From NCBI RefSeq assembly GCF_963921235.1, contig NC_086108.1, positions 77,874,001 to 77,938,000 of the forward strand: a stretch of 64,000 nucleotides of DNA. Direction: 5' to 3'. Positions 1 through 64,000 of the stretch are shown piece by piece (positions within the stretch are counted from its first letter, which is position 1; every line of letters begins with the position of its first letter). Below the pieces are notes generated by a model, which saw nothing but the letters and a program-made list of their open reading frames with translations, ran no database searches and was not told the DNA's origin. The DNA is from Mobula hypostoma (lineage: Eukaryota). The position numbers were made by a program, and so were the translations under genes.

Positions 1-6
1 ACGCAC

Positions 7-31
7 ATATATATATATATGGTTTACCACA
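7..31 (-). mobile_element. Terminus of an LTR of the same Gypsy family as 17878-18106, cut by the window edge
   Basis: atatatatggtttaccaca matches the LTR start at about 18088-18106 (minus strand TGTGGTAAACCATATAT). Confidence 0.65.
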
Positions 32-944
32 ATGTGAAATGTGCCAACTGTTGCTGCCCTCCAGCATTATTCTGGTTACTCAGAGATGCAGTAGTTGAGA
101 TGTTCACCTCACCCTGCCCCTCTCCTTTCAGCCATGTGACAATGCTAAGCTATAGGGCAGGAATTATAGAACAGTTGTGAAGCATCTTTCTCACAGAAAA
201 CTCCTGTAACATTGCACTTGCCTCAGCAACAATCAAGCAGAGAACAGGTTCAGTGCTGATCCATCTCTTTTTTCCTGACAATAATAATTTCCTGAAGTTT
301 TTATTCTGCCCGACCTTTAACATTCATCTTTTATATCCTTTCAGAGTCAACAATCTTCCTTCTGTTCTCGCACTACTAACTCTGGAGAGCTCTGAGAACA
401 TCTCCTTGGATTTCTCCTGTTGTTTGTGTCCATGCCATTCCTCAATATCATTTGTCCAAAGGCAAGTGGCTAATTCCAGCCTTTGTTGACATCACCCATC
501 TGTCTCCTAATGCCATCTCTCCTGAACCATCAGCATCTCTTTCCTTAGTATCCCTGGTTGATGCCAGCCTCAAGTAAACCATTTCAACATCATGAGGACC
601 TAGGCAACAGTCTTCATTCCCTGTTGCAAACTCCATTCCCTCATTGTCATTTACATTATTCACCTGCAGCAGCTAAGTTGCTAACACCTTAGAGAAAGAA
701 GTACCGATATCCTTAAGCAGGAACGTAAACTGTAACATTGACTTGCAGCACTTTCAGAATTCAGCCATGTGAATAACTTCGTTCTGTTGTTTAGAGCAAA
801 GAATTCCAGCGGACCAGTCTGCCTCTGCAAGGAAGCTGTCTGCCTTTGTAGAGGTATGTATGTAGTAGACAGATAGCCTCTGTGGCTAAATTCAGTTGTT
901 CACAAAGTACCTTATTGGTGCCCTTTGTGATTTCCGTGCTCTCC

Positions 945-1795
945 GGTCTTGCACGGATTGTGAGGACTGCTGAGAGAATCATTAGGGTCTCTCTACCTCC
1001 TTTTCTCTATCCTGGACATACACCCGAAGTGCTGCATTCACAGAGGCCTCAGCATTGTCAACGACCTCTCCCATCCATCCTACAATTGTTTTGACCCCCA
1101 ACTGTCAGGCAGAAGGTACCACACAACACAGTATAAAAACAAGTATAAGAATAAGAACAAGCGATTAGGCTATGTAACAGCTTTTTCCCCCAGACTGTAA
1201 GATTTCTGAACACCCCGTTACCACCCAATACACATTTACAACAGCACCAGTCACATTACACTGTTTTATATATAACTCTATGTTATATATGCATTTTATG
1301 TCAACTTGTACATCTACATATAGGCATCCGTTAGTCTCATGAGACCATGGATTTGCACCTTGGAAGGTTTCCAGGGTGCAGGCTTCGGCAAGGTTGTATG
1401 GAAGACCAGCAGTTGCCCATGCTGCAAGTCTCCCCTCTCCACGCTACTGATGTTGTCCAAGGGAAGGGCATTAGAACCCATACAGCTTGCAGCGGTGTTG
1501 TCGCAGAGCAGTGTGTGGTTAAGTGCCTTGCTCAAGGACACACACGCTGCCTCAGCCAAGGCTCAAACTAGCAACCTTCAAATCACTAGACGAACGCCTT
1601 AACCACTTGGTCATACACCAGCACATCTACATAATACCTTTATTATCTGTTAATATTATTATGTTAATATATTTTTATGTACTATATAATATATATATTC
1701 TGTATTTTGCTCCTTGGTCTCAGAGGAATGTTGTTTTATTTAGCAGTATACACGTGTACAGTAGAATGACAATAAACTTGAACTTGGTTCTTTGA
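945..1795 (+). mobile_element. Rex1/Babar-type LINE 3' remnant, interrupted by a SINE
   Basis: RIVRTAERII-like RT C-terminus; 3' tail 'atgacaataaacttgaacttg'. Confidence 0.55.
1321..1622 (-). mobile_element. tRNA-derived CORE-type SINE
   Basis: Minus-strand box A (TGACCAAGTGGTTAAGGC) and box B-like head; CORE-like gtccttgagcaaggcacttaacc; 11-bp TSD acatctacata (1310-1320/1623-1633); homologous to 45633-45947. Confidence 0.85.
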
Positions 1796-1887
1796 TTTCA
1801 TTCCAACCAAGAATTGTTATTATAACTAAGTACACTTCCTTAGCACTTATCAACATCACAATCTTGCCCACGTGTTTCCCTGGTTTG

Positions 1888-1892
<5 letters not shown>

Positions 1893-1946
<54 letters not shown>
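1893..1946 (+). repeat. (TC)n microsatellite
   Basis: Direct read. Confidence 0.98.
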
Positions 1947-1948
<2 letters not shown>

Positions 1949-1993
1949 CCTCGCTCCCTCATTCCCTCACTCACCCACTCCCCGCTTCTGCAG

Positions 1994-2915
1994 ACCATAA
2001 GACATAGGAGCAGAATTAGGCCATTCAGCCCATCAAGTCTGCACCACCATTCCATCATGGCTGATTTACTCTGCCTTTCAACCCCATTCTCCTGCCTTTT
2101 CCCTGTAAGCTTTGACACCCTTACTAATCAAGAATATATCAACCTCCAGTTTTAAATATACCCCCCACAACCATGTGCAGCAATGAATTCCACAGATTCA
2201 CCACCCTCTGACTAAAGAAACTCCCTCCTCATATCTGTTCTAAAGAGACATTCTTGTATCCTGAGGCTGTGCACTTATACTCCCTTACTATAGGAAAAGT
2301 CTTTTCCATATTTTTAAATATTTGATAGGTTTCAATGAATTGCTCCCATTCTTCTAAACTCTAGCAAGTACAGGCCTAGAACCATCAAATGCCCCTCATA
2401 CATTAACCTTTTCATTCACTGGATCATCCTCATGAACCTTCTCTGGACCCTCTGCAATACCAACACATCCTTTCTTATAAAAGGAGTCCAATACTGCTCA
2501 CAATACTCCATGTGGTCTGACCAATGCATTAAGCCACAGCTTTATATCCTTACTTTTATATTCTAGTCCTCTTGAAATGAAGGTTAACATTGCATTTGCC
2601 TTCCTTCCAACCAACTTAACTTCCAAGTTAACCATTAAAGAATCCAGCACGAGACCTCCCAAGTCCCTCTTTCTGTTCTGATTTCTGAATTTATTCCCCG
2701 ATTAGAAAATAATTTATGCCTTTATTCTTTCTCCCAAAGTGCAAGACCACACACTTCCCTTCATCTGCCACTTCTTTGCACATTCTCCTAGTCTGTCTAA
2801 GTCCTTCTGCAGACTCCCTGTTTCTTCAACACTACCTGGCCCTCCACCTATCTTCTCATCGTCAGCAAACTTGGCCACAAAGCCATCGATTCCATCATCC
2901 AAATCACTGACATAC
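1994..2915 (-). mobile_element. CR1 LINE 3' fragment
   Basis: KFADDEKIGG...LQKDLDRL RT motif; CR1 3' UTR shared with other copies. Confidence 0.9.
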
Positions 2916-3314
2916 ACTCAATGGTCAGTTTATTAGTATACCAGTACACCTGTTCGTTAATGCAAATATCTAATCAGCCAAAGACAAGGCAGCAATTCAA
3001 CGCATAAAGGCATGTAGAGATGGTCAAGAGGTTCAGTTGTTGTTCAGATCAAACATCATAATGGGGAAGAATTGTGATCTAAGTGACTTTGACCATGGAA
3101 GATTGTTGGTGCCAGATGGGTTGGTTTGAATATCTTATAAAATGCTGATCTCCTGGGATTCTCCTGCACAACATTCTCCAGAACAGGTTCCCAAACCTTT
3201 TTTGGGTTATCACTCCCATCGTCCCCAGACCACATCTCCAGTGTTTCCCTCTCCTTTTCTGGCCATTACATAGAAACTATAAAGCATTTTGTTTTATGAT
3301 ACACATTGAAAGAA

Positions 3315-4735
3315 AATGTCACTCCACTCATTAAGAGAGGAGAAAGACAATAGAGAGGAAATTATAGGCCATTTAGCCTAACTTCAATGGTTGGAGAAGT
3401 GTTGAAGTCCATTATTAAGGACAAGGTTTTGGGGTACTTGGAGACTCATGATGAAAGAAGTCAAAGTCAGCATGGTTTCGGTAAAGGGAGATCTTGCCTG
3501 TCAAATCTGTTAGAGTTCTTTGAGGAAGTAACAAGCAGGGTGGACAAAGGAGAAGCGGTGGATGTCATTTACTTAGATTTCAGAAGGCATTTAATAAGGT
3601 GTCTCACATGAGTGCTCAACAAGATAAAATCCTATGGAGTTACTGGAAAGATACTGGCATGGATAGAGGAATGGTTGACAGGCAGGAGGCAGCAGTGGAA
3701 ATTAAAGGGGCCTTTTCTGGCTGGCTGCCAGTGACTACTGGCGTTCTTCAGGGGCCAGTATTGGGACTGCTACTTTTCATATTGTTTGTCAATGATTTAG
3801 GTAGTGGAATTGATGGCTTTGTGGCAAAGATTGCAGATGATACAAAGATAGGTGGCAGGGTAGGTATTGCTGAGGAAGCAATATGATTGCAGCAGGACAA
3901 ATTGGAAGAATGTTCAAAAAAGTGGGAAATGAAGTATAGTGCTGAGATACGTATGCTAATGCATTTTGCTAAAAGGAACAATAGTGTGGACTATTATCTA
4001 AATGGGGAGAATATTCAGACATCGGAGATGCAACGGGTCTTAGGAGTCCTCGTGCAAGACTCCCAGAATGTTAATTCACAGGTTGAGTTTCTGGTAAAGA
4101 GGACAAATGCAATGTTGGCATTTATTTAAAGGGGAACAGAATATAAAAACAAGGAGATAATGCTGAAAGCAGTCAGGCCACACTTGGAGTGTTGTCAATA
4201 GCTTTGGGCCCTTCATCTCAGAAAGGATGTATTATCCTTGGAGAGAGTCAGTTGAGGTTCATGAGGATGATTCCGAGAATGAAGCAGTTAATGTATAAGG
4301 AGTGTTTGGCAGCTTTGGGCCTGTACTCACTAGAATTTAGAAGAATGCATGGGGATCTCATTGAAACCTACCAAATGTTGAAAGGACTAGATAAGGTGGA
4401 AGTGTAGAGGGTATTTCCTCTGGTGGGTGTATCCAGAACTAGAGGGTACATCCTCAAAACTGAGGGGTGACCTTTTAGAACAAAGGTAAAGAGGAATTTT
4501 TTTTAGCCGAAGAGTTGTGAATATGTGGAATGCTCTGTCACAAACTGTGGTGAAGGCCAAGTCTGTGGGTATATTCAAAGCAGAAATTGATAGGTTCCTG
4601 ATTAGTTGGGGCATCAAATGAGAGGGCAGGTGTATGTGATTGAATGGGATCCAGGATCAGCCATGATGAAATGGCAGAGTGGACTCTGAACTGACTGGCC
4701 TAATTCCGCTCCTATGTCTTATGGTCTTACAGTCT
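3315..4735 (+). mobile_element. CR1 LINE RT and 3' UTR fragment nested in the Charlie element
   Basis: QHGFGKGRSCLSNLLEFFE, VLQGPVLG, IADDTKIG; multiple stops and frameshifts. Confidence 0.9.
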
Positions 4736-6502
4736 AAAATAGGAACTACAAATTCAAAGCAGTGGCAAATAATTGCAAAAATGATTCAATCCTATATAGG
4801 GCTTAAATAACATTATTTCTTTATTTAATTACAGTAAAAACAATATCATTAACAATTTTAGAGTGTACATTAGTCATCCAATTATTCACTACTTCGTTGC
4901 TTTTTCACCTTTAATAAGATGTTTGGGCTTCATGCAGCAATATCAAGCTTCTCAATATCAGGCTGAATGTCACTCAGAAGGAGACTCAGATCCCCACCTT
5001 TAGTAACTTGCAGTCTGTTTCACTGCTTTGAAAGAAGCTGAGCGAATACACTGAAATTATGCTCCAGTAAATATGATGCTGGAAAGGCAATATGTAACAT
5101 CTTGACCTTTTTCCACAGTGCAGGATAGCGTTCAAAGATTTATTTCTGCAACGAAAACTCTTGATATAATTTCTGAACTTTGGCTTTAACATAAAGTCAT
5201 TTTGTAGCAAGACCAGTTCTACTTCTAGCCTTCCTGTTAATTCTTCATTACAAGCGTTTAGTGAAGATCATGAAATTTCTCTGACATGTCTTTACGCAGC
5301 TCACCCAGGTGGGCACAGTTTCCTTGAACATCATCATCTGGTATTCTTTCTTTCTCTTCCAACCCAGAAAGGCTCAGTAATTAGAAAAGGGTTGTGACAG
5401 CCAATGTTACACTTAAATAGGGTTAATTTGGACAGAAATGTGGATCAAACTGATTTGACTTCGATAAAATTCACATTATTTCATTACAAGTCACATCATT
5501 TCATTAAACTTTGCGAATAATTCTGACAAATAAGTAATGTCATGCGTAATATTTTTGAGTTGATTGCTGAATGAAGCATTTGAGACTTCAAAGAATTTTA
5601 TCGCAGTTTCAGATAGCGCATAGAAGTGTCTCCGTCAGTTTCCTTTTGAGAACCAAAAGACTTCTGTGTGCAACGGCTAGCATGCAAACTGTTCATCATT
5701 CCCAATACAAAGCTTCAAAATAATCTAGAATTGAGAGCATAGGACTTGATTTTATTTTCCGCTGTGGTAAGAGTACTTAATAATGATGGGTGCAGCCCAC
5801 TTGGGTTTTTTGTGACAAGATGTTGTCTGTGAATTACACAGTGAATGGTAGATATGTCAGATGCAGCTTTATTCAGAGAAGTAGTAACTCCATGACAGTG
5901 TCTTATCATTGATGATGCCCCATTTGTTGCAGAAGCAAGAATATTGGAATATTGGTGAGCAGAATGCCAATTTGAAAAGTTCTTAGCCATGCTTCAAACT
6001 TTTATGAAGCAACATAACCAAGAAGCAAAGGGTTGTTGCTTGGCAAAATTGATTCATCCAACTGCAGAGCAAATTCTTTTGTGCTAAGTATGTCGCACAA
6101 TGTGTCTTCCACATTCTCAGACATGTCATCTATTGGTCTTTGTACAGGGTTGATGCTGAGTGGAATCGCTGGTGACTTATGCAAAACCATACTCAGAACC
6201 TCCCTTACTGCTGGCAGAACCAGTTCTTCTCCAATTGTATAGAGCTCTCCAGATTTAGCAATGAGCAATGCAATGTTGTATGAAGCATGCAAACCATTAC
6301 TGTTTTGTTGTGAAGTATTGGCAAACATGTTTTGAAGTGTTTTCCATTTCTGAAAGTTTTCACGAAGTAACTGAAAATAAGCCAAGTTCTTGTTTACCCT
6401 TTCAGAGTGTATTCTCTTCAAATGTTCAAGGAGTTTGGACAATTTAATTGCCTCATTTGAAAAATCTTTTTCACACAGCAGACACATTGGCTACAGTTGG
6501 TT

Positions 6503-6641
6503 CACAAACAAGAGAAAATCTCTAGAGGCTGGAAATCAAAACAATGCACACAAGATGTTAGAGGAACTCAGCAGGCCAGGTAACATCTAGGAAAAAGAGT
6601 AAACAGTCAAGATTTCAGGCCGAGACCCTTCATCAGCACTG
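6503..6641 (-). mobile_element. Short Penelope terminal-repeat fragment with a degenerate hammerhead
   Basis: Homologous to the PLE 3' end at 34860-34998; minus strand CTGATGAagggtctcggcctGAAA. Confidence 0.75.
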
Positions 6642-7699
6642 TTGTTGCTTGGTGTTGGTAGAAATCCATGTTTCAGATACTCCATGCTAAATTGTCTACA
6701 CTTCTTTTGTGTTTGATCTACTTCTGTCATTTTCATTGTGGGTTAGCGATGGTAGTCGATCACCTATTGTTCAAGTCCAACCTCAAGTGCTGCAATCAAT
6801 TAAAGGGAAAGTTTTCACATCATCATAGCTCAGGCAAAACCCGATTCTCTGCCTGGAGGTACATAAAGCGGGGCAGCGATTTCTCAGTTGGGCCTAGGCT
6901 TGAGAAATGCAGTCAAGACCATTTGAAAGGGAAGATTCTGAACTTTATCCCATTGAATGCCATACACTGATTCAAAGGAATTGTGTCATTGCATGGTTAG
7001 AGTTTGGGAATTCTACTAGCTAACACTGTGCTACAATATTGAATGGCAATAATGCATGGAGCCAGCCAGGAAATAACACTTTTTCTTCAAATTAGGTTTT
7101 GCATGATATGCCAAGTGCAAAAGGGTCAGATTGCTTTTCAACAACCATAGTACACTTCCAGCAAACTCTCAGAGAATGGTGGGTTAGCAAGAAATGAGGT
7201 GATTGTGTGATCTTTGTAATCAATTGTGAGGCACTGAGGATCAAATGCTTATAATATGTAATTAATTTCTTAAATTAAGCCTGTAATCCCTCAGCTGCCC
7301 CCCTTACTGCCAAGCACACCCCCACCACCCCCTTTATCTCTCACAGACCCTAGGTGACGATATCGCCCACTTTGGGAACCACTGGTCTCCAGTTCACAGA
7401 GAACGGTGCAAAAAACAAAAAAAAAAATCCAGTAAGTAGCAGTTCTATAGGCAAAAATGCTTAGTTAATGAGAGAGATCAGTGGAGACTAGCCAGACTGG
7501 TTCAAGCTGACAGGAAGGCGACAGTAACTCAACTAACTACACTTTACAAGAGTGATGGGCATCTCTGAATGCACAACACGTTGAACCTTTAAGTGGATCG
7601 GTGACAGCAGTAGAAAGCCATGAGCATACTCTCAGTGGCCATTTTACTAGATACAAAAGGAAGACCACTATTCATTGCAGACAGCCAGAAAAGACCTCC

Positions 7700-8365
7700 C
7701 CCCCCCTTATTCTTTTCAATCACTATTGCCCAGTAGAACTCACACCTACCATGATGAAATGCTTTGTGAAATTGGTCATGGCCATCTCCTTCTGATCCTC
7801 TCCAGCTAGGGAGGTGTTATGGACATTAACATCTCCCCATCTCTGCATTGCCTATTTTTGTCCCCTTCCCCCTCCTACCTCCATCAACATCTTATCCACA
7901 CAGTTCACCCACTATGTCTCCCCCTTCACCACCCCTTCCATTCACATAGACACATGAAATCCCAGTTCCAACTGTCTTTCACCTCTCCCCTAATGGCTTC
8001 CATTATTACCTTCCTTCCTGGTCAGATTCTAGCACAACTAGCATTTGTATTCCATCTTATCATCCTCTAGCAGTTCTCTCTGCTTTGAAACTCTCCTCCT
8101 CTTTGATGATAGACCAAATATCCTCATACTCCTAATGAAGTATAGTTGCCTGCATGCCTGCTTCATGATTGCATTAATATATTGGGCCCAGAATGGATCC
8201 TCTCAGATGTTGATGTCAAGGAACTTGAAGTCACTCACCTTTTCCACCACTAACCTCTCAATGAGGATTGGTCTGTATTCTCCCAACTTCCCCTTCCTGA
8301 AGTCCACAATGAATTCCTAGGTCTTACTGGCGTTGAGTGCAAGTTTGTTGTTGACATCACTTAAG
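7700..8365. mobile_element. Rex/Babar LINE fragments in both orientations
   Basis: NHYCPVELTPTMMKCFVKLV (RT N-terminal motif); 8075-8365 resembles 52500-52760. Confidence 0.55.
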
Positions 8366-8376
8366 CAGCCAATCTA

Positions 8377-8545
8377 CAGTGCCTATATAAAGTATTCACT
8401 TGCCCCCTTGAAAATTTTCATGTTTTATTGTTTTACAACATTAAATCTCAGTGGATTTAATTTGGCTTTTTTGACACCGATCAACAGAAAAAGACTCTTT
8501 TGTGTCAAAGTGAAAAACAGATATCTACAAAGTGATCTAAATTAA
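8377..8545 (+). mobile_element. Tc1-like left end fragment
   Basis: TA then cagtgcctatataagtattcac..cccccttg, a Tc1-type TIR start. Confidence 0.5.
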
Positions 8546-10910
8546 TCAATTGGGAAAATCCAGTAGGAAATGGATCTCAAGAGAGTGAGTTTTATGTGTG
8601 CCTACAACTGGGCAATTAGGGAGATTAAGGTAAGGGAACCTTTAGGAGGCAGTGATCACAATGTGATTGAGTTCAACATGAAAATTGATAGGGAGAAAGT
8701 AAAATCTGACATAGCAGTATTTCAGTGGAGTAAAGGAAATTACAGTGCTATGAGAGAGGAGTTGGCCAAAGTAAATTGGAAGGAGATGCTGGCAGGGATG
8801 ACAGCAGAGCAGCAATGGTGTGAGCGTCTGCGGAAAATGAGGAAGGTGCTGAATAGATGTATTCCAAAAACAAAGAAATAAGTAATCAAATGGAAAATAG
8901 TACAACTGTGGCTGACAAAGGAAGTCAAAGCTAATGTAAAGGTAAAAGAGAGGGCATACAACAAAGCAAAAATTAGCAGGAAGATAGAGGATTGGGAAGC
9001 TTTTACAAACCTCCAGAAAGCAACTAAAAGAATGATTAGGAGGAAAGGATGATATAAGAAAGCAAGCTAGTAAACAATATCATGGTGGATAGAAAAAGCT
9101 TTTTCAATTATATGAAAAATAAGAGAGATTAGAGTGGACATAGGACTGCTAGAAAATGAGGCCGAAGAAATAATAATTGGGGACCAGGAGGTGGCAGATA
9201 AACTAAATAAGCATTTTGCATCAGTCTTCACTGAGGAAGACACAAGCAGTGTGCTAGATGTTGAAGGGTGTGAGGGAGGAGAAGTGATGCAGTTACTATT
9301 ACAAGGGAGAAGGTGCTCAAAAAGCTGAAAGACCTAAAGGTGCATAAGTCATCCGGACCAGGTGACCTGTACCCTAGGGTTCTGAAAGAAGTCACAGAAG
9401 GGATCCTTCTAAAATCATTGGACTCTGGCATGGTTCTGAAGGACTGGGAAATTGCAAATGTCAGTCCACTCTTTAAGAAAAGATGGAGGCAGCAGAAAGC
9501 AAACTATAGACTAGTTTGCCTGACCTCAGTGGTTGGGAAGATGTTGGAGTCAATTGTCAAGGATGAGGTTATGGAGAACTTGGTGACACAAGACAAAATA
9601 GGACGAAGTCTGCATGGTTTTCTTAAGGGAAAATCTTGTCTAACGAACCTGTTGGAATTCTTTGAAAAGAGTACAATTAAGATAGGTAAATGGGCTGCAA
9701 TGTATGTTGTATATTTGGATTTTCAGAATGCCTTTGACAAGGTGCCACGCATGAGGCTGCTTACCAAGTTAAGAGTCCATGGTATTACAGGATAGTTATT
9801 AACATGGTTAGAGCATTGGTTGATTGGTAGGAGGCAGTGAAAGGATCCTTTTCTGGTTGGCTGCCAGTTACTAGTAGTGTTCCACAGGGGTTGGTGTTGG
9901 GATCACTTCTTTTTATGCTGTATATCAATGGTTTATATGATGGAATAGATGGCTTTGTTGTCAAGTTTGCAGAAGATACAAAGATTGGTGGAGGGGCAGG
10001 TCACGCTGAGGAAATAGGTAGGCTGCAGAAGGACTTGGACAGATTAGGAGAATGGGTAAGGAAAGAGGCAAATGAAATACAATGTTGCTTATGCACATTG
10101 GTAGAAAAAACAAATGCACCGACTATTTCCTAAACGGGGAGAAAATTCAAAAATATGAGATGCAAGTGAACTTGGGATTCCTTCTGCAGAACACCCTAAA
10201 GGTTAACTTTTACTTTGAGCTGGTGGTGAGGAAGAAAAATGCAATGTTAGCATTCGTTTCAAGAGATATAAAATACAAGAGCAGGGGTGTATGTGATGCT
10301 GAGGCTTTATAAGGCACTGGTGAGGCCTCACCCTAAGTATTGTGCCCCTTATCTAAGAAAAGATGTGCTGGCATTAGCGAGTGTTCAGAGGAGGATGAAG
10401 GGGGATCTCATTCAAACCTTTCAAATGTTGAAAGGCCTAGACAGAGTAGATGTGGAATGGATGTTTCCCATGGTGGGGGAAGTCTAGTACAAGAGAGCAC
10501 AGCCTCAGGATACAGGGGTATCCATTTAAAACAGAGATACAGAGAAATTGCTTTAGCCAGAGGTTGGTGAATTTGTGGACATTGTAACCACAGGCAACTG
10601 CGGAGGCCAGGTCGTTGAGTGTATTTAAGGCAAAGATTGATAGGTTCTTGATCGGCCATGGCAAAAAAGGTTACAGGGAAAAGTCGGGGAGTGGAATTGA
10701 AGAGGGTGAAGAAAGGATCAGCCATGATTGAATGGACTTAATGGCCTAGTTTAGTGTAGTTTTGTGTTGTTTCATGTGGCACCATGGTCCTGGAGGAACA
10801 TTGTTTCTTTTTTACTGTGTACTGTACCAGCAGTTTATGGTCGAAATGACAATAAAAAGTGACTTGACTTGACTATTTCTGCTCCTATGTCTTATGATCT
10901 TATGGTCTAA
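8546..10910 (+). mobile_element. CR1 LINE (end of EN, RT, 3' UTR), decayed, with a small Rex-type tail inserted at about 10750-10873
   Basis: LGGSDHNVI, PGPGDLYPRVLKE, HGFLKGKSCLTNL, VPQGLVLG, KFAEDTK. Confidence 0.9.
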
Positions 10911-10919
10911 ATTACAGGG

Positions 10920-12410
10920 GCCCCAGAAGAGATATTAAAATTATCCTTAGCGACAGGTGAAGTACCGAAGGATTGCAGGATAGCTAATGTTCTTCCGCTG
11001 TTTAAGAAAGGCTCAAAAAATAAACCAGAAAATTCTTGGCCAGTGAGCCTAACATCAGTAGTGGGAAAGTTATTGAAGGTATTCTAAGGGACTGGATATA
11101 CGAGTATTTTGATAGATATGGGCTAATTAGGGATAGTCAGCAAGGCTTTGTACATGGTAGGTCATGTCTAACCAATCTTAGAGAGTTTTTTGAGGAAGTC
11201 ACCAGGAAAGTGGATGAAGGTAAGGCAGTGGATGAGTCTAAATGGACTTTAGTAAGGCATTTGGCAAAGTCCCAGATGGAGGGTTTGTCAAGAAGGTTCA
11301 AATGCTTGGCATTGAAGATGAGATAGTAAATTGGATTAGACAATGGCTTTGTTGATGAAGACAGAGAGTGGTTGTAGATAGTTGCCTCTCTGACTGGAGG
11401 CCTGTGACTAGTTGGGTGCCACAGGGATCGGTGCTAGGTCCGCGGTTGTATGTCATCTATATGACCTGGTTGATAATGTGGTTAACTGGATCAGTAAATT
11501 TGCAGATGACACCAAGATTTAGGGATGTGGTGAAAAGCGAGGAAGGCTATCAGAGCTTGCAGCAGGATCTGGACCAGCTGGAAAAATGGGCTGAAAAATG
11601 GCAGATTGAACTTAATGCATAAAAGTGCAAGGTGTTGCACTTCAGTATGACCAACCAAGGTAGGTCTTACACATTGAGTGGCACTGAGGAGTGTGGTAGG
11701 ACAAAAGGGTCTGGGAATACAGGTTCATAATTCAGCGAAAGAGGCATCACAGGTAGATAAGGTTGTAAAGAAATATTTCAGCACCTTAGCTTTCATAAAT
11801 CAAAGTACTGCGTACAGGAGATGGGATATTATGTTGTCGTATTAGACATTGGTGAGGCTTAATTTGGAGTATTGTGTACAGTTTTGGTCATCTACCTACA
11901 GGACAGATGTAAATAAGGTTGAAAGAGTGCAGAGAAAATTTACAAGGATGTTGCCAAGACTGGAGGAGCTGAGTTAGAAAGAGAGATTGAATAAGTTATG
12001 ACTTTATTCCTTGGAACATAGAAGATTAAGGGGAGATTTCACAGAGGTGTACAAAATTATGAGGAGTGTAGATAGGTTAAATGCAAGTAGGCTTTTTCCA
12101 CTGAGTTTGGGTGTGACTGCAACTAAAGGTCATGGGTTAAGGGGAAAAGGTGAAAAGTTTAAGGGGATCATGATGGGAAACATCTTCACTCAGAGGTCAT
12201 GAGAGTGTGGAATGAGCTGCCAGTGCAAGTGGTGCATACGAGCTCAATTTCAATGTTTAAGAGCAGTTTGGATTGGTACATGGATGGCAGGGTTATGGAC
12301 GGCTATGGTCCGGGTGCAAGTTGATGGGAATAGGCAGTTTAAATGGTTTGGCATGGATTCGATGAGCCGGAGGGTCTGTTTCTGTGCTGTACTTTTCTGT
12401 GACTCTATAG
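10920..12410 (+). mobile_element. CR1 LINE of a second subfamily, RT and 3' UTR
   Basis: QQGFVHGRSCLTNL, VPQGSVLGP, RRLRGDF; different 3' UTR. Confidence 0.9.
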
Positions 12411-13278
12411 AATACTAGTATTTGCAAAGTTTCCATTTCAGGCAGCTAAAATTAACAACAATCTAACAATCTCTGAGTGCATGTAATTTATGTTGTGTCA
12501 TATTAAAGAGAAACTTTTCACTTACTGACTGCAAATGTAAACTACTCAATCTCATTTTATCTTAGACTGATTCATAACAATGACTGGTCGCACATCAGGT
12601 TGGACTGGGTAAGAATCCAGAAATGAAAGGAAAAGGTTTCTAATACAGCAGAAGGAAATGTGTTCGTCAGTCAGTGGTTTTGTAAGATTGCAGTTGAGTC
12701 TTTCAGCCACAGTATGGCACAATGCAGTCATGAGGTAACTAGGAAGGTGTCAGGGCTTTGTTGTCATTGCCAGGGACGACGAGACTGCAGTGCTGCTACA
12801 GTCAGCGCAAAACAGCACACTGGTAATTCAATTATTAAAAACACTGATTAAATTTAAAGTAACATCTGAGTTATTTAGAGTGACATCTAAGTTACTGCTG
12901 AACTAAAAACAAACAACTCTAAAATGGAGCATTGCTCAGTTGCATGACAGCCCAGGGGAAAGAGATACTTTTTCAGTCTGGATGTCCATGCAGGGAAGTT
13001 TCTGGATCGCCTGCTGTAAGAGACTAGACAGATGATTATTGGTGTGGGATGAATCCATTACGATTTTGAGAGCCCACCATAGACATTGTAATTTGTAGAA
13101 GGTTTCTATATCTGGTCGTTGTGTCCCAATGATGTTCAGTGTAGTCCTGTCATTTGCCTGAAGTGCTTTTTGGTCAAACTTGTTGCAGACTGTGTTACCA
13201 TAATGTTATGCAGTAGATCAGTATGCTCTCAATTACACATCGATGAAGGTACACATCTGCACTTTTTGGGGCAGATTA

Positions 13279-16048
13279 TGTTGTGTATTTAAAGTTTCGG
13301 TTATATTTGAGTAATCTTTTATATTAAGTGTAACACTCAGCTCTATCAACCCACGTTCGTCTAGGGGAAACCGCCGTCTGCCCGCCAAACTGTGTCTCAC
13401 GTTTGCATAGATGCTGTGTATGCACCCCAGCACAAGCCCACAATGTAAAATATCAGTCAGTACACAATGTACGTTTAAACGATTACACTTTATAAATTCT
13501 ACTGTGACTATGAGGTTAGTAGAGAAACAAAAATATAAAATAAAAAGGCGCCAAGAATAGAGATTATACAGTTTGTGCACAACGTTGGAGTTCACGCAAT
13601 ATCCTCGGTCCACCATTCAATTTCTTCCGAACTCCACGACCTTCGGACTGGGACCAACCACAGTGGTCTACCAGAGCACTTCCCACACGTCCTCGCTCTT
13701 CGCTTCTCCTCACTGAACTTCCCGCGTACTCACTCAGGTTCCCACACATACAGATAGAATAACATAACTTCCATTGGTTAATTCCCCATTGTGTACAATT
13801 ATAACCCAAACACTTAAGCTACAACATACATTACCTCATCAGTTAACATTACAAAGAAGCCAATTAATTATAACACTTCAGAGAAGCCATTTTATTATTA
13901 GCAGTTAACAGTTAACATTACAGTTAATATTACTGAGAAACCTACATAAGCTTTTTGGTTCATTAAAATAATCCATTATGGGTTAAATGTACAAATACAT
14001 GAATTGCATATGTCATCACACTACCACGTGATATACGCGTGCCTTGCTTAAAATGAACGCAAAGTTTGGCCTGCATTCCCGGACACCTGCATCTTCCTTT
14101 GAATCAGATTTATGTTTTGAAGTTACGAAACATATCATTGGTGGTGAGGTATTTATAAAATGAACCTGAGATGGCTACCTACCCGTTGAAGCACAATGAG
14201 GCATTCAAATTTTTAAATAAGCACAGTAAGGAACAGTGAGTGAAAAGCACAGCTCAGCACATGTTCTTCAGAAAGGAAGACATGATCATTTTAAAAAAGT
14301 ATTAAAGAGAAGAATTCATGGGTTCATAAAGAGTGGGTACTGGGTAATAATAATAATAAATAAAAGCAGAAAAGGCTGGCTACGTCAGAAAGATCGACAA
14401 ATTTGATTACATAACAGGTAACTGGCTCATATATACTGGGCTAATTCAGCAATATTTTGAAGCAAGTGAAATATCCATTGAGAAATGAGTACCAATTTTG
14501 CAGAGTGCATTAGTTTTAAAGGCATACAGATTGCTTTGAAGTTTTACTGTTTCAAACAATTCAGCAAAAATGAGCTTTGCTGATATTGTCAGGAACTTTT
14601 AGGCCCAAGGCTATTGCTGATCGCAGATGGCTTTAGGTTTCAAAGTGGAATCAAAAATATGGGGAGCTCATTTCAGCGTATGTGGCTGAATTGAAGAGAT
14701 TGTCTGATCATTGTTAGTTTAGTAAAGGTCTTAATGATGGACTGAGAGATCATTTAGTTTATGGAATCTTACAAGAAAGCATTCAAAAATGGCTTGTAAA
14801 TAAAGCTCAACTTACATTTAAAAGAGCAGTTGAAATCACTGTTTCAATGGAAACTGCAGACAGAAACTCAATTGAGTTGCAGTCAGGAATGAAAATGAGT
14901 GTGAACAAAATTTAAATGTCTAACAGAAACCAGCCTTGCTGAACAAATTGTGTTACCACTGTGGCAGAGGCTCACATACACCAGACCAATGTAGGTTTAA
15001 AGGTGAAACTTACAGAAAGTGCAACAAAGTAGGTCATGCACAAAGAGCATGTCGGGCAGACAAAAATAAATGGTCTGCACAGGGAAGAGATAAATGTAAA
15101 AAGTCAAGTTGCAGGTTCCAAAAGCGTTCTAATCTGCAAGCTGTTGATGAACAATCTGCAAGCAACTAATAATGATGAGTGTGACACAGGACTGGCTAGC
15201 ATTAAGATTTACAATGTGAAAAATAACAATAGGCGAGCAATATGAGTTATACCATAAGTGAACAGCAAATTAATTAAAATGGAGTTAGACACTGGTTTGG
15301 CTGTTTCAGTCATTCCACAAAACAAGTTTGAGAAGCATTTCAAAAATATTAAACTGAAGCCTGCAGATATCCAACTAAGAACTTATACCAGAGAAAATAT
15401 GGGAATGACATTCAAACTGTGAAATACAACAACCAACAAGCTACATTGAGTTTGTATGTGTTAAAAACAGAAGGACCAGCATTGTAGGAAAGTGATTGGC
15501 TGAGACAACTATAACTTGATTGGCGATCCATCCACTATTTGCATGCCACATCCCCTGCGATGAAGTCAATGGAAAGCGAATTAAGAAAGGTACTGGATGA
15601 TGCCGCAGTAGCTTTGAAGGATGCATTGGAAAGCTCAGGCATATAAAGGGTAAAATTGTGTTAGATGAAAATGCCCCACCCATGTTTTGCAGGACATTTC
15701 GGTTCATTACACCATCCGTGATAAAGTAGCCAGTGAGCTAGATCACAAGGAGGCTGAAGGAATTCTTTTGAAGGCTAAGTTGGGCCAATGGGCAATATCA
15801 GTGGTCCCAGTAGCCAAGAAGAATAGATCGCTCAGGATCTGTGGTGATTTTAAAGACACCAACAATCCATTACTGAAAGTAGATCAATACCCCCTACCCA
15901 GGAAGAGGGTATCTTTGCCTTTCTGGAGGAAAACACTTCAGCAAAACATACCCAGTGGAGGCCTACTTGCAAATAGATATAGAAAAAGAGTCCAAAGTAT
16001 TTCTCACCATTAAAAACTCGCAGAGGGCTTTATCGCTATAATAGGCCT
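13279..16048 (+). mobile_element. Mag-like Gypsy LTR retrotransposon, 5' half (5' LTR 13279-14137, PBS, gag, protease, start of RT)
   Basis: TG...CA LTR homologous to 38051-38279; PBS-like ttggtggtgagg at 14138; double knuckle CYHCGRGSH..C / CNKVGHAQRAC; LRICGDFK...DQYPLP. Confidence 0.88.
13329..13946. mobile_element. Solo LTR inserted inside another LTR
   Basis: TGTAAC...CCTACA termini, 4-bp TSD taag (13325-13328/13947-13950); host LTR rejoins across it. Confidence 0.8.
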
Positions 16049-16049
16049 A

Positions 16050-17720
16050 GAGTCAGAGAGTCATAGTCATAGAAAATTACAGTAAAGCAACAGGCCCTTC
16101 AACCCATCTAGTCTGTTCTAAACAACTTAAGCCGTCTACTCCCATTCACCTGCACCGTGAACATAGTCTTCCATACCCCTATCAACCATGTATTTATTAA
16201 ACATCTTTCAAACATTTAAGTCAAGTTTGCGTGCACTACTTGTGCTGGTAGCTTGTTCCATGTTCTCACAACACTCTGAGTGAAAAAGTTTTCCCTCATG
16301 TTCCCCTTAAACTTTTCACCTTTAACCCATGACCTCTAGTTGTTAGCCCACCCAACCTCAGTGGAAAAAGCCTGCTTGCATTTTTCCTATCCATACTCCT
16401 CATAACTTTGTATACCTTAATCAAATCACTTTGCTATCTTTTACGTTCCAAAGAATAAAGTCCTAACCTTTTCACAATCTTTCCTTATAACTCAGGTCCC
16501 GCAGGCCTGGAAACATCCTTGTAAATTTTCTCCGAACTCTTTCAACCTGATTTACATCTTTCCTGTAGATAGCACACAATACTTCAGATTAAGCCTCACC
16601 AATGTCTTGCACAAGTTAAACAAAACATCCCATCTCCTGTACTCAGTACTTTTATTTTTGAAGGCCAATGTGACAAAAGCTTTTCTAATGACCCTATCTA
16701 TCTGTGACACCATTTTCAAAGAATTATGGACCTGCGTAAGACCTACCCTAGTTAGTCCTAGTGATGTGCAACACCTCACACTTGTCTGCATTAAGTTCCA
16801 TCTGCCATTTTCAGCCCATTTTTCCAGCTGGTCCAGACCCTGCTGCAAGCTATGAGAGCCTTCCTCACCATCCACTACACCCCTAATCTTGGTGTCATCC
16901 ACAAATCTGCTGATCCAGTTAAGCACATTATCATTCAGATCATTGATACAGAAGACAAACAACAATGGGCCCAGCACAGATCCCTCTGGCACTCCACTCG
17001 TCATAGGCCTCCAGTCAGAGAGGCAATCATCTATTCCCACTCTCTGGCTTCTCCCACAAAGCCAGTGTCTAATCCAGTTAACTACCTTATCTTGAATACT
17101 GAGCAACTGAACCTCTTGATCAACCTCCCATATAGGCCTCAATCAAATGCCTTGCCAAAGTTCATGTAGACAACATCCACTGCCTTGCCTTCATCAACTT
17201 TCCTGGTAAATTCCTCAAAAAACTCTATAAGATTAGTTAGACATGACCTACCACATATGAAACCGTTCCGACTATCTTTAATCAGTCTATGTCCATCCAA
17301 ATACTTATATATCTGGTCCCTCAGAAAACTTTCCAATAATTGTTCCACTACTGATGTCAGGCTCACTGGGTAATAATTTCCTGGTTTATTTTGAGTGTTT
17401 TTCTTTAACAGCAGAACAACATTAGCTATCCTCCAATTCTCTGGTACCTTATGTGTGGCTAGGGATGATTTAATTAACCCTGCGCAGACTCCAGCAGTTT
17501 CTGCACTAGTCTCCTGCAGGGTCCGGGGGGGACACCTTGTTGGGCCCTGGGGATATATCCACCCTAATTTGCTTCGAGACAGCAAACAACTCCTCTTTTG
17601 TCATCCGTATCGGGTCCATGAAGTTGATGCCACTTTGCCTGATTTCTATGGACTCTGTCTCTTGAGTAAATACAGTCGCAAAAAATCCTTCTAATATCTC
17701 CCCATATCTTTTGGCTCCAT
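16050..17720 (-). mobile_element. CR1 LINE RT and 3' UTR
   Basis: GVPEGSVLGP, RFVDDTK, GRSCLTNLIEFFE. Confidence 0.9.
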
Positions 17721-17877
17721 CACAAACAAGAGAGAATCTGCAAATACTGGAAATCCAAGCAACACACACAAATACTGGAGGAACTCAGCAGGCCAGGCAG
17801 CATCTATGGAAAAAAGTACAGCCGACGTTTCATCATGAGCTTATATTTCATCTGGGTAGCCTCCAGCCTGATGGCGT
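17721..17877. mobile_element. Penelope fragments in inverted arrangement
   Basis: Minus-oriented terminal repeat followed by plus-oriented ctgggtagcctccagcctgatggc (cf. 34518-34541). Confidence 0.65.
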
Positions 17878-20800
17878 TGAAGCACCTTCAATAACTCCAA
17901 AAGACTGAAGTTGCGTAAAATACTGAAAGGCTTTTATTCGCCGTACAATACGACCTCCATGGTGAGTGTCTGCCCCCGGACTGAGGGGGAGGGGCAAGGC
18001 CCAATCATCTTTATTCAGGAATCTGTGGGAGGAGCTACAGGGGCAGTCAGCAGAGGGGTGTGTCCAGACAGGTAACCCAGTTACAACATATATATGGTTT
18101 ACCACATTCACCCCTCCTTTTTTAAAATGAGTCCCGCGGGGTGAAGTGACTGACAATATTTAAAACAAGTATATTTACGGGTCAAGTCTATCAGGCAGTC
18201 AAGTCTGTCGCTGTGATCTACGTAGCACCGGCGGTGATTGCGTTGGCGATGGCGGTTGTGCTGGCTCTGGCCTGACTTGAGGTGCCAGCACATTAGGCGT
18301 TGTTAATCCCTCGTGCGTGTGCGTCGCGCCCGGTATGGGAGTGTCGTGTGGTGTCTGTGTAGGGCTTGGAGTGCGCGGTGTCTCGGGGGTATATATATCG
18401 GCGGATACGGGGTTAATAGTCACCACGGAGTGTTCAGGGCAGGGGCCCGGTGCTCCTGCGGGCACCAGGTCGCGGATGGAGACCGTGTCCCCCCGCCCAG
18501 CAGGTAAAACCACGTAGGCATACTGGAGGTTCACATGAAGTAAGTGAACCCTCTCGACCGTCGGGGAGTATTTATTGCACCTCGCATGTTTCCGGAGCAG
18601 CACTGACCCCGGACACATCAGCCAAGTTGGTAGGGTGGTCCAAGTGGTCGACTTTCTGGGAAAAGAAAAGAGCCGCTCATGAGGGGTGGCATTGGTGGCT
18701 GTGCATAACAGGGAGCGGATGGAGTGGAGTGCCTCGGGAAGGACCTCCTGCCAGCGAGAGACCGGCAGTCCCTTTAACCTGAGGGCTAAAAGTGTGGCTT
18801 TCCACACCGTGCCATTCTCCTTCTCCACCTGTCCATTCCCCCGGGGATTATAGCTCGTGGTCCTACTAGTTGCAATTCCCCTAGCCAGTAGATATTGGCG
18901 CAGCTCGTCACTCATAAACGAGGACCCTCTGTCACTGTGGATATAGCATGGGTATCCGAACAGAGTGAAGAACTTGCGCAGGGCTTTTATAACTGAAGTG
19001 GTAGTGGTGTCGGGGCAGGGGATGGTGAAGGGGAACCGTGAGTACTCGTCGATAACGTTAAGAAAGTACACATTGCAGTCGGTGGAGGTAAGGGGGCCCT
19101 TAAGGTCAACACTCAGTCGCTCAAAGGGGCGGGTGGCCTTGATTAGTTGTGCCTTTTCGGGTCGGTAGAAGTGCGGTTTGCACCCTGCGCAGACTTGGCA
19201 GTCCCTGGTCATCATCCTGATCTCCTCAAGGGAGTAAGGCAGGTTCCGGGCTTTCACGAAGTGGAAAAGCCGGTTGACCCCCGGGTGGCAAAGATCTACA
19301 TGTAGGGCGTATAGCCGGTCGATCTGCGCGCTGGCGCACGTTACCTGGGATAGGGCATTGGAGGGCTCGTTGAGCTTCCCAGGCCTGTACATGATGTCAT
19401 AGTTGTAGATGGAGAGTTTGATTCTCCACCTCAGAATTTTATCATTTTTGATTTTGCCCCGCTGTTGGTTACTAAACATGAATGCGACTGAACGCCGGTC
19501 AGTTAGCAGGGTGAACATTTGCCGGCGAGATAGTGCTTCCAGTGCCTAATAGCTTCCACTATGGCCTGGGCCTCTTTCTCCACCGCGGAGAGCCAAATGT
19601 CAGGGCCTTGAAGAGTACGGGAGAAGAACACCACTGGTCTTCCCGCCTGGTTGAGGGTAGCAGCCAGTGCAAAGTCAGAGGCGTCACTCTCTACTTGGAA
19701 GGGAATGGCCTCATCCACCGCATCCATTGCTGCTTTGGCAATGTCCCCTTTTATACGGCTGAAGGCTGCACGGGCCTTGGCAGAGAGGGGTAATGTGGAG
19801 AACTTGACCAGGGGGTGGGCCTTGTCTGCGTAGTTAGAAACCCATTGGGCGTAATATGAAAAGAAGCCCAGGCACCTTTTGAGGGCTTTGAGGGTGTTGG
19901 GAAGAGGGAGTTCCAACAGGGGGCGCATACGGTCAGGGTCAGGGCCAATGACTCCATTCTCCACGACACACCCAAGGATAGCAAGTCAGTTGGTCCAGAA
20001 TACACACTTGTCCTTGTTATAGGTGAGATTGAAATTTTTGGAGGTTGTCGTTGTGATCCTGCTGGTCGTGACCGCAGATGGTGATGTTATCCAGATATGG
20101 GAACGTGGCCTTCAGTTGCCGCTGGTCCACCATCCGGTCCATTGCCCTCTGGAAGACAGATACACCATTCATGACACTGAAGGGGTCGCGCAGGAATTGA
20201 TAAAGCCTGCCGTCCGCCTCGAAGGCAGTGTAAGGGCGGTCCTCCCGGCGGATGGGGAGCTGATGGTAAGCAGATTTTAGGTCTATGGTTGAGTACACCT
20301 TGTACTGTGCTATCTGATTGACCATATCCGCGATGCAGGGTAGAGGGTACGCGTCGAGCTGCGTGAACCTATTGATGGTCTGGCTATAGTCCACGACCAT
20401 CCTATTCTTCTCCCTGTTCCGAACAACCACCACCTGCACCCTCCAAGGACTTGTGCTTGCCTCAATAACCCCCTCCCTGAGCAGCCGCTGCACCTCCGAC
20501 TTAATGAAAGCTCTGTCCCCCGCGCTGTACCTCCTGCTTTAAGTTGCCACGGGTTTACAGTCGGGGGTCAGGTTGGCGAACAGCGGTGGGGGAGGGATCT
20601 GGAGGGTGGAGAGGCCGCAAGTGGTGTCGGTAGTGCGGCAGTTGGCACTATGTTGGGTGGGAGTGCGGGTCGGTGTGTGTGTGTGGTCAGTAGCGGGGTA
20701 TGTGACGTATTCCTACAAAACTGGGGATTTACAACAGTGATTGGTGGGAGGGGCCCATCATACTCCATTGTCACGCTTTTCAGGTAGCTCTGGAAGTCGA

Positions 20801-21135
20801 GCCCCAATAGCACAGGGGCACACAGTTGAGGCATGACCAGTAACATAAAGTCTCAATATTCTGTGCCCTGCACCACTAGTGTCACTACACAACCCCCCCC
20901 CCCCCCCGGATGTCTGTTGTATGCAACCCAGAAGCTATGGTGACTCTCTGACTTACCGGCCATATCATGAGTCCGCAGTGCTGCACCATGTCCAGTTGGA
21001 TAAAACTCTACGTGCTGCCTGTGTCAAACAGGCAGCTTGTCCTGCGCCCCTCCACCAGGATGTCCATCATTGACCTTGCGAGCTGGTGGGGAGCACTTTG
21101 GTCGAAGGTCACAGAGGCCAGGGTTGATCAGCTGC
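17878..21135 (-). mobile_element. Ty3/Gypsy LTR retrotransposon, 5'-truncated (PR-RT-RH-IN, PPT, 3' LTR 17878-18106)
   Basis: TG..CA LTR with AATAAA; purine tract at about 18107-18123; domain order PR-RT-RH-IN; CpG-rich. Confidence 0.95.
18199..21130 (-). pseudogene. Gypsy pol, frameshifted (integrase 18199-19518, RNase H 19503-19964, RT 20017-20493, protease upstream)
   Basis: HHCC zinc finger, IHSDRGSSF, GNGQVEKEN, ESDASDFAL, IDLKSAYHQL, YLDN. Confidence 0.9.
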
Positions 21136-21456
21136 ACCTTACCCCCGAGATTCGGCAGAGTCAGAATGAAAGAGGTTGTGATCCTGGAGGACTGTCAAGA
21201 GTATGAAAGAATACCATCAAAACATGGATGAGAATATTAAGATCAAGTAATTGCTTTATCAGGAGATGTAATAGGTCAGGCATACAGAACGCCTGAAGTA
21301 AATTTTATGTATTGTCATGTTTCCAGAGACAAAACTATTGAGGTTTTCCATGATTCTTTGGTGGTAAGGAAGGTATAGATAAGGGATTCAGTAGCAGATA
21401 AGGTGAGGGAGGAGTAGAAAAGGGCAGTACAGTTTTACAGAGATTATTATATGTTG

Positions 21457-21610
21457 GCCCTTGGCGAAATGGTTAAGGCGTTCGTCTAGTGATCAGAAGG
21501 TCGCTAGTTCGAGCCTTGGCTGTGGCAGTGTGTTGTGTCCTTGAGCAAGACACTTAACCACACATTGCTCTGCGACGACACTGGTGCCAAGCTGTATGGA
21601 TCCTAATGCA
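21457..21610 (+). mobile_element. Truncated tRNA-CORE SINE
   Basis: tggcgaaatggttaaggcg...gttcgagcc, same family as 1321-1622. Confidence 0.8.
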
Positions 21611-23776
21611 GGGAAATTGGAGCAGTTTAGGTAGGTATTGACGAATTGGGCTGAAGGGTTTGTTCCCATGCTGTACGACTCCATGGTTCTAAGAGAAATA
21701 AGATATGACCAAGGATGGACTCTTAAAGACATCAAGAGAGCAAGTTTGGGAGGGAGAAAACAATCGATTGTAAAGGATTCTCTAGCTAAGGCTCAATGTA
21801 TAATAACAGAACCAAGCCATGATCAAATGAATGCCCACCCATTCACAGAGATAACAAAGGAGAAGTATTAGGCAATAATGGTGTGGTTAACAATCCAAAC
21901 AGACAAGAAGAACAAGGAAGGGTAAATTCCCTTTGTTATAATTACATAGTAAGGCAGTAGTATTTTTAATAAGGGATATTTTGTTGGATGGCAATACAGA
22001 AAATCTGATTGAAGGAGCTCAGATACAGAATTCTGGGTAAGTTAGAGATAGACTTAGCTGTATTAGAATGTTTGGAGAATTTGGAGAGACAAAAAAACCT
22101 GGAGCTGGGTAATGGTGAAACTGGTCCTTAGCGATAACACAGAATGGGTAATAACAGGTTGTAGTTTAAATGCATACCTGATTTCCTTCTTGGAAATATT
22201 GAGGAAACACCCAAGGTGCTGTGTGATATGCACTGAGGTATTACAGGCCAAACATTTCCCAACCCCTAAGAATTGCGTCCTTTTCATTGGTTAGCAGAGT
22301 CAGTGAACCTTGTTCAATAATTCAGTTGTAAACAAGGTAATGTGAATATCAATCTAGTTTCAGTATGAAGAATGGGAAGCCTTGCTTGAGCTTCACCTCT
22401 GCTTCACTCAGATTCCACTGCTACCCCAACCGCAAATTTGCACATACCAGTTACTGAACCTAATAACTGGCCTGTAGGGAATACTTCATAAAATTATAAG
22501 CCATTTTTACAGATCATGGATAAGTTGGTTGAATGAGTTCAAGGGCTTATCTAGGTTAAGATTTTGATCAACAAACTTTATTGCAAAAGCTTTAAATAAT
22601 CATTCTAAGATCTATGTGTGCTGTTTTAGTGCAGAAGTTGAAACAAATTGTTCAACACCTGCTTATAAAAGACATTAACATGGTTGTAGTACAAATATAT
22701 AGAATGTCTCTCTGCCTGCCTCACTGCTTGGAATTTCCTATAATATTTGTGAGCCAACTCTCACACTTCCCCAAAGGAAAAAGAAGAATGATGCATTATT
22801 AATTTCCAATCCTGATAAGAAATAAAAATAATACAATATAACATAGCAGCAGTCAGAACGCTAGGGTAATATCTCTACTAGTTAAAATATAAATCTGGTA
22901 TTTATTATGGTCACCATCAAGAGTGGGAAAGACTTTAGTTCCAAATGCAAATTGTGGCCATTAAGCACAACTTTTTCATGTTTTTGACCTTGTCATTGAA
23001 TCTATTTAAATTATTCAATAGGGAGTACTTAACCATTCATTTAATTTTTATATAGGAGTGCAGGGGTCTATATTCAAGGCTTTTGAATTCTCAACTAAAA
23101 TGTGGCTGGAAACCACCCCCCCCCCACCCCGAAGGAAATTGTAATAGATCCTTAATTTAGGAGATTAGAAATATAGTAAGGTTTAACTTATAAGGACAAG
23201 CTGCATAGAGCAGTTTTGTAATCTTTTAGGTATGGAAGATTAAGGGGTGCTTAAAGTGATTAAAGTAATTTCTGGCGTTGTTAGGGATAAACTGCTTAAT
23301 CTTCTAGGGAATGTATAAAATGCATAACCTTAAATTTAGAGCAGGTGCATCCAGTTCTTGTATCGGTAAATATTTCTTCATGTAAAAGGCAACAAAAATC
23401 CAGAACTCAAGTATTATTTAGATGACAATAATAGAGAATTGTAATATTCAGAAACATTTTTTTGCTGAATAAATGTATGTAAGGTTATTGGTCGAAGGTG
23501 GGTTGATTTTGTAGTTGAGGGACTGGGCGTAAAATGGATTAGTAAATAAGATCAGAAATGGGCCTGTGTTCTCAAACCTGTTCTGCCATGTAATGCCATG
23601 ACGAATGCTTTATTTGAAGAAATTTTCTCAGCCAAAGATGAAGCAACATGCCAGACACTAATCAACTCAACTGCTGCAAGTACAATTTTCAAGTCCTCTT
23701 TGAGAGCAGAGTTTTAATTTTGAGCAGTAATTGACCAAACTGGGGATGTTCCTCTTGGAAAATAAAGAAGATTGAA

Positions 23777-24170
23777 ATGAGATGCATCAAGTATTCCCAC
23801 TATCCAGGTCATGACCTCGTCTCGCTGCGATCATCAGACATGAGACACAGAAGCCTGAACTCCCACTCTAACAGATTCAAGGACATTAACTTTCCTACAA
23901 CCATCATGTTATTGAACAACCTGCACAACCCTAATCCAATCTCAGCGATGGAACATAATGGACCACTTCTTGTACTACCATGGACATGTCTCTAATTGTG
24001 TGTTTTGCTTTACACTGTCTTTCTTTGGCAGTCTTTTTCTTCTTTCGCCGCTGTCTTCTTTAAGTGTAATTTATATTCTTTGTTTTTGTACCTACATACC
24101 TGTGATGCTGCTGAACATGTATGTCAACATACTTATGCACATGACAATAATCTCAATTGGACTTGATTTG
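23777..24170 (+). mobile_element. Old Rex/Babar 3' remnant
   Basis: RSLNSHSNRFKDINFP-like C-terminus; tail 'atgacaataatctcaattggacttg'. Confidence 0.5.
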
Positions 24171-24264
24171 ACTATGAGATATCTAGACTGGCTAAGCTGC
24201 AGGAATCTGCTTTTCCTTGCAGAGAATTCAATAACAATGCTCATAGATTTGAGATCATTGGTAA

Positions 24265-25129
24265 TGTTACACAACCGGCAACAATGAATATCAATCATGA
24301 CAGGTTATATAAAAACAACCAAACATTTATTAAACACGGATAAACAATAAAAAAAACAAACGAAAACCTTAACTGGAAGTTAACCGCTATGCGGCCATTC
24401 AACAAATCGCCACTCGGTACTGGTTCTTAAAGCGATAAATGCGAAAACAGTTCTTAAAGCGGTAAAGTCAAATACAGTTCTTAAAATGGTAAATTCGAAA
24501 GTCCATCAGATTTATACATTCAATTGGGAGAGACTTCTCTGGAGAAGGATTTCTTCATAGACGCAACTTTCCTGCTGGTTCTGTCCAAAAGGATTCACGA
24601 TGAAGGAAATAAACGGCTTAAAACAACTGACCTTTCTTCTGGCGAGAATATCCTGTATGAACTACCTTTCTCTTTTGGCAGGAGTTATCTTTGATGCAGG
24701 TCGCTACTTCTTCAACGAAGACTCAATAAGGTCGATCCTTTCTTAAACTGCCGCACGATACCAACTTCTCTTAATCCTTCAGGTCCTGTACTTCAATAAA
24801 GTCTTCACTCTCCAATACTACTGAAAAAGTACATCAACAAACCTGGCAGAAATTGCCAGTCCAGCACTATTGTACCTTACAATAGAACATAACACTCCTT
24901 TTTAAAAATGAAACTGGGTCATAAAACAAATACGCAACGGAACGGAGACACTGACGAACGTTCTAGCTGGGAAACTAATTGCGTCACCAGGGGTCTACAC
25001 TTTTATACCCATGGTGAACATCTCATCACGTGACCTCACATCGGCAGGAAAATTACATCAGGTGACCTCCAAAAGACCATTACATCATTCTCACAAGAAA
25101 GACACAAGATCTCCTTGAGGTATGTAACA
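24265..25129. mobile_element. Solo LTR (865 bp)
   Basis: Inverted termini TGTTACA...TGTAACA; near-TSD gtaa/gtag. Confidence 0.7.
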
Positions 25130-26119
25130 GTAGTAAGATGAGCTAAGCAAATACATGTATCTTTTTCACCCAAGGAATGAAATTTACTCCCTGAAATAGC
25201 TGTTCAGCATATTTTAACGTACCTGGAGAACTACTAGAAATGGTACAACTGACACGGCAAACTACTAAGTGTTGGGGTGTGAGGATAGTCTAATAGTTCT
25301 TTCTCTCTCTGAAATGAAGATAGTGGACCAAATGTCCTCTTTTGATAATTCTTCTATCAGTCACTGTATAAAATAATCAATACAATGAGGGAATGTTTCA
25401 TGAATGCAACACCATATTCTCAGTGTTATATAACATTGCAGCCTACGCTACCTTGGTCTCAATATTTCTTTAATTGTCCATATGAGGCGTGACACGCTGG
25501 CACAAACACCATTTATTACCCAACCTTTAAGATGGTAAATTTCCTTCTTACACTGTGGCAGTCAATCTGACAAGGGTGCTCCCAAAGTGCTGCCAGGCAG
25601 AGAGTACCAGGGTTTTAATCTGAGAACAGAGGAAAGAAACATGATTCCAAGTAGACACCGTGCAGATGCTTGTATCTAGAGCATCACAACGGATGCAAGG
25701 TTCAACCAAAACATCCACAATTTCCTTTCCTCTATAGATACTGCCTGATTCGCTGTGTTCCTCCAGCAGATTGTTGACATAATTCCATGTCTACATAGTA
25801 CGTGATGTAGAGGGGGAACTTGTAATGGTGGTCTTTCTCTTTACAGATGCTGCCATGTTTGCTGAGTATTTCCAACATCTTCATTATGTATTTCATATTT
25901 AAAGCAACTGCAATTTTCTTTTGACTGTGTCTGCTTCCGTGTTCCTGCAGGAAAGAAAATTAGCGGATTCACAAATTCAGCAGCTATAGCCAAGATTTTT
26001 CTATTTAATATAAAAACCTCACAAGATTGATTCAGCAAACTTCCACACATAATTGGCACAGCCCAATAAGGAGCTGATTGCATGAACTTGTAATTAAAGC
26101 TATAGTCACCATTTATATG

Positions 26120-27400
26120 AATAGAACATTGATCTGTACAGCACAGCAACAGGGCTTTTAGCCCATAATGTAGTGCCGAACAAATTAAATTATTGATCAA
26201 ATGGCTAACTAAACTAAATTCTTCTGCCTGCACAATGTCCATATCCTTCCAGTTTCTTCATATTCATGTGCCTATCTAAATGTCTCTTCAAACTCCCAAT
26301 GCATCATCCAGGCACTGCATTCCAGGCACCCACCACTTCCTGTGGGGAAAAAAAAAATGCCCGTCACAACCGCTTTGAAATTACCACCTCTCACGCTAAA
26401 TGCATGCCTTGGCATTAGAGATTTCAAAACTTGTTAAAAGATACTGTCTGTCTATCTATGCATTTCTTAATTGTATAAAATCTGTATCTGATCTTCTCTC
26501 AGCTTCTGCCGCACCAGAGAAAATAATATGTCCAACATCTCATTATGCACATGCCCTTTAATCTAGAAAACAACCTGGTAAGCCCTTTTGCACCCTCTCC
26601 AAAACCACTAAAATCCATGTCGACAACACCCATGGCTACACCTTCATCAATCACCTTTGTCAACTTGTCAAAAATCTAGATCAAGTTAGTAAGGCATGAC
26701 TTGCCCCACACAAAGCCATGCTGGCTCTCCTTAATTTGGCCACAATTTTCCAAATACTCATAAACCATATCTTAAGAATTCCCTCCAATAACTTCTCTAC
26801 TACTGACAGGATATTCACCAGTGATAATAGTTTCCAGGATTATCCCTTGTTCTCTTCTTGAATAATGGAACAGCTTTAGCTACTCACCAGTACTTTGGGA
26901 CCTCACTTGTGGTTAGTGAGGAGATTAGGGCTAAGAGGAAAATTGGATCAGCCATGATGAAATGGTGGAGTAGACTTGATGGGCCAAATGGCCTAATTCT
27001 GCTCCTATATCTTATAGTCCTGTGGTCTTATGGTCTCCCCTTATTGGACTATCTACATATTGATTTATGAAAGCCTCCTGGATGCACCTACATAATTCCG
27101 CACCATCTAGTCTTCTCGCACTCAGAAGGTCCCAATTTATATTAGTGAAGTTGAAGTTCCCCATGGTAACGACTCTATTCTTTTTCCACCTTTTCTTCAT
27201 GTGCCTGCATATCTGTTCCTCAATGTCCTGGTAGCTATTAGGGAGTCTGTTGATTAATCCCCTCAGAGGGATTGCACCCTTCTTATTTTTGAGATCTACC
27301 TATATAGACTCAGTGGATGAGCCCTCCATTATGTCCCTTCTGAGTGCAGATGTTATATTGTCCTTGATTAGTTGTGCCTCCTCTATCTTTTCTGAAACTT
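26120..27400 (-). mobile_element. Fragmented CR1 LINE
   Basis: VVTMGNFNFTNINW (EN) plus RT and 3' UTR pieces. Confidence 0.75.
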
Positions 27401-30258
27401 GAATCAAAATCAGGTTCAATTTCATTGGTGTATGTCATGAAATTTATTGTTTTGTGTCAGCAGTACATTGCAATAGATAATTAAAAAACTATAAATTACA
27501 ATAAGAAATACATATATTACATTAAGTAAATAGTGCAAAAAGAGAGCAAAAAAAGAAAAAAATTAGTGAGGTAGTGTTCAGAAATCTGATGGCAGAGAGG
27601 AAGAAGCTGTTCTTGATGTGTTGAGTGTGTGCCTTCAGGCCCCATGGTTTCCTCCTTCATGGTATCAATGAGAAGGTGGCATGTCCTGGATGTCGCAGGT
27701 CCTTAATGACGAATGCTGCCTTTTTGAAGCATTGTTTTTTGAAGGTGTCATTGATGAGGGGAGGCTATTGCTTATGGTGGAGTTAGCTGAGTTTACAAAG
27801 TTCTGCAATTTTTTCTGATCCTCTGCAGGGGCCCCTCCATACCTGACAGTGATGCAACCAGGGCCGGATTAACCTAGTAGCAAAAGTAGCATACACCACG
27901 GGCTCCGCATTTTCAAGGGCCCTGCACTAAATGCTTGCATGCTGCAGTCTGGTGAAGTCCGCATCTCACCGTTGTGTTGCCCTTAAGGCATTTATTTAAC
28001 TTTATTAAATTTCAGATTTAAATAATTTGTTTGTAACTATTTTCTAGTTGAAGTTAAAGGTTGGTAACGACGTTGCAGTTTAACAAAGGGCAAAATTTAT
28101 TGTTTATGGTATATCGCGGCATGTGATGACATTACCTCCAGTTTCACCGCGTCTTGTGGGCAACTTCCGTTTCGGCAAAAACAGAAAGGAGGGGGCCCGC
28201 GTGAACAGCACGAAGGTGAAAAGCTCCACCTCCACCCACAAAGAAACGTTATAAAAGCAACGCCGTAAGTTCATATAACAGTAGACATGTTGAAGTAAAT
28301 ATAGTAATGCGGATTCTGTTAAAAGTAGCGTCGGTTGATGAGGTTACTTACAAGTATTTACAATGCAAGTGTGGTGTAGAGAATGAAACAGACACTGAAT
28401 ATGTTTTGTATTATTTTATGAACAGCTTTCACCATACGATGTCAATGTGGAAGAGTGAAAAGTAAACGGTCAATTTTACTGCGACTCTGTCTTCATTGGC
28501 TCTGGTTTAACCTGGTGTTTAGTCAGAGTTTCAACACACTGCAAGAGAATACTACGCACCGTGTTCTCATGACGATCTGGTAATGCTGTTGTTTTCATGT
28601 CGGGGGAGCTGCATGCTGCATGGTATGTGTGTGCAGGCGTATGTTGGCTCCTTGCTGTGTCGTGGTGACCCTTGTGCTATCTCCCACGCTCCCAAGTCGC
28701 TGCAGCGTGCGCTGTTTCGCCGCTGGAAGGTGCACCACTGACTTTGTGCACTATGTTTTGCCGTCTGGACCAGCTGAAAAATTTGTGAAGTTTTTGGATA
28801 TGGAAGGTCATAGTGCTGAACAGCTCGCTCAAAGTTTACTTGACTTTTTAAAGGAAAATGACATTGATATAAAAGACCGCCATGGTCAAAATTATGACAA
28901 TGCCAGCAACATGAGTGGCAAGTATAGTGGCTTACAAGCACAAATTAAAGAGCTGAATGAGTTTGCGGATTACAGTCCATGTTTTGCACATTCATTAAAT
29001 TTGGTTGGAAAATGTGCTGCTGAATGTTGTCAAGAAGCATTAATTTTCTTTCAATTTGTAGAAAGCCTGTACACATTTTTTTCTGCTTCTACTTATCAGT
29101 GGGATCTCCTTTCTGCTGCATTATCCGATGGTGGTGCTCATTTGCCCATTGTGAAAAGAATGTCAGATACCAGGTGGTCAGCTCATGCAGATGCAACAAA
29201 AGCACTTTTACACAGCTTTTCTGCAATAAAACAAGTCCTGGATGACATTTCAAATAACAATGATCAGAAGGCAGATTGTCGACAACAGGCTCATGGACTA
29301 CTTTCAACCATGATGAAGATGGAAACAGGAATAATGGTCATATTGTGGGATCAAGTATTACAGCGTTTTCAAATGACCAGTGCTTCTTTGCAATCTTCTG
29401 GCCAAGACTTGAACACAGCTTGTGCACTCTATGAATATATTCAAGCTATGCGGTCTACTTTTTCTGACTAAGTGTGAAGATTATCAACAGCAAACTCGAA
29501 GAAAACACAAGCAAAATCGTGCATATGATGATTTCAGTGGTTATAGCACTCTTGATCCACTTGTTGAATCTCAAAGCTTATCTAAAGGTGAATGGTGTTT
29601 TTGGATTCCTTTATCAGTTACAGTCGTTTACACCTGAAGAGATCGTAAAGAGGTTATCAAATCTTATTAAATCATATCCGGAAGATCTGGAAGGAGGTCT
29701 TGATGAAGAATTTGTGCAGTTTACTGAACTGTTGAAAACTGATCTTGCTTCTCTTATTGGCACCAAACAAGACCTTGTAGAGTTACAGTTGTACCGTTTG
29801 GTAACTGACAACTCTTTGGAGTCATGTTTTCCAAATGTAGAAAATGCCTTGCGCATCTGTTTGTCACTCATGGTTACCAAATGCAGTGGAGAACGCTCAT
29901 TTTCAAAACTGAAAAGGATTAAAAATGAACTAAGGAGCACCATGGGTCAAAACAGATTGAACAATCTCACTCTAATGAGCATTGAACATGAACTTCTGTG
30001 TGAAATAGACATTCCCAGTATCATCAACAAAATTGCTCATGCTAAATCTAGAAAACGTAACTTTTAAATTGTAGTTTTGTTACTTTTGACATTTGAAATT
30101 GATACCTACATGTAAGTAATACTATTACTGAAGTGTCAGGCATTTGTCGTATTAACTGGCTGTATAGCAAATGAAAAAATTGAATTACTTTACTATGCAA
30201 GTAAGTAATTTATGTTTTAATACTTACGTGCATTTTTAAAATTTAGGGCCCCTTTATA

Positions 30259-31617
30259 CAGACATCCCACCCTGCAAAAACTCATTTCAGGGAGGTAGCA
30301 CCCTCGCCCCCCCCCGCAACCCCATATAGCCCCTCCCCACCTCCCGTCGACCTCCAAGGGTATATGTATTACTTTGTTTAGTGATTTTGTTTAATCTGTA
30401 AACCAAGTTGAGCATATGCAGAAAATGTGACATTAAAATATGTACTTATATTATATTATCATGTTTATTCTATTACAACTTTAAGCAAGTCTACAGGGAA
30501 TTTGGCCTATTGTAGGACATCGATAGCGTAGTTCCTTGGCAACTAGCCGGCTAGTTTAAATCAGGGGTTAAAATAAAAGGTTGGCACGTAAGTGTCCGCC
30601 CAGATCAGACCGACATTTACGTGCCAACCTTTTATTTTAACATGATTTAAACTAGTCGGCTAGTTGCCAAGGAATCTGCAATCGCCTCTGATCTGGGCCA
30701 ACATTTATGGGCCGGGCAGCACCTAATTAATTAGCTTGTTTATTTCGGCTTTTTTCTTAAAGATGTGCTGGGTGCGTTCCGGCCACTGCTGTATTCTTCG
30801 TGGCACGGAGGTTGGGGACCACTGAATTATAAGTCACTTATAAGTCAATAGCATCATAACATTTTAAGTAACGTTTGGATGTGAAACACACAGCGCATAT
30901 TTTCCTCGTATGAACATATAAAATCATTGCAACACACCAATATCGCTGAATCAGTGGGAGCCCTGGGCTTGTTTCCCTGCAACAACACAGTCCAATCGAG
31001 GGGTGATGGGAGACAGCGATACTTGAAGGGGGTTCCTTATGTCCAGTCTATTCCGCAATTTTGCTTTCGTTGCATTCATTGCAGAAAACTCTGCTTCGCA
31101 GCGATATGATGTTGGAAATGGAAGCAACGTTTTCAGTGCTTTCGTGACTATCTCAGGATATTCAGCCCTGACTTTGATCCAGAATGCCGGCAGAGATTTT
31201 ATGTCAAACATACTTTTCAGCCCACCGTTATTTGCAAGCTCGAGGAGTTGATCTTTTTCCCACGCTGACATGGATGATTCACCGGGGACATTCACAAATG
31301 GGTCACGGACGCATTCCTTTGCACGTCTCAGGTCACTGATGACCTCGCATGCGTTAAAATTCAACAGTGCATGACAGGGAATGAGGAAAGGTGCAGCTGA
31401 CTCATATCGTTTCATATCGCCAAATCATATCTTTTCCTCGCGGCCCGGTGGTTGGGGACCACTCTTAGCACAAAGAGAGACCAATCAGGATGCTTGCTCT
31501 CCCTCTCCCTCTCAAAAAAATCTATTTCCGTGATATTGTATATAAATTCCAGGTGTCAGGGAGCCACTATCGATATGCGGGAGAGTCCCGCAACTTCTGG
31601 GAGAGGTGGGATGTCTG
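30259..31617. mobile_element. TIR element with a 6-bp TSD
   Basis: TIRs cagacatcccacc / ggtgggatgtctg; TSD tttata (30253-30258/31618-31623). Confidence 0.75.
30825..31463 (-). mobile_element. Charlie-type non-autonomous hAT keeping the transposase C-terminal dimerisation region
   Basis: FWIKVRAEYPEIVTKALKTLLPFPTSYRCEAEFS...KLRNRLD; terminus ggttggggaccact. Confidence 0.8.
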
Positions 31618-32043
31618 TTTATAACATATGCTACAGGCCCCGCACTAGCTTAATCCAGCCCTGGATGCAACCAGCTATAATGCTCTCCACAGTACACCTG
31701 TAGCAATTTGCGAGTGTTTTTGGTGACATCCTAAGTCTCCTCAAATTCCTAATGAAATATAGCCATTGTTATGCCTTCTTGGTAATTGCGTCAATATGTT
31801 GAACTCAGAATAGAGCTTCAGAGATTTTGACAAAGATTTTGAACTTGAAATTCACTCTTTCCATTGCTGATTCTTTGATGAAGACTGTTCCCTCAACAAT
31901 CAATTCCTTGGTCTTGCTGACATTGAGTGCAATGTTGTTGTTGCCACACCACTCAACGAGCTGATCCATCTTGCTCCTGTATGCCTTCTCGTCGCCATCT
32001 AAAAATTTTTAGATGGTGTTTGTGCCGTGCCTAGGGTGTAGAG

Positions 32044-32234
32044 CAGGGGTGGCCAACCTTTTACATTCCATGCGTCAATTTTTTCATGCATGAGTTCAGT
32101 TGCGATTTTTTTCACGCACGAGTTCTATATTAACATTTTTACAAGAATTAAATGGGGGTACAAGAGTTGTATGGCACATCTGAACTCGTGCGTGAAAAAA
32201 TTGACATGTGGAATGTAAAGGTTGGCCGCCCCTG
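32044..32234. mobile_element. hAT MITE with long TIRs
   Basis: caggggtggccaacc...ggttggccgcccctg, arms about 55 bp, perfect 8-bp TSD gtgtagag. Confidence 0.92.
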
Positions 32235-32478
32235 GTGTAGAGGAAGTAGAGCAATGAGCTAAGCACACATCCTTAAGGTGCACCAGTGTTGACTGTCACT
32301 GAGGAGGAAAGCTGAACAGCAAAATCCTGGTACGTTAAGCACCCATTCCTGTCCCTATCTCAATCAAGGCTCCATAATGGCCACAACATCATAGTTCCTT
32401 GAACTGATCCATGCGCTTAGTTCAGTACCTTTACCAATAATACTTTTGGCATTAAAATACATACTGTATATTTTAAAC

Positions 32479-32733
32479 CAGTGGTCCCCAACTACTGGGC
32501 CACAGACCGGTAGCGGGCCACAAAGCCTGTGCTACCGGGCCGCGAGGAAACAATACGATTTGGCGATATAAAACGATATGAGTCAGCTGCACCTTTCCTC
32601 ATTCCCTGTCACGCACTGTCACGCATTGCTGAATTTGAACAACACCGCCCCCCCATCCCCCCGGCCGGCAGATCCACAAGAATATTGTCAATATTAAACC
32701 GGTCCGCGGTGCAAAAAAGGTTGGGGACCCCTG
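32479..32733 (+). mobile_element. Charlie MITE, deletion derivative of the family at 30825-31463
   Basis: TIRs cagtggtcccca / tggggacccctg; perfect 8-bp TSD ttttaaac; shares gagtcagctgcacctttcctcattccctgtca. Confidence 0.92.
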
Positions 32734-32824
32734 TTTTAAACTATCTGTCCCATCATACCTATTATTTTCAAAACATACATTACTTAAAAAATCAGAAAAC
32801 AGCAATCAAAATTCTTTGAACACA

Positions 32825-33030
32825 TCACGCGAAGAGAGACATTAGAACATTAGTTACAACTGGAAAGCTGGAAGGAAAAAGAAGCAGAGGCTGACAGAGA
32901 ATGAAAATGATAGATGGAATAACATCATGGTTAGAAACAGAGGAGGCAACAACTACAATTCAGAGGGTCAGGGACCGTGACGGATGGAGATAGACACACC
33001 GAACGGCAAGGCATCTGAATGATGATGAGG
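32825..33030 (+). mobile_element. RTE LINE 3' end
   Basis: GKLEGKRSRG motif; (TGA)n tail; near-identical to 42660-42834. Confidence 0.75.
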
Positions 33031-33859
33031 ATTGTTCTGATTGCATGTTGTGCAGTCTACTCATTTCAGAGGATTCAATTTCTGTGGATATATTAATTCC
33101 ATTCAGTCGGTGGAAATGCAAGAATCGAGTAATTTCACTCTTAACTTGAATCAAGCTAGATCAACTCAAAAGATTAAGTCCGGTAAAAATGATCTTAGAA
33201 CATTTAAAAATTTGTGTTTATTTCAGAAAGCAGTAAATGTGTTCACCTCTGAATGAGAGAGAGTGTGTGTGCATGTTTATTTATCTTTTCCTCTTTGCTA
33301 AGCACACACATGCACACACACTCTCTCATGTGAAATTATGGCTCAATACACTAGTTCCTTGTAATTTCTGATTTTGTGCTGTAAGCCCCAACAGACATGA
33401 TAATTTGAGAAGCAAAGACCATGAAAATTCACAGACAGCAGAAACTGAATTCTGACCTTTGATTATTCCAGCACCAAACCTGTGCATGCTTAAAGAAGAG
33501 CATCTCTATTTCACGGGATCAGCAGCCATCAATGGCAATATGGAGATAATTCCTATTTAATAGGGCCAAACAAAGTTTTAAAATTTTTTAAATGATCCTA
33601 TTTTTCTTTGAAAGCCCAATGGTTTTTCATTCATGACTTCAAGGAATCCACTTGCAATTAACCTTTTCTGTGTTCTGGCTTTCAGGAATACGTACTTCCT
33701 GTTTTAGCAGGAGATATGTATGTTTGCAGCCCAGAGAATACTTTGCAATAGACTTTATTAACCCTTGACAACATTGGCTTTGTGAGAGGTTGACAGATAT
33801 TATGTATTTATAATCTGACAAGGAACCTCCAAGGTCAACAGAAGCAAACTTTACCAATT

Positions 33860-34998
33860 CCCTTCCTCCACCATCAACTCTGCTCTCAAACGCATCTCTC
33901 CCATTTCACGCACATCTGCTCTCACCCCATCCTCCTGCCACCCCAGTAGGAATAGGATTCCCCTTGTCCTCACCTCCCATCCCACCAGCCTCCAGATCCA
34001 ACATATAATTCTCCGTAACTTCTGTCACCTCCAACAGAATCCCACCACCAAGCACATCTTTCCCTCCCCCTCCCCCTGCTTTCCGCAGGGATCACTCCCT
34101 ACGCAACTCCCTTGTTCATTCGTCCCCCCCATCTCTTCCCACTGATCTCCCTCCCGACACTTATCCTTGTAAGCGGAACAAGTGCGACACATGCCCTTAC
34201 ACTTCCTCCCTCACCACCTTCAGTGCCCCAGACTGTCCTTCCAGGTGAGGCGACACTTCACCTGTGAGTTGGCTGGGGTGATATACTGTGTCCGGTGCTC
34301 CCGTTGCGGCCTTCTATATATTGCCGAGACCCGACGCAGGCTGGGAGACCGTTTCACTGAACACTTATGCTCTGTCTGCCAGAGGAAGCAGGATCTCCCA
34401 GTGGCCACACATTTTAATTCCATGTCTCATTCCCATCTTCATATGTCTATCCACAGCCTCCTCTACTGTCAAGATGAAGCCACACTCAGGTTGGAGGAAT
34501 AACACCTTATATTCCATCTGGGTAGCCTCCAACCTGATGGCATGAACATTGACTTCTCTAACTTCTGTTAATGCCCCACCTCCCCTTCGTGCCCTATCTG
34601 TTATTTATTTGCTATTATTAATTTTTTCTCTCTCTCTCCTTTTTCTCCCTCTGTCCTTCTCACTATACTCCTTGCCCATCCTCTGGGCTTCCCCCCTCCC
34701 CCTTTCTTTCTCCCTAGGCCTCCCGTCCCATGAACCTCTCATATCCCTTTTGCCAATCAACTGTCCAGCTCTTGGCTCCATCCCTCCCCCTCCTGTCTTC
34801 TCCTATCATTTTGGATCTCCCCCTCCCACTCCCACTTTCAAATTTCTTACTATCTCTTCTTTCAGTTAGTCCTGACGAAGGGTCTCGGCCCGAAATGTCG
34901 ACTGTATCTCTTCCTAGAGATGCTGTCTGGCCTGCTGATTTCAACAGCAATTTTGATGTGTGTTGCTTGAAATTCCAGCATCTGCAGATTTCCTCGTG
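33860..34998 (+). mobile_element. 5'-truncated Penelope-like element (GIY-YIG end plus terminal repeat)
   Basis: GVIYCVRCSRCGLLYIAETRRRL; perfect 10-bp TSD tttaccaatt (33850-33859/34999-35008). Confidence 0.92.
34868..34903 (+). ncRNA. Minimal hammerhead ribozyme motif (PLE type)
   Basis: agtc-CTGACGA-agggtctcggccc-GAAA-tg-TC-gact; stem I agtc/gact; stem III palindrome mutated to ATGT. Confidence 0.7.
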
Positions 34999-36999
34999 TT
35001 TACCAATTTTTTGGTAAGTTTATTAGATATACCGAAAGAATTCATAGCTAATGTCTTTTCTTTCCTCACACTGAAATTTTTTTAAATATCCAAGTTGATT
35101 TTGGACCTGCGGAAAAGCTTCCAATGATTTCATTTGGGTCTCAGTGAGAGGGAAAGTGAACATTCGAATTAAAGGCATTGGGAGTAGGAAGAATATAGAG
35201 AAAAAGAGATAAGAGGGACAAATGTTTCCACGAGATAATTGAATGGAAAGAGAAAATAGCTAAAAGAAAGGGCTTTTCCTCACTGCCAAACATATTCTTT
35301 TTAATTGAACAATAAACAAAAGGTAGAACAAGGTTCAGAGAGAATAGCAAATGGAATTAGCTCAGATGGGAATCTTGGTCTGCCTGCTTCCATACTATAT
35401 GACTCTAATAAGACAGAGGGAAGCAAAAGTGAAAAAAAAACAATCTTTACAAAAGTACATATTGCCATGATCTAAAATTAACTGTTCAGAAAATCAGAAT
35501 GGTTTGCAGCCTGAGTGAAAATTGATGGCTTGATTAGTAGACACTATTTGTCTGTTTGCTCGGTTGGAGCCAATTACTCTTCCAATCTTGCAAAGTAAAT
35601 TCTAATTAATTAACCTAAAGTTTTGTATTTTTCTTTGAACTTCACAGGGGCAAAAATAGAGTTAATGGATCCAACATCTGCTTTCTCTTCTGTCCCTTGA
35701 GTTAATGGATAATGCTTTTTTGTTTTCAATTTATGTATTAGTGTGGAGGAGGTAAAATTCTAAATTTCAGAAGATATAAACTAGAATATGCTAAATTGTA
35801 TTAAAATACCATGCATTACGTTACTAGTTCAGGCAGATAAATAAAGCAGGTTCAGGAGCTAAATGGCCAATAAAATAGATATCTGGCAATGAAAACATGT
35901 TTGGTTTATATTTGCATTGATTAGACATGTGTCCTCAGAAGCAATCAATGGGAATTTTGTTAATGGGTTTTTAGGAATGGGATTAAGTAATCAAATATTG
36001 TTTAATCAGGAGTTACAGCAAAGAGTTGGTGCTTTTTATTTTCCTGAAGTGAGGTCTGTTATAGAAGGAAGCCGCAGTGGCTGAAGAAAGTCTTGTGAAA
36101 TCAGCTGGAGCCTAGGAGTGAAAGAGATTCAACAAAAAGCAGTAAAAGCTTGTGACAGCTGCCTAAATGGATGAAGGAAAGGAAGAGAGAGTAGCCGAGA
36201 ATGCTGATTACCCCTCCCCTTGTGCAATTACAAAGGACAAGTTCAGCTCTGACCCTGTAAAAGGAACAGCTATTAGGTGAAGTGCATTGAGAATAGTGGT
36301 GCCTGGGAGAAGTGAAGGGGCACCAGAGAAATGTTCAGACGGAATGCCAACATGCTGCCATAGTGTGAATTTGTGTTTGGCGTGAGCTCTCGATCCATTG
36401 ATATTAATGTGACGGAGGTAAGGAAGTAGGCGTGTAGTTGCTAAAGAGTGCCACCCGAAACTGAAGAATACAGAGAAGCTCTTTCAAAACCTATTAAGCC
36501 AAATAGTCCAATAGATCCTGGTTCCTCAACAGCATATGAAGAGAGGCAAGAGCACCTAGTCATGAGTATTCCATTTTAACAGCAGATGATGTAACGTTTT
36601 GGTGGTCTGATCCTTAATTTATTATTCTGCTTGAAGTTACTTTTTGTTCTTTAGCTGGTGTTCTAGTTGCTTTGTGAATGAAACTATTAAAACAACAATT
36701 TCCCCCCACACCCCTCCCCCCCTTGAGTGAATGATTTCTGAAAATCATCAAACATGAAACTATTTCACAAAATGATTAGGGTGTTTGAGGTGCTACTGCT
36801 TATAAATTGGACCCATTACCGACTGGTATTTATGTATGAAGTATACTGTGATATTTTTCCCCTGGTTAGATTGCACTAGAGATCTTTTCGTGGCGAAATC
36901 AAGTTCACGAGGAAACTCGACCAGGTGATTCCGGTCACAATACTGATGCTTCTTTAGTACCAGTAATGCTACTTGTTGTGTAGCACACATACAGTAAAA

Positions 37000-37531
37000 A
37001 CACTCAGTGGCCACTTTATTAGGTACACCTGTACACCTACTCACCAATGCGAATATCTAGTCAGCCAATCATGTGGCAGCAATTCAATGCATAAAAAAAT
37101 GCAGACATGGTCAAGTGGTTCAGTTGATGTTCAGGAAAAATATTGGAATGGGGAAGAAATGTGTTCTAAGTGACTTTGACCATGGAATGATTGTTGGTGC
37201 CAGGTTTGAGTGTCTCAGAAGCTGCTTATCTCCTAGGATTTTCACGCACAACAGTCTCTAGAGTTTCAGTGAACAGTGCAAAAAAACAAAAAGACATCCA
37301 GTGAGCGACATTTCTGCGGGTCTCGTTAATGAGAGAGTTCAGAGGAGAATGGCCAGAATGGTTCAAACCAACAGGAAGGTGACAGTAACTCAAATAACCA
37401 TGCGATACAACAGTGGTGTGCAGAAGAACATCTCTGAGCGCACAACATATTGAACCTTGAAGTGGATGGGCTGCAGCAGTAGAAGATCATGAACATACAG
37501 GAGGTACAAAATGAAGTGCAACAGAGGGTAA
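37000..37531 (+). mobile_element. Non-autonomous Tc1-derived element
   Basis: TIR cactcagtggccactttattaggtac; Tc1 N-terminal remnant MGKKCVLSDFDHGMIVGAR; degenerate right TIR. Confidence 0.8.
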
Positions 37532-40117
37532 GTTGGAAGTTCTGTGCACAACCTACAACCTTTGTTAAATATTCACAGTATAATTAGCATTGCATTGCTC
37601 TAGCCTGTTGTATGTGTGTTTACTTAGAGAGACACTCTGCTGTCGTAAGGAGACCAGACTGTATCGTCTCAATAGGCTGCTTGAACAAAGTTCCAGAGTT
37701 CACGGAATGTACACAAACTGTTTTTTTCAATAAGAACTATAGGCAACAGTGACAATGATGATCAGAGTAATCTCAACCAAATGGTAAAATAAACCACATT
37801 TCTTGCTAGAGTAGTTATGCAAAATCTTTATAGGCACAGTGGTATCACGAATATAGTTTTGGATAATTTATCACTATGCCAGCACCTCTGAGAGATGTAT
37901 CTCCCAAACTGCTGTTCACAGTGACAGTGGAAGTACAGCCAAACAATTGAATTGTACACAGAAGAGTTCATATGCTTTGATTTCAGTGCAGTCAGAATGG
38001 AACTGTGATTTACAGGGACTCTGGTGATACAGAAAATAAAGGGTTAATTGTGTTGTGTATTTAATATTTGAATAATTTTGTATATAAATTGTTTGTGTAA
38101 GTATTCTTGTTAATTTACTTACAGGTTATATGTAAAAATACGTTAACTGCATACATCATCACGCTACCACATGATATGTGTGTGCCTCACTGAAAATAAA
38201 CTCTAAGTTAGACTGGCATTTCAGACTCCCTTGTCCTCATTTGAATTAGTTTAATGTTTTAAGATTACAAAACTTAACATTGGCGACAAGTTATTTTCAA
38301 AACGAACCCGAGACCTTCAAGCAGAGTGAGGTGCTCGTACTAAAAAAAGCACAGCGTGTAAAATACGCAGCCCAACACATGTAGAGACTTTGAGATAACA
38401 AAACAAAGAGACTGCAAATGGAAGAATTCATGGTTTATAAAGAGTGAGTACTGGTTAGTAATAATCAATTTAAAAATCAGAAATGGCTAGCTAGATCAAA
38501 AAGATGGATGAATTTGATTACATAACGAGTAATTGGCTCATATACACTGAGCTATTGGAACAGTATTTTGAAGCAAATGAATGAGCCAATGAGAAGCGAG
38601 TGCCAATTTTGCTAAGTGCGTTGGGTTTAAAGGCATACAGTTGGCTTCGAAGCTTGACTGGTCCAACCAAACCTGCAGAAGTGAGCTTTGATATTGTAAA
38701 ATTGATTCAGGAACACTTAGAATCGAAGCCAATTGTTCATTGCAGAAGGGTTTCGATTTCATAAGCAGAATCAAAAGGAAGGGGAGTCTATTTCAGTGTA
38801 CGTGACTGAATTGAAGAGGTGGTCTGAGCATTGTGAGTTTGGTAATGGTCTTAATGATACACTAAGAGGTTGTTTAGATTGTGGAATTTTACAAAAAAGA
38901 ATTCAAAAAGAGCAGCTAACTGAAGCACAGCTGACATTTAAAAGAGCAGTTGAAATCCCTGTATCAATGGAAACCTCAGGCAGAAATACAACTGCGTTGC
39001 AGTTAGGAATGAAAGTGAGCGTGAACAAAATTGCATTGTCTAAACAGAAACCAGCCTGGCTGAACAATTTGTGTTATCATTGTAGTGGGGGCTCACATAC
39101 ACCAAACATAAGCAGGTTTAAAGGTGAAATTTGCAATAAATGCAACAAACTGGGACTCATACAAAGAGTGTGTCAGGCAGGCAAAAATAAATGGACTGCT
39201 CAGGGAAGAGAAAAAGCTAAAAAGGCAAGTTGCGGTTTCAAAAAGCTACTAATCTGTATCTCGGTGTCAGTGCTGTGCAATTGCTCAACAAAAGGAGGTG
39301 TAAGGCGCTTCTTCCGTCCGATAGCCTACAAGTCACCCTTGGGCAAGGTGTAGTACCTGTTTAGCCTCCCAGTCAGGGTCATGTGAAGCCATGGTTTGCA
39401 GGTGGAGGATGGTTTTACAAGCAGATTCTACAATTGGAATTTATGGTTGTAAAAGTAAAAACGCTGGGAAGATGAATCTGCTGATCAAATGGCTAGCAGG
39501 GCTGGACTTTAGGCAGGGCTAGGCTGGGCTGCAGTCCAGGGGCCTGAGTTTCAGAGAGGCCCAAAATAGGTAGCTATCATCATGGTGGACAAAAAAAATA
39601 CAAAAGTGGAGCACAGAAAAGAAAAAAGAAAGGAGAAAAAGAGGACCGTGAGAAAGAAGCATTAAAAAAGACATTGAAATTGATAGCGCGAACACGAGGA
39701 AATCTGCAGACGCTAGAAATTCAAGCAACTTTTATGTGTGTTGATGGAAATTGACAGATTTTTTTAAAACCTGTTCTTGATGATGCAGCAGTACCATCGC
39801 TCTTGTCACAGTCTGAGACCGGTGGACAGATGGAGACTTGTTCAACAGCTAGCGCTAGCACTAGCGTTAGCACAGGACCACCATCCTTGCCACAGTCAGC
39901 AGCTAACGTTAAGAGGCAGAGAGCATGACTTTGGGATTCCCGACCACAGAGGCCTCCGAACAACCAAGTCGGGTCACCATTAATGTTAACGTTACCGCTA
40001 CTGAGGATCCTTACAGCACTGATCCTGCTCGCTGGGGAAAGGAAATGTTAGATGATTCAGTCCGAGCATACTGGGCTAAGAAAGGGCCGGATTCCTGCCA
40101 GAATAAGGATGTGGATA

Positions 40118-40480
40118 TTCGATTAGATTATGAGAACACTCAGTCCTCTTTTATTGTCATTTAGAAATGCATACATGCATTAAGAAATGATACAATGTTT
40201 CTCCGGAGTGATATCACAGAAAACAGGACAAACCAAAGACTAACACTGACAGAACCACATAATTATAACATATAGTTATAGCAGTGTAAAGCAATACCAT
40301 AATTTGATGAAGAACAAACCATGGGCATGGTAAAAAAAGTCTCAAAAGTCCCCGAGTCAATCCCTGATAGCAGGCGGCAAAAGGGAGAAACTCCCTGCCA
40401 TAAAACCCCCAGGCACCGTCAACTTGCCGATGCCTTGGAAGCAGCCAGCCACAGCTGACACTGAGTCCATCCGTATCAAA
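40118..40480 (-). mobile_element. LINE-type (Rex-like) 3' fragment inserted in the hAT
   Basis: Minus-strand tail 'aatgacaataaaagaggactgagtg...taatctaatc'. Confidence 0.5.
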
Positions 40481-40988
40481 GCTTTGGAACAAGTATACAA
40501 ACAGCGGAGATGTTTTTTCTCCAAATTTCACTTCAAATGCTAGCTCGTAAATGGTGAGTACATATCAAGGCAATGACTCTTATATTCCCCTTCCACCGGC
40601 ATTGCATTCTTCAGCACTTTGAAAGTGCAAGTGTTGCATTGCAAGCTGTAAATCTAGACCTGTATAATGCTGTATACTTGGTGAGATCACTACAGGGATA
40701 TATAGCAAGCTTCCGTGATCAATTTGATACTTTTGAGACCCAGGCTAAAACTATGTCTCCAACAGTCTCACAAGTGTACAAAGAAGACACCCAACGAAAA
40801 AGAAAACGTAAGGCCTTCCTGGGTGAATCCACAACACCTGATGTTGGCTTGTCAGCCAGAGAAAACTTTTCAGCTACTGTTTTTTTTTGGTCATGATGGA
40901 TAGATTACTTGCAGAAATTGATTGCAGATTTGCATCATATAATGACCTTAACAACACATTTGGCATCCTAAACAATATCCCTTCTCTC

Positions 40989-41491
40989 TAGGTTTGCCAA
41001 CTGTCCCATATTTGCTGGGACATCCCGTATATTGGGCTAAATTGGTTTGTCCCATACGGGACAGCCCTTGTCCCGTATTTCCCCCGCTAAGGTAGAGCAT
41101 TCCTATGAAAACTTTTGTGCGGAAATGGCATAAAGCGAAGAAGCAATTACCATTAATTTATATGGGAAAAATTTTTGAGCGTTCCCAGACCCAAAAAATT
41201 ACTTACCAAATTATACCAAATAACACATAAAACCTAAAATAACACTAATATATAGTAAAAGCAGGAATGATATGATAAATACACAGCCTATATAAAATAG
41301 AAATAATGTAAGTACAGTGTAGTCGGGAAGATTAAACCAAAACCGATTTGTGGGGAAAAAATTGGCACGTACATGCATGCGCACACAAGTGCCCGCGCAA
41401 GGCTTCGCAGTCATGATCGTCTTTCACAAGTGTCCCGTATTTGACTACTACTTTTGTTCCTTATTTGGGAGTGAGAAAGTTAGCAACTCTA
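40989..41491. mobile_element. hAT MITE
   Basis: TIRs taggtttgccaact / agttagcaactcta; perfect 8-bp TSD cttctctc. Confidence 0.88.
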
Positions 41492-43290
41492 CTTCTCTCT
41501 CTGATCTCCAAAGCAGATATTCAGCTGACCTGGAGTTAGACTTTGTGGAGGAGGTTGTCCATTTCAGGGAATTTGTAAGTGGCAAATATATTTCATCCGC
41601 AACAGGGCTTTTATGCTTCCTCAGAGAAAAAAAACTTGCAGGTCATCTTCCCAAATTTAAGCATTGCTTTGAGGCTTTACCTGACTCTCCCTGTCACAAG
41701 TGCAAGTGGTGAGCAATCTTTCGCCAAGCTCAAGCTGGTGAAGAATAGGCTTAGATCCACAATGGGACAGGACAGGCTGAATCATCTTACTCTGATGTCA
41801 CTTGAAAGTGATCTTGTTCAGAAACTGGATTTTAGTGATCTGATCAAGGACTTTGCGGCGAAGAAATCCAGAGGAACTAGGCTTAATTTTGAAAAACAAG
41901 CATCTGACTTTGTAAATATCTAGGCTTGTGTGTCAGTGCTGTTCCTGTTTTTGTGGCAATATGCTAATAGTTGACTGTTCACAAACCTAGTAAGTAATAA
42001 GTGGTCTTTACTCTGCAAGCCACACAGCACAGCAATAGGTTAGTATGTGCTAGATCTCATTTTTCAAAAAGATTGTTGAGTATCGTCAAGCTTCCTAGTT
42101 TGCCATAGTGCCATCTCTCTTGGCCTTTTTGTCTCTCATTTCCATATTAGAACACACGGTTGAGAAAAATACCTAGATAAAAATGCTTTGGCATTGTTTG
42201 AGAAATAAGGCCTATGGTATGTGCGGCAATAGCTAAATAAAGATTTAAGATTGGGTACATCATACTTTGTCTCCCTCATAACTTTACTAAGCCAACTAAG
42301 CCTAGGTCGATTTTTGAGTGCTTTAGATGCTGTCCTTCAAACTAAGAATCTGCATTACTTTTTGTCCTCCCTCTTAAGGCCTGCAAGTTTATAGCCTACG
42401 TATTGTACTAAACCAATGCCTTGGTCCACAGCTTTGATATTTAGACCGGTATGACCTTTGCTCTTGTTCTTGCATTTTTTTGCTTGATACAGCAGCATTT
42501 TAGGGTGTCGGCAGGGGCCCATCAGGGCCTCCAGCCCAGGGGCCCTGACCCCATTAAATCTGGCCCTGATGGCCAGGGTTACCCATCCAGTATGGACGCT
42601 GCAACTGAACAAGGCAATGGGAAACCACTTCAGTATTCCTCCCTTGTACAATAATGAACTACAACTGGAAAGCTGGAAGGAAAAAGAAGCAGAGGCTGAC
42701 AGAGAATGAAAATGATAGATGGAATAATATCATGGTTAGAAACAGGGGAGGCAACAACTACCATTCAGAGGATCAGGAACCGTGATGGATGGAGAGACAT
42801 GATCACCCATGCCGAACGGCAAGGCACCTGAATGAATCTGCACGCTGTTGATGAAAAATCTGATCATGGTGAAATACAGGAGTATGTAGCCTTGAGATTT
42901 ATAGTGTAAAAATTAGCAATCGACAAGCAATATGACTAATGCCAGAAGTGAACGGCAAATTAATTAAAATGGAATTGGGCACGGATTAAGCTGGTTCAAT
43001 CTTTTCACAAAATGAGTTTGAACAGAATTTCAAAGATACTAAACTGAAGCCTGCAGATATCCAACTACAAACTTATTCTAGAGAAAAGATAACTCCTGTG
43101 CGAATGACACAGTGAAGTGCAACAACCGTCAAGCCACATTGAGCTTGTACGAGGTAAAAACAGGAGGACTAGCATTGTGGGAGGTTGATTGGCTGAAACA
43201 ACAACAACTTGATTGGAGAACCATTCACCATTTGCATCCCCTGCAATGAAGCCAACTGAAAGCAAAGTAAGAAATGTACTGTATGATGCC

Positions 43291-43898
43291 ACAACTGTTT
43301 CCACACCAAACACCCTGAGCATTGTTCAACAGAGGGAAAACTGGCATTGGTACCAGCCTTTGTGGCTACTGGTTGGAAAGCTTATTGACCAAGGAAGGAC
43401 TGTGCTGCTCAGAGGAATATTGAGTGACAAAAGCAGTGGTCCAAATACAACAGCTTTTGTAGGCAAAGTATCTGAGAAGACTTCTGATATGTTAATTAGG
43501 CAGTTACTTGTGAAATACGGCTTGGTGTTAAGCTGGAAGCAAATTCAAGGAGCTTCAAGGAAGTTACCAGTATTCGGCTTTTGTGAGTAGAAAGATCCAG
43601 AACCTACTCTGCGTGCATTAAGGTTATTGCATGAACCTCAAGTGGGAGGCAAAAAGCTGCTTGTCAAAGTAGATGCAAAGACCAAAGCCTTGCTGGATGA
43701 ATGGAAGGCCAAAAGGAAAGGAGTCAATGGAGATATGAAAACAGAGGATTTGTCAGATGACATTGTGGATGAGGAAACCAAGAGGAGAGATCAGATTGTA
43801 AAGGCAGCAATAGAAGAATTAAGAAGAGAATACTCCAGTGAACTAAATGCATCTCCCCAAGATCAAGATGCACAAATTAGAAGAAGAAAAAGAAAGAA
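43291..43898 (+). pseudogene. RBM25: Processed fragment of RNA-binding protein 25 (RRM and following charged region)
   Basis: GPNTTAFVGKVSEKTSDMLIRQLLVKYGLVLSWKQIQGASRKLPVFGFCE*KDPEPTLRALRLLHEPQVGGKKLLVKVDAKTKALLDEWKAK...DEETKRRDQIVKAAIEELRREYSSELNA matches recalled vertebrate RBM25; no introns; in-frame stop at 43588-43590. Confidence 0.92.
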
Positions 43899-44649
43899 CG
43901 GTGTCCAGAGCTGTCAGAACCACTTCCGACAGTCTCAGAGTCAACTCCTACCTCCTACAACCACCACAGAGGAGGCCCCAGAACTGGAGATTGTTTCACA
44001 GCCACAAGTCTCACCTGTCACCCAGAGTGATCCCCTTTGCCTGGGAAGACGTAATCCCACAGGAGTAGGAAATCCTCCACAGGCCTGAATGGAGCAAATT
44101 AAACTTACGATGTCTATATACAATAGGTGTATGAAATAATATAGTGTGTATACAGTTGAAGAGCATTCATTTATAGCTAAGCAGGGAGGAGCATTTTATA
44201 TTTAACATTTCAAAAGTAGTTGAGTAACCTTGTATATGAATTTGTTGATTAAGTATTCTTGTTCATTTAAATAATTAATTATGGGTTGTATGTAAAAACA
44301 CGTTAATTGCATACATCATCACACTACCATGTGATACATGCATACCTTGCAGAAAATAAACTCAAAGTTAAACCGCCTTTTCAGACTCTCGTCTTCATTT
44401 GAATTAGTTTAATGTTTCGAAGTTACAAAACATAACAAATTGGAACTCGTGCATAAAACGCAAAGACATTTCACAAAACGTGCACAGAATGTGCAGCCAG
44501 CATCAATTCCAAATCGGCCACTTTATTATTAGTATCTACTGTAACTGAGCAGGCTCTTCCCAGTGTGCTTGTACTAAAGATTTTCTATATCCAGCTGACT
44601 CCTGTGACCCATAACCACGGGAGTGAGCTGAAGTAAGAAATAAAACTTC

Positions 44650-45355
44650 CCAGAAATGCAGGCCAACATTCCATGCAGTAGTGAGGAAGGCAAATGCAAT
44701 GTTGGCATTCATTTTGAGAGGAATAGAATACAGTATACTGTAAAAGTAAGGATGTAATGCTGAGATTTTATAAGGCATTGGTCAGAACATACCTGGAGTA
44801 TTGTGAGTAGCTTAGACCCCATATCCAAGAAAGAATTGGAAGAAGCCCCAGAGGAGGTTTACAAGAATGATAAACGAAATAAAAAGGTTAATTTCTGAGG
44901 AGCATATGATGACCTTGCAACTATACTCTCTGGAGTTTAGAAAGATGAGAATGTTGGGAGGGGAGTATCTTATTGAAACCTACCAATTTATTGAAATGAC
45001 TCCATAGAGTGGTCATTGAAAGGATATTTCAAATAGTGGTGGGATCTAGAACCAGAGGGCCCAGCCTCTAAATAGAAAGATGTCCCTTTAGAACAGGGAT
45101 GAGGAGGAATTTCGTTCTCCAGAGGGTGATGAATCTGTGGAATTCACAGCCACAGATGTCTGCGGAGGCCAAGTCATTTGGTATGTTTAAAATGGAAGTT
45201 GATAGGTTCTTAATTAGTAAGGGCATCAAAGATTACAGGGAGAAGGCAGGAGAATAAGGTTGAAAGGTAAAATAAATCAGCCATGATCAAATGGCAGAGC
45301 AGACCTGATGGGTTGAATGGCCTAATTCTGTTCCTATGTCCTATAATCTTACAGT
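44650..45355 (+). mobile_element. CR1 3' fragment
   Basis: Homologous to 10200-10740 and 50800-51470. Confidence 0.85.
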
Positions 45356-45547
45356 CATGCACTTAGCTCTCTCTAGAGGTTCTCACTGACAACCCCAAGC
45401 TTTTCAATCCTAGTAGAGCTTCCCACTCCTTTATTGCTCAGGGAAGGAGGATAACCCAAAAGCTTTTCTGGTAGTCATGCCAATGTTTCTAGTTAGCTCA
45501 CCTGATGTACACATGATGTACACGTCCTCAGGAGACCATGTTACTAT

Positions 45548-46375
45548 GTCAGAATCAGAATCAAGTTTATTATTGTTGTTTTGAGGCAGCAGTATGGTGC
45601 AAGGCATAAACACAATACTATAAGTTACAATATTACTTGGCCAAGTGGCCAAGTGGTTAAGGCATTGGACTAGCCACTTGAAGGTTGTGAGTTCGAGCCC
45701 CAGCCGAGGGAACACGTTGTGTCCTTCAGCAAGGCACTTAATCACACATTGCTCTGCGACGACACAGGTGCCAAGCTGTATGGGTCCTAATGCCCTTCCC
45801 TTGGACAACATTGGTGTCATGGAGAGGGGAGACTTGCAGCATGGGCAACTGCTGGTCTTCCATACAACCTTGTCCAGGCCTGCGCCCTGGAGAGTGAAGA
45901 CTTTGCAGGCGCAAATCCATGGTCTCGCAGGACTAACGGATGCCTTAAAGTTACAATAAAAAATGAAAATACAAGAAGTATAGTGAGGTAGTTCTTGAGT
46001 TCATGGACCATTGGCAGAGGGGAAGGAGCTGTTCCTAAAATGCTGAGTGTGTGTCTTCAGGCTCCTGTGTCCCCCCCCCCCCACCCCCGATGATGGTAAT
46101 GAGAAGAGGGCATGACCCAGATGGTGAGGGTCTTGTGGCACCACCTTTAGAAGATGTCCTTGATGGTGGGGAGGCTTGTGTCCATGATTGAGCTGGTGGA
46201 GTCCAACCCACTGCAGCCTCTTTCAATCTTCCGTGCAGAGATGTACAGAATGCTCTGTGCTGTACATCTGGAGAAATTTGCTAGTATTTGGAGGCATGCT
46301 AAATCTTTTCAAATCCCATATTAAGTATAGCTGCTGGCATGCCTTCTTTGTGATTGCGTCAGTATGTTGGGCCAT
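45548..46375 (-). mobile_element. Rex/Babar 3' fragment containing a SINE
   Basis: HTDAITKKACQQLY; (tctgat)n tail. Confidence 0.7.
45633..45947 (+). mobile_element. Full-length tRNA-CORE SINE
   Basis: Box A tggccaagtggttaaggc; box B gagttcgagcc; 11-bp TSD aagttacaata (45622-45632/45948-45958). Confidence 0.9.
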
Positions 46376-48724
46376 ATTTTGGCGTATCTGAAGATATGAA
46401 TCTTGGCAGACAAGGGCTACCCACTCTTTCATTGGTTCCTTACAGCAACTTGAACACTTACCAAAGCTGCAGAGCCCTGTTACCTGAAGAGGCAGACAAG
46501 TATCAGAATTTTTAAGGGAAGTACTATAGATGTTGTAAAAACAAGACTCTAGTGCCTACATCAGTCCTTCACAGCTGTAGTGTATGCCCAGCGTATGCAG
46601 AGACCTCATCCACATGTGCTTTATGTGAGTGGAGAGGAGTGCTTGATACAGGCTGGGTATATACTAATGACAGAGAGGAATGCAGACTGATAGAGGAGTA
46701 TATAGGGGCATATAAACCACAGTCAAGGTTGCCAAGCGTATTTGTTGAGTTGTCCATGTTATAAAATACTAGTCATCACTGTTGCAAAGCGGAGAGTTAA
46801 GATAGAAAGAGCAGCAACCCCTCAGCTCGGAAGATTTGTGTTCCATCTCTGGAGACAGTGAGCTGGGAGGCTAGATATACCAGCATTCGACCTCTAGCTC
46901 ACTTACCTCTCACAAAGAGATATACGGGCATAAAAGTCAAAGAGTAATTCCCCAGGAAGAGGACCTCACTGCAGAACAACCCAGCACAAATGAAAGACAT
47001 TTTGGCATACATTGAATTTAAAAGTGAATGAAGAATTTCTCAATGCATTACTTAAATGGCCAATCCACCTCCTGCAACTGGTTTAGTTGCTTGCTCCTCG
47101 TCAAATGGTCACGTTCATGAAGCCGCGTTCCTTATTCAGGCTCTTTTGCCTATGCATTTGTCTTTAGGAGGTAAAATTCTGTCCATTTAATTTCTAGCTA
47201 AATAAATCCAATGAAAATCTCCAAAACCCAAGAACCTGTGGTTTGGTGCCACGTTAACCATGTTTTAAAAGAGAAAATCCTAACATTAGTCCTGGTCATA
47301 ATTCTGAAACACCAAGAGTTATTATATCCAGGCTGACAACCAACCTACCAGATTTTCCTCAGTGGATATTCCTCTGGCCAGTGTTTCCAATCTATGACTT
47401 TAAATTCACAATAAAGCTTTAATTACATCACAGGTCCATTTATTTTTCTTAATGAGGCACCCAACTGATCTAATTGTTTTATATTTCTTAATGAGGCACC
47501 CGACTGTTCAGAAGATTATGCTTTGAGTTGCCTGGCGTACATAATCCATGGATCAGAAGCATCCATGAGGACAGTAATCACTGGAGAGAAGCAGACAATG
47601 AGCTTTGTGCCAGGATATATACGCATCACAGGATCCAATAGAAATCATGTCTCTGTTTATTAGAAAAATTATTTTGTAAAATAACACCTGGTTTCAGGCT
47701 GGTAATATTCTCAGACATTACCTATTTATCACTTGGATGTCCTCTTCTGCTTTCAGTATTTTCGGAATATAGGTTACATTTGATCTAAAATAAAAAAAAT
47801 AAAGATGCATTTGTTATCATTTTAATGGATGAGCCTTTTAATCAATTATTAGATCACGATACTTTTATGTTTGCTCTCTGCTAATATACAGAATTCTAAA
47901 TAAAAGATACCTGCAATTTCAGTGATCGCTTTCACTACTCAAAACACCAGGTCTGATTCAGACCTCTCCCTCAATGTGGGAGATTCAAAGGCCAAGTTAC
48001 ATCTTTCCTCGAAAAGGGAGCCAAGAGAAGAAATGTTCCTACAGGAAGTTCCTTAAGATGAGCTTGTAGAGAGGCAGGGATTACTTTTTGAAATAGTGTA
48101 AATTATAATAAATAAACCACAGAATTTTTCTAGATATGAAAATATTGCATGATCTCTCCCCTTAAAGATAAAATCTAACCTAGAATATTTGACTGATCTC
48201 AAATAATTAAATACTGTATACATTGCTTTGTACAGAGTTTTGGATATGTTAATTTAGAAGTACCATATCAGATGATGAGGATTCTTTGGATTAAATGTCA
48301 AGTTAAATCATTGCATGGTTTACCAGAAGTTTATAGATCTCACATACATTGGATTTCTTGCACTTCGTAATTCCATTCTAGCAGGTCATAAGCCTGGGAA
48401 AGGTAATTGAACAAAAACAGTACTTTGAGAAGAAAATGTGGTAACCAATTAATTCCCATTTCCAGTCTATTATCTCTCAAGAGTATTATTTATGAGCTGA
48501 ATCATGTTGAAACAATATTTCAATGACTGATGGAGCAGTAAACTCAGTTGATTAAATAACACTAATGCAATGAATTACTATACTGTATATCCAACATCTG
48601 TGACCCATTAGAGACTATAGCACAAGCAGCACTCTGTGTTAAACTAAAGATTAAAATATTGTTATGTAACCAAGTGAGAACTACAGTTCTTTCAGAGAGT
48701 GTTTCAATTTGAAAGAAAATTCCA

Positions 48725-50060
48725 AGATTCAAGATTGTTTAATGTCATTTCCACTGCACAGAATAAAGGAAAAGAAAATAACTGTTACTCCAGATCTGAT
48801 GCAGCACAAAAAAAAATTAAAACACGATAAATACAAATACGTGAAATAGCTTATGTACATAAATTGATTGTATGTACATAAAGAGATGCCAGGTACAGAA
48901 GTGTCTGTACATAAAGTAACTGACAGGAAATAATAAAGCAGTGGTGGTGGGGTGGGCCAGTGGTTGAAGATGTTGATCAGCCTTACAGCTTGGGGAAAGT
49001 GATCGAATCTTCTTGACCAGCCTCCCATGTGGGTCTTTGTCAAAGGGCTTGCTGAAGTCCATGTAGAGAACATCCACTGCATTGCCTTCATTAACATTCC
49101 CGGTAACCTCCTCAAAAAACTCTATAAGATTGGCTGGAGACAACCTACCACGCACAAAGCCATGTTGACTATCCCTCAGTAGGCCTTGTCTATCCAAGTA
49201 CTTATATATCCTGTCCTTTAAAATACCTTCCAATAATTTAGCCACTACTAATGCCAGACTCACCGGCCTATAAAGTCCTGTCATATTCATAGAGCCTAAT
49301 ACAAATACAAATAAGTATGATGTGATGCATTTTGAAATCACGTACCCGCTTAGGACTTAGGGCATGAGGGAGTGTAATGAAATAGATGGACCTAGGAATA
49401 AAAGTGCATAGTTCATTGAAAGTGAGCTTTATGCCAGGTAAACAAGTTGGTGAAAAAGGTGTTAGCAGGCCTTCATCTGTCAGTCCACTGAGTATAAGAG
49501 ATAGGATATGATGTTGCTTTTGGATAAGTTGTTAAAGAGGCTGCTTTTGGAGTACTGTGTACAGATTTGGTTATCCCGGTATAAGAAAGATAAAGCTAAA
49601 CTGGAAAGAGTGCAGAAAAGATTTACAAGCAAGTTGCTAGGACGAGAGGGCCTGAGTTAGAGGAAAGGTTGGCTAGGTTAGGTCTTTAATTCTATGAAAC
49701 TTTAAAAATGAGGGATGACATCGTAGAACTTTTAAAAAATATGAAAGGCATAAATAAGATGAATGGTAACAATCTTATCCCCAGGACAGTGAAGGTCAAA
49801 ACTAGGTGGCATAGGTTTAGGGTGAGATGGGATTTAAAGGGACCTGATTTCAGCTTTTCATGGTGAGTATTTGGAATGAGCTGTCGAAGTAAGTGGCTGC
49901 AGCAAGTACAATAGAACCATTTCTGGACCGGTACAAGGAGGGACAGGGCTGAGGAAGATTTGAGCCAAACACAGGAAGTAGGGACTAGCTAGGTGGGTGC
50001 CATAGTTATCACAGAATGTTTGGGCCATGTTTGTCCATGTTGAATTGCTCTATGACTCAA
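48725..50060. mobile_element. Rex 3' end (-), then CR1 RT (-, about 49005-49280) and CR1 3' part (+, about 49290-50060)
   Basis: YRPVSLALVVAKLLE, QHGFVRGR, DFSKPFDK on the minus strand; CR1 3' UTR on the plus strand. Confidence 0.75.
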
Positions 50061-50389
50061 TGGCATTCTTAGAAACATCCATTTGCCATATACGTATGTC
50101 ATATACCTATGAATGGGAGCACCTACTGAACACAAGTAAGGTGTTGGCCTTTAGGTTTGAAGGAAATAAATGTTATACCAATGGAACTATTGAGTGTTAG
50201 AAGTAATAAATGACATGGTATGAGAAAATGAATTGAGGATGCTTTATTGGTTCAAGGTGTAATTGAACATAATTTGTCACTTCTATTGTAGATGAATCTA
50301 AGGTTTATCTTCCCTAAACAGTCAATATTTATTTTTATTTACTCTTGGGCTTCAATTTGTCCAAGAAACATAGCTCCTGGGCAGAAACT

Positions 50390-51650
50390 CTAAGGAGAGG
50401 TTGGATTATTTCCTTGCAAAGTCAGAACTGAGAGAAGACCTGTTAGAAATATATAAAATTATGGAAGGTTTAGATAGGGTAGATAGATTTATTTAGATAA
50501 TTTCCCCAGGGTGGATTTATGAAATACTGGTGAGGAATAGCTTATGCCTTCTAGTATAGCATAGGGAGGGGGAAAGTTTACAGTAGATTTGCAAGGCAAG
50601 TCTTTGACACAGGGAGTTGTAGGTGCCTGGATTGCACTGCTAGAGGAAATGTTGGAAAATGCATGGTCATGCACTTTGGTAGTAGAAATAAATATGCAGA
50701 CCATTTTCTAAATGGGGAGAAAATCAAGGAATCTGAGATACAGAGGGACTTGGGAGTCCTTGTGCAGAACACCCTGAAGGTTAACTTGCAGGTTGAGTCG
50801 GTGGTGAGAAAGGCAAATGCCATATTAGCATTCATTTCAAGAGGTCTAGAATACAAGAGCAAGGATGTGATGCTGAGGCTTTATAAGGCACTGGTGAGGC
50901 CTCACCTTGAGTATTGTGAACAGATTTGGGCTCCTCATCCTAATAAAGATGTGCTGGCATTGGAGAGGGTCCAGAGGTTCACAAGGATGATTCCAGGAAT
51001 GAAAGGGTTATCGTACGAGGAACACTTGATGGCTCTGGGTCTGTACTCGCTGGAACTTAGAAGGATGAAGGGGGATCTCATTGAAACCTTTTGAATGTTG
51101 AAAGGCCCAGACAGAGTAGATATGGTATGGATGTTTCCCATGGTGGGAGAGTCTAGGACAAGAGGGCACAGCCTCAGGATAGAGGGGCGCCCTTTCAAAA
51201 TAGAGATGTGAAGAAATTTCTTTAGCCAAAGTGTGGTGAATTTGTGAAATTTGTTACCACGTGCAGCTGTGGAGGCCAGATCGTTGCTGGGTGTATTTAA
51301 GGCAGAGATTGATAGGATCTTGATTGGACATGGCATCAACGGTTACGGGGAGAAGGCCGGGAACTGGCGTTGAGGAGGAGATAGAGAAAAAGATCAGCCA
51401 TGATTGAATGGCGGAACAGACTCAATGGGCCAGATGGCCTAATTTTGCTCCTATGTCTTATGGTTTTATGGTCCAAGTGGTAGAAGCAGATATGACAGCA
51501 ACATTTAAGAAGCATTTGGATAGGCACATGGAATGTAGGAACATGGCCCATGTGCAAGCAGGTGAAATTATTTAGACTGGAATCATGATCAGCATAGATA
51601 TGGTCAACTGATGGACCTGTGTTGTACTATACTGTACTGTTCTATGTCAG
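50390..51650 (+). mobile_element. Younger CR1 3' fragment (about 50648-51472) nested in an older CR1 3' end
   Basis: LYKALVRPHLEYC ORF; older CR1 rejoins across it. Confidence 0.85.
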
Positions 51651-53010
51651 AATCAGAATTGGAAACAGAATCAGGTTTATTATTATTGTCGTGAGAGTTG
51701 TTAACTTAGCAGCAGTAGTTCAACGCAATGCATAATATAGAAGAAGAAAATGATAATAATAATAATAAAATAAATAAGTAAATCAATTACAGTATATGTA
51801 TATTGAATAGATTAAAAATTGTGCGAAAACAGAAATAATATATATTACAAAAGTGAGGTAGTGTTCATGGGTTCAATGTCCATTTAGGAATCAGTTGGCA
51901 GTGGGGAAGAAGCTGTTCCTGAATCACTGAGTGTGCGCCTTCAGGCTTCTGTACCTCCTGGAACTAGGGGACATAGCCTCAAGATTCGGGGGAATAGACG
52001 TAGGATGAAGATGAGGTAGAACTACTTTTCCCAGAGAGTGGTGAATCTGTGGAATTCGCTGCCCAATAAAGCAGTGGAGGCTACCTTGGTAAGTGTATTT
52101 AAGACAATGTTGGATAGATGTTTGCATAGTAGGGAAATTAAAGGTTATGGTGAACAGGCAGGTAGGTGGAGATGAGTCCATGGCCAGATCAACCATGATC
52201 CTATTGAATGGTGCAGCAGGCTCAACGGGCCAGATGGCCTACTCCTGCCCCTATTTCTTATGTTCTTATGTCCTACCTGATGGTAACAATGAGACAAGGG
52301 CATGCCCTGGGTGCTGGGGGTCCTTAATAATGGACATTGTCTTTCTGAGTCATCACTCCTTGAGGATGTCCTGGTACTTTGTAGGCTAGAGCCAAGATAG
52401 AGCTGACTAAATCTGCGGCTTCTTTCGGTCCTGTGCCCACCCCCCATACCAGACAGTGATGCAGCCTGTCAGAATGCTGTCCACGGTACATCTATAGAAG
52501 TTTTTGAGTGTATTTGTTGACATACCAAATTTCTTCAAACTCCTAATGAAGCAGAGTCACTGTCTTGCCTTCTTTATAGCTGCAGCATTATGTTGGAACC
52601 AGATTAAGTCCTCAGAGATCTTGACACCGAGGAACTTGAAACTTCTGATCCCTCTATGAGGATTAGTATGTGTTCCTTCATCTTACCCTTCCTGAATTCC
52701 ACAATCAGCTCTTTCATCTTACTGACGTTGAGTGAAAGGTTGTTGTTGTGACACCACTCCACTAGTTGGCATATCTCACTCCTGTACACCCTCTCGTCTC
52801 CATCTGAGATTCTACCAACAATGGTTGTATCATCAGCAAATTTATAGATCATTTTTGAGCTATGCCTAGCCACACAGTCACAGATATAGAGAGAGTAGAG
52901 CAGTGGGCTAAGCACACGCCCGTGAGGTGCACCAGTGTTGATCGTCAGCGAGGATGAGATATCATCACCAATCCGCACAGATTGTGGTCTTTTGGTTAGA
53001 AGGATCCATT
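51650..53010 (-). mobile_element. Rex/Babar LINE RT and 3' end with a CR1 3' insertion (about 51960-52272)
   Basis: TGAPHGRVLSPLLYSLY...KFADDTTIVG. Confidence 0.85.
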
Positions 53011-53913
53011 TGCATGTTCTATGTAACATAGCCTCTACCCAGGTACAATTAAGGAGAAGTGTGTTGGATTCTCTGATTACAGAACTAGATCATCCAACCT
53101 GATGGTTGGTGGTTACTGGATTAATTCCTGAAACTTGCTTTTACTTCCACTCAGAAGGTCCCCAGATCAATAACACGAGCTTTCTGATTTCTGAGACAGA
53201 CACTCACTAACTACCAGTTTGCCACTCCTTTAACACAAAGCCATGAGGCTGAATCCCTCAATGTGTACAGTATATCGGTGTGCTACCCCAGCAGAAAGTG
53301 ATCCAGCTCCACCAATTCTTGCAGCCTGGCTGGACGACTGATTGGTGAGAGACCTCTGATCGAGTAAGAAACCAGTTTGTCTGAATCAGTCTGGAAATAC
53401 TGGCTTGGTAGCAGGGAAGGGAAGTTAATCTGATGGACTTCCACATGTAATTGTTTGTTCAAAGTAGCAACCAACAGAGCAATAATGGCAGGAGCTGGCT
53501 TTGATTTATTTTTTAACATTTTTAACATGCTTTTAATTTTTTCTCACACATCCACTCAGATGATTGACATGGAAACCCTGCAACATTACTTAGCAGTGTC
53601 TATTTTCATGTTGTCTTCTTGAGGAAAGGCAAGTGGGAGGGGGTATAATACAATGAATCCATTCAAAAAGGAAAAGGTTTCAGGAATTGCCTCTTGGGTT
53701 TTCTGTATCAATCACCTCTACAACAAAGTAATTGAAGTTATTAGCATGTGCAAGGGATGCTTTCATGAAGTCCCTACATGACAATAAGTACCATGTGGTG
53801 CAGAGATCATCATGGGCTCTGTGCACCTAAATTAGTCTGACATCAGTAGCCTCATCAAAGGTACGTTTCAGGTGGAAATATGACTCATTATGCAAAATGA
53901 ACATTATAACAGA

Positions 53914-54565
53914 TGTAATGCCCTGGTTCATATTTTTACTATCATGCTGTTCTGTATTTCATTTTGTGCTGTTCTGTGTGAGCTGCTTGTTTTCCGCTTA
54001 TGTTTGGGTTACGGTTGAAGATAAGAGATAGGAGAATTGTGTGCCATCCAATTAGGATGGTCGGATTAAGGGGAGGTTTCTCTGGTGAGGGTCACTAAGA
54101 TTGGGCTTGGGGCTTTTGGTCGAGAGGAGATGAAGAGAGAAGATGCTGGGGAGAACCAGTTGTAGCATACGATCTGGTGGGAGACCTGTTTGTTCAAGGT
54201 GGATTGCGAGCGGCGTTCGGAAGGCGGTGTGTGCCTTCACCTTGACCGAGGGCCCAGCGCATGAGTAACAAAGAAGTTCAAGATGATCTCCAACTTGTGC
54301 ACATTTGACTATTTAATTAGAATGGGCCCTTTTCTTTTTGTTATTCTTTACTAACCCTTTAGTTAAGATTCATAAATATAATTCCTTTAATCGTATGCAG
54401 TGAAGTGTCTGCTATTTCGTGGCATTAATTTGTAATAGGGTAGCAAATTACACAGCATCCACACAAACAGAGGTTTGTGTTGAGAGCGCCTCGATCTCAC
54501 ATATTTGGTGGGGCTGAAGATTGTCTTTCCTAGACTTACGCAGCCGAGGAAACCAGGGTGTTTCA
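53914..54565. mobile_element. Solo LTR (652 bp)
   Basis: TGTAATGCCCTGGTT...AACCAGGGTGTTTCA imperfect terminal IR; 4-bp TSD caga (53910-53913/54566-54569). Confidence 0.85.
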
Positions 54566-54574
54566 CAGACCATG

Positions 54575-55800
54575 TCATAACATACATCCTACTGTCACTG
54601 TCACTGACCTACTGTGGTTTCATAAGCCCTGCACCTACCTAGAGGAGTTCCTCTTGCCAAGTCATTTTGTCACTTTATCATTTCCTGTCAGTCTCTTGCA
54701 CTTAGCGTTACTTTATGTACATGCAATCAGTCTAAACTAATCTTATGTATATATGGGCGCACTCAAACAGTCACTTGTACATAAACAAGAGAAAGTCTGC
54801 AGATGCTGGAAGTCTGAGCAATACACACAAAATGCTGGAGGAACTCAGCAGGCCAGGCAGCATCTATGGAAAAAGTACATGCGATCTTTCAGCCGTCCAG
54901 CATTTTGTGTGAGTTACTTGTATAAGATTGCCTTTATATTTATATTTATTGTGTTTTGTTTTTTTAATTTTGTTCTTTATGCTTATTGTGTCTTTTAATG
55001 CCACATCAGGTTCAAAGTTCAAAATAAATTTAATATCAAAGTACGTATACTACCCTGAGTCTCATTTTCTTGCAGGCATTCACAGTGAGTACAAAGAAAT
55101 ACAAGAGAATCAATGAACGACTACACACAAACAAAGATGGACAAGCAACCAATGTGCACAACAAGACAAACTGTGCAATTGCAAAAGAAATATAACTAAA
55201 TAAATAATAAATAATATTGAGAACATGAGTTGTAGAGTCCTTGAAGGTGAGTCCATAGATTGTGGAATAGTTCATGTTGAAGTGAGTGAAGTTATTCACA
55301 TTAGTTCTGGAGCCTGATGCTTGAAGGATAATAAATGTTCCTGAACCTGGAGATGTAGGACCTAAGGCTCATATACTTCCTTCAGTGAGAAGACAGCACG
55401 GTCTGAATGATAGGGGTCCTGGATGATGGATGCTGCCTTCTTGTGGCAGTTCCTTGTAGGTGTGCTCAATGGTGGCGAGGGCTTTACCCGTGATGGTCTG
55501 GGCCATATCCACCACTTTCTGAAAACTTCTCCATTCTTGGGCATTGATGTTTCCATGCCAGGCTGTGATGCATCCAGTTAGGATATTCTCCACTGTGCAT
55601 TTATAGAAGTTTGCCAGTGTTTTAGATGACATGCCAAATTTGCACAAACTTCTAAGAAAGTAGAGGTGTATCCATGCCTTCAATGTAATGGTACTTACAT
55701 GCTGGTCCCAGGACAGATCCTCTGAGATCCAGAGTAACAATCATTTTGTTCTGCTTTACACTTGTGTACTGAAGAACAACAATAAGCAATCTTGAATCTT
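54575..55800. mobile_element. Rex/Babar fragments with a PLE terminal fragment (about 54778-54910)
   Basis: FYKCTVENILTGCITAWHG; PLE end as at 6503 and 17721. Confidence 0.7.
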
Positions 55801-57872
55801 GAATCACATTACATATAACTACCTAAATTTGATATCTAGCTTCTCAACAAGCTTGCAATTTCATCATATTTTCAAAATAAACTCAATCTTTCCCATAGTT
55901 AACATCAAGAGTTTAAATTAATAACTTATTCTGAGCAAATTTTGAGTGAACCCTGCGTAAACAGGGGGCATACATTTAAGATTAGAGGGGGCAATTTCAA
56001 ACGAGGTGTGAGGGGCAAGTGTTTTCCACAGAGAGTTGTGGATGCCTGGAATGCGCTGCCTGGAGGGTGGTAAAGTCAGATACATTGAAGATTTTTAAGG
56101 GAAGTTTAGATAAGTACATGAATGTGAGGGAAATCGAAGGAAGTGGACATTGTGGAGGCAGAGGGGATTGGTTTAGTTGGCCATTTGATGAGTAAATGAA
56201 TTGGTTTGGCACAACAATGTGGACTGAAGGCCCTGTTCCTGTGCTATACTCTTCTATGTTCTATGTTCTACCTGTTTGGACCCGGCGTGAGATTATGAAA
56301 CTAGATCCTAAGCAAAGCTGGACCTTTAAGAAGAGCTGTATGATGAATTCCTCTGTTAAGACTGTTAATCCTATTTCCTCTTTTGCTTTATACCAGAGTG
56401 ATTACTTCCCTGGTAGGCTTATCTTCAGTATAATTATCTTTGTCACAATTTCCACAACTGATGAAACATAGCAATTGGGAATTTGCACATACTAATCAAA
56501 TCATCCATTAATATCCAGGTTTAACTGAGCAAAGACAAGCATTTTCAATAAATTTTTGTGTGTTGCACAAAAGCAAATGAGAAGTAGATGGTAGATGTTA
56601 ATAGCTTCTATTGACTAGAGAAACACTTCATAAATTTATCAAACATGTACAGCTGAAAATGAGATAGCTGTGACAAAGAAAACTGCTGTGACTCATCAGT
56701 GATATAATCAAATTGTACCTTCAGAATGTGTAAGCAATCCATCATTATTGAAAACTAAATATAATGATAACTATTATATAGTTAACTGAAAATGGAAGTA
56801 ACAAATGGTGGCATAAAGATAGAAGGATGTTATAGTGATCGACAGGTCTCACTGGACTGGTTCATCCCTTTCAGTAAATACTGATGCAAAGTATTCATTT
56901 GGGACCTTGCCCACATCCTCTGTCTCCAAGCACAGATTCCCCCCTTTATCCTTGAGTGGTCCTACCCACGGCATTCTCCTCTTATTCTTAATATATGTAC
57001 AAAGTTTGTATAAAATGCTTTGGGATTCTCTTTAATGATACTTGCAAAAGACTTTTTCATGGCACATTCTGAATGTCCTAATTCCCTTCTTGAATCCATC
57101 AACTCTCTCAACATCCATGATTTCCTGACCTTGCCATCCATGTCCTTCTCACTGGAACATACTGTAGCTGTCCTGTACTCTATGCATTTAGTCTTTAAAC
57201 ACCCTCCACATACCAAACAACTTTTCCCAATTAACTTTCCCTAGTTCTTGCCTAATACTCTCGTAATTTACCCTGCTCCAATTTAATACTCCCCTGTAAA
57301 GTCCAGATTTATAAATTATAAGTTTTAAAAAGCTATCTTAAATCTTAGGGATTTGTGATCACTGTTCCATATTGGTCTCCCGCTGACCAGGCTCGTTACC
57401 CAACACCAGGTCCAGTATGGCCCCTCCTCTTCTTGGACTAGCTATATATATAGATTAAAGAAACCTTCCTGGACACACTTAACAAATTCTGCCCCACCTA
57501 AACTTCTTCAACTAAGGAGGTTCCTCTCTATATTAGGGAAGTTGAAGTCACCCATGACAATAATGCTGTTGTTTTACACCTTTCCCTAATCTGCCTGCAT
57601 GTCTGTTGCTCACAAATTTCTACAGATGTACAAATTTCTAACTGGTTGTATCACCCTCTGGTACAAAGGGGCCACTGCCCCCACCACCAGGACATGCCCT
57701 CTTCTCATTGCTACCATCAAGGAGGAGGTACAGGAGCCTGAAGACACATATTCAGTGTTTTAGGGACAGCTTCTTCTTACCATTAGCTCTCTGAAAGGGC
57801 AATGAACCCATGTACACTACCTCACTATTTTTTTGTTATCTTTGTGCTCTGCTTATTTAATTTTTTAATATA

Positions 57873-58370
57873 CAGTACCATGCAAAAGTCTTAGCTAGTG
57901 TGCCCAAGACATTTGCATGGTACTGTATTTGTCAACATAGAGCGCAGTGCAAATTTGTGAAAGGAGTTTGGGAACAGCAAGGGTGGAGCACCACAGGAGA
58001 GGTGTGAACAGAAAAAGAGTGCCAAGGGCTCGGTGGGTGGTGTAGATGCAATCAGATCAGGCAAGGTCATTTAATTCTAAACAACTGGTTTATTGATCAT
58101 TACAGAATGCCTCTCTGATGCTTCCAGCTCCCTCCCATCTGCTTTTCCATTTTCCCAGCCATGATTCCCTTCTCCCTGTCCCCTTCCCACTCTCAGTCGG
58201 CAATAGAGAGACCCATATCAGAATCAGGTTTATCATCAGTCATGTATGCCATGAAATTTGTCTTTCTTTTGAGGCAGTGCAATACAAAAATTACTACAGT
58301 ACTGTGGAAAAGTCTTAGGCATCATAGCTATGTATATTCAGTACATTTCTCAGGCTTTTGAACAGTGCTG
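57873..58370. mobile_element. Two tiny Tc1-type MITEs (about 57873-57925 and 58297-58370)
   Basis: TA-flanked cagtac..gcaaaagtcttag...tttgcatggtactg palindromes. Confidence 0.6.
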
Positions 58371-59395
58371 TATATTTTCATTGCAATTTATAGTTTTTTA
58401 TTATTATGTATTGCAATGAACTGCTGCTGCAAAACAACAAATTTCAGGACATATACCAATGATATTAAACCTGATTCTACTTCTGATTCAATGTCACAGT
58501 GGTTAAGTGCGGGGTGGGGATTGGGGGGGAAGTCTGTAGTACAATCCCATCACAGTGATTACACCTTTCTTATTTTTGAGTTCTACCCATACAGACTCCG
58601 GATGAGCCTCTATTGTGTCCCCTCTGAGTGCAACTGTGATATTGCCCTGAACAATAGTGCACTTTCCCCAGCTCTTTTTACCTCCTTCTCTATCATTCCT
58701 AAAATATTGAAACCCTGGAATATTAAGCACACATTCCTGTCTCAACCAAGTCTCTTTTATGGCCACAACATCATAGTCCCATGTACCGATACATATTCGA
58801 AGTTCATCATCCTTGCCCAGTTTAAGAGACTACTAGACAGGTATATGGAGGAATTTAAGGTGGGGGCTTATATGGGAGGCAGGGTTTGAGGGTCGGCACA
58901 ACATTGTGGACCGAAGGGCCTGTACTGTGCTGTACTATTCTATGTTCTATGTTCTGTTATAATACTCCTAGCATTAAATTACACACTTCAACCTGACAAT
59001 CTCTTTGTGTTTATTACCTTGCTCTTGCCTGTTTTTACTGCTTATGACATCTACATTCCTCTAAATTCCTCCACTTTCTAAACTGGAACCAGATTAATTT
59101 AAACTCTCATGAGTAGCATTACCAAACCTCCTAGCAAGGATATTGGATTAAGGTGTAACTTGGCCCTTTTGTAGAGATCAGCTCTGCCCTAGAAGAGGTT
59201 CCAATGATTCAAAAACCCAAACCTCTTCCCCCGTGCCAGTTCTTCAGCCACCCCATTCATCTATTCTGTATTTCTATTCCTGCATGGACAAGCATGTGAC
59301 ATTGGGAGTAATCCAGAGATGACTATTTTCAAGAAACATACATCAAAGTTGCTGGTGAACGCAGCAGGCCAAGCAGCATCTATAGGAAGAGGCGC

Positions 59396-59431
59396 AGTCG
59401 ACGTTTCAGGCCGAGACCCTTCGTCAGGACT
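59396..59431 (-). ncRNA. Minimal hammerhead ribozyme motif, intact
   Basis: Minus strand agtc-CTGACGA-agggtctcggcct-GAAA-CG-TC-gact: core, stems I and II, palindromic ACGT stem III, GUC cleavage triplet. Confidence 0.8.
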
Positions 59432-59726
59432 AACTGAAGGAAGAGTGAGTAAGGGATTTGAAAGTTGGAGGGGGAGGGGGAGATCCAAAATGATAGGAGA
59501 AGACAGGAGGGGGAGGGATGGAGCCAAGAGCTGGACAGGTGATAGGCAAAAGGGGATACGAGAGGATCATGGGACAGGAGGTCTGGGAAGAAAGACAAGG
59601 AGGGGGGTGACCCAGAGGATGGGCAAGAGGTATATTCAGAGGGACAGAGGGAGAAAAAGGAGAGTGAGAGAAAGAATGTGTGCATAAAAATGAGTAACAG
59701 ATGGGGTACGAGGGGGAGGTGGGGCC

Positions 59727-61920
59727 TTAGCGGAAGTTAGAGAAGTCAATGTTCATGCCATCAGGTTGGAGGCTACCCAGACGGAATATAAGGTGTTGTT
59801 CCTCCAACCTGAGTGTGGCTTCATCTTTACAGTAGAGGAGGCCGTGGATAGACATGTCAGAATGGGAATGGGATGTGGAATTAAAATGTGTGGCCACTGG
59901 GAGATCCTGCTTTCTCTGGCGGACAGAGCGTAGATGTTCAGCAAAGCGGTCTCCCAGTCTGCGTCGGGTCTCACCAATATATAAAAGGCCACATCGGGAG
60001 CACCGGACGCAGTATATCACCCCAGTCGACTCACAGGTGAAGTGATGCCTCACCTGGAAGGACTGTTTGGGGCCCTGAATGGTGGTAAGGGAGGAAGTGT
60101 AAGGGCATGTGTAGCACTTGTTCCGCTTACACGGATAAGTGTCAGGAGGGAGATCAGTGGGGAGGGATGGGGGGGACGAATGGACAAGGGAGTTGTGTAG
60201 GGAGCGATCCCTGCGGAATGCAGAGAGAGGAGGGAGGGAAAGATGTGCTTAGTGGTGGGATCCCGTTGGAGGTGGCGGAAGTTACGGAGAATAATATGTT
60301 GGACCCGGAGGCTGGTGGGGTGGTAGGTGAGGACCAGGGGAACCCTATTCCTAGTGGGGTGGTGGGAGGATGGAGTGAGAGCAGATGTACGTGAAATGGG
60401 GGAGATGCATTTAAGAGCAGAGTTGATAGTGGAGGAAGGGAAGCCCCTTTCTTTAAAAAATGAAGACATCTCCCTCGTCCTAGAATGAAAAGCCTCATCC
60501 TGAGAGCAGATGCGGCGGAGACGGAGGAATTGCAAGAAGGGGATGGCGTTTTTGCAAGAGACAGGGTGAGAAGAGGAATAGTCCAGATAGCTGTGAGAGT
60601 CAGTAGGCTTATAGTAGACATCAGTGGATAAGCTGTCTCCAGAGACAGAGACAGAAAGATCTAGAAAGGGGAGGGAGGTGTCGGAAATGGACCAGGTAAA
60701 CTTGAGGGCAGGGTGAAAGTTGGAGGCAAAGTTAATAAAGTCAACGAGTTCTGCATGCGTGCAGGAAGCAGCGCCAATGCAGTCGTCGATGTAGCGAAGG
60801 AAAAGTGGGGGACAGATACCAGAATAGGCACGGAACATAGATTGTTCCACAAACCCAACAAAAAGGCAGGCATAGCTAGGACCCATACGGGTGCCCATAG
60901 CTACACCTTTAGTTTGGAGGAAATGGGAGGAGCCAAAGGAGAAATTATTAAGAGTAAGGACTAATTCCGCTAGACGGAGCAGAGTGGTGGTAGAGGGGAA
61001 CTGATTAGGTCTGGAATCCAAAAAGAAGCGTAGAGCTTTGAGACCTTCCTGATGGGGGATGGAAGTATATAAGGACTGGACATCCATGGTGAAAATAAAG
61101 CGGTGGGGGCCAGGGAACTTAAAATCATCGAAAAGTTTAAGAGCGTGAGAAGTGTCACGAACATAGGTCGGAAGGGATTGAACAAGGGGTGATAAAACAG
61201 TGTCGAGGTATGCAGAAACGAGTTCGGTGGGGCAGGAGCAAGCTGAGACAATAGGTCGGCCAGGACAGGCAGGTTTGTGGATCTTGGGTAGGAGGTAGAA
61301 ACGGGAAGTGCGGGGTGTGGGAACTATAAGGTTGGTAGCAGTGGATGGGAGATCCCCTGAGCGGATAAAGTCGGTGATAGTGTGGGAGACAATGGCCTGG
61401 TGCTCCTTAGTGGGGTCACGATCGAGGGGTAAATAAGAGGAGGTATCCGCGAGTTGTTGCTGTGCCTCGGCAAGGTAGAGGTCAGTACGCCAGACTACAA
61501 CAGCACCCCCCTTATCAACGGGTTTAATAATAAGGTTAGGATTAGTGCGGAGGGAGTGGAGAGCAGAACGTTCCGAAGGAGTGAGGTTGGAATGGGGACA
61601 AGGTGCGGTGAAGTCGAGACGGTTGATGTCCCGTCGGCAGTTGGCAATAAAGAGATCCAGAGCAGGCAGAAGACCAGAGCGGGGTGTCCATGAAGAAGAG
61701 GAGGGTTGAAGACGGGAGAAGGGGTCATCGGTGGGGGTGGAAGAGTCCTTGCCGAAGAAGTAGGCTCGGAGACGGAGACGGCGGAAGAAAAGTTCCGCAT
61801 CATGGCGAACACGGAACTCGCTGAGGTGTGGGCGAAGGGGGACAAAGGTGAGGCCCTTACTGAGAACAGAGCGTTCTGCCTCCGACAGTTGAAGGTCGGA
61901 GGGGGTGGTAAAGATCCGGC
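59727..61920 (-). pseudogene. Penelope RT-GIY-YIG ORF, apparently one frameshift near 60230
   Basis: ORFs 60050-61087 and 59727-60053; the RT frame continues upstream through FYLLPKIHK. Confidence 0.85.
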
Positions 61921-61925
61921 CGGAT

Positions 61926-62340
61926 GAGAGCTGGGATCAGAGGGGGGAGGGGGGAGGCTGGGTGTGTCAATGGAGAGGGGAGGGTTGGGGTGAGAGGAAG
62001 ATGGAGCCTCTGAGGGCCCAGGAGCTGACGGTGGGATCTGAGGGAGACGGGATTGCAGAGTATTGGTGGGGGAAGGGGAGACAGGAGTCACAACAACAGC
62101 ATATAAAGACCCGGCCTGGAGTTCAAGGCTGGAATCTTGAGAGCTGGGATCAGAGGGGGGAGGGGGGAGGCTGGGGGTGTCAATGGAGAGGGGAGGGTTG
62201 GGGTGAGAGGAAGATGGAGCCTCTGAGGGCCCAGGAGTTGACGGTGGGATCTGAGGAAGACGGGGCTGCGGAGTGGTGGTGGGGGAAGGGGAGACGGGAG
62301 TCACAACAGCAGCACATAAAGACCCAGCCTGGAGTTCAAG
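61926..62340. repeat. Tandem duplication, period 213 bp
   Basis: gagagctgggatcagagggggg starts at 61926 and 62139; ggagttcaag ends at 62127 and 62340. Confidence 0.95.
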
Positions 62341-62713
62341 ATTTTCAAGATCCTGCTTTTCAGATTCTTTCCCGATTCCCAATACTCACTGTGCAGGACC
62401 TCTTCATCTTTTCTACTCATGTCATTAATACCAACATGCACCATGTCCTCTCCCTTGATAATGTTCTGCAGCTTCGTCTGAGACGCCCTCAAACAGGAGA
62501 CAACACACCATCCTGGTGTTTTTTCATGGCCACAGAATCTCTCTCCTGTCCCTTGACTATTAAATCTCCTACCATTATTGCTCTGCCTGACTTTACTCTT
62601 CTCTGATGGCCTCTGAGCCAGCCGGAGCACCATTGACTTGGATGCAGATGCTGTGCCCCGATCAGTCACTTCCCCCCACTGACCTCCAGCAGTTTTGAAA
62701 GGGGTATACATCT

Positions 62714-63102
62714 AGTAACATGAGGAAATGAATTGTAGCAGCAGAGATGTGGTTTTTGAGGAGGATGCAAAGAATATTATGGACGAAACGAATATCTAAC
62801 GAGGATGTCATGAACAGAGCAAACACAAAAAGAGAAATAATGTATGAGATCATGAAAAGGCAACGTAACTTCATTGGACATGTGATTAGGAAAGAGGAGT
62901 TAGAATGCACGGTAATTATGGGAAAGATTGAAGGGAAGAAAGCAAGAGGAAGACGAACACAAATGATGATAGAGACAGCAGCCAGAGAACTGGAAATGAA
63001 TACCAATGAATTGATCCATTTGAGCCGAAACAGGAGTGTGTGGGCCATGGCAGTCAAAGCTCACACTGGGCATGGTATCTGATGATGACGATGATGATGA
63101 TG
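62714..63102 (+). mobile_element. 5'-truncated RTE LINE
   Basis: MWFLRRMQRILWT...GKIEGKKARGR; (TGA)n tail; 8-bp TSD atacatct. Confidence 0.9.
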
Positions 63103-63602
63103 ATACATCTCACTGAAGTGAATGCCTGCAGTGACTGCCTACTCCCCCACCTCTCCTGATGGTCTGAAGGTTGTACTTTGGGTGGGACCATCTCCGTAGA
63201 AGTCTCATCTATGAGGTTCTCAGCTTTCCGTATTATCTAAATTAGTTAAGACCATCACCTACAGGGGCATGGGCTGTCAACAGCAGCTCAGTAGAGTCCT
63301 CTGTCCTGGGCTAGTCTTCAAGTTGTCCCCAGGTGTAGCCCATTTTCTTGGTATCAGCTTCAAGGTCACATCACCAGGTGTTCCACTTTCCCTGGGGATT
63401 TCACATTAGTGCTTGCCTGGAGATGTTGGTACTTGGCATCTCTATATTCTTGACCCTGAATTTTCTTCCTCTGGTAAATGGTGTCTTCTGTGCTATAGAT
63501 TAGTGTTGCTGATGACTTCTGGCCAGTGGATCTAGAGGATTTTTCTCAGCTACATATTTATAAATGTCTGCACTTTCCTGATGAGAGTCTTTGCGATCCA
63601 AA

Positions 63603-64000
63603 AGACCATAATACATAGGAGCAAAATTAGGCCATTCAGCCTATCAAGTCTGCTCTACCATTCCATCATGGCTGATCCTGGATCCCACTCAACCTCATAC
63701 ACCTGCCTTCTTGCTAAATCCTTTGAAGCCCTGACTGAACAGAAAACAATTGACTTCTGCCTTAAATATACCCACGGACTTGGCCTCCACCACACTCTGT
63801 GGCAGAGCATTCCACAGATTTACCACTCTCTGGCTAAAAAAAAAATTCCTCCTGACCTCTGTTTTAAAGGGTCGCCCCTCGATTTTGAAGTTGTGCCGTC
63901 TATTTCTGAATCCCCCCACCATAGGAAATACCCTCTCTACATCCACCCTATCTAGTCCTTTCAACATTCAGTAGGCTTCAATGAGATCCCCACAATTCTT
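63603..64000 (-). mobile_element. CR1 3' end, continuing beyond the window
   Basis: FFSQRVVNLWNALP; 3' UTR as at 4400-4730. Confidence 0.9.

Follow-up and report, generated by a model that had tools for sequence, protein, structure and literature searches.

Based on the sequence comparisons reported here, we suggest that the element at positions 38051-44437 of the window (the whole 64,000-nucleotide stretch of Mobula hypostoma DNA that was analysed) belongs to a family founded by a hybrid, which very probably arose once, through two template switches to co-packaged RBM25 mRNA, and would then have been spread in trans by pol-bearing sister copies. The window copy itself is an old, decayed Ty3/gypsy LTR element with an AATTG target duplication at both ends. 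It is a dead member of a large subfamily whose RT-RNase H-integrase region has given way to spliced RBM25 sequence. The Ty3/gypsy label of the parent family is probable and follows from domain order; BEL/Pao has the same pol order as gypsy. The parts of the window copy, and a sister copy in the same window, are as follows:

13279..16048, + strand: pol-bearing sister copy with an interrupted 5' LTR, gag, protease and the beginning of RT, truncated after that
38046..38050, + strand: left target-site duplication AATTG, from the flank letters
38051..38279, + strand: 5' LTR (TG...CA), aligning at 78% with the 3' LTR, K2P 0.19 over 212 aligned nt
38281..38290, + strand: PBS-like site starting with TGG, at the same position in other copies
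38420..39256, + strand: degenerate gag region that includes a Cys/His knuckle-like stretch and matches 13981-15136 of the sister copy at 75%; ORF 38721-39353; without Pfam match
42835..43286, + strand: decayed protease region, from position and homology (76% to sister copy 15131-15607); without Pfam match
43287..43293, + strand: 5' switch point, 7-nt microhomology TGCCACA common to element pol and the RBM25 exon end, in frame with pol
43287..43895, + strand: spliced RBM25 cassette covering the RRM, 524/615 identical to spliced host exons, which have GT-AG borders; RRM_1 match
to 43296, + strand: last 10 nt of one RBM25 exon (this and the next two lines from alignment to host exons)
43297-43343, + strand: 48-nt alternative RBM25 exon
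43344-43512, 43513-43570, 43571-43731 and 43732-43895, + strand: further RBM25 exons
43890..43899, + strand: 3' switch region with the 9-nt purine microhomology of the family junction; internal deletion just upstream in the window copy
43899..44179, + strand: element-derived tail (end of the integrase region and 3' UTR), also in pol-bearing sisters
44180..44191, + strand: polypurine tract, recurring in other copies
44192..44437, + strand: 3' LTR, from alignment to the 5' LTR; first two bases not TG in the window copy
44438..44442, + strand: right target-site duplication AATTG, from the flank letters

Both LTRs, the PBS, the PPT and the AATTG duplication had been named in a preliminary description of this DNA, and all are present, the PBS as a putative site. 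Paired LTRs with TG...CA ends and a target duplication within the 4-6 bp range of such elements are found, with the 3' LTR of the window copy having lost its TG start, and the TGG motif 3' of the 5' LTR and the purine tract 5' of the 3' LTR are conserved among copies. The same description of 38051..44437 made no mention of later insertions: a 3.6 kb stack of later nested insertions (39257-42834), more than half of the called interval, interrupts the element:

39257..42834, unstranded: outer later insertion, probably a non-LTR-like repeat, flanked by the 6-bp duplication AATCTG and ending 3' in GAAT repeats; 42660-42835 is 89% to window 32855-33022
39497..42568, + strand: hAT transposon remnant within the outer insertion, with short terminal inverted repeats, an 8-bp duplication (7/8 matching) and Dimer_Tnp_hAT (E 5e-11) at 41579-41920
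40989..41491, unstranded: MITE-like element within the hAT remnant, with the 8-bp duplication CTTCTCTC and 84% to a copy in locus L116

Outside this stack, the window copy is colinear with the in-window sister over 38124-39256 and 42835-43293, and the two diverge at 15607/43293, in agreement with the switch previously placed at about 43290. No RT, RNase H or integrase was found by Pfam in six frames of 38280-39259 (gag) and 42835-44192 (protease, cassette and tail), in line with the earlier statement that RT, RNase H and the integrase core are absent; the same search gave only RRM_1 and one sub-threshold low-complexity match. Between the two points at which cassette copies leave and rejoin element sequence, sister L063 carries, in the order typical of gypsy, RVT_1, RT_RNaseH, Integrase_H2C2 and rve, while Pfam detects only weaker RVT_1 and rve matches in sister L072. 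Because L063 has the full domain set there, pol has been replaced rather than interrupted, and approximately 2.5 kb of RT-RNase H-integrase is missing from the cassette copies between two points that flank pol in the sisters.

The best match of the cassette is RBM25 (E 2e-59), as first proposed, and nearly all of the 120 matches listed carry an RBM25-type name; a PDB sequence search with 43591-43899 gave no match. The host RBM25 gene was located with the C-terminal part of fish RBM25; a PWI-family search as a route to this gene returned other genes. Compared with the single host gene, the cassette (43287-43895) is 85% identical and intron-free. According to the exon coordinates, it crosses five exon junctions, with 18,570 nt of host introns absent, which bears out the idea of a spliced source. 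The sense, intron-free RRM piece earlier placed at 43291-43898 is thus confirmed in kind, but it starts at 43287, its first 7 nt being common to element and RBM25. In the host gene, AG/GT borders flank the 48-nt exon, which is also present in the annotated shark RBM25 isoform P0122. At 6/7 sites where the host and P0122 differ, the copies carry the host residue. The donor was RBM25 of the host's own lineage, and a horizontal origin of the piece from a distant fish was rejected by this residue comparison. Neither a poly(A) nor a target-site duplication of its own was seen at the RBM25 piece of the window copy, in line with the preliminary description. The latter also reported ORFs 43213-43590 and 43627-44088 in a frame broken by one TAG; the TAG is present, but this understated the decay because there are also four frame-shifting indels within 43320-43422, over which ORF 43213-43590 is therefore open by accident.

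Microhomology with the pol-bearing sisters, which had been put forward as a check, amounts to 7 nt at the 5' switch and 9 nt at the 3' switch, and its chance at random switch points, with one pol copy as the reference, is 7.7e-4 (5') and about 4e-5 (3'). The 7-mer TGCCACA is kept in 10/20 pol-bearing copies. Among 99 fetched loci, none reaches 5' of host position 155, and the long copies stop at approximately position 1233. This one shared pair of outer junctions likely reflects a single origin of the hybrid. The founding capture was likely longer than the window cassette, at about 1,072 nt with eight exon junctions: eight are crossed in long copies compared with five in the window copy, and the family 3' junction sits in a later RBM25 exon than the end of the window cassette. 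The window copy is a form shortened by deletion, and while the element tail does begin at about 43899 as described, the 3' end of the cassette is a secondary deletion product rather than the original switch. For the short form, a deletion running from exon D as far as the E/F junction was considered, and 33/35 short copies fit the corresponding probe better; it was dropped since the same bases occur in several long copies in which exon E is retained. Because the 3' microhomology is purine-rich and recurs inside the cassette, separate switch-backs from one long intermediate are not fully separable from later deletions.

A search for copies with the same junctions and different target duplications had been proposed, and such copies were found. 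Three 24-mer junction patterns (≤3 mismatches) have 1,407, 1,224 and 1,020 genome matches, of which the 1,407 may include some pol-type copies since 1/20 pol-type copies matched that pattern; the reversed controls gave 0, 8 and 0. The matches lie in both orientations (714/693, 610/614 and 532/488) on dozens of contigs. The pol-type junction pattern has 2,690 matches compared with 1,020-1,407 for the cassette type. Contemporary pol-bearing sisters are present, and in two copies RT parts occur together with cassette parts. Target duplications could be scored in 32 of 100 copies: 15 have at least 4/5 matching flank bases (2.8% in mismatched pairings) and all 15 differ, while 17/32 lack a clear duplication. 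The median LTR-LTR K2P is 0.19 (27 pairs, range 0.12-0.285), the copy-copy distance is 0.18, and subfamilies differ by at most 4 diagnostic sites per region. These values point to amplification in a single burst. The cassette was also found in sequencing runs of six other organisms, on their contigs. In organism B, one contig spans 44409-44700 with 6 differences and has 29 letters on the LTR side, below the bridging rule, and thus only hints at an orthologous insertion. Family contigs also occur in two runs guessed to be RNA; as they could equally be DNA runs, they do not count as evidence of expression. Neither an active copy nor an RNA intermediate was observed.

In the proposed mechanism, reverse transcriptase would have left the element RNA for a co-packaged RBM25 mRNA at a short shared sequence, copied about 1,072 nt across eight exon junctions, and returned at a second short shared sequence. 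The resulting hybrid would have retained the LTRs, PBS, PPT and gag-PR and would, therefore, have been packageable and copyable by autonomous copies. Long, middle and short forms, the window copy being among the short ones, would have been generated within a single burst by deletions between repeats rich in purines. The double template switch to a chimeric non-autonomous element, as originally envisaged, thus gains support from the spliced exons, the microhomology and the amplification; template switching and trans-mobilisation are themselves inferred. None of the three outcomes named beforehand as contradicting this reading occurred: the piece is neither confined to one exon nor intronic, it carries no tail or duplication of its own, and its best matches are RBM25.

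The earlier suggestion of an amplified RRM cassette holds for the amplification, but a functional cassette is unsupported because inserted copies evolve neutrally. In the 80 copies sampled, a small part of those in the genome, pN/pS is 0.88-0.90 and none is free of stops and frameshifts; copies decay neutrally after insertion. Shared differences from the host comprise 21 synonymous and 3 non-synonymous changes. The 21 exceed the synonymous changes of a single copy, which number roughly 14, so that the reading frame of the founder may have been under some selection; the subfamily-diagnostic sites are too few for a branch selection test. Could a Gag-protease-RBM25 fusion have aided the element, its RRM or RE-rich part serving RNA binding, packaging, export or splicing control, and hence have come to make up about one-quarter of the family? 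At the 5' junction the pol reading frame continues into the cassette, although such a join has a one-in-three chance, and a higher one in repeats with codon periodicity. The commonest short form is the full capture minus 450 nt, i.e. whole codons. In the sampled copies deletions drop the RE-rich part and keep the RRM, but samples were picked with RRM-side sequence, which biases RRM retention. Differences from the host common to copies are almost all synonymous, but host purifying selection alone would give this pattern, and the one shared site that can be polarised changed on the host branch. Given also the neutrality of inserted copies, we consider this explanation quite improbable, and the most likely role of the RBM25 piece is that of a passenger. 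There is a small chance that an in-frame fusion was selected during family activity, so that a vertebrate retrotransposon out-copied its parent by means of a captured splicing-factor RRM, or that the host has kept an unexamined copy as an RRM gene or as a regulatory RNA acting on RBM25.

An RBM25 processed pseudogene made by a LINE, inserted into or recombined at the DNA level with a gypsy copy and then amplified, is very unlikely. Repeats that we take from their sequence to be LINE-like are abundant in the window, and DNA-level microhomology repair could likewise leave short shared sequences. The cassette, however, lacks a poly(A) and a target-site duplication, both its ends lie inside the coding region, and the 2.5 kb of pol that it replaces is bounded exactly by two microhomologies. 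Moreover, a search with the C-terminal 231 residues of RBM25 matched host exons only and no 3' retrocopy (4 matches among 13 candidates). Segmental duplication or an assembly artefact might be thought to underlie the many matches, given that locus L101 has a tandem duplication of protease and cassette; against this, dozens of contigs bear matches, in either orientation, copies differ from one another by about 18%, and the cassette is present on contigs of other organisms. The distinct target duplications at LTR ends refute it, leaving it practically no probability.

LTR-mediated retrocopies have been described in animals by Tan et al. 2016 (Genome Res, PMC5131818), so that the mechanism is already published. 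In the portion of that paper considered here, as in the window family, part of the internal ORF is replaced by a doubly truncated mRNA piece without poly(A) or its own target duplication and with both LTRs kept, and microsimilarity at switch points has a median of 6 bp, compared with 7 and 9 nt here. The same portion suggests that such loci behave as non-autonomous elements and reports only two retrocopies that occupy multiple insertion sites (18 sites across nine retrocopies). By contrast, one capture here gave rise to a family that numbers >1,000 copies by count, differs in its target duplications from copy to copy, includes nested deletion forms and occurs in several organisms. In crocodilians, CrocERV31-nectin3 and CrocERV29-KIT ligand are ERV captures (Chong et al. 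2014, PMC4299795) that likewise represent vertebrate LTR lineages carrying host mRNA in multiple copies across related species, and nectin3 replaces an element gene in CrocERV31 as RBM25 replaces pol here. These are retroviruses for which six and nine copies are reported, with intact ORFs under purifying selection, whereas the window family has a Ty3/gypsy carrier, lost pol, neutral copies and a more than hundredfold higher copy number. Maize Bs1 and human HERV-K/FAM8A1 are also LTR elements with spliced host sequence. As summarised in the same portion of Tan et al. 2016 (PMC5131818), Bs1 combines parts from three genes and is said to encode a protein, and HERV-K/FAM8A1 is described as a single case yielding a processed pseudogene, both unlike the window family. 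No RBM25-carrying retrotransposon family is reported in the titles or opening abstract lines of the papers listed by the literature searches, and RBM25 is absent from the main text of a 244-genome vertebrate retrocopy preprint (10.64898/2026.06.26.734816), the supplements of which may list the family. For cartilaginous fishes, this preprint gives MIPOL1, SUDS3, SDF2L1, SLU7 and ZNF276 as leading retrocopy parents. Thus, the mechanism of LTR-borne capture is known, while the scale (>1,000 copies) was not found in these sources and is unusually large.

Tan et al. proposed, on the basis of a few insertion sites, that one LTR-mediated retrocopy may grow into a mobile family; this is seen here at scale, with a host piece in about a quarter of junction-counted copies (1,020 compared with 2,690, recall differing between patterns). 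Together, the cassette copies preserve an old RBM25 isoform including the alternative exon, and they therefore date its splicing pattern. Insertions common to species could act as phylogenetic markers, and for these genomes the RBM25-like pieces, which run into the thousands, can mislead gene annotation, the counting of retrocopies and the mapping of reads.

The LTR element carrying the RBM25 cassette is delimited by a 5' LTR followed by a TGG-starting site and a 3' LTR preceded by a purine tract, an arrangement also found in other copies. Both LTRs and the AATTG duplication of the preliminary description are confirmed, with a K2P distance of 0.19 between the two LTRs. Features are as follows.

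38051-44437, whole element, between two AATTG copies
38051-38279, 5' LTR
44192-44437, 3' LTR (mutual alignment of the LTRs, 78%)
39257-42834, later insertions stacked at three levels, each with its own target duplication
within 39257-42834, outer repeat, non-LTR-like, with a 6-bp duplication
39497-42568, hAT remnant with a Pfam hAT dimerisation domain
40989-41491, MITE, innermost level of the nested stack

Once the later insertions are subtracted, the element is ~2.8 kb long. As described earlier, it is colinear with the sister copy at 13279-16048, across gag and protease, and we place the divergence at 43293. The 5' LTR of the sister (13279-14137) is interrupted by an insertion of ~620 nt. 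Another common repeat lies within the nested stack at ~40117-40474. Elsewhere in the window, inverted ~1.1-kb repeat copies at 33858-34972 and 59327-60442 (identity 90%) are the least decayed of its long repeat pairs.

The claim that the cassette is intron-free RBM25 held up. In a protein search, its read-through translation hits RBM25 (best E 2e-59), and 43287-43895 aligned to the joined exons of host RBM25, which is confined to one locus (G000:C1:99.79-99.84 Mb), is identical at 524 of 615 positions. The cassette comprises a 10-nt exon end, a 48-nt alternative exon, three complete exons and the greater part of another. AG/GT borders flank each of the eight host exons inspected, and host introns totalling 18,570 nt are missing. 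Judged by this alignment, the cassette is host RBM25 in spliced form. The 48-nt exon, which is in frame in the host gene (G000:C1:99832586-99832633, in L042), is shared with the annotated shark RBM25 isoform P0122 and was not found among the 12 fish and frog proteins displayed; the hybrid family has fixed this isoform. At six of seven positions where host and P0122 differ, the copies mostly have the host residue, and the donor therefore belonged to the host's own lineage; at the seventh they have the P0122 residue, and thus the host changed there after capture. From this, the host is probably a cartilaginous fish. The stop reported in a long open frame is present, but the frame is partly accidental because the window copy carries one stop and four frame-shifting indels.

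That RBM25 stands in place of the pol core is likewise supported. Of 20 pol-bearing sisters fetched, two were scanned for domains: L063 has, in order, RT, RNase H, integrase zinc-binding and integrase core domains, while L072 has weaker RT and integrase matches. The tail that follows the cassette also occurs in pol-bearing copies; in those that have lost the least sequence it lies ~2.5 kb past the start of RT. The cassette thus replaces pol. The sisters (L062-L081) are often internally deleted, with ~0.9 to 3.3 kb from RT start to tail; the family is therefore generally deletion-prone.

Hybrid copies are numerous. A cassette search gave 2,877 first-look candidates, and all 40 scored were matches. 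Counted with three 24-nt patterns at up to 3 mismatches, the element-mRNA junction has 1,407 matches (control 0), an exon-exon junction 1,224 (control 8) and the first exon-exon junction 1,020 (control 0); the corresponding pol-type sequence has 2,690. Among 20 pol-type copies, one hit the 1,407-match pattern and none the 1,020-match pattern. Because only 10 of 20 copies chosen by the 5' junction fit the exon-exon pattern, these counts suggest roughly 2,400 hybrid copies in the genome. In 100 copies (99 fetched and that of the window), both LTR ends could be located in 32; flanks match at at least 4 of 5 bases in 15 of these (7 perfectly) vs 2.8% in mismatched pairings. All 15 target duplications differ from each other and, therefore, the copies are independent integrations, bearing out the proposed amplification with identical junctions and different target duplications. 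Contigs of four other organisms (B, C, D, E) cover the cassette in large numbers, and contigs of two further organisms (F, G) bridge the 5' junction.

Very probably, the hybrid arose by two template switches of reverse transcriptase, first onto an RBM25 mRNA and then back onto element RNA. In this model, RBM25 mRNA would be spliced and packaged together with element RNA, and reverse transcriptase would leave the element RNA at one short shared sequence and go back to it at another. The hybrid would retain all cis signals and be copied in trans. The proposed check for junction microhomology gave 7 nt common to element and host at the 5' switch (exact in 10 of 20 sisters), with looser similarity over ~12 further bases, and 9 purine-rich nt at the 3' switch; the chance of such lengths at random switch points is 7.7e-4 and ~4e-5, respectively. 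Set beside these joins, a LINE-made RBM25 pseudogene that entered the element is highly improbable, and a duplication artefact, set beside the distinct target duplications, is scarcely credible. RT and cassette parts are mixed in two copies, which fits a putative recombination of co-packaged parent and hybrid RNAs. L201:3093-5410 (oriented; G000:C62:54.82 Mb) runs through protease, RT and RNase H, jumps back to the protease end and continues into a full-length cassette free of the usual internal deletion; it looks like a recombinant of pol-bearing and hybrid RNAs. L196:2506-5300 (oriented; G000:C59:35.09 Mb) has ~720 nt of RT-region sequence within the gag of a cassette copy. In L101:3979-5614 (oriented; G000:C96:22.42 Mb), protease and cassette are partially duplicated in tandem.

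It is also very unlikely that a fusion protein was useful to the element. The pol frame is preserved at the 5' join and lost at the 3' join. Among the 80 of 100 copies spanning at least 90% of the tested region (median identity to host RBM25 86.8%), none lacks both stops and frameshifts, and pN/pS on non-shared changes is 0.88 (0.90 with CpG excluded). Most copies differ from the host at 24 sites, 21 of them synonymous. The simplest reading of this excess is purifying selection on the host gene since capture, with which one polarised site agrees. Because the 21 shared synonymous differences somewhat exceed the ~14 synonymous changes per copy, the founder may briefly have been under selection.

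None of the 99 fetched loci reaches sequence upstream of the shared cassette start. Long copies have three additional exon junctions and a common end at host position ~1233, directly followed by the element tail. From this shared start and common end, the founding piece was likely ~1,072 nt with eight junctions. Thus, there was probably a single capture, trimmed afterwards, and the window copy belongs to the short class. Length was measurable in 82 of 100 copies (44 short, 11 middle, 4 intermediate and 23 long), a sample picked via searches whose class counts are not genome proportions. Distances are ~0.17-0.24 throughout, whether copies are compared within a class, across classes or with pol-bearing copies; groups are separated by no more than 4 diagnostic sites in any region, and the median LTR-LTR K2P distance is 0.19 (27 pairs). 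These data fit a single old burst in which hybrid and parent spread alongside each other.

The window element shows all features tested of the LTR-mediated retrocopies described in Tan et al. 2016 (PMC5131818), where such loci are suggested as possible non-autonomous elements. For crocodilian ERV captures, PMC4299795 gives six and nine copies with intact ORFs. In titles and abstract openings of the RBM25-specific and general literature we found no description of an RBM25-carrying family, and the main text of a vertebrate retrocopy preprint does not name RBM25. The feature is real and belongs to a known kind of LTR-mediated gene capture; what stands out is the scale of the family and its preserved deletion series.
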